Shown here: piece after piece, positions 1 to 64,000 of the stretch
Layout of the letters: each line of letters opens with the position of its first letter
Numbering within the stretch: position 1 is the stretch's first letter
Assembly (NCBI GenBank): GCA_040954595.2
Contig: CM082577.2
Span: 8,891,846 to 8,955,845 of the forward strand
Reading direction: 5' to 3'
DNA: 64,000 bases
DNA from: Balanoglossus misakiensis
Taxonomy: Eukaryota; Animalia; Hemichordata
Translations under genes and position numbers: made by a program
The notes under the pieces: generated by a model
What the model was told of the DNA's origin: nothing
The model's database searches: none
The model's input: only the letters and a program-made list of their open reading frames with translations

Positions 1-56
1 TGTACGAGCTGTTTACACCAAACAAGTCACTATAATGCTTCCCAATTTCCCCTCAG

Positions 57-1263
57 GAACTTGGAAGCCACTCAACTGTTGACATTACAGGAATCATGTA
101 ACAGAAGAAGTTAAATGAAACTCCGGCTCAATCGCCCATGAAATGAACACCTGGTGAAAATGGCACGACTCTTCGCGGTTTTGTAATTCAAAACTTTGCA
201 GTGCGCGATTTCAAAACAGGAAACGACTGGCAGCTCCGGGGAAATGTTACATGGATTTTATTGCATCTACAGTATTAAACAGGACACGAAAACCATGCAC
301 TGAAACGTACACTGATTATTACAGAGCAGGGTTAAGTATATACATAATAAGCGGCAATGAATCTGACTGAGGTATGAAATGGACACATCAAAATACTGTT
401 GAAATGTACAGGGCAGATGTGTTTCCTAGTCAGCTCAGTGTGAAATTAATACATTTAGTACATCACTGTTGTGATTCAACTATCGTCTTTGTTAGTAATT
501 CAGGAGTTCTGTGTGTAGTTGTACTTCAAAGGAAATACTATATTTCCTATGTGAGAAGCACTGCCATGTCATAACATTATGAAATATTTTTTTTAAAAAT
601 ACCTGTTATATTTATACGGGTTAATTAGGAGCCTGATACTCTGTGCTTGTCAATGTGGGCATTATCTTTTGGAAAATTTCATGAACTTTGACAAGCAGTG
701 GTCGGTCATTTGGTGCAAGACCGAGTTTTGGACTCCAGGCTTATATCCTGGGTGATACCTCAAACATAAAACATTTGAGAGAAAACCATATTTAAATCTG
801 AGCTTGTAGGTCAGGTCTTTGGTATTTTGGTCAGTGGAAATAACACTGAGCTACTCTCAAAAGAAGTAAGACTATAGCTTAACTCAAGTGTGAATGGTTT
901 GTCATTATTGTTGTGTAAGTTTTGTTACTTGAACATACAGAATAATACATGAAAAATGTTGACGAAAATAATATGATTTCAGAAGTTCGCATTTTCAGAT
1001 GTAAATGCATGGCGCTTTTTTTCAATTGGACGGATAATGTACATGTAATTTCACCACAGAACACCAGGCATACAGCTACACCAGATAAAACGCTGGCACA
1101 TAAATACAACATGCGGTATTTGAATATGTTTTATGCCCAGCGAAAACATGTTGACAGACTCTTCTGAACAATTGAGCAAATTCCTCTTGTGATACAAAAA
1201 TAAAATGTGATGTTGCTTACAAAAAGAATTGTACATTCAGCATACTGATAGTTTTATAATAAA
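57..1263 (+). other. Probable terminal exon and 3' UTR of an unidentified plus-strand gene entering from the left of the window
   Basis: Strong acceptor (cttcccaatttcccctcAG, AG at 55-56). All three frames stop within about 60 nt. AT-rich sequence follows, with AATAAA at 1199-1204 and 1258-1263. The product cannot be identified. Confidence 0.4.
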
Positions 1264-1585
1264 ATTCTCACCTAGCACTTACAATTTGCACATTGTACAT
1301 CAATAACCAGAAGTGGTACCGTCCGTATGTTTGGTTTTGAGTGGTTAAGTGGCCTCGTTTCATTTTGACATATTTGACACATCTACCAATCTTTAAGACT
1401 GAGCTATGGACAGCTACATACACTTTCAACGCCAACGAATCTATGGTTTGTGGAAGATAAATAATAAGTTACCCACACGATGAAAAGGGACTGCATTAGC
1501 AATGTGGAAGATGTCGATAAAAATCAGTTGGGCTATAAATTAAAGTGAGTTGCAAGTGTTAGACTTCATAATACTAAGCACATTA

Positions 1586-1608
1586 GCCATCTGCTGATAG
1601 AGGGCGCT
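1586..1608. promoter_or_regulatory. Candidate back-to-back CTCF-like motifs between two convergent 3' ends
   Basis: gccatctgctgatagagggcgc contains TAGAGGGCGC on + and CAGCAGATGGC on -, both resembling the CTCF core CCASYAGRKGGCRS. Confidence 0.35.
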
Positions 1609-1725
1609 ATGCTAGACATGACAATCAAACATAATTCAGTAAAACTAAAATAGTCTTTAGTTTTCACCGAACATCTGGTTGGACTTGATTATGTAAATGC
1701 AATGAAGATTTGGAATATTGAACAA

Positions 1726-1731
1726 TTTATT
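1726..1731 (-). terminator. Candidate polyadenylation signal of the RING/TRAF-zinc-finger gene
   Basis: AATAAA on - (tttatt on +), about 140 nt downstream of the stop codon at 1871-1873. Confidence 0.5.
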
Positions 1732-1870
1732 GAAATATTAAAAATTCAGAGGCGAGCAACTGCCTCAGGTCTGCATGATCGTTTGATTCTTGACAAGATT
1801 TCATCGAATCTTCATTAGTCCCTTCTCCGAGTGTGTTGTTGTTTACAGACGTTCGCATCTTCTCTGACCG

Positions 1871-1936
1871 TTACGCCACATGCCATCCAACCAGACACCC
1901 TGGTTTGTTGTCAAGAACGCCGCAAGTCATGCACGT
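1871..1936 (-). CDS. RING/TRAF-zf gene, last coding exon (TCMTCGVLDNKPGCLVGWHVA*)
   Basis: Acceptor ttttcttctatacgcttccacAG, phase 0. 21 codons plus TAA supply the CxxC...GCxxGxH half of the zinc finger begun in the large exon. Confidence 0.85.
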   Translation of the reverse strand, partial: TCMTCGVLDNKPGCLVGWHVA

Positions 1937-2090
1937 CTGTGGAAGCGTATAGAAGAAAAAGAAGTGTATCAGTTTGATCGTTGATGGCGCTATCAACGTT
2001 TTCCTGTTGCATGCTCTGTCAATGGCACGAAAAGGAAAAACACGCAATCTGGAGATAGCAGACTCGGAAATTAAGAAAATTTATACTTAC

Positions 2091-2093
2091 TCC
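2091..2093 (-). CDS. RING/TRAF-zf gene, 3-nt microexon (GGA, Gly)
   Basis: - strand reads tgtttgtttgttttgcttttc...catactcAG|GGA|GTAAGT. Confidence 0.8.
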
Positions 2094-2367
2094 CTGAGTA
2101 TGTCATCGTTGAGTGAAACGGCACATGAAAAGCAAAACAAACAAACATAGAATATGTAAATTCATCCAGTCATGGGGACATTTTTTGCAGCTCTTATTTG
2201 ATTTAAATAACCATGATTCTTTGTCATTTCATTTATCATCATCCTCATCGCTCTTCATGCTATATGACGTAGGATGCACGGGAACTGGAATATTGTTTCA
2301 TTGTTTAATAAATATAAATGCAACAGGCTTTCGACTGAAAGTTAAACAATCCGTTTGTAAAACTTAC

Positions 2368-2370
2368 CCC
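2368..2370 (-). CDS. RING/TRAF-zf gene, 3-nt microexon (GGG, Gly)
   Basis: - strand reads ttttctttcctttctcttcc...gtaattcAG|GGG|GTAAGT. Confidence 0.8.
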
Positions 2371-2820
2371 CTGAATTACAATTCACCCGAAGAATATGGA
2401 AGAGAAAGGAAAGAAAATAGTTAAATCAATGAAACTAAAATTTCCCTTGCATTTTATAAAAGTAGTCCCCCCTCCCCAATTTTGCAAAACATCTGAAACG
2501 CAGACCTCATGGACCGCAATATTGGCTGGCGCCCTCTTTGACACACTTGTCTATTACTTTGTTTTAGCTTGATATGTGCACCAGTAATTCCGTCCCCTTG
2601 AGTTGCTAGGATTACCCCAGTTAATCCAGCGTCTCCTTTGATCCGAGCCGATCCCGCACGGCGTTCGCGGCGATCCTTGTGAAAATCCACCGCCCGAAAG
2701 CAACGGAACACACAAACGGATTAGGCACCCAGCTCATAAACTCGCGTGAAGTTAAAAATAGAAGGGAAGTGAGCACTTGTGTGGGGTTTAGCCAAGATAA
2801 TCCAACCATGGTATACTTAC

Positions 2821-2832
2821 GAAGAGTTGTAA
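2821..2832 (-). CDS. RING/TRAF-zf gene, 12-nt microexon (TTACAACTCTTC, LQLF)
   Basis: - strand reads attgacttattttgtttgctttttttcccgcc...ggcctgcAG|TTA CAA CTC TTC|GTAAGT. Confidence 0.78.
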
Positions 2833-3136
2833 CTGCAGGCCGACGGTGGTAGTGGGGACAATTTTGGTGTCGCATTATTTGGCGGGAAAAAAAGCAAACA
2901 AAATAAGTCAATGGAAGTAACATGTTGATAAATGATATTCTGCGAAGTTGCGAGACAAGAAGTCAGACCGACGACGACAACAGACAGGAAAATGTCTGTA
3001 TAGATACGATTATGGAAAACCGAGATCTCGTGACAGAAATTCACAAAGTATCCTTTAAAACGATTCTTTCACTGACGTCATCTACAAATCGCGTCCTGAA
3101 TGAGAATGATAAAACCAGAATACATGTAATACTTAC

Positions 3137-3139
3137 AAT
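3137..3139 (-). CDS. RING/TRAF-zf gene, 3-nt microexon (ATT, Ile)
   Basis: - strand reads tttttccttttttctctctccctc...catccaacAG|ATT|GTAAGT. Confidence 0.8.
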
Positions 3140-3533
3140 CTGTTGGATGTAGAAATCCGACATCGGAACACACGAGGGAGAGAGAAAAAAGGAAAAACAG
3201 GATTTACGATTGCGTAGAATATCGCTCCTGTTTTGTGACACATTCGAAGTATCCACGCGATTCGCGGTAAAATGTATGATCACACTGCATTGCATAACAT
3301 CACTCTTACATTACGAATTATTATTGGACACTCCTAATCCAATGGCTGTTCCGATATCCGTTCCACACTACACATCTGTGCTGTCTCGTTTCTAATTAAA
3401 AGTTGTAAAATCCCGAAGTTCTGTTTCTATCGATGTACTGGCAAGTAGGTATATATTTCCTCCTGTTTGTCTCATATGTTGTCTGTCTGTCTGCGCGCGT
3501 GTCTCTCTGTAATCATGTGTAAATTTCACTTAC

Positions 3534-3536
3534 CGG
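3534..3536 (-). CDS. RING/TRAF-zf gene, 3-nt microexon (CCG, Pro)
   Basis: - strand reads tctgac (branch point-like), then a long pyrimidine tract (~3570-3610), then tttcatcttggtAG|CCG|GTAAGT. Confidence 0.8.
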
Positions 3537-4219
3537 CTACCAAGATGAAAGTATTACGACGATTGACAGGGTGGGGAGAGAAAAGGGGGAAAAAGAAAAC
3601 AAAAACGAAGACAGTCAGATTTTGCTAGGCTATTGCTTTTTCGTATCATATATATTTTTTGGAACATGACAACAAAACATTGCGTTTAATTAATTTTACA
3701 CCATAGTCACCGGAATGGTGAACAGACTGAAAAGCCATTGGACACACGGCAAACTAAAATGTCACCGGGGTTCAACCGGTTCACCGTAGGCTAAAATTTG
3801 AAGCCGGGCACCTTAATTGATGCCCCCTATAAATTCCAGCGACATTTTGTTTGAACAGAGATGACCTCTTGACCCTCACCTTATAATGAGTATAACTGAA
3901 TGAGTGAGATTAGCCACGACATTGTTCTGTGCCGCGGAGTGTAATCATTTTGCCGTTAGGGTACCCTCGAACATTCTAACCACGTGACGGAGATACCCGT
4001 AGCGTTTTTGTATCAACAGTTTCCAGCTGGCGGAGGGAGGGGGGGGGGCTTTGATATCGTAGGCCTACTGAGATCCATGTCGCCGTTTGGTGTCATTGCC
4101 AATAGCAACTGCAGTTGGCTTCAAACTTGAACAGCGTTTCTTTCGTGTTTTTTTTTAAATACCATAACAGCGATTTATACGCCAAAGGTAAAATTCATGT
4201 TTTATTGCAGCTACTTTTT

Positions 4220-4233
4220 GTTTCCATGGCAAC
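4220..4233. promoter_or_regulatory. RFX X-box in the large intron
   Basis: GTTTCCATGGCAAC is a near-perfect X-box. Related motifs occur at 4095-4109 (ATTGCCAATAGCAAC) and 4938-4951 (GTCGCTATGGAGAC). Confidence 0.5.
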
Positions 4234-5234
4234 TGGAAAACAAACGCACCTCACTGTTGGTGGTGGCCGTGTCTTTACCCGGTGCCCTGTCGTAGATATT
4301 GTCGAAATTTCTTAAACGCTGTGACAGTGAGAATAGTTATTGAGAGAGAAAAAACAACAACAACAAAAGATTGTGAAACTTCCATTATTCTCTTATTTGT
4401 AAAGGCACTATTTGATGATCGGTGTTGGCCTGCTGTTAAGTAGGTGGCAATCCTTTCTTCGACGCCTCGTACACTTGTCCGCTATTTCTTCAGAAGTGGG
4501 TCTGCACGGGTCAACACACTCCGCTGCGATTTGCACGCTTTGTTTGCAATAAATCCTCACGGAGAATTTCTCCCTTTGAAATAAACCAACTGCGCAAGTA
4601 TATCGACGCAAGCATGGCAGAAACTATGGGTACGAGGTCAAAACAAATATTTACGCGAAACAAACGTGGCGGGGAAAGTGAAGCACACGGTTGGTCTTGG
4701 TGTGATCATGAGTTCGATTAGTGCATGGCGTGGCGTCGGTTTCTGTTCGTCTTTCTCAAATTGTTTTAAAAGTACCGCGAGGTTAAACTTTTTTTCAGTG
4801 AATTCTTACCGTTTGATGAAAATGTTACCAAGTTTATTTTAACGACGATAGTCTACAGAGCCAATATATTGGTTAAAATAACCACCGGCTTAATTTGCTT
4901 TTAATTTTCTTCAATATTTCTGTATGATCGACCACTCGTCGCTATGGAGACAGCAAACGAACTTCAGGCAGGCTGCATAAGCAAACCAATCCGCGTCTAC
5001 GCTTTAAATTAAATGTCTGCATAGTTTTGGTAGATCAACGGTCGCTTGGGACAACTTTGTTTCTGCGGGAAGGTTGGGGTACAGACACATACACGTCCCC
5101 GACTAATGCATTTCATCCTGTTGAATTCAAAGATACGAACCTACTATATAAAAATCTACTGATTGTTTTTTTTAACTTAAATTTGTTCTAATTTAAGCGA
5201 AGTAAATCCTTGATGATTCGCACATTAATGGTGT

Positions 5235-5414
5235 TTAAAGGTATACAGTCACCTCCAATTTACATACGCCCATATATGTCAGAAATGGCACATTTGTGTG
5301 TTCTGAAGAACATATGTAGGCGCTCTTTTTTCGCGTGTGCCACCCACCGAAAAAACTGTGATTGGCTGGATCTCAATTTCCCATGGTAACTGTAGCTATA
5401 TTTGCATAGGTGAC
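5235..5414. mobile_element. Degenerate TTAA-flanked (Kolobok/piggyBac-type) non-autonomous element fragment
   Basis: Left end TTAA|AGGTATACAGTCACCT. A partial inverted match (AGGTGAC) lies at ~5408-5414; the right end is eroded. Confidence 0.3.
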
Positions 5415-5854
5415 CGCGTCAAAACGACACATAACGCCAACGGAACGAAGCTGCAAGTTTTAAGGGAATACTAGTACATACAAGCAAGTTTCCATGCGTA
5501 CAAGGAACCACAGACCCTCAATCACTGACTGCATGGTGTGAGAATCTCTCGCCAATCTCCCAGATTTTCATTCCCTTGATAAGAACGGCCTACATGACGT
5601 CATAACCATGACAGGGTACAGCTTTTGCAGTATTCCCCCCCCCTCCCCTCCACCATGCACAACTACGTACCTCACGCTCAATGACAATACACGACATAAA
5701 ACAGCGAAATTGTCAATCGCTTTTGTAACACGTCTGCGCGGAGGACGACTTCGCGGTTTGCTTGTCTTAATGGCGTCGTTTCCAGAAAGAAAATCGAAAG
5801 CACGTCATTAGTGATGCTTCTATAATCGAAGGCCGTTCATTGTGATGCTCCCAG

Positions 5855-5897
5855 TTTTTTTTTTTTTTTTTTTTTTTTTTGGGGGGGGGGGGGGGGG
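5855..5897. repeat. T26-G17 homopolymer junction
   Basis: Directly visible. On the gene's sense strand it reads as a C run followed by A26, about 110-150 nt into the intron. Confidence 0.95.
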
Positions 5898-6004
5898 AGG
5901 GGAGCATCTGAGGACGCATCATACTGAATAATCGATAATAACAAAGGGTCTTGTTATTGATTTCAAAATCCTTGTAACCATAATCGGTAACGTTTCTTAC
6001 TCAC

Positions 6005-6949
6005 CCCTTTGTGCCAGGAGCACGCCTTTTCGTGATTTTTACTCTGTTTGAACTTCTTCCGGCATCTGCTGCACTGCAGCGGGTGATCTTCGGTCCTTGA
6101 CGGCGAAGGGGCCGGGAGACGCAAGGCACTGCGGGCGCTGCTTGTCTGCCGCCTGACCGGCAAGAAATCGCGACCTGTCCGTAAACCGTCGGGCTCGGTG
6201 AACGCACTCTGCGTCCGTGAAATCCCTGGCTCGCCGTTCGTAATCGCCAGCGGCCCTCCTCCGCTGCTGCTCAGTGACAGACTGTCTTCGCTGCCGTTCA
6301 TCGAGTTGGGACGCAGCCCGTACCTGGCCCTTTCGACTCTGTCGATCTCCCGATCGAAGGCGTACCTATCGTTCTGAACTTCCTTCTGGTGCCTTCTGAT
6401 GTCTTTCCTGGTCTGTATGACGCTGCGCACTCTCTCGTTGGCCAGTTTTTTGTCCATGCATTTTCTCTTCCTCTGGTGGCTAAACAACAGACAGTGGTAC
6501 GTTTTGAAACCGCAGGCTTGGCAGACTTCCCACCGATAGTCGCACCGTTCCACGTGGGCCTTCACGTCCCTGCGGAGGAATCGGAGCTTGCAGCCGCGTA
6601 GCGAGAACGGGCAGTCGACCTGCGTCAGACCGCAGTCCTTGTCCAGGTGGCGGGGCAAGTCTCTGAGCTTGCACGAACCGCCGCAGTTCTGGTTGCAGGC
6701 AATCTCCAGCGAGAGCAGCTTTTCCTGCAGGACTATCGACGGCTTGGAGAGGGTGTCTTTCAAAGCTTCGTTGCAAACCGGGCAGAAGCGAGAGCTCTCC
6801 GATTTCAGGCGCTTCCGAATGCACGCAGAACAGTAGGTGTGTAAGCAGCTCGGGAAGTTCGACACCGGGTCCAGGTAGACGCACCGGCAGATCGGGCACA
6901 GAAGCTCGGAGTCCACACTGCCGACGAAGCGGTCCACTTCTAGACCCAT
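6005..6949 (-). CDS. RING finger (C3HC4) + TRAF-type zinc finger E3 ubiquitin ligase, RNF151/RNF41(NRDP1)-like; first coding exon (315 codons; full protein about 344 aa)
   Basis: MGLEVDRFVGSVDSELLCPIC matches the RNF41/RNF151-type N-terminus (MGYD...F...VD..L.CPIC). RING: CPIC...CLHTYCSAC...CPVC. Tandem SIAH/TRAF fingers (C..NC...HL..DC; CPF..RGC...HV..C; CQAC...HQ...C) are followed by a helical segment and a Ser/Gly linker. The exon ends at CSWHKG|GTGAGT (phase 0). The ATG at 6949 has A-3/G+4 context. The upstream acceptor tattcattatgtcttacAG (exon starts 6977) makes the ORF-track Met at 6988 intronic. Confidence 0.9.
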
Positions 6950-9900
6950 ATTTTCTCCAGGCGGCACCAAACGCTCGCTGTAAGACATAATGAATACTTG
7001 TCAATTTGGGTAAAGATGAGAGGATGGCGTCGAACGCTCGGAATGTGTAAGATCACTACCGATTTACCACGGAACCTCGATTAAAATGCCAATTAAGGGA
7101 CTGACGATAATTGTCCAAGGGTGAGGGGGATTATAATAATCCTAAAAGTACCCGTACTTTGTTGGTGTCCTTGGTTTAAATAGTCACCTTTTGTTGTTTG
7201 AAAATACATGTAGTGATTTATTTCCCAGGTATCATCGTCATGAAAGCTTTTTTAAGTAGAAAGCAAATGGGAAAGGAAATCAACTAGTCTTGTGAGAAAC
7301 ATCCAAACACCAGTTCATCTCAATGTTGTGCATGTCTGGTTTGCCCGGTAGATGATCGCAACATGTCACGCGTGCTTTATTCATGTTCTCAAGTCTAGGC
7401 TCCTTTCATAAACGACAGTTATATTTACGACCTTCCCCACTGTACAGCCTAAAGATGCGTCACTCTCTGGCCTGTCAATAGTCTGTAACTTTCTACTCAT
7501 GCCCGCCCGCGGATCGTTGATGAATCCTCCCTTAAAACGAACGCAAGCTTTCAACTGCATCCTTGAAGACAACAAAACCAATTCAACAAACAAAAGAAAT
7601 GACACTGTAAATATTTCCAAACGGGATTCGTGATTCACGGAGCGGGGTATTCAATCAGACACGAATGATTTGTTGGAGTCGTCGTAATCCATGATCATTC
7701 ATGGTTCAGTTGTTTGAATTCACCCTTGCCCCTACTAGAAATACCCACGATGATGGTATGTTTGTTGGGCACACGATGGTATTAGAACTTGTGTTCACAG
7801 ACTTAAGTCTCCAAATGTGTTTGCCAGATGCAAGCTATCAGAACACATGCCTATATGTCGAACACAACACAGCAAACACCATAAGTGTACGATTAACCAT
7901 TTAACTGTTGACGGTGTAATTACATGTACACTGTCAATTGCAAACGGATGGGATTTTAAATATATTTTGTCAATCACAAGATTCCGACCACCACATGAAA
8001 AACAGAAAAACATAAATAGTGTGGTTATACATTTCCATTATTAAAGAAATAGTTATGTACTTTTGTGTGGGCGACGGTCAAAGAGAGATAACAACGCACA
8101 GGGATTATTCACACACAACTGAAGTAAAGGAGAAAAATAATCTTAAAATTTCCACGGACCAAGCGTGACCAGGCTTTGCAACTGAACTAGCTAATGTTGG
8201 CGTAAACGAGCCGAAACTAACCCGTCAGAATGTACCTTGGTAGTGAAGTGAGTGACCAGAGCATCGCGGGTGTAGAGTCCGAGAACAGAGACGACCAAGC
8301 TCTTGGAATTCCGAGGGTTCCTGGACAAAAGTCCACAAGGAGAATTGGTGAACCGGAGACAGCTACCGCGGCACAAACTCGCCACTGTGCTTCCTCGGAT
8401 TCGCAGCACCGCCTCTCAATATCGCGTTGACATATCCCAAACACGCTTCAGCGTCGTGTCCTCCGTTCTATCGGCAATTGCCAGAGAAACGACGGGGTCG
8501 TCGTGTACACGTGGACTTCAAAGTTCTATGGAGAAGACAAACGGGCGTGGTGGACGACCGAAGGCTATTCACGTGTACGACTGAGCTAATTATTCATGAA
8601 CACCTGGTCACCTAACACCTGGTCATGCAAATACAAAACTGGCTAAGTTCACCTGGTCACGCTAACAGAAGCCATAGTCGCTTGGTCAAAATACAACAAT
8701 GTCATCGTAACAGTGTTTGATTAAATGCTATGCAGTTCATTATTGTGATGCGATGATGCCGTGCGTTCGACATCAATGAAAACAAAGTCGTATTTACATC
8801 ACATATTTCAAATTTGTGTGTCTTTTTTCATCCTTAAATTAATGGGAAACTTTCGATCAATAATTCACAGCAGAAGATGGTGGCACATGGGGAATTGACA
8901 TGCGCGACTGTAATTGATTAGAAAGGAAACTATCATACGAGTCGTCCACATAAACGTTTGAAATATTCATCTCACAATTTCCTGAAACGTACAAATGGCC
9001 TTAAAGCAATTGGTGAAAGCCTTGTGTTGAATCGCGTATTTATTTTATAGCGACCATCGGAAATGAAGGGAAGTCACGGGTCTTTGAGCGTGTTTACCAA
9101 CCAATTGCCTCTTCAGTCAAATCTCGGCGAAAAAAGGAAACAGAATAGATTTCGATGCATGCATCAGTGCCAAACATTTTGTTGATTAAACCGTCCGAAA
9201 TGCCTTGAGTCGTGTTTCTACATTGAATGACGTTAAAAGCGAAATCAAATCTATCGCTCCGGCGGGAAAGTGTTTGCAGGTGGCTGCCCCGGTGACCTGT
9301 AGTGACGCATTGCAAGACCCATCACACAAAAACAGTTGCGGACAATGGATGGATGCATGAATAACGCGGCTACAGCTATAGGCCCGTGGTGTTAATAGCG
9401 CTCGACTCTGCCCGGCCGCTGATGAAATATAGCATAGTTGGGACGCAAATATTAAGTCATACTACAGCGCCTGGATACGCCGGTTGTATGAAAAGCACTC
9501 GCGGGGAAATTTATCGCCTCGGCTCATCCCCATTTAGTCAACATCCATACTCTTTTGTATTTCGATGCTATTGATTGCCATATCGTTTGGAGAGACCCGT
9601 CAGTATGCAATCGGCCGGCCGAGAGATACTAATATGCACCTTTTGTCGAAGTTGATAACGCAACGCCAGATTAAGGGCCAATTTGCCCCCGGGGTTTGCA
9701 AAGGTGAGGCAATACCTCGCGCCGCTATATCGCTTAGTTGTAAGGAAAACGGCAGCCAATAGAATCAACGTGGAAACTAGGGGCCCTCGAACGGTATCAC
9801 GGGTCGAAACTATGCGGCCACCGGCAATGTGATTGGTGTCTGTTTGATATACGTCCGCAAGAAAGATCATCACGGCTCACTGAATACACACATACATTCG

Positions 9901-10890
9901 CAAACAATCCCTCGGTGTCCCGAACGACACTGCCGGGTGAATATTCGTACCTGTCTAAACACGATACTAGTACTTATGATAATCGGCTATCAACATTTTA
10001 TATATCCATATTTATATGAACGGAGTAGCCACATTTTGTCAGTACATGTACATACATTCGGGGTCATTTTCTGTAAAATTGGCGTTTCATTGTCTGCACG
10101 TCTGCATAAATTGGCCGATGCCTTCCGTCAGCAGGGTTACAACTCAACAGGTATAACACACTGAGGTCTCCGTGTTAGCTCGAGGATTTTTCCTATAGCA
10201 TGTATTGTGTTTGCTTGGAGACACTTCTCAGCAGACCATTGTTTTTCACTGCTTGCGCGCTTTAAATATCCGAGTAGCGATTTACAAACAACGCAATAAA
10301 GACGAGCAAATACACAGCATGCCACAAGAATGTTTTTCATTGTAATTGTAAATCGGTTCATGGACCCTCGGTCAGTCTATCTCCAATATTTATTTTCTAA
10401 CCGATAGCACTTCTACGCGAAATTAATACACCTTTTTTTCTGATAACGCTCTTCTTATCTGTTTTCATCACGTCGAGTTAATTCGGGACTACACTTGAAT
10501 GTCCTAAAAGAGATATCGATTCATTTTACGAGAGTGCGGCTGTGTTTCTCAGCTTGGACTGGAGGGAGTGACGTGGTGATTTGAGATCGCAAAAGTTTGG
10601 CAGAATGACTCCGCTTACAAAATCCCGACGCAATTACACCATGATCCGTACTCGAGGTGGTATAGACAGTAATCCAGGGCGTGTCAAGTGTAGGCTATCC
10701 AGCGCCAGTTTTCAATATTAATTAAAGCCTCCACCGGTCCCAGTAACTACAGTGATCGTGCTGTGTTTTTAAATGGTTGTTGTTGTTTCTATCTTCACCC
10801 TAAACATCTGTGTCTTTTGAGGACATGCAGTACTTGTGTTCAAATCCCATACAGCTGCCCTGAAATCACTGAAATAATCGCAGAACTCAC

Positions 10891-10970
10891 CTTCAACGTC
10901 AAAACTCTCGTCCAGCAGACCCGTACGACTGCAGCGCCCTGTCCGCCATCTTGGTCGCGTATGACAACAA
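10891..10970 (-). other. Probable non-coding first exon/promoter of the RING/TRAF-zf gene (5' boundary approximate)
   Basis: Strong donor AAG|GTGAGT (10890-10885). YY1-type AAGATGGCGG motif at ~10943-10952, opening a 16-codon uORF (MADRALQSYGSAGREF*). X-box-like GTTGTCATACGCGAC at 10954-10968. Splicing to 6977 gives a 5' UTR with an in-frame stop before ATG 6949. Confidence 0.55.
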
Positions 10971-11502
10971 TGGTTTCTATGAGTGCAAAGCTCACTGCTT
11001 TGTAATATCTCAATACAGGTCACGGTACACCTGATTGTTATTGCTGGAGGGAGGGGCTCCTGTATTCAGCGGGTGCTCCACTTGGAGCTTGCAATGTATC
11101 AACTGAAACAATTAGACCGCTTTTACTTTGCCACCCACAATCTCGACAAAACTGTCGTCGATTTCAGAGACATGACAGATTTCCCGCCAGGACGACGCGG
11201 AGCTTGCAAAGACCGAAATTTATAACATCCCAAATGACAAAGCGGTAATTACAATTAAAAGTGGCATAACTAATGAAAGTGTAAATTGGTTTACATTTCA
11301 GAAATTTAAAGCATGGCGACAAACCGGCCGACCGTGAAAATTATTTTTGCCAAGTGATAATCTATTTTTTATTGCCGTAGTTCGAAGCACATTAACTTGA
11401 CACCCAAGATCGACTCGTCGAGATCTGCCAACCTCTTCAAATTTATGTCGACTTCGTGATCTTTTCATCTGAAGGTCGGTCAATGCCGTAAATGTTGATA
11501 AA

Positions 11503-11560
11503 GGGAGAGAGAGAGAGAGAGAGAGAAAGAGAGGGGGAGAGAGACAGAGAGAGAGAGAGA
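11503..11560. repeat. Imperfect (GA)n microsatellite
   Basis: Directly visible. Confidence 0.9.
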
Positions 11561-11807
11561 CAAAGACATCCAACCATATGCATTGAATTTTGTACGAAAT
11601 TGCCGCAGTAAAGTTTTAATTCGTTGAATTTTATCTTATTTTTTTAATGTCACATACCTTCACAACTCAGACTGTAAGTAATGTTGTGGCAATATAAATC
11701 TTATTATGTTTATCGTTTGTACTTTACAAGATTAATCTTATTATTTATAAAAATAGTGGATTAAATTTTTTAAATTTATGCCGCGAAATAACCATGATAG
11801 CCAATCA

Positions 11808-11879
11808 CAGGTTGATGGCGCTTCAACCACCTGTTGGATCCGTGGAAGAAATAGCATAGAACCATCAATAGAGGGCGCC
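11808..11879. promoter_or_regulatory. Cluster of CTCF-like motifs
   Basis: caggttgatggcgc, ccacctgttgg (CCAACAGGTGG on -) and caatagagggcgcc lie within about 70 bp. Confidence 0.35.
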
Positions 11880-12701
11880 ACCATATAGGCAATGTTTCAG
11901 TCCAGTCACTCAACACATGTTTTGTAGTCGGAAAATGTTGCAATGCTCAATATAAACGTGGTAATACAAAGAATATAATGAGTTACTATTGAATAACTTT
12001 TTCTGCTACGTACTGTGTGTCGAACTGTGATGGTTCGTGTAGTAGATTACTCTAGTTATACTTGGCGCATTCACAAAACAGGCTCGGCAAACAACAGCGA
12101 GTTAGAAAACTCCTCCGTAATCGAACTAAGACACAGTTTTCAAGTGGAAAGGACCTGGGATCATATGTCTCACACGAGTCGGGGATTGTACAGTCCGACC
12201 ACTGAGACCAAGCCCTGTGGATCGGATGGAGAAAATCAAATACGGACTCTTATAGAAAAAAGTACATTTTAAACCTTTATTTTGGAAATACCTTGAAATT
12301 GGCACTTAAGCGTAAGTGTGGTGGTTGTGTTTGTCGTTTCGCATTAATTCTATTCAAAAGCACCATCGCAAGCATTACATCATATTTACACGACCTTTTG
12401 CAGGCTACCATATACTGTCTGGCACGATTCCAATTTGTTACAAAATATGTCTAGATACGTACAAACCCAACACAACATATGGTCGGTAATCCTCTCATAA
12501 GCTCAGCGTCGGACTTTGCCACGGTTGCTGATACTATATAGGAAACGGTCGAGAGGAAATAAAAAAACACTGATTGCACACACCTGAGTTATTTACAAAG
12601 CCAATCCCTGTACATTAAAGTTTAAAATAGCCATAGATGCCTGACAATATACGCGAAAATCAAGTACAGACTCGCTTGCCATCTCGATCCCAACACTTCA
12701 C

Positions 12702-12913
12702 CTTGGGATTACGGAAGAATATTGGTTGGCTTCTAAATTCCTCTTTCCTGGGCGTTGCTGACTCGGTCATCGGCAGAAGTGCGAGTCAAAGCGCCGTTGC
12801 AAAACAGGACAGTGCTCGTCTGGCCGGTTGCCGGGATGTCGGGTATCGGGGGGAACCACTGATCAACCGTCGAGGGGTTTATCAGCTGCCCCAGCCCGCC
12901 GTTACTCTGTCAT
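12702..12913 (-). other. Candidate non-coding internal exon
   Basis: Strong acceptor tttcctttgatttctgtgtacatttcAG, GC-richer body, donor AAG|GTGAAG. Stops in all three frames. Confidence 0.3.
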
Positions 12914-15900
12914 CTGAAATGTACACAGAAATCAAAGGAAACCGACATCAGAAAGAGCATGCGTTAGGTCACTTGGGGGGATTTGCAGTACAAACTTTAT
13001 TTTTCAATAACGGTATACCGGGTGTAAAAATTTCAGTATGAAAACTCCATTATTTATGTACCCTTTGCTCACCGCCGATTCATTAGCACTCGACCACGCC
13101 ACGCCAAAACCCATATTTGTTTTGCCTTATTTACCCATAACTCGAAAATCATAATCTACAGAGTGTAAACAAATCTAGAGGAGACGGAAGAGTTGATTCG
13201 GAGATACTACGTACACGCGCTGAAAATAACTTTACAGAACTTCAATGATATACATTGAGTGAACCTCTGAGAATTACAGCCTCGATTCTTAGGCGTCTCC
13301 GGAAGGACTTTGGCCGTCCCATTTGAGTTAACGCTGACCTATTTCGTCGCAGCTGCCAGGCCTAGTGCACCATCCAACAAACGTTCTCTTTTTCCTCCTT
13401 TGATTCCCTTTTGCTTAAATATTCCAGCACTTGAAAAATATCCTTGGGATTCCGAAAGTGTCAAGGAACTCGATGGACTGTCATCTACATTATATCCACA
13501 CGACAGATTATGAAGTCATCTGGATATTCAATCCTCCTCAAGTTTCAAGTACCTGGGACAACTCCTTGCAAGGTCAAGGAGAGACCGAAAACGGAACTGG
13601 ATGTTCATGATCTTGTCGTCAATTTATCGAGCGTAACCACAACCCCTGAAATATACACATGCACACGCATCACGCGATTTCCCGAATTTAAATCAAATCT
13701 CAACTTCTCTGGTGCGATTTCGACCCAGCCGCGATCGGACACTATCGTTCTCCTCGTTCAATACATGCTGAATATACATGTAGTTAGACGAAGCAGCCCC
13801 ACCGCTACGTCAAGCCCACGCCATGTTTGCACATAAACCAACCGACAGAAGTATAGTAACCGTTCCTTCTGATTTGAAAGATTTCAACCAAACGGGGTAC
13901 CCAAGACAGATTTGTAAATCGCTAAAACGCAAAGAAAACTGACGGGTTACCCTGAGCGGATCGCAGCGGTTTTACACAATCAGTAATATTCTACGCAAAA
14001 GTCTCGCCTCACTAATTCTTGCTATCCCTTATGGGTAGAAATTTCGTCTCTCCACGTTACCTTCCATCTGAAGGGCTGTTGCCATACCCAGCCATAAAAC
14101 ATCAACTTTGATGAAGTCAACCGATTGTATAGTATCGTATTTATTCAACAACCAGTTGTCGGATGGTGGGACTCTCATTGTGCGAAAATCCCTTTGCTTT
14201 TCGACCAGTCGGCTACAGTGGCATACTCGGCTCTGACTGAAAACAAAGGCCTGCATTGATCGCATCGATCGTTAAATACTCGCTAACAGTTGAAGCTGTT
14301 GCCTGACTAAAGAGCTAAACTGCGGTGAGAGTCAATAATCGAAGTCGCTGCAGTTTACACCGTAAGCACCTGTCATTCGCAGGAAAATATAAATTGTACA
14401 AACATTTTCCCCTCAAGCCCATGTTCTTTTGCAAATCATTTTGTCGTCATTTCTTTGTGTATTTGTTTTTCTCACAGAATGTTATTTATCAGTGTACATA
14501 GTCAGAATTTTGCAACAGGTCTGTGGGAACTTCCCAGAATTTCTGTTTTCTGTAACTGAATATCATTCCACCTACGTCCTAGCCCGTTGCACTTTTGACT
14601 ATGAAATCCATTGGTTTTTTTTCAATAAATGTCCTCAAAGTATTATAAGAAATGATCTTATCAAAGCATACATTTCGTAAGCAGGAAAGGCAGCGTATAC
14701 AGCAAGAGTTTCAAACGAAATGGGGCGAGTCTCGGCGTCGGGACAAATTCTCATGCGATGAAAATCATAACATGGACGGTAAATCTTTTAAACCCTAAAC
14801 GGATGTTCTGATGTAGTACACGTCCATGGTAGATTTTACTGCTCACGTGTTGTTATACTTTGCTCGTCTAGATTTTATTTTCCGTTCAAAATTGATTTGA
14901 CGACGTTTACTGACAGAGGGGGCTAGACAAATATGGCGCAGCGCGACGGAATATTAATTCCCGGTCCCGCTTCCTGTCATATTATTACTAGATGACGGAT
15001 TTCAAAAAATCAACAATCGCTGAAATTGCCGGAGACCTTATGACTCCATATTCCGGTACATCACATTGCTTTTAACGAATCAAAGCGAGTTTCAGGTTAA
15101 TTCCAGATAGTTTCCGAGTGCGGGAGAGGTTGTAGTTTCATTTGAAAACGTCCCCGCTGTATTTGAAAAGATTTTGTGTCTAGACCGTTGTAATCGCCCA
15201 GTTCTGATCGTGTTAAATTCATGTCGATGTCGACAATTAAAGACAAATTATCAACGGCGGGAGAGTTTGATTTGCATCATCTTGTGTTAATTTTAGATGT
15301 AATTTATGACGGAAATCCGGATGAGGCTTTTGTTGAATTTTCCCCAATCTGTACGGTACACTTTTCAACACGTTCATAAATATTTCGTCGGCAACATTTG
15401 GTATTTTCAAACCAGTCTACGTTCCTCTGGTGTCCGTGGCGATAGACGCCGACGTTTTCCGAGAAAATCGATACCGTTTTAACTTGAACTGCCTGAAAAT
15501 TACGCGGTTTCTTCGTAGTCAAACAGCAATTGAAAAACGGGATGGTTTTAGCGAAGATTGTGCACAGTTTGTCTTGAACAAACGTCAAAAAGACATTTGG
15601 TCGTTCTAGCGGTGTAGTCTACTAAACCAGAGGACTTATATTGCAAAATTGCCACTCTCTTTAGCTTAAATAAAAAGAAAACAAGCAGTGTATTAAATCA
15701 AAACTTCGCACCTTTGCAAAATGTAAAACTTGGGGGAATATTTACGGGGAAACGAAGCGACAATTTTGCACATATTTTCCGTATTGTTTTACTGTGCATC
15801 GACTACAGTTTACAGACCACAAGATTATGGAACTGTTTGTGGGATACACAGACAAATATAATGAAATTAAAGTCAAGAGTTACAGCTAAACCTAGAGCAG

Positions 15901-16299
15901 AACTATTGACCAAAGCAGTATGGGTGGTCATTTAAGTAAAACTTCCAGTTTTCCAAAAAAACATTGAAAGAATGGATGGAAATGGGCAGATATGTAGTTG
16001 CAGTGCGAGTCGAGTCTTAGGCCAGTATTCAAAATGGCGCCCTCTATGATATTCGCCCAGTTTGCCCCCTTTCTAATCTAAGTCATGCATGCTAATATAG
16101 GTTTCCCAACAATATTAAAGTAGAACAGTGAAAATGTAAACTATTTTCAGGCTATTTTCAATATTGTATTATCACAGAGTAGTTCCAATCGTGTTCCTAT
16201 CTTCGCCTGTGTTTAACTTCCAGTGGACACTTCAGTCAAAGACCTTCACTCGCCAAGTACATGAAGTAAGAAGATATTTCAAGTGCGCGAATGTAGATA

Positions 16300-16441
16300 C
16301 AGTCGAACCTATCTATAGTGAGTGGCCAGTCAAGGGACTTTCATTAACTGGCCTTTATAGACAGGTGGCTCATGTAAATTGCACAGGGACTGTAACAGAG
16401 TGGCCACTATGTAGAGGTGGCCACTAACACAGGTCTGACTG
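16300..16441. mobile_element. Tc1/mariner (pogo/Tigger-like) MITE, 142 bp
   Basis: TA|CAGTCGAACCT ... AGGTCTGACTG|TA: imperfect TIRs with a TA target-site duplication, plus internal GTGGCCAC/AGGTGGC subrepeats. Confidence 0.75.
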
Positions 16442-17184
16442 TATAACGATAAAGTAAACGCGCCTTTTTGCTGACAGACGAGGGCCTTCAAAAACTTCGG
16501 CTCATTCAACTTCCAGCGAGTGTTAACTGCCGCAACGCGTGATTCTATCAACCACCGGATAATCCGTTGTACATTACGAAGGGAATAAAACTCATTTTAG
16601 TAGGATTTACTATACCGGTAGTGTCGTTAAATATCGCCATCGAAGCACATAAATATAACTCTTTCCTTTAGTACAGCGGAGCAATTTATACGGATGACGG
16701 TGTAAAGTCAGAACAAGTTAAGTTTACGTGTCTCACAAGTAGGCTCCTTAGGGTTAATTAAAAGTTATGTTATTTGTACCGTTTTAAGGTTTGCAAGTAA
16801 ATGCTGTTAATATGGTACATTCTGGACAGTATACGATTTGATATACATATAATGAGTACAGCTGATTATTTCGCAAGGTAAAATGAATGAATTTATATAT
16901 TGGTTGTGGTTACGTATGTTTATCAAAATAAACCGTGCATGGCAGTTTTACTGAGACTTGATTTTTTGTTTTGATCAGCGCGTTGTGCGACTCGTGTAAA
17001 TACGGAGATTTATTGACGTACAGTGTTACTCAAATATCTTTGAAGCGTGTCAAATTTGTCCCATTCTTCAAAAAGTCAAACCGACAAATTTCATAATTTA
17101 CTTTCCTGTCGATTTTTATCTGTAACGAACATTCATCATTTTCTATATCCACTCTGTGTCTGTTCTCAAACCGCAAAACCTGCA

Positions 17185-17360
<176 letters not shown>

Positions 17361-20300
17361 CCCAGCATTATAGAAGACTGGGTGTTTCCCAAAAGTCCCT
17401 ATCTTTTTTTGCTTTACTTTGCTTTGGAAACGAAAAGAAATCACAAAAATATCAAATATCAAACTTGACATAGCTTTAGAGAATTTTTCGCATTGCTTTT
17501 TAAGTCTGGCACTTTACATTTTATCATGGTAACTGTATTGCAGCTGAACAGTAATGTAACTGTGTATGATATACTTTACAAGTTCGATACATTAAGGATT
17601 TGTCGTGTAATGTCATTGTCTGCTTGTCCCTATTTTTTAACAGGAACAGCTCAACGCGTTTCCAAGTTTTACAGAAAGTAAAAAAGACGCACAAAAACTT
17701 CGTTTTCAAGACGTAAATAATGTGTCTTGTCAAATGTATAATGTACTAGTATTCTTTTGAAGATGAGTTTTATTAATGAAAACAATTGAAAACTTTTTCA
17801 ACTCAGCATTTTATTGGTTGAATTCTTGACGGTGGTTGTTGACATCGACTGCGGTGAGAAAGTCTAGAGCGGATATCCACGGTGCATCACCGACCGGCGC
17901 CCCGAGGGTCGGCAGTTCATCGCGTCGTGGTGGATCCGGCACGGTGGTCATACATTGCCTGTTCTGGTAAAATTAAACAGCTCGTAAATGCAATTATATG
18001 AGTAAACTGTTTTTTCTTTTCCCACGGTACGTTTTTGCTATTTTGGTCAGTCACCGTCTAATTGTCACTCGAGCAGCGACTCCGAGGAATGGCAACGTTG
18101 CCGACAAAATTAAAAATTCCACTCGCCCCAAGGACTGAAGGCGTCGCCACCTATTACCGTTCGAAGTTATCGCATGTTGTACAAATATGATAGTTTTTCT
18201 GTCGTGACTAGTTTGTCAATCTTCCTCTGTTAAAAACGGTATTGATAAGTACTTCGGAATGTAAATTGTTGCTATTTTAACAGAATTTGTGTTTATCGTT
18301 CCACCAACACTAAACCGAACAAACGATATTGCCAAGCATATCGTCAATTCCTTGACACAAAATTTCTACTATTAGGAACGAAAACGTCTACATTTGTGCA
18401 GTTCATGTCTTGAGTAAAACTGCGAAATGTTTCTCGATATCCTGGCAAATTTTAATACACACCACGTGTGAAATTTCGCAGGGTAAATAAGCTGGCCACA
18501 GACGACTAGTTTAGGTGACGAGTTGTTTTCTTTCTTTCCTATTTTTCAATATGGCGGACAATGAAGTGTTTTACTTCACACATCAGGGTCATGCATTACA
18601 ACTTATAGAGATATACTATAAACAAAACGATGAAAAGTAAACGTTAATAAAACTTTTGTGGGTTTTATTATAATTTTAGAAATTAAGATATGAAGTTGCA
18701 CGATGTTAAATGACTGGTTTCACGCGAGGTCGGACTGTCGTGCGCGATGATTGACAGCGCCTTCCCGAAAGAAAAAAGAATACCCAAGTCTTGAAGTCAG
18801 GGAAGTTTGTTACATGTAGTTCATTGACAAATTTGAAATACAGATCGAGAAGTTATAGTTTAGATTAAAGCACCCATAACTGTAGGATATTCTGCCGTTG
18901 CTCTATAGCAGTACGCCAAAGCAAAGGAGCGTGATTCATAGTGGCTGCCACGGCTCAGACTGCAGGTCGGTCTAGTCCGGGCCCTCGCGCTCAATCAAGA
19001 GTCCGAGCTGCAGATTCTAACACGGTCCCTCGACAAACGGATTTGAGGTTTGCGATTTTACATTTCTAGAAGATTCACCCTGTACCTCTTCTTCGTAAAC
19101 TAAATCATTTTTATATACTCGCAGGGGTTACAAGTTGAATGTTTTAAAGTGATAAACCCTGGGTTCATTTTCAACCAAATACCAATAGAAGTTTAATTTC
19201 TGAAAAATAACAACCTGCTTTACGCCCAGCTGTCGCGAGATAGCTCATCGTGTAACGGAGGTCACGCTGGCCCCTTTTCTGTTCTATCCTAAACCGATTT
19301 AGAATGCAACGCTGTGCTAAAATGGTGATATGGAAGGATGTCACGGTGGTAACTGGATAAGATAACCAAAGACTGAACACTGGATTCGAAGAAAATCGAA
19401 CTTGAAGGGGTCTAATTTTGGTTTTGCATGATAAATGTTTTCTGGAGCGATTTTGCTACGAGCTGCGCGTGTACTGCTAATTCCTATACGTTAGGCACAG
19501 ACTTTGTGGTTTGAGTAACACAACATAGAAAAATGAATTATTTAAAAACTGTGACCCCTCCTCGCCTACCATGCAGTTAACCATAGACATGAAAACATGC
19601 TGCGTGATGGAAGTATGACAATGAACCTATATGTTCAATACCCATGAGGTTTTCCATGGTCTATTCTACCTACGAAGCCGATTTTGTAGAACATATCTGT
19701 TCAGCGGGTTTCAGATGGTGGAGATCATGACGTCAAAAGGTACATCCCGCCTAGACGCCTTACCTGAGCTCACCTTAGATGCACTTTAGCGGGTTTTTTT
19801 TGCTATTTATTTTTCGGCCACCGAAGTTGGAAATGGTGAAAGTGGCCACATGTAAATCTATAATAGTCTCTCTCACACGTCGCTACATTGACATATACAG
19901 AGAATTACCCCTGTTTCATGGGTTAAAGATGTAAGGCCCCTACAATCTCAAACAAAATCTCTGTCGTCACTCACAAAATTGACGGCTGTAAGATTTATTC
20001 ACAGAGCAAAAGGTTGTCTGTAGGAACACTGCCTTCTTTAAATAAAAGATCATATAAAATATTGCACTCCATGGCAACATTATCTCGTGTTCTCATCAGT
20101 TTTTATGATGAAATACATAAATATTGAAATTCTGATTATAAAACACGCATTAGCCAGTCATTATATCAACATACATTTCTCAGTCTTCCCTAAGCAAAGC
20201 AATTACACCGTTTGTATGAAAGACGAGGCGTGGACCGCGCAAAATGGACTCAAGTCTGCCTTGTTAAAGCACATGGACGTATCATTTAAAAACAAAAAAT

Positions 20301-21525
20301 ATTCAGTCAGATCACTATCAGGTCATTGTCTGTATTATGGCGCTTTAACCGCTTGCACGACGAAAACAAGGGCGCCACTCGACATCTGGTAAGGTAAGGT
20401 TTGTTTGTCCGTGTTGCGGACTGAGTTTTATAGGATTCTTCCGAAATCCCGCTCGTACCCGGACGCGTAAGTTGAATGTTAACGCTAACTTGAGTAGACG
20501 GAAAAGTCGCCGGAGTGTATATAGGTGTCACACGAAACAGCGATAGGCGTCGGGCGAACCCTGTTTTCTTGTTCTACACGTATTTTTTGTTGACAGACTA
20601 CAGGGTGACTTATTGCCGCCTAAAACGCAGACGCCCGGTTCAATGTACATGGGGATGAAGCCGACACAGATGCGGCAAACGGCAATAGCGAGGGTGATTT
20701 AGTGACTCTCTTACTCTTTGTCGATAACTAGAATGATAGCTAATCCACGACTGAATTAAAAAAAACAAGAAACGTGGACGAGCAATATATGACCGAAAAT
20801 CTCCTTAAACACATGCATTATTGTTAAAAGATGATACGCTTGTCTACTGGGACACGGCGGAAGCTCGACTTTTGAAAATGGGAAAACTATATTCTTCGTT
20901 TTGTATTTCTATTCAGATATGAATCACTCCATGTATGCATGTATGTATGTATGTACAAAGAGCAATTTGCAGGGACCACATGTAGCCCGTTCATGTACAC
21001 GGAGCTCATTGTGTGGTGTGCTATGAATGAAAAACATCCGGTCAGACTCAATCATCCTTATTGGCGCCATAAACCAGAAAGCCCCGGTACAATTAGCTTT
21101 TTACGCTGAAATGGCGTTTAAATCTAAATCGTTAACATTACAAATCCCTGCCTCACATTCACTCATCGAAGAGGTGACTCACGGGAAAAAGAAACGCACA
21201 TGGACAATTTGTTCCCTAATATACCACCATCACCCGATGTGTGTGTAAATTACTATCCCATGTGTTGCTGTTTACTTACCGATTGAAAGGCTTGGCTCTT
21301 TGATGGTCCATTCGACGAACGGTAAAACGGCAGTAACCCCTTGTGATAATTACTTTCATATTGCTACACGCGTTACTTGTGTCCCATCAACGTCGGTAAT
21401 AGCAGCAGGCACTCCATCTGTCGACTAAACATTTAAGGAGACAATTAAGAGTCAGGCTCTGATGACCTGTTTGTTGCCGGCCTCGTGGTGGCGCTCTCAA
21501 GAGTGCAGTTGAGCATATCAAACCT

Positions 21526-21630
21526 GTGGATGGATGGATGGATGGATGGACGGGCGGGCGGGCGGGCGGGCGTACGGACGGACGGATGGATGATGTCGAC
21601 GACGACGATGATGATGATGATGACAATGAT
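21526..21630. repeat. Compound microsatellite (GGAT)n(GGGC)n(GGAC)n(GAC/GAT)n
   Basis: Directly visible. Confidence 0.9.
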
Positions 21631-24523
21631 TGTGGAATGGTGACAACTAAATCGATGAGGACTACATGTATCTTTGTCACCATGGTGATCGCCCCCCCCC
21701 CCCTGCACGATATCATCCGCAATACTGTCATCGAACTTTCATCATTAAAGTTTATTTCTCAATAATTGGAAGATCCCAATGTGCGAAGCCAAGAACAAAA
21801 CAAATACTATTGACACGTTATCCACTTTGTTGAGCGCCCCAACGAAATTATATCCATCATGCAAAATGCATATCCAGCGTTCAATGCGCTGGTTGAAACA
21901 GTCCCTCGTGCGAGGTTGACAGTCTTCTGTTGTCCAAGGACGATCACCAAGGTCACCGATGCGAACACTCACAAAGTACACTGACGTAGTTCGTCGTTGA
22001 TGAGTTTGGTCGTATCATGTTGCTATCTTAATTTGTCTCCGAATGCAAGGTTTGTTTTATATTTAAGTCAAGCACCAACATTACCGCGTTGGCGTTGACA
22101 GTTGAAGCGGACTTGTGCTTGATTACCGGGGTTGTAAATCATTTTATATCCAGGTGTATAGACATGGCAGTGTTTGCCAACGATGTCCTGATCACCGAGA
22201 CCATGATGCGTGGAAGTGATACTACCCTATTAATGAGACAAAATTGTCTCACGTGTTACTAAGGAGAGTCCCAACCTTGTCTTAATGACTTCTTTCCTTA
22301 CATACCAGAAAAGAACATCATTTCATCTTTTCGGCAATATTCTGTACGCAAACGCTTTCACTAAACAACCCCGTGCCTTTAATATAATTTACTTCTGTTT
22401 CAGCAATCGTCCAATTCGATGGCAGTGGATGAATTGTGTCTCATCATGTACAGCATCACACATTTTTTATTTTTGGCATTGTTTAATTTAATCACCAAAT
22501 TCCGCGATGTCTACAGAATCAGGCGTGGGAACTGTTACACCGTTTACTTGACCAAACACTACATTCCTGTTGGTAACTAACTGAGGTAGGGTCGAGGTAT
22601 CGCCCAAATTCAAAGTTTACTTGGCCTCTGTACTACATGCAACCAAACACGAGTGACTATTTCACAAATAGAACATTCATGATGAGAAAACGTGCTATGT
22701 GTTTCAGAGAACGTTGGGTCTTGTAAGCCACGTCTCTGAAGGCCAGAATAGGTGTTAAATAATAGTTTTTGAAAAATGCTTCCTGCTAACAAATCTCCAC
22801 GCCATTTTTATTGGAATATACTCTGTGTGTGAAATTCTGGCCTTTTAGCTTTCAGTGCAGTTTGAGGTGATGGTACCTTAAGCATTCAAGTAAACTTGAC
22901 TGCATTTCTTCGTTTGTTATATCTAGGCAAGACTGGAATAACAAAGTACAATTTTTGGGTCACGGTGTAAGGAATATGGATCCGAGTTATTTTTAGAGTT
23001 TCATAGTGATGTTCGCTTCAATTTCACCCCTATATATGACGGATGTGTCAACGATGAGTAACAGCAAACGTATCGGAAAAAAATCTCAGCCCCTACCGCT
23101 AAAGCAGCTTGGGACAAAGGTCACCCGAGGTCGCTTTGTATTTCATTCCGCGTTACTTCACAGTGTTTGGCCAGGCCCTGTCGGTTCCTTTTGAGGTCAC
23201 AATTAATTTCTTGTTCGGGGAAGGGCCGGTGAAATAATAAATGGACCGCGATTGTTTTATTTCGTTTTCACGCCCCGCGACCGTTTGATCGTACCGACTT
23301 TAAAGGCGCGTGTGTTAAAGCGCGGACCGGAGGTATCGTGGTGTTAAGTGTGAGAAATTGGGGGTAGCGCGGCCGCACACTAAAAGCTGGCGTGGTGACC
23401 ATTCGTTTGGCATGCTCTTGGGGTGTGTCGGAGTAAGGTTATGGAATCACGCCATTTCTTCTCATCCATCCATTCACAGATTCTTGTCACACACAAAAAC
23501 AAACAAAATTCTCCCGGTTTCACTCAGAGCTGAAGCGGTCCCAGTCAAGAAATCGGTACGGAAGCAGGAGCGCGTCACGGTTTTACTCGCGTCACATTTC
23601 GACAGGATCCCGACAGTATTGTCGCGGAAATTGTCGTCAAACTTACTTTGATTTAGTCGTGACAGTTGGAGTGGATTACTCGATTTTTTTTCTCCTGTAA
23701 ACCGGAGGTAGTTTACAGATATAAAAATGAACATAAAACCCGCCCTCAAACCGCACTTCATATTGAACAATAAAGCTATTATTAGATTTAACGACAATTT
23801 CACATCTTTTACGACTCCAGAAATGACTCTCGAATGACAATGCGATATGCACTAAGAAAGAACTAGTGACAACTGGAGATCTCGCATGGGCTATAAATCA
23901 AAGCGATCGAAGTTGTTTCTAAAAGACGACCAATTTATCGATGGTCGCCATCCTGTTTCAAGCGCAGGTGTCTTTCTCCAACGCACGCGCAGTTAGCCTT
24001 TGGTGAAGATCATCTCCGGTAATTCTAACGCTAACGGACAATGTCAAAGTTCAACTCAGTTTGGCGCAAGTACTCTGATCCCCTCCCCCTCCCCGCACTC
24101 GCTTCTTCTTTGAAGCGAGCCCGCGCCGTCGTAATAACAACTCCCCGGTTTTCAAGGGTTTCCTGTCGGAACAAACTAATATCACCGTGACCGCATGAAT
24201 GTTTTTTTTTCGATCGGTCACGAGTGGTAACCGTGCCCCTCCCCCCTCTCCCTGCCGGATCTCATGCCGTCTGTGGCCGCGAACTCTTATACCGGTTTTC
24301 CGGTCCGTTCTCGATAAACGTCAAATGCCTAACATCCGGAAGTTGAAATATGGAAGTTTTCACGGATCCCGAGAAAAAAACGACCTGTCCCCTGTTTGAT
24401 GTATTTTCTTTTGCTTTGTGTACAAGATAAAGCCAAGTCTGTTTTGCTTCTCTAACTTCTGGGATGCCGTTTGGTAAACATGGGTTCTTAGACAAGAAAA
24501 ATAATCTTATTGACTCGGACTTA

Positions 24524-25326
24524 GGCTGCATTCACAAACACCTCTGGAGGGGGGGGCGGGAGAATTCAATTTTTTTTACTGCTAATTTTCACATGCCCCC
24601 CTTCCGAACTGCCAATATTTTCAAATCCCCCCCTTCCGAACTGCCAAAATTTTGAAATCCCCCCCCCCCCATTTTCTTTGACAGAGCAAAACACATCACC
24701 TATCTATCTTGTAAAAAGAAAAACAGCGCTCCCATGAAAAGAATTTGAAACTGATGTTTCCCCTCATCAGTGGGTATTAAAACTGAACATTGTTTTTATT
24801 TTTTAAGTACATATATTTGTATTCTGTGTTGGGAGACATTGTAAACCGAGAATTGAAGGGGGTGGGTTTGGGAGGGGGTGTCCCCCTCCCACGTAAGAAA
24901 ATTTTCTAAAATACAGAGCTCAAAGCTGCATTTTAATGAACCCGGCAAAAGCAAATTAACTCAACTACCGGTATGTTGGGGAGGACAAATTTAACCGTCG
25001 CCGCTCAAAGTTATCATGGGGTGGGGCAAGTCCCCTGACCTGGGACACTAGATAAACCAGTCAATGATTGAAAGGTGTTGATGAATGGAGGGGGTGGGTG
25101 TGGGAGGGGGTGTCCCCCTCCCACATTAGAAAATTTTGTAAAATAAAGGGCGCGAAACTGCATTTTTGTGGACTCAAAATAAATATTTAGTCGTTAAAGT
25201 TTTCAAGTCCCCCCCTTTCAGTCCCTAAATTATTTCAAATCCCCCCCCTTACATACCCTCAATTTTTTCAAATCCCCCCCCTCAATTCTCCTGCCCCCCC
25301 CTCCAGAGGTGTTTGTGAATGCAGCC
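24524..25326. mobile_element. PIF/Harbinger-type MITE A, 803 bp
   Basis: ~43-bp TIRs GGCTGCATTCACAAACACCTCTGGAGGGGGGGGC.GGAGAATT with TTA target-site duplication at 24521-24523 and 25327-25329. Internal repeats include two GGGAGGGGG-TGT-CCCCCTCCC hairpins and a duplicated CCCCCTTCCGAACTGCCAA unit. Confidence 0.9.
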
Positions 25327-27841
25327 TTAATTAAAACATCAGAAAGGAGAGTATTTTTTCCATTTTAAATCATACTGTCCAATACATTAACTCTTCTTCA
25401 GCCTAACTGTTGACCCCCCCCGGATCTTGTCCTGTGTATTGACTGAGGTGACGTGTTCAACTGCTGAAAGAATGCTCAGAGTTGCCCTGGTACTTAATTT
25501 CTCAACACACCCCGTTGTGTGTAAAGTCAGCGTTGCTTTTATAATGGACTTGATTTCGAGTTGTCAATAATAACAATGTTCGTTACTTATATAGATATAG
25601 AGAGCTGAGACTGTGTTGATGAGCGGAATCGTTTTGCTTTAGGGAGTAGAACAAGAAACTGCAGCTGATACAGAGAACATGAAAGTGGCCAAGACTTACA
25701 GGTAATGGACCTTCATAGGTTTTGAATCAACAAAGGTCCTCTTGACTTCAGAATACCGTTCTGTTTTGATGCGCGCTTGACGTTCTCGGGATTGATTATT
25801 TAGTGTCACGGTACTAGTAATTCACACAACCAATGCTTTCAGGTGAGATTTCAAACGTAAACTGTCCGCGATCGTTAAACGTCGGCCACTTCAAAGGGAT
25901 TAAAACAACGATTTTTCCATATTACTGTTTCGAGATCACTCTTGTTTGACAGTTGTCCGATAAAAGGTAGTAACGCGACCGAATAAAAACCGGAGCAGAC
26001 GATGAGTGAGTGGCGGGAATGAACTTGTACTGCCGAACAATCAAATCTCTTCAGTCCCTGTTCACCAAATCTGAATCACCCTTGGATCTCAAGGAATGGA
26101 TTTCATTTAATGTCACGATTTTTGAACACATAGCTTTTGGGACCTTTAAAACTGTTCAGATGTTTACAACAAATATGCAAAATCAAGAAATTCGTTCAGG
26201 GTACGGTCATTTCGTCAGCGCTTTCGTAGATGTCACGCACACCCTGTCCACCGGGTTCAACACAATAAACAACCCGACAAAATAAAACGTCATTATCCGT
26301 TTCCCCGGATTTGACAGTTTGCTGGTTTGCTGTAAAGTAACCGTGTTCCATCGTTGTAACTGACGACCTGTTGACTGACGGCAATATCTCATATCTTACA
26401 GTAGTGTCACTGGACATAAAAATGATGCTGGCGGAACCGTTTCATATTGATTCAATCGGGTTTTGTCGTCACTGTGGCCGAAATATAATTTTGTTGTTGT
26501 TGTTGTTGTTGTTGTTCCAAAAGTAGAATTTCCTCCATGTACCCCAAATATCAAATGGGCAACCCCTACTTCCATCCTTTTACAAATTATGTTGTACCTG
26601 TCAAATTTTTACCATCGTTTCCCTCATAAAAAGGGACTCATACTACAGAGTGGTTAAAGTCGAAGTTTTACGAAATTGATTTGAATTCATTAAAGGACAG
26701 ATTTATCTTAAAATGTTACCTTCATCTCCCGGCAAAGCTCAGTACAGCCACTACACAATAATTTCCAATGCTTGCTAACAACCATCCTCAAAAAATTGGT
26801 TGATTGACTGCCCTGGGTGTGATCGTTCTGGCTTTCAAGTCCGGACTTCAATTTCAACAAAAGATTCCAAGCTACACACGCGGCACTTGTTGATAGGGTT
26901 ACATACGGGCGATTCGTTGTGCTCGAGTATTTGATCGAGAGAAATTCAGTTGATATACAAAACAAACACACACCGAGAGCTACAGCTAATGGAACTATGA
27001 TGGATTGTCATTTCAGGTCTTTCATGTGACGAAAAATAATATTCAAATATCACTCTTGGCTTCATAATCCGTTGTTGATTTCGTTCGCTTTTACCGCATC
27101 GATCATACCTTATACCTTGAGCAACCCGCCGTTCAAAGAAGAGTCTACCCCCACTCTAGTCCCGTTCCCCCCTCCGGCCTTACAGGATCAGGAGCATCTC
27201 TCGTAGAAGTCGAGGATTAAGGTTGGGGGAGATAGCTAGGGGAGATATGAACTTATTACTGCATGCAAACGTACCAAGTTTTAGTGACTTGAGATTCGCT
27301 AGGGAAAGTTAGGACTTGGGAGGGAATTTGTGAACTTTTGACACTGAAATGCAATCTGAAGTGACAGCATTTTTTCAACAGAACGTGTCTTGTTTGCCTC
27401 GACAGACCCCTTTGAGCTCATATCGTGTAATATTTCATAATTATTTGATATATAACTCAATTTTCCATGTTCTGACACGAGCGTATTAATCAACGTGCAG
27501 CTGTCTGTAGGGCTTAGAATATAAAAAATTACGTAAACTAACGTCAAATCACGGTCGATTGTTTGATTGTCCGCAGTATCTAATATTAAAGTGATTTAAT
27601 ATTTATTTATGAATGTTCCTGCCATCGGCTATGGAGTGGCATTCTTTGGCAGGTGTCCCTTCGTTCGGTCATACGCGGGTTAAATTTCTCAAATGTCGAG
27701 TAAAATCATGAAAAGAATCAGTTTCTCATGTGATCTCATTGTGGTGCACTGGTTTCTAACCTACGGACATCAATATATGGACGAGATACGTTTGGCACAT
27801 ATCTGATTTAAAATACTGGATTTTTTTCCAAGGTAAATTAA

Positions 27842-27874
27842 AGGGGCACAGTCAAAAGTGAACGATTGTCCCCC
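27842..27874. mobile_element. Minimal TTAA-flanked inverted-repeat remnant (Kolobok/piggyBac-like)
   Basis: TTAA|AGGGGCACAGTC...GATTGTCCCCC|TTAA. Confidence 0.35.
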
Positions 27875-29874
27875 TTAACAACAAGTTACTATGCCAACGC
27901 TTCATTTAAATGACACCATGTATTTCTATACTTTCTTTTGTAAATATTATATTTTGATTTTTTTTGTACATAGGATAGAAAACTCGAGAGTAGTCGCTTT
28001 TAATTAAAACCTCTCTTCGTTTTTAAAAACGTAGACCTAAGTATTTTAAATGCTCATTCCCACCACTAAACATACTGCTGCAGTGACGTGCCACGTTGCC
28101 AGTTTAGACAAATTCGAAATAACGCGCTGAGTTTTACTGATGAAATCCAAATCACGATCTTTCAAATAAATCGGACAGATACACATCAAGAATGACTCTC
28201 ATTAAACACTGTGCCAAGTTTTTTTTACCCGGGAACTATAAACATAATGTACAAGAGATACAGAGAGTTTCGCTGTCCAAGCGCTCAAAATGCTGTCTTC
28301 AGTTGATCGAGTCAGGAAACACTTCCATTCTCCCTTCTCTGTGATAATCCTCCCATGCGCCTAGCTTATCTGACTGTGTCCCGACAGAAACGGTTTTTAT
28401 GGATACTATCAGCGCTGTCAAATTAATGTTTGAAAAATTGGACTTCACTTCCCACCATATGTTTTAACGGTGGTGTGAAGTACTGCGAAAATGCCCTCAA
28501 CTCCATGATAGACGGCGGGTGCTCTCCATGGTTGCTAGCAAATATTGGTTATTCTTTCACGGCTCGTGGTTGTTTATACGTGGCGTTGTCCGGGTGTACG
28601 GCCGGGGTGCGGGAGCGTGCTAGGCGAGGCCCGATGACCGCCGGTTGTATATTCGAAAATGATTGCTTGCAGAGGTTTAAAGTATTAACAGTTCACGACA
28701 GAAATCGACATTTTAGTAGCACGACACTCGACGCTTTTTTAGAAACCGAAATCCCCGCCATGAATTCGCCGCGGACGACCCGCGTGTGGTGTTTCGCGAA
28801 GCAGGCGCTCGCTCTCGCTTGAGTTGACTTGTGTTTTCAATTCGAATTCGAACTGTTTTTGTTTTCTGTTTGGTCAAGGATTACCGTAATTGAGAGACCT
28901 GGCGTCTCTATATCAGCCTCGCTTCAAGAGTTCACATATGGTGTCTAGCCCGTACACTTGACCCGGTCTTGTCAAGTTTCGCAGTATCTGGGAAGTTATA
29001 AATTACCGGTTGACTCAGGATATGCACAGTCCATGCATCGCTGTGAGCCTTCGACAGTGGTTGGTTGACCACCAACAAACATGGATTCCTGTTTAACACT
29101 GGTCTAATATAAACATAACCCACCCGCTCCCCGCCCCGCCCGGCAATGATCAATCCAGTTTGTTTTTAGATTTTGCGCGATATTTCAAATCAAGAAAAAA
29201 TACAACACATATAGGGCGTTACTGCATGATTAGTGTATGGCAATCATCGGGGATATGTTGCTCGGTTCTTGTTATATTTTTTGAGAATCAAACTCTTGTA
29301 TTGAGCTGCAACGATTGTGACAATGATGGAATGGTCTCCCAGAAATCGCACGGCAATGATTGGGGAACTACAGCCCGAGCGGGACTATAAAACAACGTCA
29401 CCCCTTTCAGTCTTCTAACAGTGGGCAGATATTCTTCTTTCGACAAGATCTAAGAACGATTAACAAGTGATTGAAGTTTTTTTTCTGAAACCACAATTTT
29501 TGTACGTAAAAGTTCCTACCAAGGCTAAAATAATATTTACTTGAGGGAGTTAATTCACTGGTTGGCTGACCGTCATTATTCTATCAGATCATGAAAACCG
29601 TCAGAGTTAAACCTCGTTTCAATTGGTGCAGCCGCTGCGAATATTGACCTACAAGGGCCAATTTTGATTTTTTTACTCCGTGTCTCATGGTCCGACTGAC
29701 CGAGGCATGTTATGCCTTCTAATTTTGGTATGCATGTAACCAATACGTCAGAGCAACATTTATTTCTAAACGTTCCCACACATTGTGTTCATACTACAAA
29801 GCTGCAGGATTTAGTTTGATTACAAATGTTAATCTTTAAAGTACTATTTTATAATTTACCTTTTTTTTAATTTT

Positions 29875-29906
29875 CCGACCGACCGACCGACCGACCGACC
29901 GACCGA
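29875..29906. repeat. (CCGA)n tetranucleotide repeat
   Basis: About 8 units, directly visible. Confidence 0.9.
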
Positions 29907-32900
29907 TCATGACTAGAGGCTGACGATGAGAAACAGGTGAAAATAGAGGTCGCCCTAAACTTATCTACCAAAGTGGGTGGAAAACTCTTCTTTAGAGTTC
30001 CTCTGCGTACAACTCAAACATCTTGAAGGTGTAACCTTGAGATAAAAAAATGCACCTTTCATAAAACTTTCTTATCTGGTGTACGATACCAACTTTATGA
30101 CCATTCGTTTTTTTTCTCTCGTGGCTGTTCTTTTAAAGTTTACACAACCTTGAAGGAGCAGAAGGTTGGGTGGTTGTCAGCTGAAATCGAAGAGCGCGTA
30201 AACAATAGGTGAAAATTTTGGCAAACTGGGAGGTACTATATCTTTCAGTAATGTCTTTACAACGTAAAAAGCTCCATGTTTGAGCCATTTAAGACTGTAA
30301 AAACAACAGGCGCCAAATATAGTTACATATGCGAGTCAGTAAGTTCCTCGGTTTAGGCTGAATATTTTATATGCAGAAGAAATATACATTCCCGCTGTAC
30401 ACGGTTCGGTGACCAGACATGCGAGTGACATGCGCCGATATTGAAACACGCGGAATTATTAGTTTGTTAAAAGGATTAACTAAATATACAGTCACTGAAA
30501 CGGAAGTGTCAGATAATGTAGGCCTACACTGGTAGAATTATTTCAGAGCGTGCGCGCATTGCGTGCGTGCACGTCACGCGTGTGTATGTGCGCGCGCGTG
30601 TAATAACAACATTTTGTAGGCATCATTTTCAACGCGTTATGAAAGGACACAATCGCGCCAAAACGACAACTGGTCGGTTGCAACCATTTGTGTGCCCAAT
30701 TCCAACGATGCACCGGCAATGAAGTGCACTCAACATGAATCATCCGGAATGTAGTTGTTGAAAAGTGCCACTCAAGTGCGTCTGGTGCTTGTTTAACTAA
30801 ACTAACTTTCGCTTTGGAGAGGATCGTTCAGACACGGGCAGATCGTTAAACTTGCCTTCCAATACCGCGGCGTCCACGCGTTTTCGGAATTTTATCGGCC
30901 AATAATGAGAAATTGATGCGTAGAACATTGAAAATGGCATTAGGAAATAAGAGATAACGAAAATTGACTGTTTGCCTTGGGGCTTGAACTTGGCAGGTAT
31001 TATTTACTTTGTTATCGGGTTGCAGTTCGCCCTGTTTCATCGGCAGTTTGAAGGACTGGTGTACGTGTCAAAAAAAACACAAGGAACTATTGGCATAGTT
31101 CAACATTGTTAAGTGTACTTGAAAAATCTGCCAAACTACAAAAATTCGTATAGCTATCTATACAGGTATATGTATGAGCTTCAAAACAACCTGATCACCA
31201 ACATGTATACATTGAACTTCATGCTATTTCTCACCTGTGTCAACAGATGACCATAAACGCTTTTGTAACCATAATTTAAATCTCATAGGAAAATGTGCTT
31301 TGAGCGTAAATAGGCAGATTTTCTAAAATTAGTGTCATGGCACGTGTACGAACATAGAAAGTGGTGCGATCTTATATTTCTGAAAGTGGCTCTTGATTAA
31401 GAATGATTTTCTGCAGACGAGAGGTCTTTCGCCAAGTTTGTTGTTAACTTTGAGAAACACAACTCTCAGAAATGCTCTGGGCCTCTCTGCATTCCAACCG
31501 CCAATGCGACAGGGTTTCTAAATGATTTGCCTTCACCCTGGGAGTTCAAGTTCACTTGTCATCCAATCAAACCTTTTCAAGAAATATTCGGGGAAATGCC
31601 AATTTTTTTGTAAAGTTGCTAATTTAACATGGGAATATAAAATGCTCCAAAAATTAGATCTGGCCTCGTTCTTTTTGTACATACTGATGTTCTGTCCACG
31701 ACTCGACCAGTGGAGGAGGTGGGAGAAGGGAGGGGGGGGGGTTTGGCCACTGAAAACGCGGGACAAATCGAGGTCGATTGTAATCGGGACGCGATTAATA
31801 GACCACTTGAGATGACAGAACATTCAGTTTCTGACAAAATTACATCCATACCATCCGAGTGTGTGTAGAAGGCAAATCAATAACAAGCCATAAATATTTT
31901 TAGTCGCCATACAATATAATTGACTTTTTGCCGGTTCTGTTCAAAAAAATCTTGATACAATCCCGAGGTCAGACCATTCTGCAGATAACCCAGGGTCTCG
32001 GGGTCAAGCTAACATTTCGCACCTGGCCCATTGAAGATAATTGATTTTAATCCTTCGTGTTAAACCTTCATTTGTTCAGTTACCGAACTGTTTATCAGAC
32101 ATTTCCTCGAGTTGACAAATGACCGTGTCTGCTTTTCAAGAGAGGTGGTCTCATGGCAACGGACGAACTGTTAACATCAAGCTATGGCTCAATTGGGCCA
32201 AGGATTTTCTACCTATATGCGCCACTGTCTAAGCGTTCAAGTGCACAAATTCTGCGGTCCGCGAAAAGCCACCGTCGTTGTCATTTCGTCCCGGCAATTC
32301 TGTACTTCGATTGTTTTACCTGAGACAACTGGAGTGTATCAGAATGTCCCCCCCCCCCCGTCGTTTCATTGGTAGATTTCGGCCCAGAGTGCACACCCTG
32401 CGTGAGATGCAATACAGCAAAGACACCACGTGACACCTGTTGAGTCTACAAAGCCCCAACTGCTATGTAGGACTGTCCATATTGACAGCAATCAGCAATA
32501 CTCCGTCGGTTTATCAGCATTCATTGGATATCCAAATCACTTATCGTTTTGTCGATTCACCAAAATAGATTACAAAACGCTGTTATAGAGTAATTGATAT
32601 CTGTGGCTTCAGATGATAAGTCCCAATTGCTTCAATACATGGGTATCGGACTGATAACGTCCACGATTTCAACAATCACATTTTTTTACTTACAGCTGAG
32701 ACATTCTCATAATTGATACTGTCGGGAATTTAGGCTTGGGCATAGTGAATGCTAGGGGGAATTTTGCCAGCTTCTTTGAGCACGTGTTGTTGGATTCATA
32801 TGGAAAATAGTCAGCTGTCAGGCCCCTCCCATTGACAGAACTACAGCCTGCAGAGAAAGAATATACAGTAGAAGAGGCTTTGGGGTTTATTTTTTTTTTA

Positions 32901-34288
32901 AAAAAGACCTTTCCATTTTCTGATGTCGTTATTCGGCCACAACTGAAATACGAACTTATCATTTACATCACTGTAGCCCACAGCAACCTCCCCCCATAGG
33001 TGTTAAGGTAAATATGTATCCGAGATAAAATATGACTCTTTACAGGCGAGAACGCGACGACCTATGAGTGTTGAATTTCGGTTTGGGGTTCGGCGAATTC
33101 CATGGTTGTGTATTTCGGGAGCGGGTCGAAATCGCGCCTACTTCAAAGGATTTTTTTTATCACAAGTGCCGCTTGAGAAGGGGGCAACTGAACAACACTA
33201 CAAGTCCAAAATAGGCTTGTTCTTTTCACCTCGGCGCTTCAATTCCGCCGCTTCTCATACCTAAACTTTGGTCCCGCTTCCATGCGGACACCTTTCATAG
33301 CCGCGCCATTGTTCATGCATGCGGCAAAGTTTGACCAGCGCACCTGCATTAACGGCCCGCAAAGGTTACGTCAAGCTATCATGCACCAGGCTGGAAAGGG
33401 GGAAAAAATCACAGCAATCTATACAACTCAGTTTGTTGACACACACCTCCCCAGGTGTACATTACTGTGTATCCGGTGATCGACAGACCCTTCAAGTTTT
33501 TTTTATGTTTGGAATCGTGGTTTTGACTTCCTTGCTACCCCCGATCATAAATTATACATCCAAGCGCTATTTTAGGTTCATTTTCTCACGCTTTAATCAA
33601 TAAGGAGTTTATTCTGAACTTTTTTACGAGCGTGAGGTTGGTGTCTTTCACTTCAACATTTCAGGCGATTCAGCCAATTAATTAAGATAATTATTTATAG
33701 GCCAATTCAGTGTATCAGATAGCGCTACAGCACAAACAGTTTTATGGGCTGTGGGGGGAATGTCGTTCTAGCGTCCGAAGTCGAGTTCGACTACATTGTC
33801 GAGTAAAAATACACATTTCTCTGTTTATGGCCGCTGAAATGGACAAGTGGCTATAGACGCGTGTTCATTTCCCTAAATCCGGGACTCCATCGTCTTTGAA
33901 ATGTGGCAAGTGTTATTGGTTTCTCTGACTGCACCGAGACCCGTTAACTTCGCCAGAGTGTCAAGTGTTACCTTATCCCCAAACAAACTAAGGGATTTCG
34001 CACCCCATAAATCAACTTGTCGACATAACCGGACAGAAATACTGCAATATCTAAGTTAGCGGTGCCTTGCGGTGGTGGCTGGTGTCCGTACTGGGTTCAT
34101 GGACACGTGGTCTACATCGTTCAGGAATTTCCAACAAAAGACGGATCGATATACTTTCAGAGGGGCCTGTCGTACCCAAAGTTAGGAATGTAAAACACTA
34201 CCATCATTCACATATATTATCGTGAGCCACAACCCTACAGCCAGCGTCCACACAAAAATTCTAACGGTTTTCGTTATGGTTCCTCGAG

Positions 34289-35541
34289 ATTTTACCACGG
34301 AATTCTTTTTACTAGCAACAAATGCCAAACTAGCAACACCGGCTTTCTTTGAGGGGGCCACCGGCTTTCTTTGAGGGGGCCCGACACATTATCTCTAAAT
34401 TTGTAACAACGTCACAATTTAGTAGACAAAGAGGCGCCCCCCATCCCTATTGCGCAGTTGAAGTACGTGCGTGTTGAGAGAGACGTGTCGACTCGAACGC
34501 TGCTCTACGAAGCTCGTAGTTACCTTCTTACCGGGACATTTGTACTTGAACGGACTGGGTTCCTCCAACTTCAGGTCGGTAGATTCCTGTGAAGCAGAGA
34601 CGTGAATTTTGCCGTTCCTAGTGCCGCGGGTTGTAGTGTATCCCGTCTGTTGAACTTTTTTTAGAGATTGAGATGAGAATTAGCAGTGTAGGATAGAGAC
34701 GACGTACCAAACTGCCGTGTTGTATTCTGAATTTGTGTTGAAATAAATACGACGGAAGAGTTTGAACGGCATTGCTGTGTGGACTGATAGCCGCCGCTAA
34801 CCTTGCCGCGATCACCCGGCCGCTTGAGAACTTTCTCGACCTACGCATGAACTTGTTGTTTGTGGCAGCAATCGTGACAGGTTACGTTGTTTGAAAAAAA
34901 ACGTTGACGCGTCAATGCGCCCAGCGGCGGACGCCACATGAATTTTTTTCAGATCTGGCTTTTTCAACGTGTTTGTTTGGCGTTCATGATTTAGTATATA
35001 TCCATGTTCTTGTTCTGCTATTTCCCATTCCGAAAACCCCAAAGTTTTAAACGTGTACACTTTGACTAGAAAAGGCCTCAGACACCTTCATATGCTGTCC
35101 GGCAGCCGGGGTGGGATATCCGACTGCGGTGCAGCTCAAAGTGGCGTGGAGCTGGTCATGTTGGGAACAGTGCAGCCGGCCGGTGGATCGACGTCTTACC
35201 CGCCGGCGTGCGGCAATCGGCAAGAACCCATCGGGAGGAACCCAGTCCGTTCAAGCGCAAATGTCCCGGTCAGAACGTAACTACGAGCTTCGTAGAGCAG
35301 CGTTCGAAACGCTAAACAACCCTCGTCGTCCGTGTTCAAGTCAGTCTCCTACCCCTTTATGTTCACGTCTCTCTCTCAACACGCACGTACTTCAACTGCG
35401 CAATTGGGATGGGGGGACGCCTCTTTGTCTAGTACATTGTGACATTGTTACAATTTTAGAGATAACGCGTTGCTGGCATGAAAGAAATACGATGTTGCCA
35501 GTTTGCCGTTTGGTGCTGGTAAAAAGAATTCCGTAGTAAAA
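34289..35541. mobile_element. Foldback/long-TIR element: inverted arms ~34289-34566 and ~35233-35541
   Basis: Long diverged reverse-complement matches, e.g. ttgcgcagttgaagtacgtgcgtgttgagagaga vs tctctctcaacacgcacgtacttcaactgcgcaa and cgctgctctacgaagctcgtagttac vs gtaactacgagcttcgtagagcagcg. The left arm has a 22-bp tandem duplication (34337-34380); the right arm has an extra ~55 bp. Confidence 0.8.
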
Positions 35542-37672
35542 GCTCCATTACCTGTAACTTTTGGCTGCTCTCAGTGTTTTGTTTTGTGTGTCCACTGAAG
35601 CCTGAAGCATGATGAAATGCCCACGTTTTTAGTTTATCGACACAGCATATATGTACAGTCACAACTATTTTTTGAAATTTGAATTCAAGTCCGGACCAGA
35701 ATTCATTCGTCAACAATAGCAATGGTCATTACTCACAGGCAGTTTATGTTGACGGGCAGTGTATTTTAGCATGATATTGGGAGTAGAAGAAGAACTTGGG
35801 TTTAAATACACGCAACGGAAATACAGGAAAAATAGCTGAAACATTCGCGCGCATGATATGACTACAAATCATCGACAAATCTCAAGCTGGTTGACTTTTT
35901 CATGCCCGCCATGTTTTTTTAACACAGTGTGCGAGGTTGGGCTTCAGGGTGACCTGACTGCAGCAGCACAGTCATGTGACCGCCGTACGAACTTTATCGT
36001 CTGCACTGTACAATATGCATCCAAAGACCAAAACACGTTCAATACACGTAGTTCAATAATGTAAAAGCCTAAATATTGACCTGAGAGCTATTTTGTGTGA
36101 ACATACACCAGAACACCAACATACCTGCAAGTGAGGGTTCGAATCCCATCGCAGTCGCCAAAATGTAGTGTTCAGAGCGGCCAAGGGGCGAGAACATGTA
36201 CACACACTGCAGGATGGCTAAACACTGACTGACCAGGATTTTATTCAAATCAACCATTCATATAGTATAGCAACGCACAGGTGTTTTGCCATCACCAGGT
36301 GCAATGGTATGATCATGCAAATACATTAGCCTATGCATATGCATATGCATATAAAGCGTACAATTCAAAAAGTCACGGGTGTTATAGAGATACAAATCAC
36401 TACATCGCCCACCTTCCCGCCCCCAACCAACCAATCGACCAACCTATTTACCTCCTACATACCTAAACTTATATATTCCCCTGTATTAGTTTCTCATGTC
36501 TTTTGACCAATCATTGTAACGCCCCGCAACAAGCACCAAAAGTCCACAGCCAAATATTCCTAACACTATGAAAACAGACAACACGGTTCAAGACACTATT
36601 GCATATAGCAGGATGCGCCTGTAACCAAAGATAAATTATTAAAGCAACCACATGTGTCTATGCAACACGAGAATTTTTATCCATGTTAAATCTTGTCCTT
36701 TTGTGGATGATGCGATTCTCTGTGCCATATTTCAACACTTGACACTCAATAAACCAGTTTATTTTGTAAATTGTTTGTTTTATTGGTGTGTTTAGCCTGT
36801 GGTCGATTGCCTCATGATGTAAAGTACACTGACGAGAGAGCAAGATTTCTTCATGAAACCGTTCACTGTTTCAAAGTTTGGACCTGGTACGCGTCAAAAA
36901 GTACCTATAAAGTTTAACATTATTTTGACGCGATTGTAGCTTCTCACAGATCTCAAAGTGGCTGTCGTGAGCAAATTCACAGAAGGAATTACTCTCCAGG
37001 ACAAATATTTTCACCGTGCTCTATGGACATGTCTCACACATACGAAAATTTTGGAGAGAATACAGTTTCTAAGAAGTGAGGCAGATTGTTGAAGTATAAT
37101 CACATTTTTTATATAATGAGAAACGTAAACTGTATTACTAGATAGACTTGGAGGCGTCCGTCGAGTTAATTTACACGGGATTTATATTTGAGTCTGTTAC
37201 AGCAATCTTTTCTGACACCCAGAGTCAGCCATACAGTGCGGGCGTGCCATTGTATGTTCTAGACTATATCCCGGTGTTATGAGCAATGCTTTGTGAACCA
37301 GAAAACGCAGGCATTATAAAAGGGCACATTTTGGGGCAGACACATAGACACAGTGCAGAAGTTTATCAGGTTTTGACACCTACGCTACCACTCGCCACAC
37401 CCAAGCCTGTCTGTACCTATGAACTGTAACCAAGCTACCCTCCCAAACTGACAGAATTGGCTCTGCCGTGTATAAAAGATAGCACCCGCGGGTCTAGACA
37501 CCAGATGTGCCGTGTTTGACTACACGTTGACACAAATAGAAGGACACCACATCGAACCTAATTACGTTATTTGACGAAGCACACCCTAATGCTTTTACAG
37601 CCTTCCGAGTTGACGTCCAAATCGACGCGTACAGATAGTGGCCATGACAGATTGCGCTGTCTTGGATGATTA

Positions 37673-38717
37673 GGGAGCATTCGTTTTTTACAGGGAGGGG
37701 GGGGCCGGTGGAAATCAGGGGGGGGTTTACTTTTACAAAGCAGTTTTTAGGGGGGGACAAATTTTATAATCAAGGGATTATTATATAGGGACTGAAAGGG
37801 GGGACTTGAAAACTTTGACGGCTAAATATTTATTTTGAGTCCACAAAAATGCAGTTTCGCGTCCTTTATTTTACAAATTTTTCTTACACCCACCCCCTCC
37901 ATTCATCAACACCTTTCAATCATTGACTGGTTTATCTAGTGTCCCAGGTCAGGGGACTTGCCACCACCCCATGATAACTTTGAGCGGCGACGTTAATTTG
38001 CTTTTGCTGGGTTCATTAAAATGCAGCTTACAGCTCTGTATTTTATAAAATTTTCTTACGTCGTGGGAGGGGGACACCCCCTCCCAAACCCACCCCCTTC
38101 AATTCTCGGTTTACAATGTCTCCCAACACAGAATACAAATACTTAAAAAATAAAAACAATGTTCAGTAGACATGTACATGAACAGACATAAATTGACAAC
38201 AGAGAAAAAGATGCTGAAAAAAGACAAACTGAAAATAGTTGAAGCGCACATTGGCCGGAAACTGTGTCAAACAACTCTGGAAAGTCTCAGAGTAAACCAT
38301 GAGAGGGACAAAGAGGAGGATGAGCAGGAGGATGAAGAGGATGACTTGGACGAGGACAGTGAACCAGAAGATGAACATGTAGTGATAGGTGAACTAGGTG
38401 ATTCAGCGGAAAGTGACTCAGAAAGTGATAGCGGCGACACTGAAAATGAACTCTTTCACGTAACAAGATCAGGCAGACAATGCACTACTTGGAAATCAAG
38501 GAACTAGGTTTCATGGTTGATTATGTGGTATGTCGAACATACACCAATATCTGACAAAGTTTGATAAGTTTAATCCGGTGGATAAACTTTTTTTTTTTTG
38601 GGGGGGGGGGGGGGTCACATTTTAGAAAAGTAATTTCCAGGGGGGGTTGCCTTTTACATTTAGTCGGCGACTCAAATTCCACCGGCCCCCCCCTCCCTGT
38701 AAAAAACGAATGCTCCC
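37673..38717. mobile_element. PIF/Harbinger-type non-autonomous element B, 1045 bp, with captured segments
   Basis: ~41-bp TIRs GGGAGCATTCGTTTTTTACAGGGAGGGGGGGGCCGGTGGAA with TTA TSD at 37670-37672 and 38718-38720. Confidence 0.9.
38172..38507 (+). pseudogene. Acidic C-terminal ORF fragment carried inside element B (probably transposon-derived)
   Basis: 111-codon open frame with a D/E/S-rich tract ending VTRSGRQCTTWKSRN*. It starts abruptly at the junction with the MITE A-like segment. Confidence 0.45.
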
Positions 38718-41700
38718 TTAGTCGTTCTGGTTCCGGTACAACTGCAGATTTTAATTAATGGGTGGTTGAAAATTCATGCGACGATTTCTGTCACTGCTGT
38801 GTGACTACGTGACTTTTCTTCCCTTGTTTGAGTGTAAATGGTACTGTGACAGCCATTGGCTAGGGACAGAACCAGTCCTGAAGGATTGAGATTTGGGGAG
38901 GGGGGGGGCAACCGACCATCAAGCTCACATTAATTTTATAGAAATGATTCTTACTTTGGCAACTGGGAACTTCAGAACAGTTGGGCTTTCAGTTATGAAT
39001 TGATGAATGCAGGTGTTGTAGAGATAAAATAGCAACTCAGATGTAGACACTGCGAAATATGACGGAAACACGTGGATATATAGTGAATCAACGTTCGACC
39101 ACACACAACATCCATGCCGATTGTAGACACGAGAGTGAAAAAAACTCGCCAAAATGAATAATCGGTCTCTACCATTTATTCATTTTGGGTTTTTACACTC
39201 GCATATCCTACAAACGGGATGGAAGTTGTTTGTGGTCGAACGTTGGTTCACTATATATCCACAGTCATGTAGAATAACATTAACGGTGTCTTGTATCAAA
39301 CATAATTGATGGAAAAGGGGCAGCGAGAGAGAGAGACTTTGTCCCTTTAAGTGGAAATGAAGTAGTTCTTTCAATCGGGAAAAGATTTTTACATTGAATT
39401 GTCCTGTGAAATGTAATTTCCATTGCCATCTCTCTGAAGTTCTGCGAATGCAACATGCATCGACCCCTTCCCAAGCTGTTCTGTTTACATAAAATAATGG
39501 AAATTTCATTGTTTCAGCAGCCTCGGTTGCAAACGGGACGTTTTTTGTGTATTGCAGAGCAACTCGTAGCACAGATATGTATCTTTTTTAAATGACAAAT
39601 CTCAAATACCTAAAATTTGTTCACGGAAATGTTTGATAATTGAGACTTTAAGGTAATAAGTTGGAAAAATTCAAGCTACACATGTTTTAGTCAAGGACAG
39701 CTGTTATTTCTATAGCCAGCATGTATGCATTGTATGTCATTTACGGCAACGATTTAGGTCCATTCAAAACACCATGCGCAAAAAGTGATTTACACACTAA
39801 ATATTTTGTATACATGAATATTCAAAACTGACTGAGGCAGAGTTCACATATATTGCTCCACGGGCCAAGTTACCATTTGAATACGCTGCTCACCTTATGT
39901 GTTCCATGACCCATCCTCGGCTTTCATGCGAAGCACAGTTAAACTAAGGATTTGCATAATATGACAATAATTTGCAAACTGTAAAATTATATTGCAATAG
40001 TAATTATCACCACCGTTTCACAACATGACGAAATTTTCGGAGACATCCACAGGTCTGGCGCGATGCCAAAAGTTTACTCTGCATTTGGAGGCCCACTAAG
40101 CACGAAATTTATTTATGTTCAACACAGAACAAAACATTGACAAAGGGATAGAGTCGCTATGTTTTTAGAACACAACTCGTGTACCAACACCACGCAGTAT
40201 GCCATATCTGACGATGGCTTCAGTGTGTCAACGTAAAACCGGGGGATCTGCGAATTCAAACCACCTTTCTCACTTCCGTCCCCAAGGCGTATGATAGCAG
40301 CGACCCGAAAGGAGTTGAAAAGCGCTGATGGCTGCATATACGCAAATGCCATGTTTGAAATCAAAGAAATGATAAATTGGTTATTAAAAAATCACCATTC
40401 TGAAAAATTCAATTTTGTAAGATTGGCACTTGTATGAAGAGCGACTGTTCATTCAATAAGCCAGTTCAGTCCAAGCCACTGAACGTATCAGCTGTTCAGT
40501 GACCAATCGGGTGGGCTCGTTGTGAAAATAACAGACCAAACACTGCATACTGAAACTACAGTTGAAAATGAGGAATTTAGCCAGGACAAAAATGGTAAAT
40601 TTGTTATATTATTACATGCAGTTACAGGCGGGAGATAGCTCTGCGATTGATGTGTGTAAGTTCTAACATCTCAGCCGAAGTGACGTGACTGCCCCGAGGT
40701 TGAACACGCAGAACGCGTCATTTACTACAGGCTACAGTAACTCCCCGGCGGTAATGTGTTTCCTCTTGAAGTTAGAAACAAAATACATGTTTCAATTTAG
40801 CGAACCTCTCACGCTGTCCGCCACAACATTTACCCCCAGTAAATAGCTGTTGCCGCAAAGGGGCGAAAAGGGCGGCGTTTGCTGTGAATGACGAGTATAT
40901 CCCCCTCCAACTCAGGACAGTTATTCCTCGCACGTACCAACACGTACGCACGCCGGGCGTAATTCGCCCAGGCTTCGTGCAGGTACACTCTTACGATTCG
41001 GCAACCTTTCGGGGGAATTAAAGACAAAATCCTAGTTTATTAATTTCGCCATTACTTTTTCCCCTCCGCAGATTTCGTTAAATTTTAAACGCGAGGGAAT
41101 ACAATGCCGGCATTGTCGAGGAGAAAATGTAATTTGACAAACAAAAGCAACGCCATGACAACCTGAGTATTTTCATGTCCATATGGTTGGGCCATTGAAA
41201 CACGCAACCCAACACTTCTGGGCAAAGTATTATGTATATCGAAAGAGATCTGTTAGAAAGCAGTTTTATTTCAATTCGATAAAGGAGGCAGTCAATTTGG
41301 TGAAAGCATTTTAATTGGGATATACTTTCGCGATGGAGTGGTTCCTCGTCACCGCGTCACTTTTAGTGCATAATGCTTGAGTATAAAGTAATAGTAAATT
41401 AATATGAAGTGTGAAAAACGGTACAAGGTGATAAAACGGTCGCTTTTCCTAAGTTTTACTGGAATTCACATCAATGAACGATTTTGAGACATTTGTTCGA
41501 TTAATGACAAATGGTTGAGCTGCTATAAGTTTCCAATTCGCCTTCTCTATCGTATCTCCCAATCTGTCTGTCTGTTTGTCTTTCTGTCCGTCTGCCTGCC
41601 TGCCTGCCTGTCTGTCCCTCTGCCTCCTTCCCGTTTGTATCTATCTATCTCTTCTTCTTCTTCTTTTCCGAAGTTAATACTAGTAATACTACCAGCTTCA

Positions 41701-44700
41701 ATGCGAATGACCTTCATTCTACTCTTATAAACCGTGTTACAATTGCGACATACTGGCCAATGTTACATTACTACTTGTGCACCATTTAAAAGAATAATCC
41801 ATCAAAACTGAAATTTCTAGATGAATTGTCTGAATACATTAAGAAAATGGTGAACCTGAAGAACGTGTTAGCGTTTGAAGGCAACGATAACTTTTACCGC
41901 GTGTCTAATAAAAGTTCCCGGTTGGTCTATGTCACCATGTGATACTAATAAATCAAAAAATTGCCTTTCTAGTGTTTGTTAAATTTATCTTTTACATTTT
42001 TCGAACATATGTATCTCCTCCTGCAGTACCTTGACCCACGCCTCGGGACACTTGCAAGACAAAGTGAATCTGTGAGATGATTTACAGCGTGTGGTTTACT
42101 TTCAGTCAGAAACCTCGTAAAAAGAACGAAATAACTCCGTGGCCGCAGTAGTGCAGCGAGATTAAACAATTTTGGGTTCATTTAGTGAGTTTTTATTGTT
42201 GCCATTTTTCTATACTTCATAGTGTAATGAAATAATAACTTTATTGCTCACCAACACACTCAGGGAGTGCGGTAAGGCGAAATTGACACAACTGAACTGG
42301 ACGAAGCTGCATCAGAGAGAAAATGTCTCCATCCATCACGTGTATGTTGATTAGCTCTGTTCATCATTATCCAAGATCTATATTCTATCCCGGTTAGCAA
42401 ATTCGGAAGCAGACTCAACGAAATAAGAATGTTTGACACCTTCAAGCGCAATGTGTCCACCTCTAACCCCATCCGCAAAGAATTGTGACCTGGGTGACAT
42501 TTGCATCGAAACTGTCCCGCCTTGCCACGCCGCAGTGGAAACATTTCAACACAAATTGGTCATCGGTGCGGCGGTGTTCATGAAGTGATTTTTTGCAGGA
42601 CATGGAACTGAGACCAGGCCTCAAATTGAACTTGAACTCGCCAAATCATCAGATTTGAAGAAAGAACATTGATGAGTCCACGAGGGAAGTTGCTAATTGT
42701 CAGGCGCTTGGCCGGGGTGGTGCGGGACACAAACAATTCTTGTTCAACACCAATCTGTTTAAAATCAGATGTAGATTTCGGCGCCGTCTTTACTTTTGCT
42801 GATTCACACTAGAGTGGCGCGTACATGTATGACCGAGAACAGCAAAGACAGAGAACAAAGACAAGCCACAGCTATCACCAGCAACTAACTCCACATATGA
42901 TTTTAATCAGATCGGTTCGACATGACAAGAAGGGAGAGAAACAATTCACTGGTTCTTTCCAGAAGCAATAGTTTATTGTCACCTAACTTGACATAACAGT
43001 AAAGAAATACATGTATACAACGACAGTTGTCTGTCTCCTCGACATTTGTGAGCTGAAGATCTCAATTCCCGCCAAAAGCAAGAAATTGAAACACGAACTT
43101 GTCGTTCACGATGACGTCATAGTGTAGACTAAGTGTCAAATCTATAATACCACACTGCATTATTACAAAAAAATACAATTACATTGAAAATTAATCTTGA
43201 TTTTGGTTTATTCATTTTCATACTGTTAAATCTACTAGCCCCCTCTTCCGATTCGCTACCTTATTTTAAATTATTTACATTTTGCATCCAAGGCTGATAA
43301 GACACAGTTTACAGGGAAGAATTGAATGATGATGCTAATGCATGTCAAACTGTCAAAACATGATTGTTACCGGCACCGTGACTGACAAAAGAACTGTACA
43401 AACATTTCCAGTGAAATAAAAGAAACTTTACTCCCGACTTTTTTTAAAATCAAAAGTTGGGTATCCTTAATGAATATATGCTTTGAGTTATGCAGACGAC
43501 AAGTTTTAACTGCGTACCAAAACAGAACGCAACGGTACGTGGCTATAGACAAAGTTTTGAAATCACGCCGGCCATATACAACGAACTAAGCGAAGCACAG
43601 TAAGCGTTTTACTGTAAGGCGAAGCAGCGCCCAGGCTAAACCGGAGGTTCTGATTATCTAAAAATAAACGCGTTTTGTTAAAGTAATGCTTCAGTTTGTA
43701 TTGTTGTTACTGTTTGGTCCCAGTTGGCAGTATTTAAAAACGCTCACTGGACCGCAGCGTCACAATGTTGAATTGCCTTGATTCGAGTCGACTGTTTCCT
43801 TTGATTAGGATTCAGATTTCTTTTCAGTTTGCCATAGACGACACGCAGCATTTGTGGTGATTTCCGTTTAGTCTGTCCGAATCTGAATCCGACACGAACA
43901 GCATGTACATGTATAAATGGACGGCCAAAGCAACTGGGAATTTGGAAAAAAAATGGAAAAGGCTCTTTGCGGAACGGTAAAACAAACAGCCGCAATGAGG
44001 CAATGACTACCTATGATTCTCACAATAGTATGTAGTTTGGAATATTCTTCGACAAAAACACGGGGGAAAATTGCAAGTGTTTAGAAAACGCATTTGAACA
44101 GTTTGGGGGATTTTCCAAATTAAGAATTTGATCATATGCTTATTAAAATGTATTGGCTTGTTCGAGTATTTAGCATCATCAGTGGACCAAAACACATTAT
44201 TTCTGAATCGAGACACGACAAATCGACGTACAGCACTCTTTGGGTCACAGTTTCTTACCAACCTAGAGTGTTCAAAAACAATAGCTTGAAAGTTTTGCTT
44301 TTCCTCCGAAACAAAAGTATCTAATTAGCCTTAAATAAAAGCCACGTATGTACAATTCAAATCAACTAGACAAAAACTACTTAAAAATTGCAATTATGCT
44401 TGTCGTATGTTTCTATAGCCCTAGATAGAAAAAAAACACCCCATTTTGCAGCCACAATAACGCTAGAATCCGACGAATGGATGCATAGTTGGACTAAACC
44501 AAGCGATAAGGAAAAATCGAAACACACAAAAACATGCCAGTATATCGAAATATTTTAAACAGAAGTGAAATGTACGTAACGTCGAAAAACTGTGTTATCG
44601 TTGAAGTTGTCGAGACGGCCATTATCCGTTGTAATTAATTACCTCAATGATGAAGAAAAAATCAAAATATAAATGTTTGGGGGTGTTTTACAACGGTCCG

Positions 44701-45412
44701 AGAAAAGATACACCCAACAACTTTACCCACGAATGGGGACATAATATGCTGGTGTATTTGCACAACTTGACGCGGTGTCTGTCGCTCATCACCGTACGTG
44801 TATATGGGCTTCAGCCGTGGCTGAGAGATCACGAAAATATTGACTGTCAAAATATAAAAACACTTCGGTGAGTCTGGACGTTCCTAATATCAATGTACGA
44901 TCGAGGTTTTCTTATCACTGGCAGAGAGAACTTTGATAAAGAAAAAAAATCGTAACCAAATTCAACTAGCTTACATGTTAACGCTACTATACACAGTCAA
45001 ACATAAATGCTTGCGAATAGCGGTCTTTGCTCAATGTCACACGACACGTTGTCGGCGATCAGTCAGCGTTCTCTCCCAAAAAGCGGTATCTTCGAAGTAG
45101 TCGTCAGTTTAAGTTCTCGTATTAAATAAAGATTCTGTATTTTCAGTCAACCATGTGCGGGAGAGTCGTTTGAGTCACAAATACAGGCCCTATATTTATC
45201 AGACACTAACCGGTTTACGGAAGTAACCTGTTTGCACCTGTCCCTCCGTAGTGTTCATGTAGACACAGGGACTGGTATTCGCATTTTCAACTCCTACTTG
45301 GTTTATTCCTGCGACTTAAAACTATGTCCGATCAAACCATTAACTGACGGTGATTTTTGGGCCCATAGTTGTTTTTTTGTTCGAGTGAAGACGAAACTGC
45401 TTGCACTCTGTG

Positions 45413-46225
45413 TCAAACGTGGTTCTCGTGAACGGACTCGACTGAGGTGACGCTGATTTCCTGGTCGCTCGACGACAGTTCCCCGCTGCCGCTGAAGTCA
45501 TCGTCGTCGTATATTGCTATGAGGTCGCTGAAGTCTGGCGCGGCGGACGGATGCATGATGCCGTTCTTCTTGGCCGGTGAATTCGGCTCCTTGAAGAAAC
45601 TCTTGGGCAGGTTTCGGTTCTGCCACGGGATCACCTTGTCGTGTTTCTTAAGGTCCAGTTTGATTCTCTTAATTTTCTTGTGGTGATAGGAGTTGACACT
45701 TTTTCTCTCAGAGATATGTTTGCCGATCGCAAACTCAAATAGTTCGTTGAATGGCCCCAGGCTCTTCGCTTTACCTTTCACATTATCGTGATTCGAGTTC
45801 ACCACCACTGTTCGCTTCTTATTTTTGTCAGTCTGTGCGCGGGGACGAAGTTCGTCGAGTTGGTGGTCGCCGTTCTGGGCAATTTTCAGAAGGTCTGCGT
45901 AGTAGAGTTCTCGCCCCGATTTGCCAGAAGAAAACCTGTCCTCGTAGATATTGCACGAGTCCTCGCTGTCGGACTTGCGGCCGAAGTACTTCTGTATGTC
46001 CCCGTTGACCATTTCCGCGAACGACAGGAGCTGCTGCGTGACATTCGGTCCGACGTCGACCACCGGCGTCTCCTCCTCGTAGTCGGACTCGTAGTCGTCC
46101 ATCTCGTCGTCGATGTCGCTCTCGTCGTCGCAACTGCCCTGGTCGTCCCACATCATGTTCTCCGGCTCGCGCGGCGGCATCTTCGGCAGAGCGAAGCCCC
46201 TCTTCTCCGTCAAACAACTCGACAT
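45413..46225 (-). CDS. PERCC1: PERCC1-like protein (proline and glutamate rich with coiled coil 1), 270 aa, single-exon CDS
   Basis: An acidic N-terminal tract is followed by the ordered PERCC1 motifs QLLSFAEMVNGDIQKYFGRK...CNIYED, RELYYADLLKIAQNG, LGPFNELFEFAI, IPWQNRNLPKSFFKEP and HPSAAPDFSDL, matching human PERCC1 as I recall it. The ATG at 46225 has a strong GCCGCCGCCATG context; the ORF-track start at 46294 is a GTG. Confidence 0.92.
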   Translation of the reverse strand: MSSCLTEKRGFALPKMPPREPENMMWDDQGSCDDESDIDDEMDDYESDYEEETPVVDVGPNVTQQLLSFAEMVNGDIQKYFGRKSDSEDSCNIYEDRFSSGKSGRELYYADLLKIAQNGDHQLDELRPRAQTDKNKKRTVVVNSNHDNVKGKAKSLGPFNELFEFAIGKHISERKSVNSYHHKKIKRIKLDLKKHDKVIPWQNRNLPKSFFKEPNSPAKKNGIMHPSAAPDFSDLIAIYDDDDFSGSGELSSSDQEISVTSVESVHENHV

Positions 46226-46519
46226 GGCGGCGGCTAGTAGATACGAATCGCCCCCGAGTTCATAACTCGCACCTCGAACAAGGCACGGACACACCTTCTG
46301 GTGGCAGTAGAGCTCCCTATGTGTCCGTTGGGCGGATAACGGGGCTAGACTATGATATGCGTGTCAGGGTTGAGATCCGTTGTGGACTTGTTAGCACGCT
46401 TACGGTCGATAACGCAATGCTACATGCATCAGTTGACACCGGACTTAACACGGCACTCGAAACGAAACAGCCACTCTGGTAATTTATCACCGTCGCCGTT
46501 GGTTGGAAATTTCGGTTCC

Positions 46520-46583
46520 GATTGGCTGTTACCACTTCTCCTCCACATGCATAATATCGCCGACTAGCCCTCTGCCAATCACA
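46520..46583 (-). promoter_or_regulatory. Candidate PERCC1 proximal promoter (two CCAAT boxes)
   Basis: GATTGGCT at ~46520-46527 (AGCCAATC on -) and GCCAATCA at ~46575-46582, 300-360 bp upstream of the ATG. There is no strong acceptor between them and the ATG. Confidence 0.4.
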
Positions 46584-49506
46584 ACTGCGACCTCAACACT
46601 TCTGTTGACCCTACGAATGATAAAGGGTATGTAAAATTTAGTACGAGTTTTTTTTAGAACGCAGGGACGGTGTATTAAAATTTCCAGTCAAAGTACCAAC
46701 TCCCCCCGGTCGCCTCGGACCACATCGGATGTTTTGGACTACGTATTCTTGGCCGACAACTCTCCCATGTATTAAGTTGACGGGCCCGGATCCGAGTACC
46801 GTGGTCATTGGTGACAAAGAAAACTCCCGCAGAACGGAAAGCTTACGCTTTGATGCGTTCTAGTGAATCGATACAAACTTATTCCAATTAAACCAAAGGC
46901 ATTTCTATTGTGAAGGTGGCGACCATTACTCTGGGAGTGCTACAGCGTTATAATGATGGTTACATTCGCTGTATACTAGTATGTACATTCTTTGTAACGG
47001 TAGGCAGTCTAGTTTGGTACGTGGTGTGTATTCCGAATAAGTCTCTGCTCTTTGGACAAACAAACGGAAGTAGTTTGACAGCTGATTATCAAATATCAGT
47101 CGACTGCAATTGTTTCGTTGTTTGAGTATATGCATATACGGTGGTAATATGTGCAATTCATGTGAATGCAAAGTGGCAAATTTGAATGTAACATGTGCAG
47201 AGAAGGGCACGGGTTATCTTGTCTGTGTTTGTATACCTTAGCTGCGTCTGTTCGCCGTGGTATGTCTGGAACATGAACACAAGCTTGAATAGTAAGCCAT
47301 ATTTGATAATGTATCATAGAAAAGTTTCAATTCTTGGATTTTCCTTGTTAAAGCTCTTCACGTAAAATTTTATTTGGGGCATTTGATTAATTGACCACAA
47401 CGCCATCGAGCATTTCGAGGCTAAATATAACAAAATATGCGGGACTAGTCATAGTATATAGCGAATCCACAAATATTCTGTTATCACCATAATACACCGC
47501 GAGTCCAAGAATTATTTGAACACGGAGAAGCAAGGATGGTATTATGCCACGAAACGTGTAGCCCTCTGACACCAGTCGCTAGGACGCTTTTGTTTGGTTT
47601 TCACACTGTAAAAAGATATGCCAGTCACGCACGAACATGCACATTTACATGTACACAACAAAAACACACCCCACACATGGTAGATGTACTGTCTATGCAC
47701 ATACTTAGGTACGCGCACATCTGTAATAACCGCAAGGTGATAGTTATCTCAGCAATTACCCGCACCAATGCGCACAATTATACGAAGACGCACACTCGTT
47801 GGTTGTATGCAAGCATATGGTCATGGCACTCCAGGGGATTACACGCATAAGAATCAACGCACATTTTCTCCCCTAAGTGAGTATGGAAAGATCGTATTTC
47901 CCCTTCTGCCATTGTTATAGCTAAAGCTGAGATAATAGGAACAAAATACGAAAAGTGAAGATAATCCTACGATGAAATTATTGTATAGGTGGACCCCTGG
48001 CAGCTGACGCTGTACCAGCAAAACTTCAGCGTTGACTCGGCCCGGCCTCCTGTCTTTGTTCAGCGTTACAATTGTGAGACTTTTTATCCGTATTATGTGA
48101 CCATATGCTCACATATATGAGGGTTTATTTATCGGCAATACAAAACCTAGCTTTCAAATGTTTTATTATGACTTCAACACGCACCGTGCCGGCCAAAAAT
48201 AAGACCAAAAAGAACCGCACACGACCGAAAACAAAGTAATAAAGTTAAAAAACTGCTCAATGTATAAATAATGTGAAAGCCCCGCAAAACTCATTGTTCG
48301 TTTCACATACAGTGCAGAACCGGGCAACAAGAAGGCAAGCAAGCAAACTAACATAAAAACAGACAGACAGATAACCCCCTATAATAAAATGCATTGCAAC
48401 ACCACGGTTTAAAGTGATACATCTTAATCTAATGTCGAAGATTCACTGATGATCCCTACCAACGACCGAGATCTCCGGAAATTATTCGGAGCGTTTAACA
48501 GACTATCCTTTCAGAGGGAAACACGAATGTGTACCAGACAGACAAACAGCCAGATAGACAAAATGCATACATTTATACGCAGACACGGCTCTGCACGGGC
48601 TTATATACGCAAATTCACCATCCTGATATTTACGAAGCTGGAGGGTGGATTGTTGCACCGGAGATAACACCATATTTCACGCAACTGTACTTCACTGACG
48701 TGAAAATAGCAACATCATATTTAATTCCCGGTGTAGCATTGATTAGCGGAGACACAGGAAACAACCTCCCGGCCTGTATAATTTTCGGGGAGATGAATAT
48801 ATTTCTAAATGGACACGTGTAAATATTTGGCGCAATTTGTGAAACACACATACATGAAATACAACATGGCTCATCAAAAATTGATTAGATACGCGTCCGG
48901 CCGGGTGTCTCTCAGACGATGCGTTACCATGCCAATCAGTAAGGCGGGTGGCTGTCAGTAATGTGATTATGATTATGTTTCTGTATACTGTTGTTTTAAA
49001 AACTGTCAGATATTCCATTAGGCTCTGTTTATATATGTACTATACTAGAAGATGTGATAGCGAAGAGGGTGTCATCCCCTTTCCAGTTGGAATTATGATA
49101 CATTTTTCATCCCGGTAGCGTCGAATTGCATGGGAATTAAAACAAATGTCAAAATTTATGCTGTCGTTATTTGTTCACGTTAGATGGCTAGTCTGGGTTG
49201 AGAAGTGTACACCTTTTTATTTTTATTTATGAAGGTGTTGTTTTGTTGTTTACGAATGGCCGTTGGGGGCGACAACACACTACAAAGAGCAACAAAACTC
49301 GTCCCCTTTCCCAAATAAATGCCTTTGTTGGAATTTGGTTTTACTATTTTGGAAAAGTTCGTCAGTTGGAACTGCGATTACTTCCTGGAATAAAGTTCTT
49401 TACTTGGTTTTTCATTTTCTAGTTGCATTCGCATTTCAATTCGAGGTATTCTGTTTGTGGGGAGAGTCGCTGGCGTAGAGTTGAAAACAACAGCGGTGTT
49501 TACTCT

Positions 49507-49520
49507 TCACTAGGTGGCGC
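49507..49520 (+). promoter_or_regulatory. CTCF-like site
   Basis: TCACTAGGTGGCGC is a close match to CCASYAGRKGGCRS. Confidence 0.5.
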
Positions 49521-52500
49521 TCTTCACCAAACCACCTGTTGCATTTTGCGTATTTGCACTGGCCGCCGACGACAGCTGAGGTTATCTCACGCTAGACGGT
49601 TAACACATCTATTTAATCAAATCAGCATTGCGCTGTGAACAAGACCACCGTTTTTCAATCAAGAGCAGGAAGCCATAATGTCTGATAATTGACGGACATT
49701 TTAACTCAGCCTAGAGGGGAAACGATGCGCGCCGTGCGAAGCGGCGCCAAATTGCGCGTGAACGTGTGAATGATCGCACTTGCGCAGACGCGTCTCGAAG
49801 TCACTGAACAATCAACATTTTATCGTCGCGTCTCACCGCAGATATGCGGGCCATCCCTTATCTTGTCCGCTACACAAACTATTGTGCTTATAATCAACAC
49901 TCGCTTTGTGTATAATGAACTTGTAAACGGGAGATAGGGAGATACACCAGGCGATCTAACGTTTACCAGCTAAGTTACATAATGCAAGAAGTGGAGCGAG
50001 TGTTTGCCCAGCAAGATGAGCGCTTCTTTCGCTTGTTCAGTTGCGCTGCGATAACACCGAACACATGTCCACGCGCTGATATCGCGCCAGTCATTTCCCA
50101 CCAGCACTAACACGCACTCCGGGATATTTTAAACAAGGCGAGTAATTACTTAGCATTGTTGGGTGGGTCACATTTTGCCCCTGGTCGCCGCATTAAAAAT
50201 TGTTAGCGATCGATACTCAGGGAATATGAATGATTACTAGAAATTTGATGAAACTTCTATAAACACGCTACATTGAGTTGTAGCTAACCGTTATGATGAG
50301 TCCCATCTTGATACAGATCCAGTGCGTACCCATGCAAAAACGGTCCCAGAACCGAACCGAGCAAAAACATGAGTGATGGCCGTTCAGTTGACGGTACCAG
50401 TAAGTTTCTCTGCAGAATGTACGGTGTTGGAACAAAAAAAACTTGAGTGATCAAGGAACGCGGCAACCGTGGAATTTTAATTACTGGGTCGTTCGTCGTA
50501 ATTCTGTACTGTCAGATAAAGTATCGAATATATTTGCCCCGTTTTAACGTCGCTTATCGGTCGCCACCAGGCACGAACCAACGCAGGGCTCACAATAAAG
50601 TGTCTAACGTGAAAACACTGCAGCCACCCACGTCCATGCAATAAAAATTGTCGCGTATTATACACAAGCTGCCAAAGATCAACTGGAATTCATAATTTTT
50701 TTAAAGATAATACTTATTTTGTGTTGACGAAGAAGGATTTCGGGAGAAGAGTTGAATGAACACTTGACGGAGTGGAACCATTTCTAACATATTACATGCA
50801 TGCCCGCCTATCAGTCACGTGTAGATCAACACGAAGCTGTCTAACCGACTTGCAATCATACGGCCATAAAGACGACAGATCAAGAAAACAGGAATTGATC
50901 AAATCTTTCTTCAAATGATAAACTTGAGGGTACACCGTTTAAAAAAATATTTACAACCTTGCATTATCGACTTACGTGTACGGGACGCATTGCAGTATTT
51001 GGTCGTCTCGTCAGCGTTCGGAAGTCCAATATCGCGATGTCGCATTTAACATTCGCATCATAACTCGCTACAGACCCCTAATTATTTTACTGGACGTCTC
51101 TCGGCTTAAACCGGCTTTATGCAAATCACCTCATTAATGAGATACGCGGATGAATATGACGTGTCGGAAAACACCAAAAATCCTAATGTGAAAGTAATAG
51201 CATGATTAAAGACATGTTAATGGTTTTGGTCGAGTAAAAGATGGGGGGAAAACAACGAGGAGATTACCGACAATGTTGTTTCATGCACTTTAGCATAGTG
51301 ACTCGGCCTGATGTAGAATTCCATAAATTCACGTCTGCAAAAGTGTGCATAGTGATTTAACAACTGACTGATGTCTATGTCTATGACAAGGGGCATGACT
51401 TCATGCCCCGTTTTTCTCTCAGTAACAAAATCAAACTTCGAGCTCCCTTATTTAGAGCTCTCCCATCCCATCCAGACAGACAGACATACAGACAGACAGA
51501 CGTGGTCGACAGAGACAGACAGGCGCATGCGCCCAGGCACACACACTACCCGATATCCATTTCCAAGTATATATACAACGACAATTTAAACTTTTCAACA
51601 AAATAACAGTTCGTATTAATTGTGTCACAAGGAAACTTGACCAATGTCAACCGAAAAACTTTGGCGACAAGGTGATTTACAGCGGTCTATAGAAATTACT
51701 ATGAAGGTTAAAAAGATAAAGCAACATTTCTGGTCCCATTTGTGTGAGTGCCTCCATAACAACGGCTGAGCACGATCAACACGGAGCGGGATAATTTGTA
51801 GTCTGCTAATGTTGCATTATCTGTCTTACATCTATTGGTTGGCATAGTGTCAAAAGTCTACGTTTTATCCGTCTTTTTTGTGGGTCACATGAATGATTTA
51901 CCGTTATTCCATCGAAAAAAATTATCCGGGAATAGCAAATAATGAATTCTGGCCGTTTTCAACTGAATTTGGGATGTTGTCCCATAAGTACACCGCGAAC
52001 CATTTCTAACTGTTTTGCAAAGGGGCGCTGGGTAGTCTCATAAGATACGGCCAAAGGGCGCGAACTGACGATAATTCAGAAACGGTGCGCTGTACGTTAT
52101 CACGGGTGTAAATATACATTTTAGAAGATAAATAGCAAATATCTGAATGGGTGAGCAGTTGGCGGAAGTGGACCCAAACACAGATCATCGAAAATAGAAG
52201 TCGCAGAGGAAGCTTTTAAATGTCAGAATTGAAGTCGAATGAATACATATAGAACGAAAGAAGTAGATATAGCACAGCTGTCGCTCAAAATTTAATTTTT
52301 CGCCACATATTTTGTAATGTTTACATCCCGCCGAACACGCCGGACGACTTCTAGCTAGACGGTCGCCAGGAGCGAGCTACCTACTACCAAAGAACGGAGC
52401 TGGTGTCCTGGTCCCAACGCAAAGATTCCGCGGTATTTCTGCCTCGAGTCCTCTAGTTATGAATGACACAGTGAAGGGTGTGCGTGTTTGTAAGCCCTCA

Positions 52501-55500
52501 AATTGTTGTAGATTGGACGGGACACCTGTACATTTCGTACGATAAGACCGACGGGTACAAACCTCAAACTCTACAAAACGTTATCTCCCATGATGCATTC
52601 TATGTACACCGTTATTCATTTTGTGATGTCCGACGGTAGCCACAGAATATTGGTAAATTGTACGTGTTCAATGGCAAGAATCCGAAAGCCAAGCTAGCTG
52701 ATTAAATAAACATTTTCATGGCGTGGCCGAGTGTTGATAATTAAAAAAAACTTTGAGGGGATACGTATAGTTAGTTCATCTTCATGCATGATATCTTTCG
52801 CACAACATGGCGGCCATATTGGATCCAAGCGCTACCGTATCGTACTGCCGTCATCAAGCAAAGTCCATGTTTGAACCAATATTCATTTGACTGAAGGGCA
52901 GACAATGCGTTCCACGTTTCATGCTCTACTAATCCTCCACAGAATTTGCGGATTTCGGTGGAGATTTTTAAATACTCTTAGAGATTTCGACAGAGAACAA
53001 TCTCACTACCAATGAAGAGAACTGTAGCCTAGTGTATCAACTGATTGTCCAGAATACAGATATACGTGTACTTCTATATACCTTCTTATGGCGAAATCTC
53101 ATTCGAGATCTACCACCACGGAAGTTCCATCAAATTTGTCCGATAATGTTTTACCGTTTGCAATTTGCAACTGACAACATCCGAAGTTGAACAAGTACAG
53201 ACCGACCAGAGAAAATAGAATCAGGTTAAACTTTTTGTTGCTACAAAAACAGAGGAACCAATGATTGGTAAATGGGTCTCGAGTTATTGAACATTATGCA
53301 CAGTATACCACGAATCGCTTCCTCGGTAGATCTTTGATTTCGAACAGATTTATTCGTGCCTACCAGCGACATCATGGTGAAATGCGCGACCTTTCGGAAT
53401 CATTAAAGTCGGAAAACTGACCCTTTATCAAACGCAAGTCAAAATAATAATCGTACCAGAAAAAGGTACCAAAAACCTTCAACGGAGAGGGCACCGCACA
53501 AGACCTTACCTGGAAACATGCATGTACACGTCCCTGTGAGGTGAGGTTGACTGAATGAGTACGGAGTGACCGGACACATACACCGGAGATCAGGCCCGGT
53601 GTTGCCGTGGACCAAGCAAGCTGCTTCGCGCAAACAAATTAGAGGTACTCGTGTTCTTCACCTTCTTAAAAAACATCTCGAGAGTCTTAACACCTTCCTC
53701 CTTGACAGGGATCCAAATATGCCTCGAGATTTAACGCACATAATTGACAGGCTGAGAAAATTTGCTATGCGGCTAATTTGGTGTCAGAGGCTAATCCGGT
53801 CGTTTGACACCCCATACCGTATATAGTCTGGTGGTAGCACCAAACACGTGATTCTATCAAGCGGGCAACTTCAAGCTGGGGTGGATTGAACCCCTGGGGA
53901 AGAGCTCGTCAGGAAAAAAATGAAAGTCGCCTAAAATATTCTCAATGTTGCCGCTATACTCAGAAAGATCACGAGAAAGCCAAGTTTCAAGAATTTGAAA
54001 ACCCTAAGTCATATACATGTTCAACGCATACCAAACGCTTCTTTGAGAATAGACATTTACGGTCTCGGGTACATTAACCTCAAATGCGCAAAGACTGAAA
54101 TAAGTGAAAACTTATTATTATTGCACCATTTACAGATTCTTTGCTAACGCTCAAAGCAGGCGAACCATAACTATTGTGATACAATCATCAACTGGCAAAA
54201 TATTTTCCTAAGGTAGCTTGGCAGGCGTGTTTTTCTCCTCGAGAATCTTCTAAAAATCGTCGGTTGGACCACATCACCTTTAAACTGTGCTCACCTGAAT
54301 ATAAATGCGTGTACGTGTGTACTTACTTGATAAATCGCTGGAGTTGTGGGTAGTTGTACTTGAAAATTGTGACGAATATTGGCGCGGGAAAATAGTGGAG
54401 ACGACTCTCCTTCTGTCGACGCCGAGGGAAAGCGAAAGTCAACTGTTCAGAACCAGACAGGGAACCGGGATACAATGTAGTAAACTGTCGACAGTGGAAC
54501 AGAGCAGATGCCTAGACAATCTCTTACTGGGGGAATCCAGTCGATTGAATTTACCGACAAACATTTAATACATAACAAAAATAAACCACTTTTTCTTTCA
54601 GATTGGCGGTCTGACGTGAGCCGGGGAGAGTGGCTAAATATTTGCCCGTAATGGGTCTTTGCCTGTACATGTTTTTACGCTTGCTCAATATATTGATTTC
54701 AAACGAAGCTTATGGCTAATCCCTCTCACAAGTTCTTCGCTAATATCAACAAATTTGAAAGCCTTGACCAGCCATGCGCGTTAAACCTTGTCAACAAAGC
54801 ATGGTGAATCTGCAGTGGGTTTTTGTGGACTGCAGACTTATTTCTTTGATAGAAGTCGGCTCTTCAAATGTCGATGATCTTCTTCTTCTATAAGCTATTT
54901 TTCTTTCAGAAGTGACGCAGTATAAACTTTGAGGCCTGGTTCTACCGTTTCCGTGTCATGCATCCGTCGGTCATACAGGCGGCATTTAAACAATGAGAAG
55001 GCACTCTGTAGCTGACTGGCACGGCAATACAGATGCTAGGGAGAACGTATTAATTTGTTGACACACATAGGAACCTGAGAGACATGGTGAAGTAAACTGA
55101 ACATCTTTGATACAGACAACGAGCCAAATTTTCGCGTAGCTTCAAATCTCCGCGTTTTCACTAAAAATTCGTTCTTTTTCACTTCGATTAACTATACGTC
55201 CCATCTACTGCCTGATAAAACGTGGCTAGTCAGCTATCACGTAATTGAACTGAGGACAAATAAACATTTCCATGATTGTGAAAGTCGAAATAAATCTTAC
55301 GTATTCAAGTAAACACTTATCCCAACGCTTATCCGTTTTCTGGGATCTGTAATGCATTAGTTACCACGGCAACATAGCCATAAGTTATCTAATCTTCAAA
55401 CTAACCAAAGTGATCCTGTGTTACACGCTATTACGAACAATGTGGAATTTGGTTACCATGACTGCCGAATGATGTTTTTAATCCATTCCCCGGAGTAGGT

Positions 55501-58500
55501 TTTAAATGACTTTTCGTTTACAGAGTGTGAACGGAAGACCCGGCATAAATATATGTTTTAGAGTGCATATTGAGTGTTGAGAACTATATTTGAGGACTAA
55601 CAGTAGCCTCGTTATCACCGGACTCTTTCCTGTCTCGTTTAGCTTGCCCGAGAAACGACGGCCCTCTTTCAGTTCCCGCCTAGATTTGGTCGTCAGAAAT
55701 AGGTGACGCTTCCACTGTTAGAAATATGAACATTTTCCCACCCCCTCTCTATCAAACACTTTGCAACCTCACTTTCTTATCGGTTTTTAATACGGATCCG
55801 TTGTTTGTCCGGTTCAATTCAATTGCCGCAAACACAAATGGTTTCATTGTACCAAGACTATCGTCTAATACTTGGCTTAATATGGAGTACTCCTTGTCAG
55901 TGAGATCATAGACAGTAGAGGGGGGGGGAGATTAAAATAAGCAAAGAAATTACATGTAATCCCGCGGCAGTGCGCTCTCTCCCTCCCCCTCTCTCCCTCC
56001 AATGTTCTCCCTTCCTCCTGTCCTTGAGGTACAGTGTGTGGAATTGGCCAAATGTCGAAAATCTACCAAATGTTGCAACCGACGAAACGTGTAAAGAGAT
56101 AATAGATGTTCCAGTTAAAATTTCAAGTGGCTAACATTGAGAAGTGTTCGGTAACTTCGCCATGCTCGACAACTTTGGCGCGCCAACAAGTGTGATGGTC
56201 ATATAATCGCCCCGTAACACAATTATCGTCAGATATACAAAGAGATTAACCTTTTTCAAACGCCCCCGTCCAAATCGTTTTCATCTTCAGAAGCTTTTAC
56301 GCGTTTTTCATTTCCACTTGTGTAAAATATAAAGGCTCAATGATGTACCCTCCCCCTTCCTCCCCTTTCTTCTCTATGTTTGTCCGTCTTACTTCTAATG
56401 CTAAATACACTTATCATATCGCCACGAAAACAAGTTTTTATACTGTTAATTATGTGAAATACGTGCATATCAATTGGTATGGTGCCTAACCATAATGGAG
56501 AGGATTTTCAATGACCAAATTGATATCCGTCTTCAAATGGAGATCTCATTTCACCTTTCAAATGTGCGCAATAGGTTTTCATTGCTGCAATATATTTCGA
56601 CCACTTTTCCTATGGCACAATGAAATATCGCTTAAACTTGCTCGGGAGAACATTTCATGACATTACGTTCGCGGGCGCGAAAGACAAATGTCTGCTTTTA
56701 ATTTGCTGGACCGTGTCGTTGTCCACTGACCAGCACCTCATTGAGTAGTACGCTGACAACAATAAATTGCATGTTTATTTCTCCTCAAGACTTTGACCTT
56801 GACTGTCGATCAAACACGATTAAAGTGGCTGAAAAGTTGTTAAAAACACATCTCGAACTTTTTAATGACATGGGTAAACTTGAACCGAAGCCTTAACACG
56901 CATGTCCAAACAAGTTATGTTGCTTGGATAATCACGCCCAGTAACAGTTGACTCTTCGCGGAATATCAACAGCTTTTTGCAGTGTTGTCTTTTCTGATCA
57001 ACGTGGAAAACTTTTTTCAAGTCACTTGTTTCAGTGGCACAACGGTCTTGGTGCATGCATATGAAAGCATCACTCATAGGTCGAACGTCAACACGTCGAT
57101 CGTTTGAACGTACCTATGTGGGAGGGCGCAATAACATTCAAATCAGAGACTGTGTGGTTATTTCGCTTCAAATTTGTCTAAAAAATACCAACAAATGCCT
57201 AGTACATGTATATAATTAATACGATATGGAAAGAATGGGATTTAAAGGTCACATTGATTTTAGAGATCAATAGGACTAATTGACACACAGAGCGAAAGTA
57301 CTGAAAAGTTGCGAGTTACTCTTTTCTTGTAACATACTTTAACCATCCGTGTGCTATCCAAACCATTCTCTCCACAATCTCACAACCGGACAAATAATCA
57401 TGGCTGCCGTGATGAATACAGCGAGAGTAAGGTAGACGAATATAGGTTCTGCTAATGCCGCACTGCGCTGAAGTTCCAGCACAGTGGCAAAGGTCTTTCA
57501 CGGGATATTTTGACCTGTTGAAGATTATTACCGATTCCCAACAAGGTTCCCTCGTTGACCCCGAATAATGAATCATGGCCGAACACCCTCAGCTTAAAAA
57601 GCTTGTTGTTTACACACACGACGTGATTTATCCTCTGCTCGGCCGTTGGAGGCCACTTAGACGTACCTGGTCCGAACCACGCCATCTCCAAAAAAAGACT
57701 CGTTAAAACTCGTTTCTGAATTTATGATTTGCGAGGATTGATAACACCGGAGCCGATTTCTCCCTCAAAAGGTGTCAGTCTTGACATGAACTGGTTCTGC
57801 TATTAGAGATAATGGTGTTGTTACTAGATAAAAATTGGATATCTATTAATATAAATGTCAAATTTTGTTTCGATATTGCTACTGCTTTTTGCATGTGAAT
57901 GCGCAAGCTACGTATAGCTACGTCCCAGTGGATTCCTAATGCCTGTAAAATTGACGTCAAAATTGTTTGTGTTTGTTTTTGTCTTTTTTGTTAGGGGTAA
58001 GGGTACATTGAAATCGTATTCAAGCGTAAAATATCCAAACCAGTCATCATAAAAGTCACAGACCCTACATTGAATTAATGATGACAATATGACATGTCAC
58101 TTCTCGATCTCTCATGTTCACGCATCGTCGCCCTAACCGACACCAAAGCAAGAACTTCTGTCAACAACTACTAAGTCTCACAAGCGTGGACAAGCACAGG
58201 CTTCTATTTCCACGATGATTTTACCACTGCAGTTCCTCGAGTGAGAGACAATCTATCTGGAGTATATATGGTCCAAAAACCAGGCCCGCTGCACGGCCTA
58301 TATGGTTCTACACATTCCGGATATTCACGAGCTATGATTATCATTTTCTATGAAAAGCCACAATGTACTCATCAGTACGCATGTCCCCTTCTCCCACATA
58401 ATTCTAGACTGTTCCACGTAACGGACAAAGTGGCTGTTTGCGCAGCTGCAAAAACAATTCTATGACGTATTTCTTGCTTTCAAAAATTACATGCAAAAAA

Positions 58501-61500
58501 ATCCATCTTACAGCTGCTGACAAATTACGCCGTTGTTGTTCTGTCATTAACTTGGAAAGGGTTGACATTTTTTCGCAAAGTGGGGGGGGGGGGTAACTTG
58601 GTAAGCTTCTCACGACAAAAAAATAGTCTATACTGTGTTTGACCCGGTAGACGTTACATGTATAGGTCCAACTGGATTTCCATTCAACAATTAATTCATG
58701 CCTCGTACTTTATCAATGGAACAGGGACCGCGATGGAAAGTAGAGCTACATTCAACCCCAACTCGTTCTTGAAAATAACGACCGGTAGCCATCTGCCGGC
58801 TCTTACTCGAACGCTTAAACCATATAAGCCAACAAAGTAACTTCCACGTGAGCTCCAGATAACGCACATTTTATTTCCAGCCTGTTTTACTGTTCTATAC
58901 CAATTTCAGGGGTTCTTATAATGTCTCAAACGCCCTCTTGTGCGGGAACAGTACTGTTCACTGGACAAAGTGAAAATGAACTTTTCAAAAACAATATCCC
59001 CGACACAATCGCATCATTCTGTAGTTCTCTCATTTTAGTACAAAGAGGGGCCACGGGGGATTTGGCGAATTCCCCCGTGGACCGGACACACCCCGTCCGT
59101 GCCCACACCAATCCCCCAGCGGCGCTACTTCTCTCCGCTGCGGCCATGAGAATGTCAAACTCCGTGCGGAGGCGTGACCGATCGATTCTCTCGAGTCGGC
59201 ATAACGTTGCTGCTAAGTTAAACCGCCAGATTAAACTATTTCAGCACGGGAGCTTGACAGGAGAAGTTTTTAATTATCTCCACGCTCTCATAGCAGTCTG
59301 TATATTTCAGAAGTTAACAGCTCGTTCCCTGCAGGCGAATAGTAACGTTTCGACGCATCATACGCCACTTGTGTCACACATTAAATTCTCGTTTAGACGG
59401 CAGCAATTGGCCATGGGTTGTCTTCAACCGAGGCTTGCTTGCATCATTTTAAGATTGAATTATTGTAGAAATCAAGCGAAAAGCTACAACTTCTCTTCTG
59501 GTGTTCGGTCTGCATTTCTCATCACACGCCGTGCCTGTGCAGTGTAAAAGGGGGCTCACACATCTTAGGGACACCGGTTGGTGGACGACATTCGACAATT
59601 GTTTTGGACGAGTGGTAATAAAATGGATACAGAATATTTTGAAGGATGGGCAGTGTCCTCGATACGTTTCTGACAATGATGAAATGCTCAACATTCTTGT
59701 TTTCACAGAATAGCCATGTTTTTGTATATTTGTTTTTAAACACGTCCTGAAACGTACTGATATACCGAGCTTCCGAATGCAGTACCCGGGTGTCGGACCA
59801 TATAGGGAATGAGATGTCACGTCACGGTGATGATGGCGTAGTTTTTGGTACGTACCAAAAATTACGTCATCAAATCGGGGTGTGAGTAGAATCAAACTGA
59901 ACAAAATTTGACATATTTCAGTAAGCCAACAAAACAAGAAAAAAAACAACTTCCCGCACGAAATTATGCACGTGAGCGGCGTAACAAGAGCGCGTGCTGA
60001 CGTTGAAAGTTGCCCTGCCACTGAATTTCGTACGGCTCAATATTCTAGCGTGTAGCTATGCACCTCCCAACTTGGCGGACCGTGAATGTTATTGATAAAA
60101 CTCTGTGACTGAACACTTAGCCGTTAAAATCGCAAAAAAATCCGGGGAAAATTAATGAGCCGAGGGTGGATTGGGTTATCACAGAGGCGGAGAAGCAGAA
60201 GATAAAGTAAGGTCTGAAAAAATGTGCAGCGTTCGTCACAGTCTTCTGAAGTGGGAAGATGATGGATAACCCGCACGCCACATTTGTCAAATTCTTAAAC
60301 TCTACCTCTTTTTTGTTTTAAAAAGGCACATTACTAAAACGCAATCTGCAGACGGTAGACGTTGTGGAACCGATGAGGTTATATCAAAGCTAGTGTAAAT
60401 TCTGAAAAATTACCAAATTTTAAATGTTTGAACTTATACATGTATCTCATGTGCTCTTTGCGGTCCTGGCCGGGAATAATGCAGCGGGTCTGTTGTGGGC
60501 GTGTTGGTGACGTTGAACCCTTCTCAGATAGCTTAATTCTATATTTGCAATTGAACTTTGAATGGTCTTTATGAACGACATTGTATCAACCCCCCCCCCC
60601 CCCCATAGGTCCAGAGAAAGAGGTGGCGCGTGTGGTGGTGTTAATGTATGTTTAAAAAGCGGGTAGTAACTTACAGAAGAAGTGACCGGCTTTCCCCCTT
60701 CTCTGATTTCTGGGTTGGTCTGTCTCTTTGATCTACGAGCGGAGCGACTCCTCACACCGGCAACTCGGCGGTATGTCACTGATTCGACCGCTTCGACGTA
60801 CCTGTTGATATGTCACAAGAGTGAGAACCAAGCGTGGGATTAGCATTGGTATTTCGCACTGCGATAAAAGCGATAATGGACACCTAGCGGTCTAATCCGC
60901 GACAGTTTTGGCGGTGCTCAGAGCGCCCATCGACCGCGTTAACAGATATAACGAGGGTAATTTGCGCGCGGAATGGTGATCCCCTTTCGGAGCAAACGAG
61001 GTGATTTTGAAGATATACCTGCAAATCCCAGCAAAGCCTGGCGCTGCAACTTGAAGAGACCGCGCCACTCCGAGACCCGACTCTCTAAATTTAACAATGT
61101 TATAATTGACTTAAATTGAGGAAACAATAATGCCTTTTATACCCCAACTCTCAACAAATAGACTCGAACTAAGGAAATCGTAATTTTCGTAATTACTGGG
61201 CTGTCAATACTCAACGGTGGAATAAATCACGAATAATCAAAACCGCTTTTATGTAAGCTCGCGGTCGCGATTTTATGGCAAGGCATCCGACATAAATCAT
61301 GGACTTTCAATTCAATTAAAAAAGCACACGGTAATAAAAGTTTTATTTCGTACAATTATGAGCTTTGCGTAAATCATTTTCTCCTGGATGGGTTTGTGTT
61401 GGTAATGTTTTCTCAATATTTGAGACATTAAGCTTTCAACAAGTTGTCACTGAAACGGTTGACACTTAAACTGATGTCAAACAGAGTCGTTATAAATTTA

Positions 61501-63716
61501 CATTATGAATACGAGGCACGCTTTACCCCCACGTAGGACCTTCAATAAATTAATCTGGCAAGTGTCCGTTCACAAAATCACTCCGTTCTGTTGAACTAAA
61601 GTTTCTTTTAGATGCGAGTATCTAAAGAGGTTTAGTTTTTGGCCCGTCTTCCAAGAAACCTGCGCAATACATGTAAAAACAGGTGAAAATCATTCAAGTA
61701 TGGCATATGACAGCAGCCAGTGTATATTAGCCCACCAGTCGCTTGGCGTTTTTGACTACGATTCTTCACTAATTCAGTTGTTAGTCGTCTCTTAATTTTA
61801 CCCATACCTTTCGTATGTCTGTTTGCCTTGGACGAGTTTCGGTACTGAGTTTCGGTTACTGGGCCTACGCGAGCGCGATACCGCGACTTAGTACGCGTTC
61901 ACTCCACACACACGCGCGCTATTCGGAACAAATTGTGCGGAAATTTATTAAAATTTATTATGACATAATTTAAGTTGATAGACTTGGGGTATAGAGTCAG
62001 TGTACTGTCCACAAGACACGTATTATATGGCGACGGCTTTATCTGTAATGTTTTGACCTATGTAGCCCGAACTGTACCAGGACATAGGTTCAAATGGTAG
62101 CTAAGTGATCACCAATGCCCTAGTCAACCTTTTTGTTTGAAAAAAAAGTGTATGAGGAAAATTTGCACATCTAAAGTTGAAGACGTTGGGTCTTTGTGGC
62201 GTTTTGAGTACCTAATCACGGTGCGGGACACGAACCTTCAAGAAGCAACTTTTCAATGCATTTTAAGAATTCAAGGATCAAACGCAATAAAGATATGCGG
62301 CCATTTTCTTTGGACACAGACGATAACCAGGATGTATCCTCGTATCAACTTGCATTGTATATTGTCCTGGGCCCCATCGACATAGCGTAATTAAGTAATC
62401 GGTATATCTAAATGAGGGATGCGTTGCTATAAGTTACTAATTAGAATGGGTGGTGCATCTTTAAAAGAATCTAAAGTCCATACATACATCAGTTTTTGTA
62501 TAAAGAAACCAGAAAATATCGAAAAAAGAGGTATGAGGAGTAATCGTGGGTAAATATTTGCTCACGCGGACATAACTTAAAGCGTGACATTTATTGAGCA
62601 TTTCACTGTAGATGCATCAAGGCCACTCTCGTAGATTCAATAATATACCTCCACCAACTTTCTAGTTTTCCTACGATGGACTCAAGTATATACGTTTGAG
62701 TTTCCGAGTCGTAAATTACGTTTAACATGAGTGACTCGTGAATGATTGAGATTGCGGGGCTGATGTCTAAATTCTGTCCAAAAGTAAACTGCACACTAAA
62801 TGGGATAAGGCTAATGGGTTCATTATTACTAAACCTCAATTAGCGCTTGTAGAAATCTTCTACATACAGTAAACTTCTAAAATCAGAAAGGTCTTTGCAG
62901 TAGATGCAAAGCCGCAGTTATGTATATGTATTACACCGAGGGAAACTTCTCCGCAGACACACAGTATACGTACTGTTTCAGAAAAGTGTTGGCGCCCGTC
63001 GCATAATCCATCACAGAATATACTGAATGCACATGGACACGCAATTCTCCATTGAAGTTTTCTGGAAAGGCTGTATCGATCAGCTGAGGACCGTGCCTGC
63101 GTGGACACGCCGCCCTTCTCTCACGGACTACAGGCAGCAAGCCATGTCATTGATTTATGTCGTTCCCGGGATAAAAACAACAAAACCAGAAATTTTCTGG
63201 GACCCAAAGCGTCGCCAAGTGATATCTGAATGTGGTCGATTCAGATTTGTTTCACCCACTCCAACGAGTGCACGGTATATCCACAGATAAACAGTAATCA
63301 CGTACGAGGTTTACTGCATTGCTTCACACGTCGCTGATTTCTTTTAGTAAAAACACAACCTCTGTCACACGTCAGCATTTCGAAAAAGTGTTTTTCAGGT
63401 TGAAGTTTACTTTCCTGATCGGTTTATTAATCTTATGAAACCATACCACTTTTATATAGCATCGAGTTATACTAATCATCAGAATGCAAAACCGTCGGCG
63501 TATTTCGCGGAATTTAATGCACCGGTACTGATAAATTTATACGGAAAATGAGAACGGACTTTATCAGTTCTGGAGTGAGCTAGCAGATTAAATTTGCACG
63601 TCCGCAATTCAGTATAAGAATGGGATGCAGCAACTTTAAGGCACAGTCTTCGCGTTCTCAAACGATAGAAAGAGACATAATATTCTGATATGAATTCCTT
63701 TTTAATTAGTTCTTAA

Positions 63717-63826
63717 GGTACTATATGCCCTTTGGGGGACAAATTGTCACAAAAATTCATGGTCCTCCAACTCTTTCAATTGTTTGCTACATGTTTAAGA
63801 CTTTGATTTTCGAGGTACACACTCCC
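63717..63826. mobile_element. Degenerate TTAA-flanked MITE (Kolobok/piggyBac-like), 110 bp
   Basis: TTAA|GGTACTATATGCCCT ... GAGGTACACACTCCC|TTAA with diverged TIRs. Confidence 0.4.
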
Positions 63827-64000
63827 TTAAACGGTGTCACTTTAATAGTCGCGGTGACGATTAACTCCAGAGAAGACCGTTTGGTGAATCCATACCACAT
63901 ATTCCATAACACCAGGCTACATGGTTACCAAAACACAGCAATTTTTTATCACTTTGTCCATCAATGTTTTGTTGTCCCAACCCCACAGCCAATCCATCGT

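What the first reader, a model, noticed from the sequence alone, without database searches (positions are those of the whole stretch)
2091..3536. Chain of five consecutive microexons (3-3-12-3-3 nt), four of them single codons, builds the loop of a zinc finger
Seen in sequence: between the large exon (ends ...CSWHKG at 6005) and the last exon (starts TCMTC at 1936), the - strand has YAG|CCG|GTAAGT (3536-3534), YAG|ATT|GTAAGT (3139-3137), YAG|TTACAACTCTTC|GTAAGT (2832-2821), YAG|GGG|GTAAGT (2370-2368) and YAG|GGA|GTAAGT (2093-2091). All five donors are the perfect consensus, each has its own pyrimidine tract, and all are phase 0. The introns are 2468, 394, 304, 450, 274 and 154 nt. A YAG-NNN-GTAAGT pattern is expected about once per 10^5 positions under uniform base composition, so four within 1.45 kb on one strand is very unlikely to be chance. 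The spliced product reads HKG-P-I-LQLF-G-G-TCMTC, so 24 coding nt are spread over about 4 kb. Established: isolated 3-nt microexons occur in animals, and tandem microexon arrays are best known from Schistosoma micro-exon genes. Inference: a run of single-amino-acid exons inside a metal-binding domain is highly unusual and would be missed by ORF finders and most aligners. It could be constitutive, or it could act as a residue-by-residue tuner, giving up to 2^5 = 32 in-frame isoforms with the His-to-Cys spacing varying from 3 to 11 residues.
Basis: partly seen in the sequence, partly recalled or inferred. Interest (0 to 1): 0.95.

Follow-up and report, generated by a model that had tools for sequence, protein, structure and literature searches.

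The report
Ancient chain of one-codon exons
A zinc-finger gene of a probable acorn worm carries five tiny exon-like pieces in a row (3, 3, 12, 3 and 3 bases) that spell an eight-amino-acid loop also found in relatives from corals to amphioxus; they are likely all spliced in together rather than mixed and matched, and most public gene models of this family miss them.

Summary
The gene is a RING/TRAF zinc-finger gene whose closest relatives are hemichordate (78% to Ptychodera). Its C-terminal eight-ligand Cys/His module is CHORD-like. The five microexons spell P-I-LQLF-G-G, matching the family loop P-x-x-x-x-F-G-G. All 20 relatives' proteins that break off inside the loop do so after residue 1, 2, 6 or 7, the window's internal exon borders. 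Coral-like genomic DNA directly shows a similar chain in another register, P | VVDV | F. The '32-isoform tuner' has little support: of 34 assembly-derived (Logan) proteins reaching the last exon, 32 carry the whole loop, 2 are shorter, none skips all five. No RNA run of this species was available, so inclusion here is inferred. Only 8 of 42 NCBI models with the motif are complete. Runs of codon-sized exons are in print for truffle nank genes, and this scan noted such chains on other DNA. I found no report of one conserved across animal phyla. New variant of a known kind.

The parts
6005..6988 (-). Large coding exon, 328 codons from ATG 6988 (family-conserved Met at 6949); ends in phase 0 after the His-Lys-Gly of the zinc module; donor GTGAGT at 6004
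   Evidence: homologues break or splice at the same place
6773..6898 (-). RING finger (residues 31-72)
   Evidence: Pfam zf-RING_UBOX 30.5 bits (cut-off 25.2), zf-C3HC4 24.8 (cut-off 21)
6581..6709 (-). TRAF-type zinc finger (residues 94-136)
   Evidence: Pfam zf-TRAF 31.8 bits (cut-off 27)
6005..6073 (-). First half of the CHORD-like module (Cys306, Cys309, Cys323, His326)
   Evidence: sequence; family profile hits RAR1 CHORD2
3537..3624 (-). AG-free zone with displaced pyrimidine tract before microexon 1
   Evidence: 86 nt, 20 of 20 pyrimidines ending 36 nt from the exon
3534..3536 (-). Microexon 1, 3 nt, Pro (loop residue 1)
   Evidence: the same 3-nt Pro exon in L005, L010, L012; 11 relatives break after Pro
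3140..3224 (-). AG-free zone with displaced pyrimidine tract before microexon 2
   Evidence: 83 nt, 20 of 20 pyrimidines
3137..3139 (-). Microexon 2, 3 nt, Ile (loop residue 2)
   Evidence: P0012 and P0098 break after residue 2
2833..2939 (-). AG-free zone with displaced pyrimidine tract before microexon 3
   Evidence: 105 nt, 18 of 20 pyrimidines
2821..2832 (-). Microexon 3, 12 nt, Leu-Gln-Leu-Phe (loop residues 3-6)
   Evidence: sea-urchin P0020 and P0067 break after residue 6
2371..2434 (-). AG-free zone with displaced pyrimidine tract before microexon 4
   Evidence: 62 nt, 20 of 20 pyrimidines
2368..2370 (-). Microexon 4, 3 nt, Gly (loop residue 7)
   Evidence: oyster-cluster P0038 and P0115 break after residue 7
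2094..2190 (-). AG-free zone with displaced pyrimidine tract before microexon 5
   Evidence: 95 nt, 16 of 20 pyrimidines
2091..2093 (-). Microexon 5, 3 nt, Gly (loop residue 8)
   Evidence: gene models P0021 and P0130 place the last exon's start directly after this position
1871..1936 (-). Coding part of the last exon, 21 codons plus TAA; second half of the zinc module (Cys-x2-Cys, Cys, His)
   Evidence: matches the family tail in alignment A4
1726..1731 (-). Candidate polyadenylation signal AATAAA, 140 nt after the stop
   Evidence: motif only

Best explanation
Five microexon-like pieces with perfect donors lie between the large and the last exon of a RING/TRAF zinc-finger gene and spell the family's conserved eight-residue loop; they are likely all spliced in together in the normal mRNA, completing a predicted two-zinc CHORD-like module. 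Shown: the splice signals, the match of the eight codons to the family loop, matching break points in other bilaterians, and a similar chain in coral-like DNA. Inferred mechanism: each exon is too short for exon definition, so it relies on a perfect U1 site and on a branch point/pyrimidine tract set 27-51 nt back from the only AG nearby. Introns would be removed one after another, and oyster-cluster contigs that end at successive donors show that upstream-first intermediates can form. Inferred reason for persistence: the chain is older than the coral-bilaterian split and is kept mainly by selection on the protein loop, as skipping would remove invariant residues between two predicted ligands of the same zinc ion. 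It is probably not a diversity generator and probably does not need the neuronal eMIC/SRRM4 programme.
For: (1) Signals far beyond chance. (2) The eight codons give P, F, G, G at the four positions invariant in 12 of 12 distinct full linkers (about 8e-6 by codon counts). The all-included product scores best of 32 patterns against a profile that holds no window sequence (97.7 bits, next 90.7). (3) 20 of 20 proteins that stop inside the loop stop after residue 1 (11), 2 (2), 6 (2) or 7 (5); 71 more stop after residue 0. (4) One oyster lineage shows breaks after residues 0, 1, 2 and 7 as well as the full form. (5) Genomic loci L005, L010, L012 (L010 64% identical to Montipora, 33% to the window protein) hold a 3-nt Pro exon; L012 also holds 12-nt and 3-nt exons spelling the next five residues of the coral loop, with the same architecture. 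(6) 32 of 34 Logan proteins reaching the last exon are full (161 of 164 contigs). (7) In RAR1 CHORD2 the equivalent His and Cys bind one zinc (PMC2935968 passages). (8) eMIC is described as bilaterian (PMC8797185 passages), yet coral-like loci have the chain.
Against: No transcript of this species or of any hemichordate shows the spliced form; all 4 hemichordate models stop at the large exon. That the Logan contigs come from RNA is inferred from their length and content; run types were not shown. Cluster listings show at most 15 members each (15 of 205 for the largest). Two coral-cluster proteins lack part of the linker (P0066 four residues, P0065 one), so skipping does occur. Downstream-first intermediates cannot be seen in protein data, so splicing order is not established; most SRRM4-dependent microexons splice downstream-first (PMC10250204 passages). 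The exon layout differs between coral-like DNA and this gene (only borders 0, 1 and 6 are shown shared), so part of the chain may have arisen separately. The AlphaFold model is weak (mean pLDDT 64, loop under 50); fold searches gave E 2.6 to CHORD and no VIA hit.
Confidence: 0.78

Rival explanations
1. The chain is a conserved all-or-none splicing checkpoint: slow, stepwise removal of six introns decides whether a full ligase or a truncated RING/TRAF protein without the second half of the zinc module is made, so intron detention regulates the gene by tissue, stage or stress.
For: Intermediates ending at successive donors are abundant enough to enter RefSeq models and Logan contigs (20 proteins). 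Detained introns are enriched around plant microexons (PMC8831610 passages). Read-through of intron 1 here gives a short 13-residue tail and a stop. Several borders have persisted from coral-like DNA to hemichordates.
Against: Such intermediates are expected from any slow splicing, and spliced aligners can place only reads that run into an intron, so models are biased to them. Many read-through proteins are simply genomic DNA. Complete models in amphioxus (7 of 7) and Lingula (1 of 1) may mean that these lineages do without the introns (not tested).
Confidence: 0.1
2. Combinatorial tuner: independent skipping yields up to 24 proteins with His-to-Cys spacing of 3-11 residues, as in truffle nank genes or schistosome MEGs.
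For: All exons are phase 0. P0066 lacks exactly the 12-nt exon of the coral layout and P0065 one residue. Truffle nank genes are reported to diversify this way (PMC4986451 passages).
Against: 161 of 164 contigs are full; no Logan all-skipped form (0 of 34; the two all-skipped proteins are genome-based gene models); loop length and P, F, G, G are fixed across phyla; the introns are not copies of each other, so no expanding cassette.
Confidence: 0.07
3. Neuron-specific block: the five exons are eMIC/SRRM4-dependent neural microexons, included together in neurons and skipped together elsewhere.
For: Strong donors, long AG-free zones and distant pyrimidine tracts are the published architecture of such exons.
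Against: UGC within 45 nt of the acceptor in only 2 of 5, against 74-79% of SRRM4-dependent exons; no all-skipped contig; chain present in coral-like loci although eMIC is described as bilaterian.
Confidence: 0.04
4. The matches are chance or dead relics and the gene ends by reading into intron 1 or joining 6005 to 1936.
For: RefSeq models of Ptychodera and Saccoglossus read through the donor.
Against: as above; the read-through tails share no sequence between species.
Confidence: 0.01

Closest known systems
[quoted passage not shown] 2012; seen only as cited in passages of PMC4986451)
   Same: Several one-codon exons in one gene.
   Different: Fungal, expanded paralogous family, described as diversifying by alternative splicing. 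Here: an animal gene, fixed loop length and sequence, non-repetitive introns, conserved across phyla.
Schistosoma micro-exon genes (MEGs; PMC10526429 passages)
   Same: Runs of short exons, mostly multiples of three.
   Different: MEGs have 10-20 exons of 6-81 bp making secreted variable proteins. Here 24 of 1074 coding nt, four exons of 3 nt, inside a conserved intracellular-type zinc module.
SRRM3/4 (eMIC)-dependent neural microexons (10.1101/2024.09.17.613571 and PMC8797185 passages; PMC12871342 abstract)
   Same: Strong 5' splice site, long AG-free zone, pyrimidine tract far from the AG.
   Different: Those are tissue-switched cassettes, mostly UGC-marked and poorly conserved between phyla. 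Here five in series, UGC at 2 of 5, mostly included, present in coral-like DNA.
Short runs of microexons: RPS24 trio of 3, 18, 22 bp (search listing and abstract starts); plant peptidase M1 adjacent 5- and 12-nt exons (PMC8831610, PMC11096116 passages); single 3-nt exons of Ncam and Drosophila troponin T (PMC8042270 passages)
   Same: Ultra-short exons, some adjacent, often missed by annotation; the plant pair is conserved and arose by gain of introns.
   Different: At most two or three in series and at most one 3-nt exon; here five in series with four single codons.
CHORD domain (Pfam PF04968; RAR1 2xcm, CHORDC1 2yrt)
   Same: Eight Cys/His ligands in the same order; profile hit E 7e-5 and 0.003; the microexon loop aligns with the CHORD segment between His181 and Cys196.
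   Different: Shorter; Cys-x2-Cys replaces Cys-Cys; lacks the His188/Asp189 pair that touches Hsp90-bound ADP; single, not tandem; fused to RING/TRAF.

Membership tests
Microexon (internal exon of 30 nt or less) | Length and canonical AG/GT borders | tested here: met
Microexon (internal exon of 30 nt or less) | Present in spliced RNA of this species | not testable with these tools
   no run was listed; inferred from relatives
eMIC/SRRM4-dependent neural microexon | Strong donor, long AG-free zone, distant pyrimidine tract | tested here: met
eMIC/SRRM4-dependent neural microexon | UGC between branch point and AG | tested here: inconclusive
   2 of 5 within 45 nt; the motif is not strictly required
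eMIC/SRRM4-dependent neural microexon | Skipped outside neurons; dependent on eMIC | not testable with these tools
   no tissue data; 0 of 34 Logan proteins skip all
eMIC/SRRM4-dependent neural microexon | Origin within Bilateria | tested here: not met
   chain in loci whose closest named relatives are Montipora proteins; eMIC origin from PMC8797185
Schistosome MEG | Coding region made mostly of 10-20 very short exons | tested here: not met
   24 of 1074 coding nt, five exons
Schistosome MEG | N-terminal signal peptide | not tested
   no predictor run; the N-terminus carries a RING finger from residue 31
Schistosome MEG | Many isoforms by exon skipping | tested here: inconclusive
   2 of 34 shorter forms in relatives; rare variants are not visible
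Truffle nank-type codon-exon diversifier | Multiple codon-sized exons | tested here: met
   four 3-nt exons
Truffle nank-type codon-exon diversifier | NACHT-ankyrin protein in an expanded family | tested here: not met
   RING/TRAF protein; tree broadly follows animal groups
CHORD domain | Eight conserved Cys/His zinc ligands in order | tested here: met
   C7 C10 C24 H27 C39 C42 C51 H56 invariant in 14 of 14; aligned to RAR1
CHORD domain | Invariant His188 (and Asp/Glu189) in the loop | tested here: not met
   loop is P-x-x-x-x-F-G-G against PMC2935968
CHORD domain | Tandem pair of domains | tested here: not met
   one module per protein
CHORD domain | CHORD fold and Pfam membership | tested here: inconclusive
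   Pfam CHORD 5 of 14 members, best E 0.034; Foldseek top hit 2xcm, E 2.6; no VIA hit; model pLDDT 64
RING/TRAF-finger E3 ligases | RING finger followed by TRAF-type zinc finger | tested here: met
RING/TRAF-finger E3 ligases | Ubiquitin ligase activity | not testable with these tools
   inferred from the domain

The most novel reading that the evidence does not exclude
The last common ancestor of corals and bilaterians already spelled this zinc-module loop almost codon by codon (introns after residues 0, 1, 2, 5, 6, 7, 8 and 9, with different ones lost in each lineage), and the chain has been kept as an eMIC-independent splicing checkpoint that gates completion of the ligase's partner-binding domain: an older microexon-inclusion system than the neuronal one.
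Probability: 0.2. Interest if true: 0.9.

Novelty: new variant of a known kind. Interest (0 to 1): 0.74.

Why it matters
It gives a natural, multi-species case of four single-codon exons spliced in series in animals, with transcript-type and genomic support from relatives. That makes open questions testable: how the spliceosome handles back-to-back 3-nt exons, in what order, and whether any factor other than eMIC/SRRM4 promotes them, since coral-like genomes have the chain. The different registers in coral-like DNA (3-12-3) and in this gene (3-3-12-3-3) are a rare record of intron gain or loss within one 27-nt stretch. Practically, 34 of 42 NCBI models of this family examined lack the complete loop, which hides a conserved CHORD-like domain and suggests that other gene ends are mis-annotated in the same way.

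Tried and rejected
No whole genome is held for this window. RNA search: no RNA holder was listed, so no reads were laid; this is no evidence either way. A region search with residues 278-328 found only P0001. ESM Atlas gave generic RING/TRAF clusters and sub-0.9 leads including CHORD and BTK. The search for related loci: alignment A3 had no conserved stretch, and P0119 gave 30 pattern matches with none confirmed. The degenerate DNA scan gave 14 loci: 8 coral-like, 2 of a more distant paralogue (L009, L011), 4 apparently unrelated (L002, L003, L004, L007; short or dissimilar upstream frames, dropped). Of the 8 coral-like loci, 3 showed microexons; the other 5 hold only 337-2261 nt after the donor and showed none. 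Tandem duplication of an intron-plus-codon cassette was rejected: no similarity above 17 nt among the six introns. Zero-length recursive sites (YAG|GTAAGT) were rejected: 0 in the window. No intron similarity between window and coral-like loci. The careful tree did not finish; the quick tree was used. I did not fold a skip form, as the full-form model was already unsure in the loop, and sent no complex job. Literature: ten searches; one search was swamped by an over-general term; one search gave 0 papers; none was by gene name. Searches of earlier scan notes by place and by sequence were blank.

Full report
Observation. Five GTAAGT in 4068 nt compare with 0.49 expected (P 1.6e-4), and all five have YAG at 3 or 12 nt. 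Of 107 microexon-shaped candidates in the window they rank 1, 2, 3, 4 and 7 by pyrimidine tract and AG-free zone. Only 50 of 3081 YAG sites have an AG-free zone of 60 nt or more with 16 of 20 pyrimidines, and all five do. The tracts end 27-51 nt before the exon. This layout (strong donor, distant tract, long AG-free zone) is the published architecture of microexons (passages of 10.1101/2024.09.17.613571; PMC8797185; abstract of PMC12871342).

The gene. The large exon encodes 328 residues with a RING and a TRAF-type zinc finger. The three hits of the first search are hemichordate proteins at 61-77% identity, and the window protein groups with Ptychodera (78%) in the quick tree, so the host is probably an acorn worm. 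All four hemichordate models end or diverge right after WH[KR]G. A profile search of 1.84 billion representatives gave 41 proteins. With a second profile search (28 hits) and three cluster look-ups (at most 15 members listed per cluster) the set reached 158 proteins. Named members come from amphioxus, Lingula, nemerteans, bivalves, gastropods, an annelid, sea urchin, an acoel and Montipora corals. Their automatic names (NRDP1-like, RNF151-like, PDZRN3-like, TRAF-like) only reflect the RING/TRAF part.

The loop is real protein. 139 of the 158 proteins have the first half of the C-terminal motif; 19 lack it and were dropped. Forty continue through a nine-residue linker to the second half. In the 12 distinct linkers, residues 1, 6, 7 and 8 are always P, F, G, G. 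The window's microexons give P-I-LQLF-G-G, and the last exon adds T. Fitting the four fixed residues by chance is about 8e-6. Against a profile of 14 relatives without window sequence, the all-included product scores best of the 32 patterns (97.7 bits; next 90.7; all skipped 57.5), and the 32 patterns give only 24 proteins.

The exon borders are shared. A GT donor read in frame gives Val. Seventy-one proteins turn to Val right after WHxG. Twenty others run partly into the loop and then diverge: after residue 1 (11 proteins: oysters, mussels, scallop, abalone, Solemya, Tubulanus), residue 2 (abalone P0012, oyster-cluster P0098), residue 6 (sea urchin P0020, P0067) or residue 7 (oyster-cluster P0038, P0115; three acoel-cluster proteins with Ala-Ser, perhaps a GC donor). 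These are the window's four internal borders. My classifier looked for these positions only, but the three unclassified tails (P0002, P0018, P0053) do not begin with loop residues, so no break after residue 3, 4 or 5 was missed. Two genome-based models (P0021, P0130) join Gly straight to Thr-Cys, which marks the last border. Oyster clusters alone show breaks at 0, 1, 2 and 7 and the full form. P0093, P0098 and P0115 are de novo contigs, so molecules with upstream introns removed and the next intron kept probably exist; their RNA origin is inferred.

Direct DNA evidence. A degenerate scan of metagenome contigs gave 14 loci, 8 of them coral-like (L010 64% and L013 66% to Montipora P0054, 32-33% to the window protein). 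L005, L010 and L012 have CAG | Pro codon | GTAAGT 1.2-3.9 kb after the donor. L012 goes on with a 12-nt exon (Val-Val-Asp-Val) and a 3-nt exon (Phe), with AG-free zones of 82-120 nt and tracts 36-48 nt back, then the contig ends. These spell the first six residues of the coral-cluster loop. So the coral-like layout is 3-12-3, with borders after residues 0, 1, 5 and 6, while the window is 3-3-12-3-3, with borders after 0, 1, 2, 6, 7 and 8. The frameshifted tail of Montipora model P0053 has Ser-Val where a contiguous Met-Cys would give Cys-Val, implying an AG directly before the Cys codon, and P0065 lacks just that Met. A further one-codon exon in corals is thus likely but not shown. Either an ancestor with more introns lost different ones in each lineage, or introns were gained separately around shared ones.

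Included together or mixed? Of 34 Logan-derived proteins that reach the last exon, 32 are full (161 contigs by the counts), P0066 lacks the four residues of the coral 12-nt exon (1 contig), P0065 lacks one residue (2 contigs), and none skips all. Skipping happens but looks minor. Limits: contigs drop rare variants, listings are partial, tissues are unknown, and no RNA run was listed for this species. UGC lies within 45 nt of the acceptor at 2 of 5 exons. eMIC is described as a bilaterian invention whose targets are little shared between phyla, whereas this chain is in coral-like DNA. The introns are not copies of one another.

The domain. A profile of 14 full modules hits RAR1 CHORD2 (E 7e-5) and CHORDC1 (E 0.003) first among solved structures. 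Pfam CHORD is matched weakly by 5 of 14. In RAR1 one zinc is held by His181 and Cys196/197/213, and the loop between them carries His188/Asp189 that contact Hsp90-bound ADP (PMC2935968 passages). The loop lacks His188/Asp189, the module is single, and Cys-x2-Cys replaces Cys-Cys: it may work like a compact CHORD (a two-zinc binding module) but is not filed as one. The AlphaFold model of the amphioxus module is weak; Foldseek ranks 2xcm first at E 2.6 and VIA finds nothing. E3 ligase activity and a partner-binding role of the loop are inferences.

Annotation. Of 42 NCBI models with the motif, 8 are complete (7 amphioxus, 1 Lingula), 31 are truncated or mis-joined, 2 skip the loop and 1 (acoel) has an eight-residue linker. 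Whether amphioxus and Lingula lost these introns or were annotated from transcripts I could not test.

What is known. Single 3-nt exons (Ncam, fly troponin T), adjacent pairs in plants, the RPS24 trio (listing), MEGs and alternatively spliced codon-sized exons in truffle nank genes (as cited in PMC4986451; the original paper was not seen) are in print. Ten searches (none by gene name; open-access library only; no supplements read, and microexon catalogues in supplements could list an orthologue) showed no report of this chain or of a comparable one conserved across animal phyla. Unchecked notes of this scan describe similar or longer chains on other DNA, one in a CHORD-like loop of a protist; they are leads only.

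Verdict. A real feature; a new variant of a known kind. Most likely a very old, jointly included chain of ultra-short exons encoding a fixed loop (0.78). A regulated checkpoint (0.10), a tuner (0.07), a neuronal block (0.04) or an artefact (0.01) are less likely. Interest 0.74.

Noticed in passing
window 11671-11673 (+): Isolated CAG | 3 nt | GTAAGT with a T-rich tract and a 55-nt AG-free zone; the one other such match in the window (0.48 expected by chance), possibly a microexon of a plus-strand gene.
   Followed up: partly
window 45413-46363 (-): Single long ORF of 316 codons with a Pfam TEADIR3 (omega loop) hit, 26.5 bits at cut-off 26; FAM181-like by recall.
   Followed up: partly
window 10891-10960 (-): ATG in a good context opening a 16-codon frame that stops just before a GTGAGT donor at 10890; may be a 5' non-coding exon with an upstream ORF, of this gene or another.
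   Followed up: no
window 57995-57996 (+): Long U-rich tract, TAG, 2 nt, then GTAAGG: a possible 2-nt exon or an acceptor with a nearby cryptic donor.
   Followed up: no
L009 59-93 (+) and L011 685-719 (-): A more distant paralogue (best match P0037): L011 has an intron after WHEG, and L009 reads as the spliced form joined to a long unrelated terminal exon whose first codons (Val-Val) faintly recall the coral 12-nt exon.
   Followed up: partly
proteins P0023, P0153, P0157, P0158 (acoel cluster): Linker one residue shorter in the gene model and Ala-Ser read-through after residue 7, which may mean a GC donor and a missed 3-nt exon.
   Followed up: partly
window 5855-5905 (-), intron 1: A run of about 20 C followed by about 26 A, flanked by an inverted repeat; possibly a small mobile-element remnant.
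   Followed up: no
proteins P0005, P0045-P0050, P0010: All amphioxus and Lingula models have the complete loop, unlike other NCBI models; these lineages may have lost the introns.
   Followed up: no
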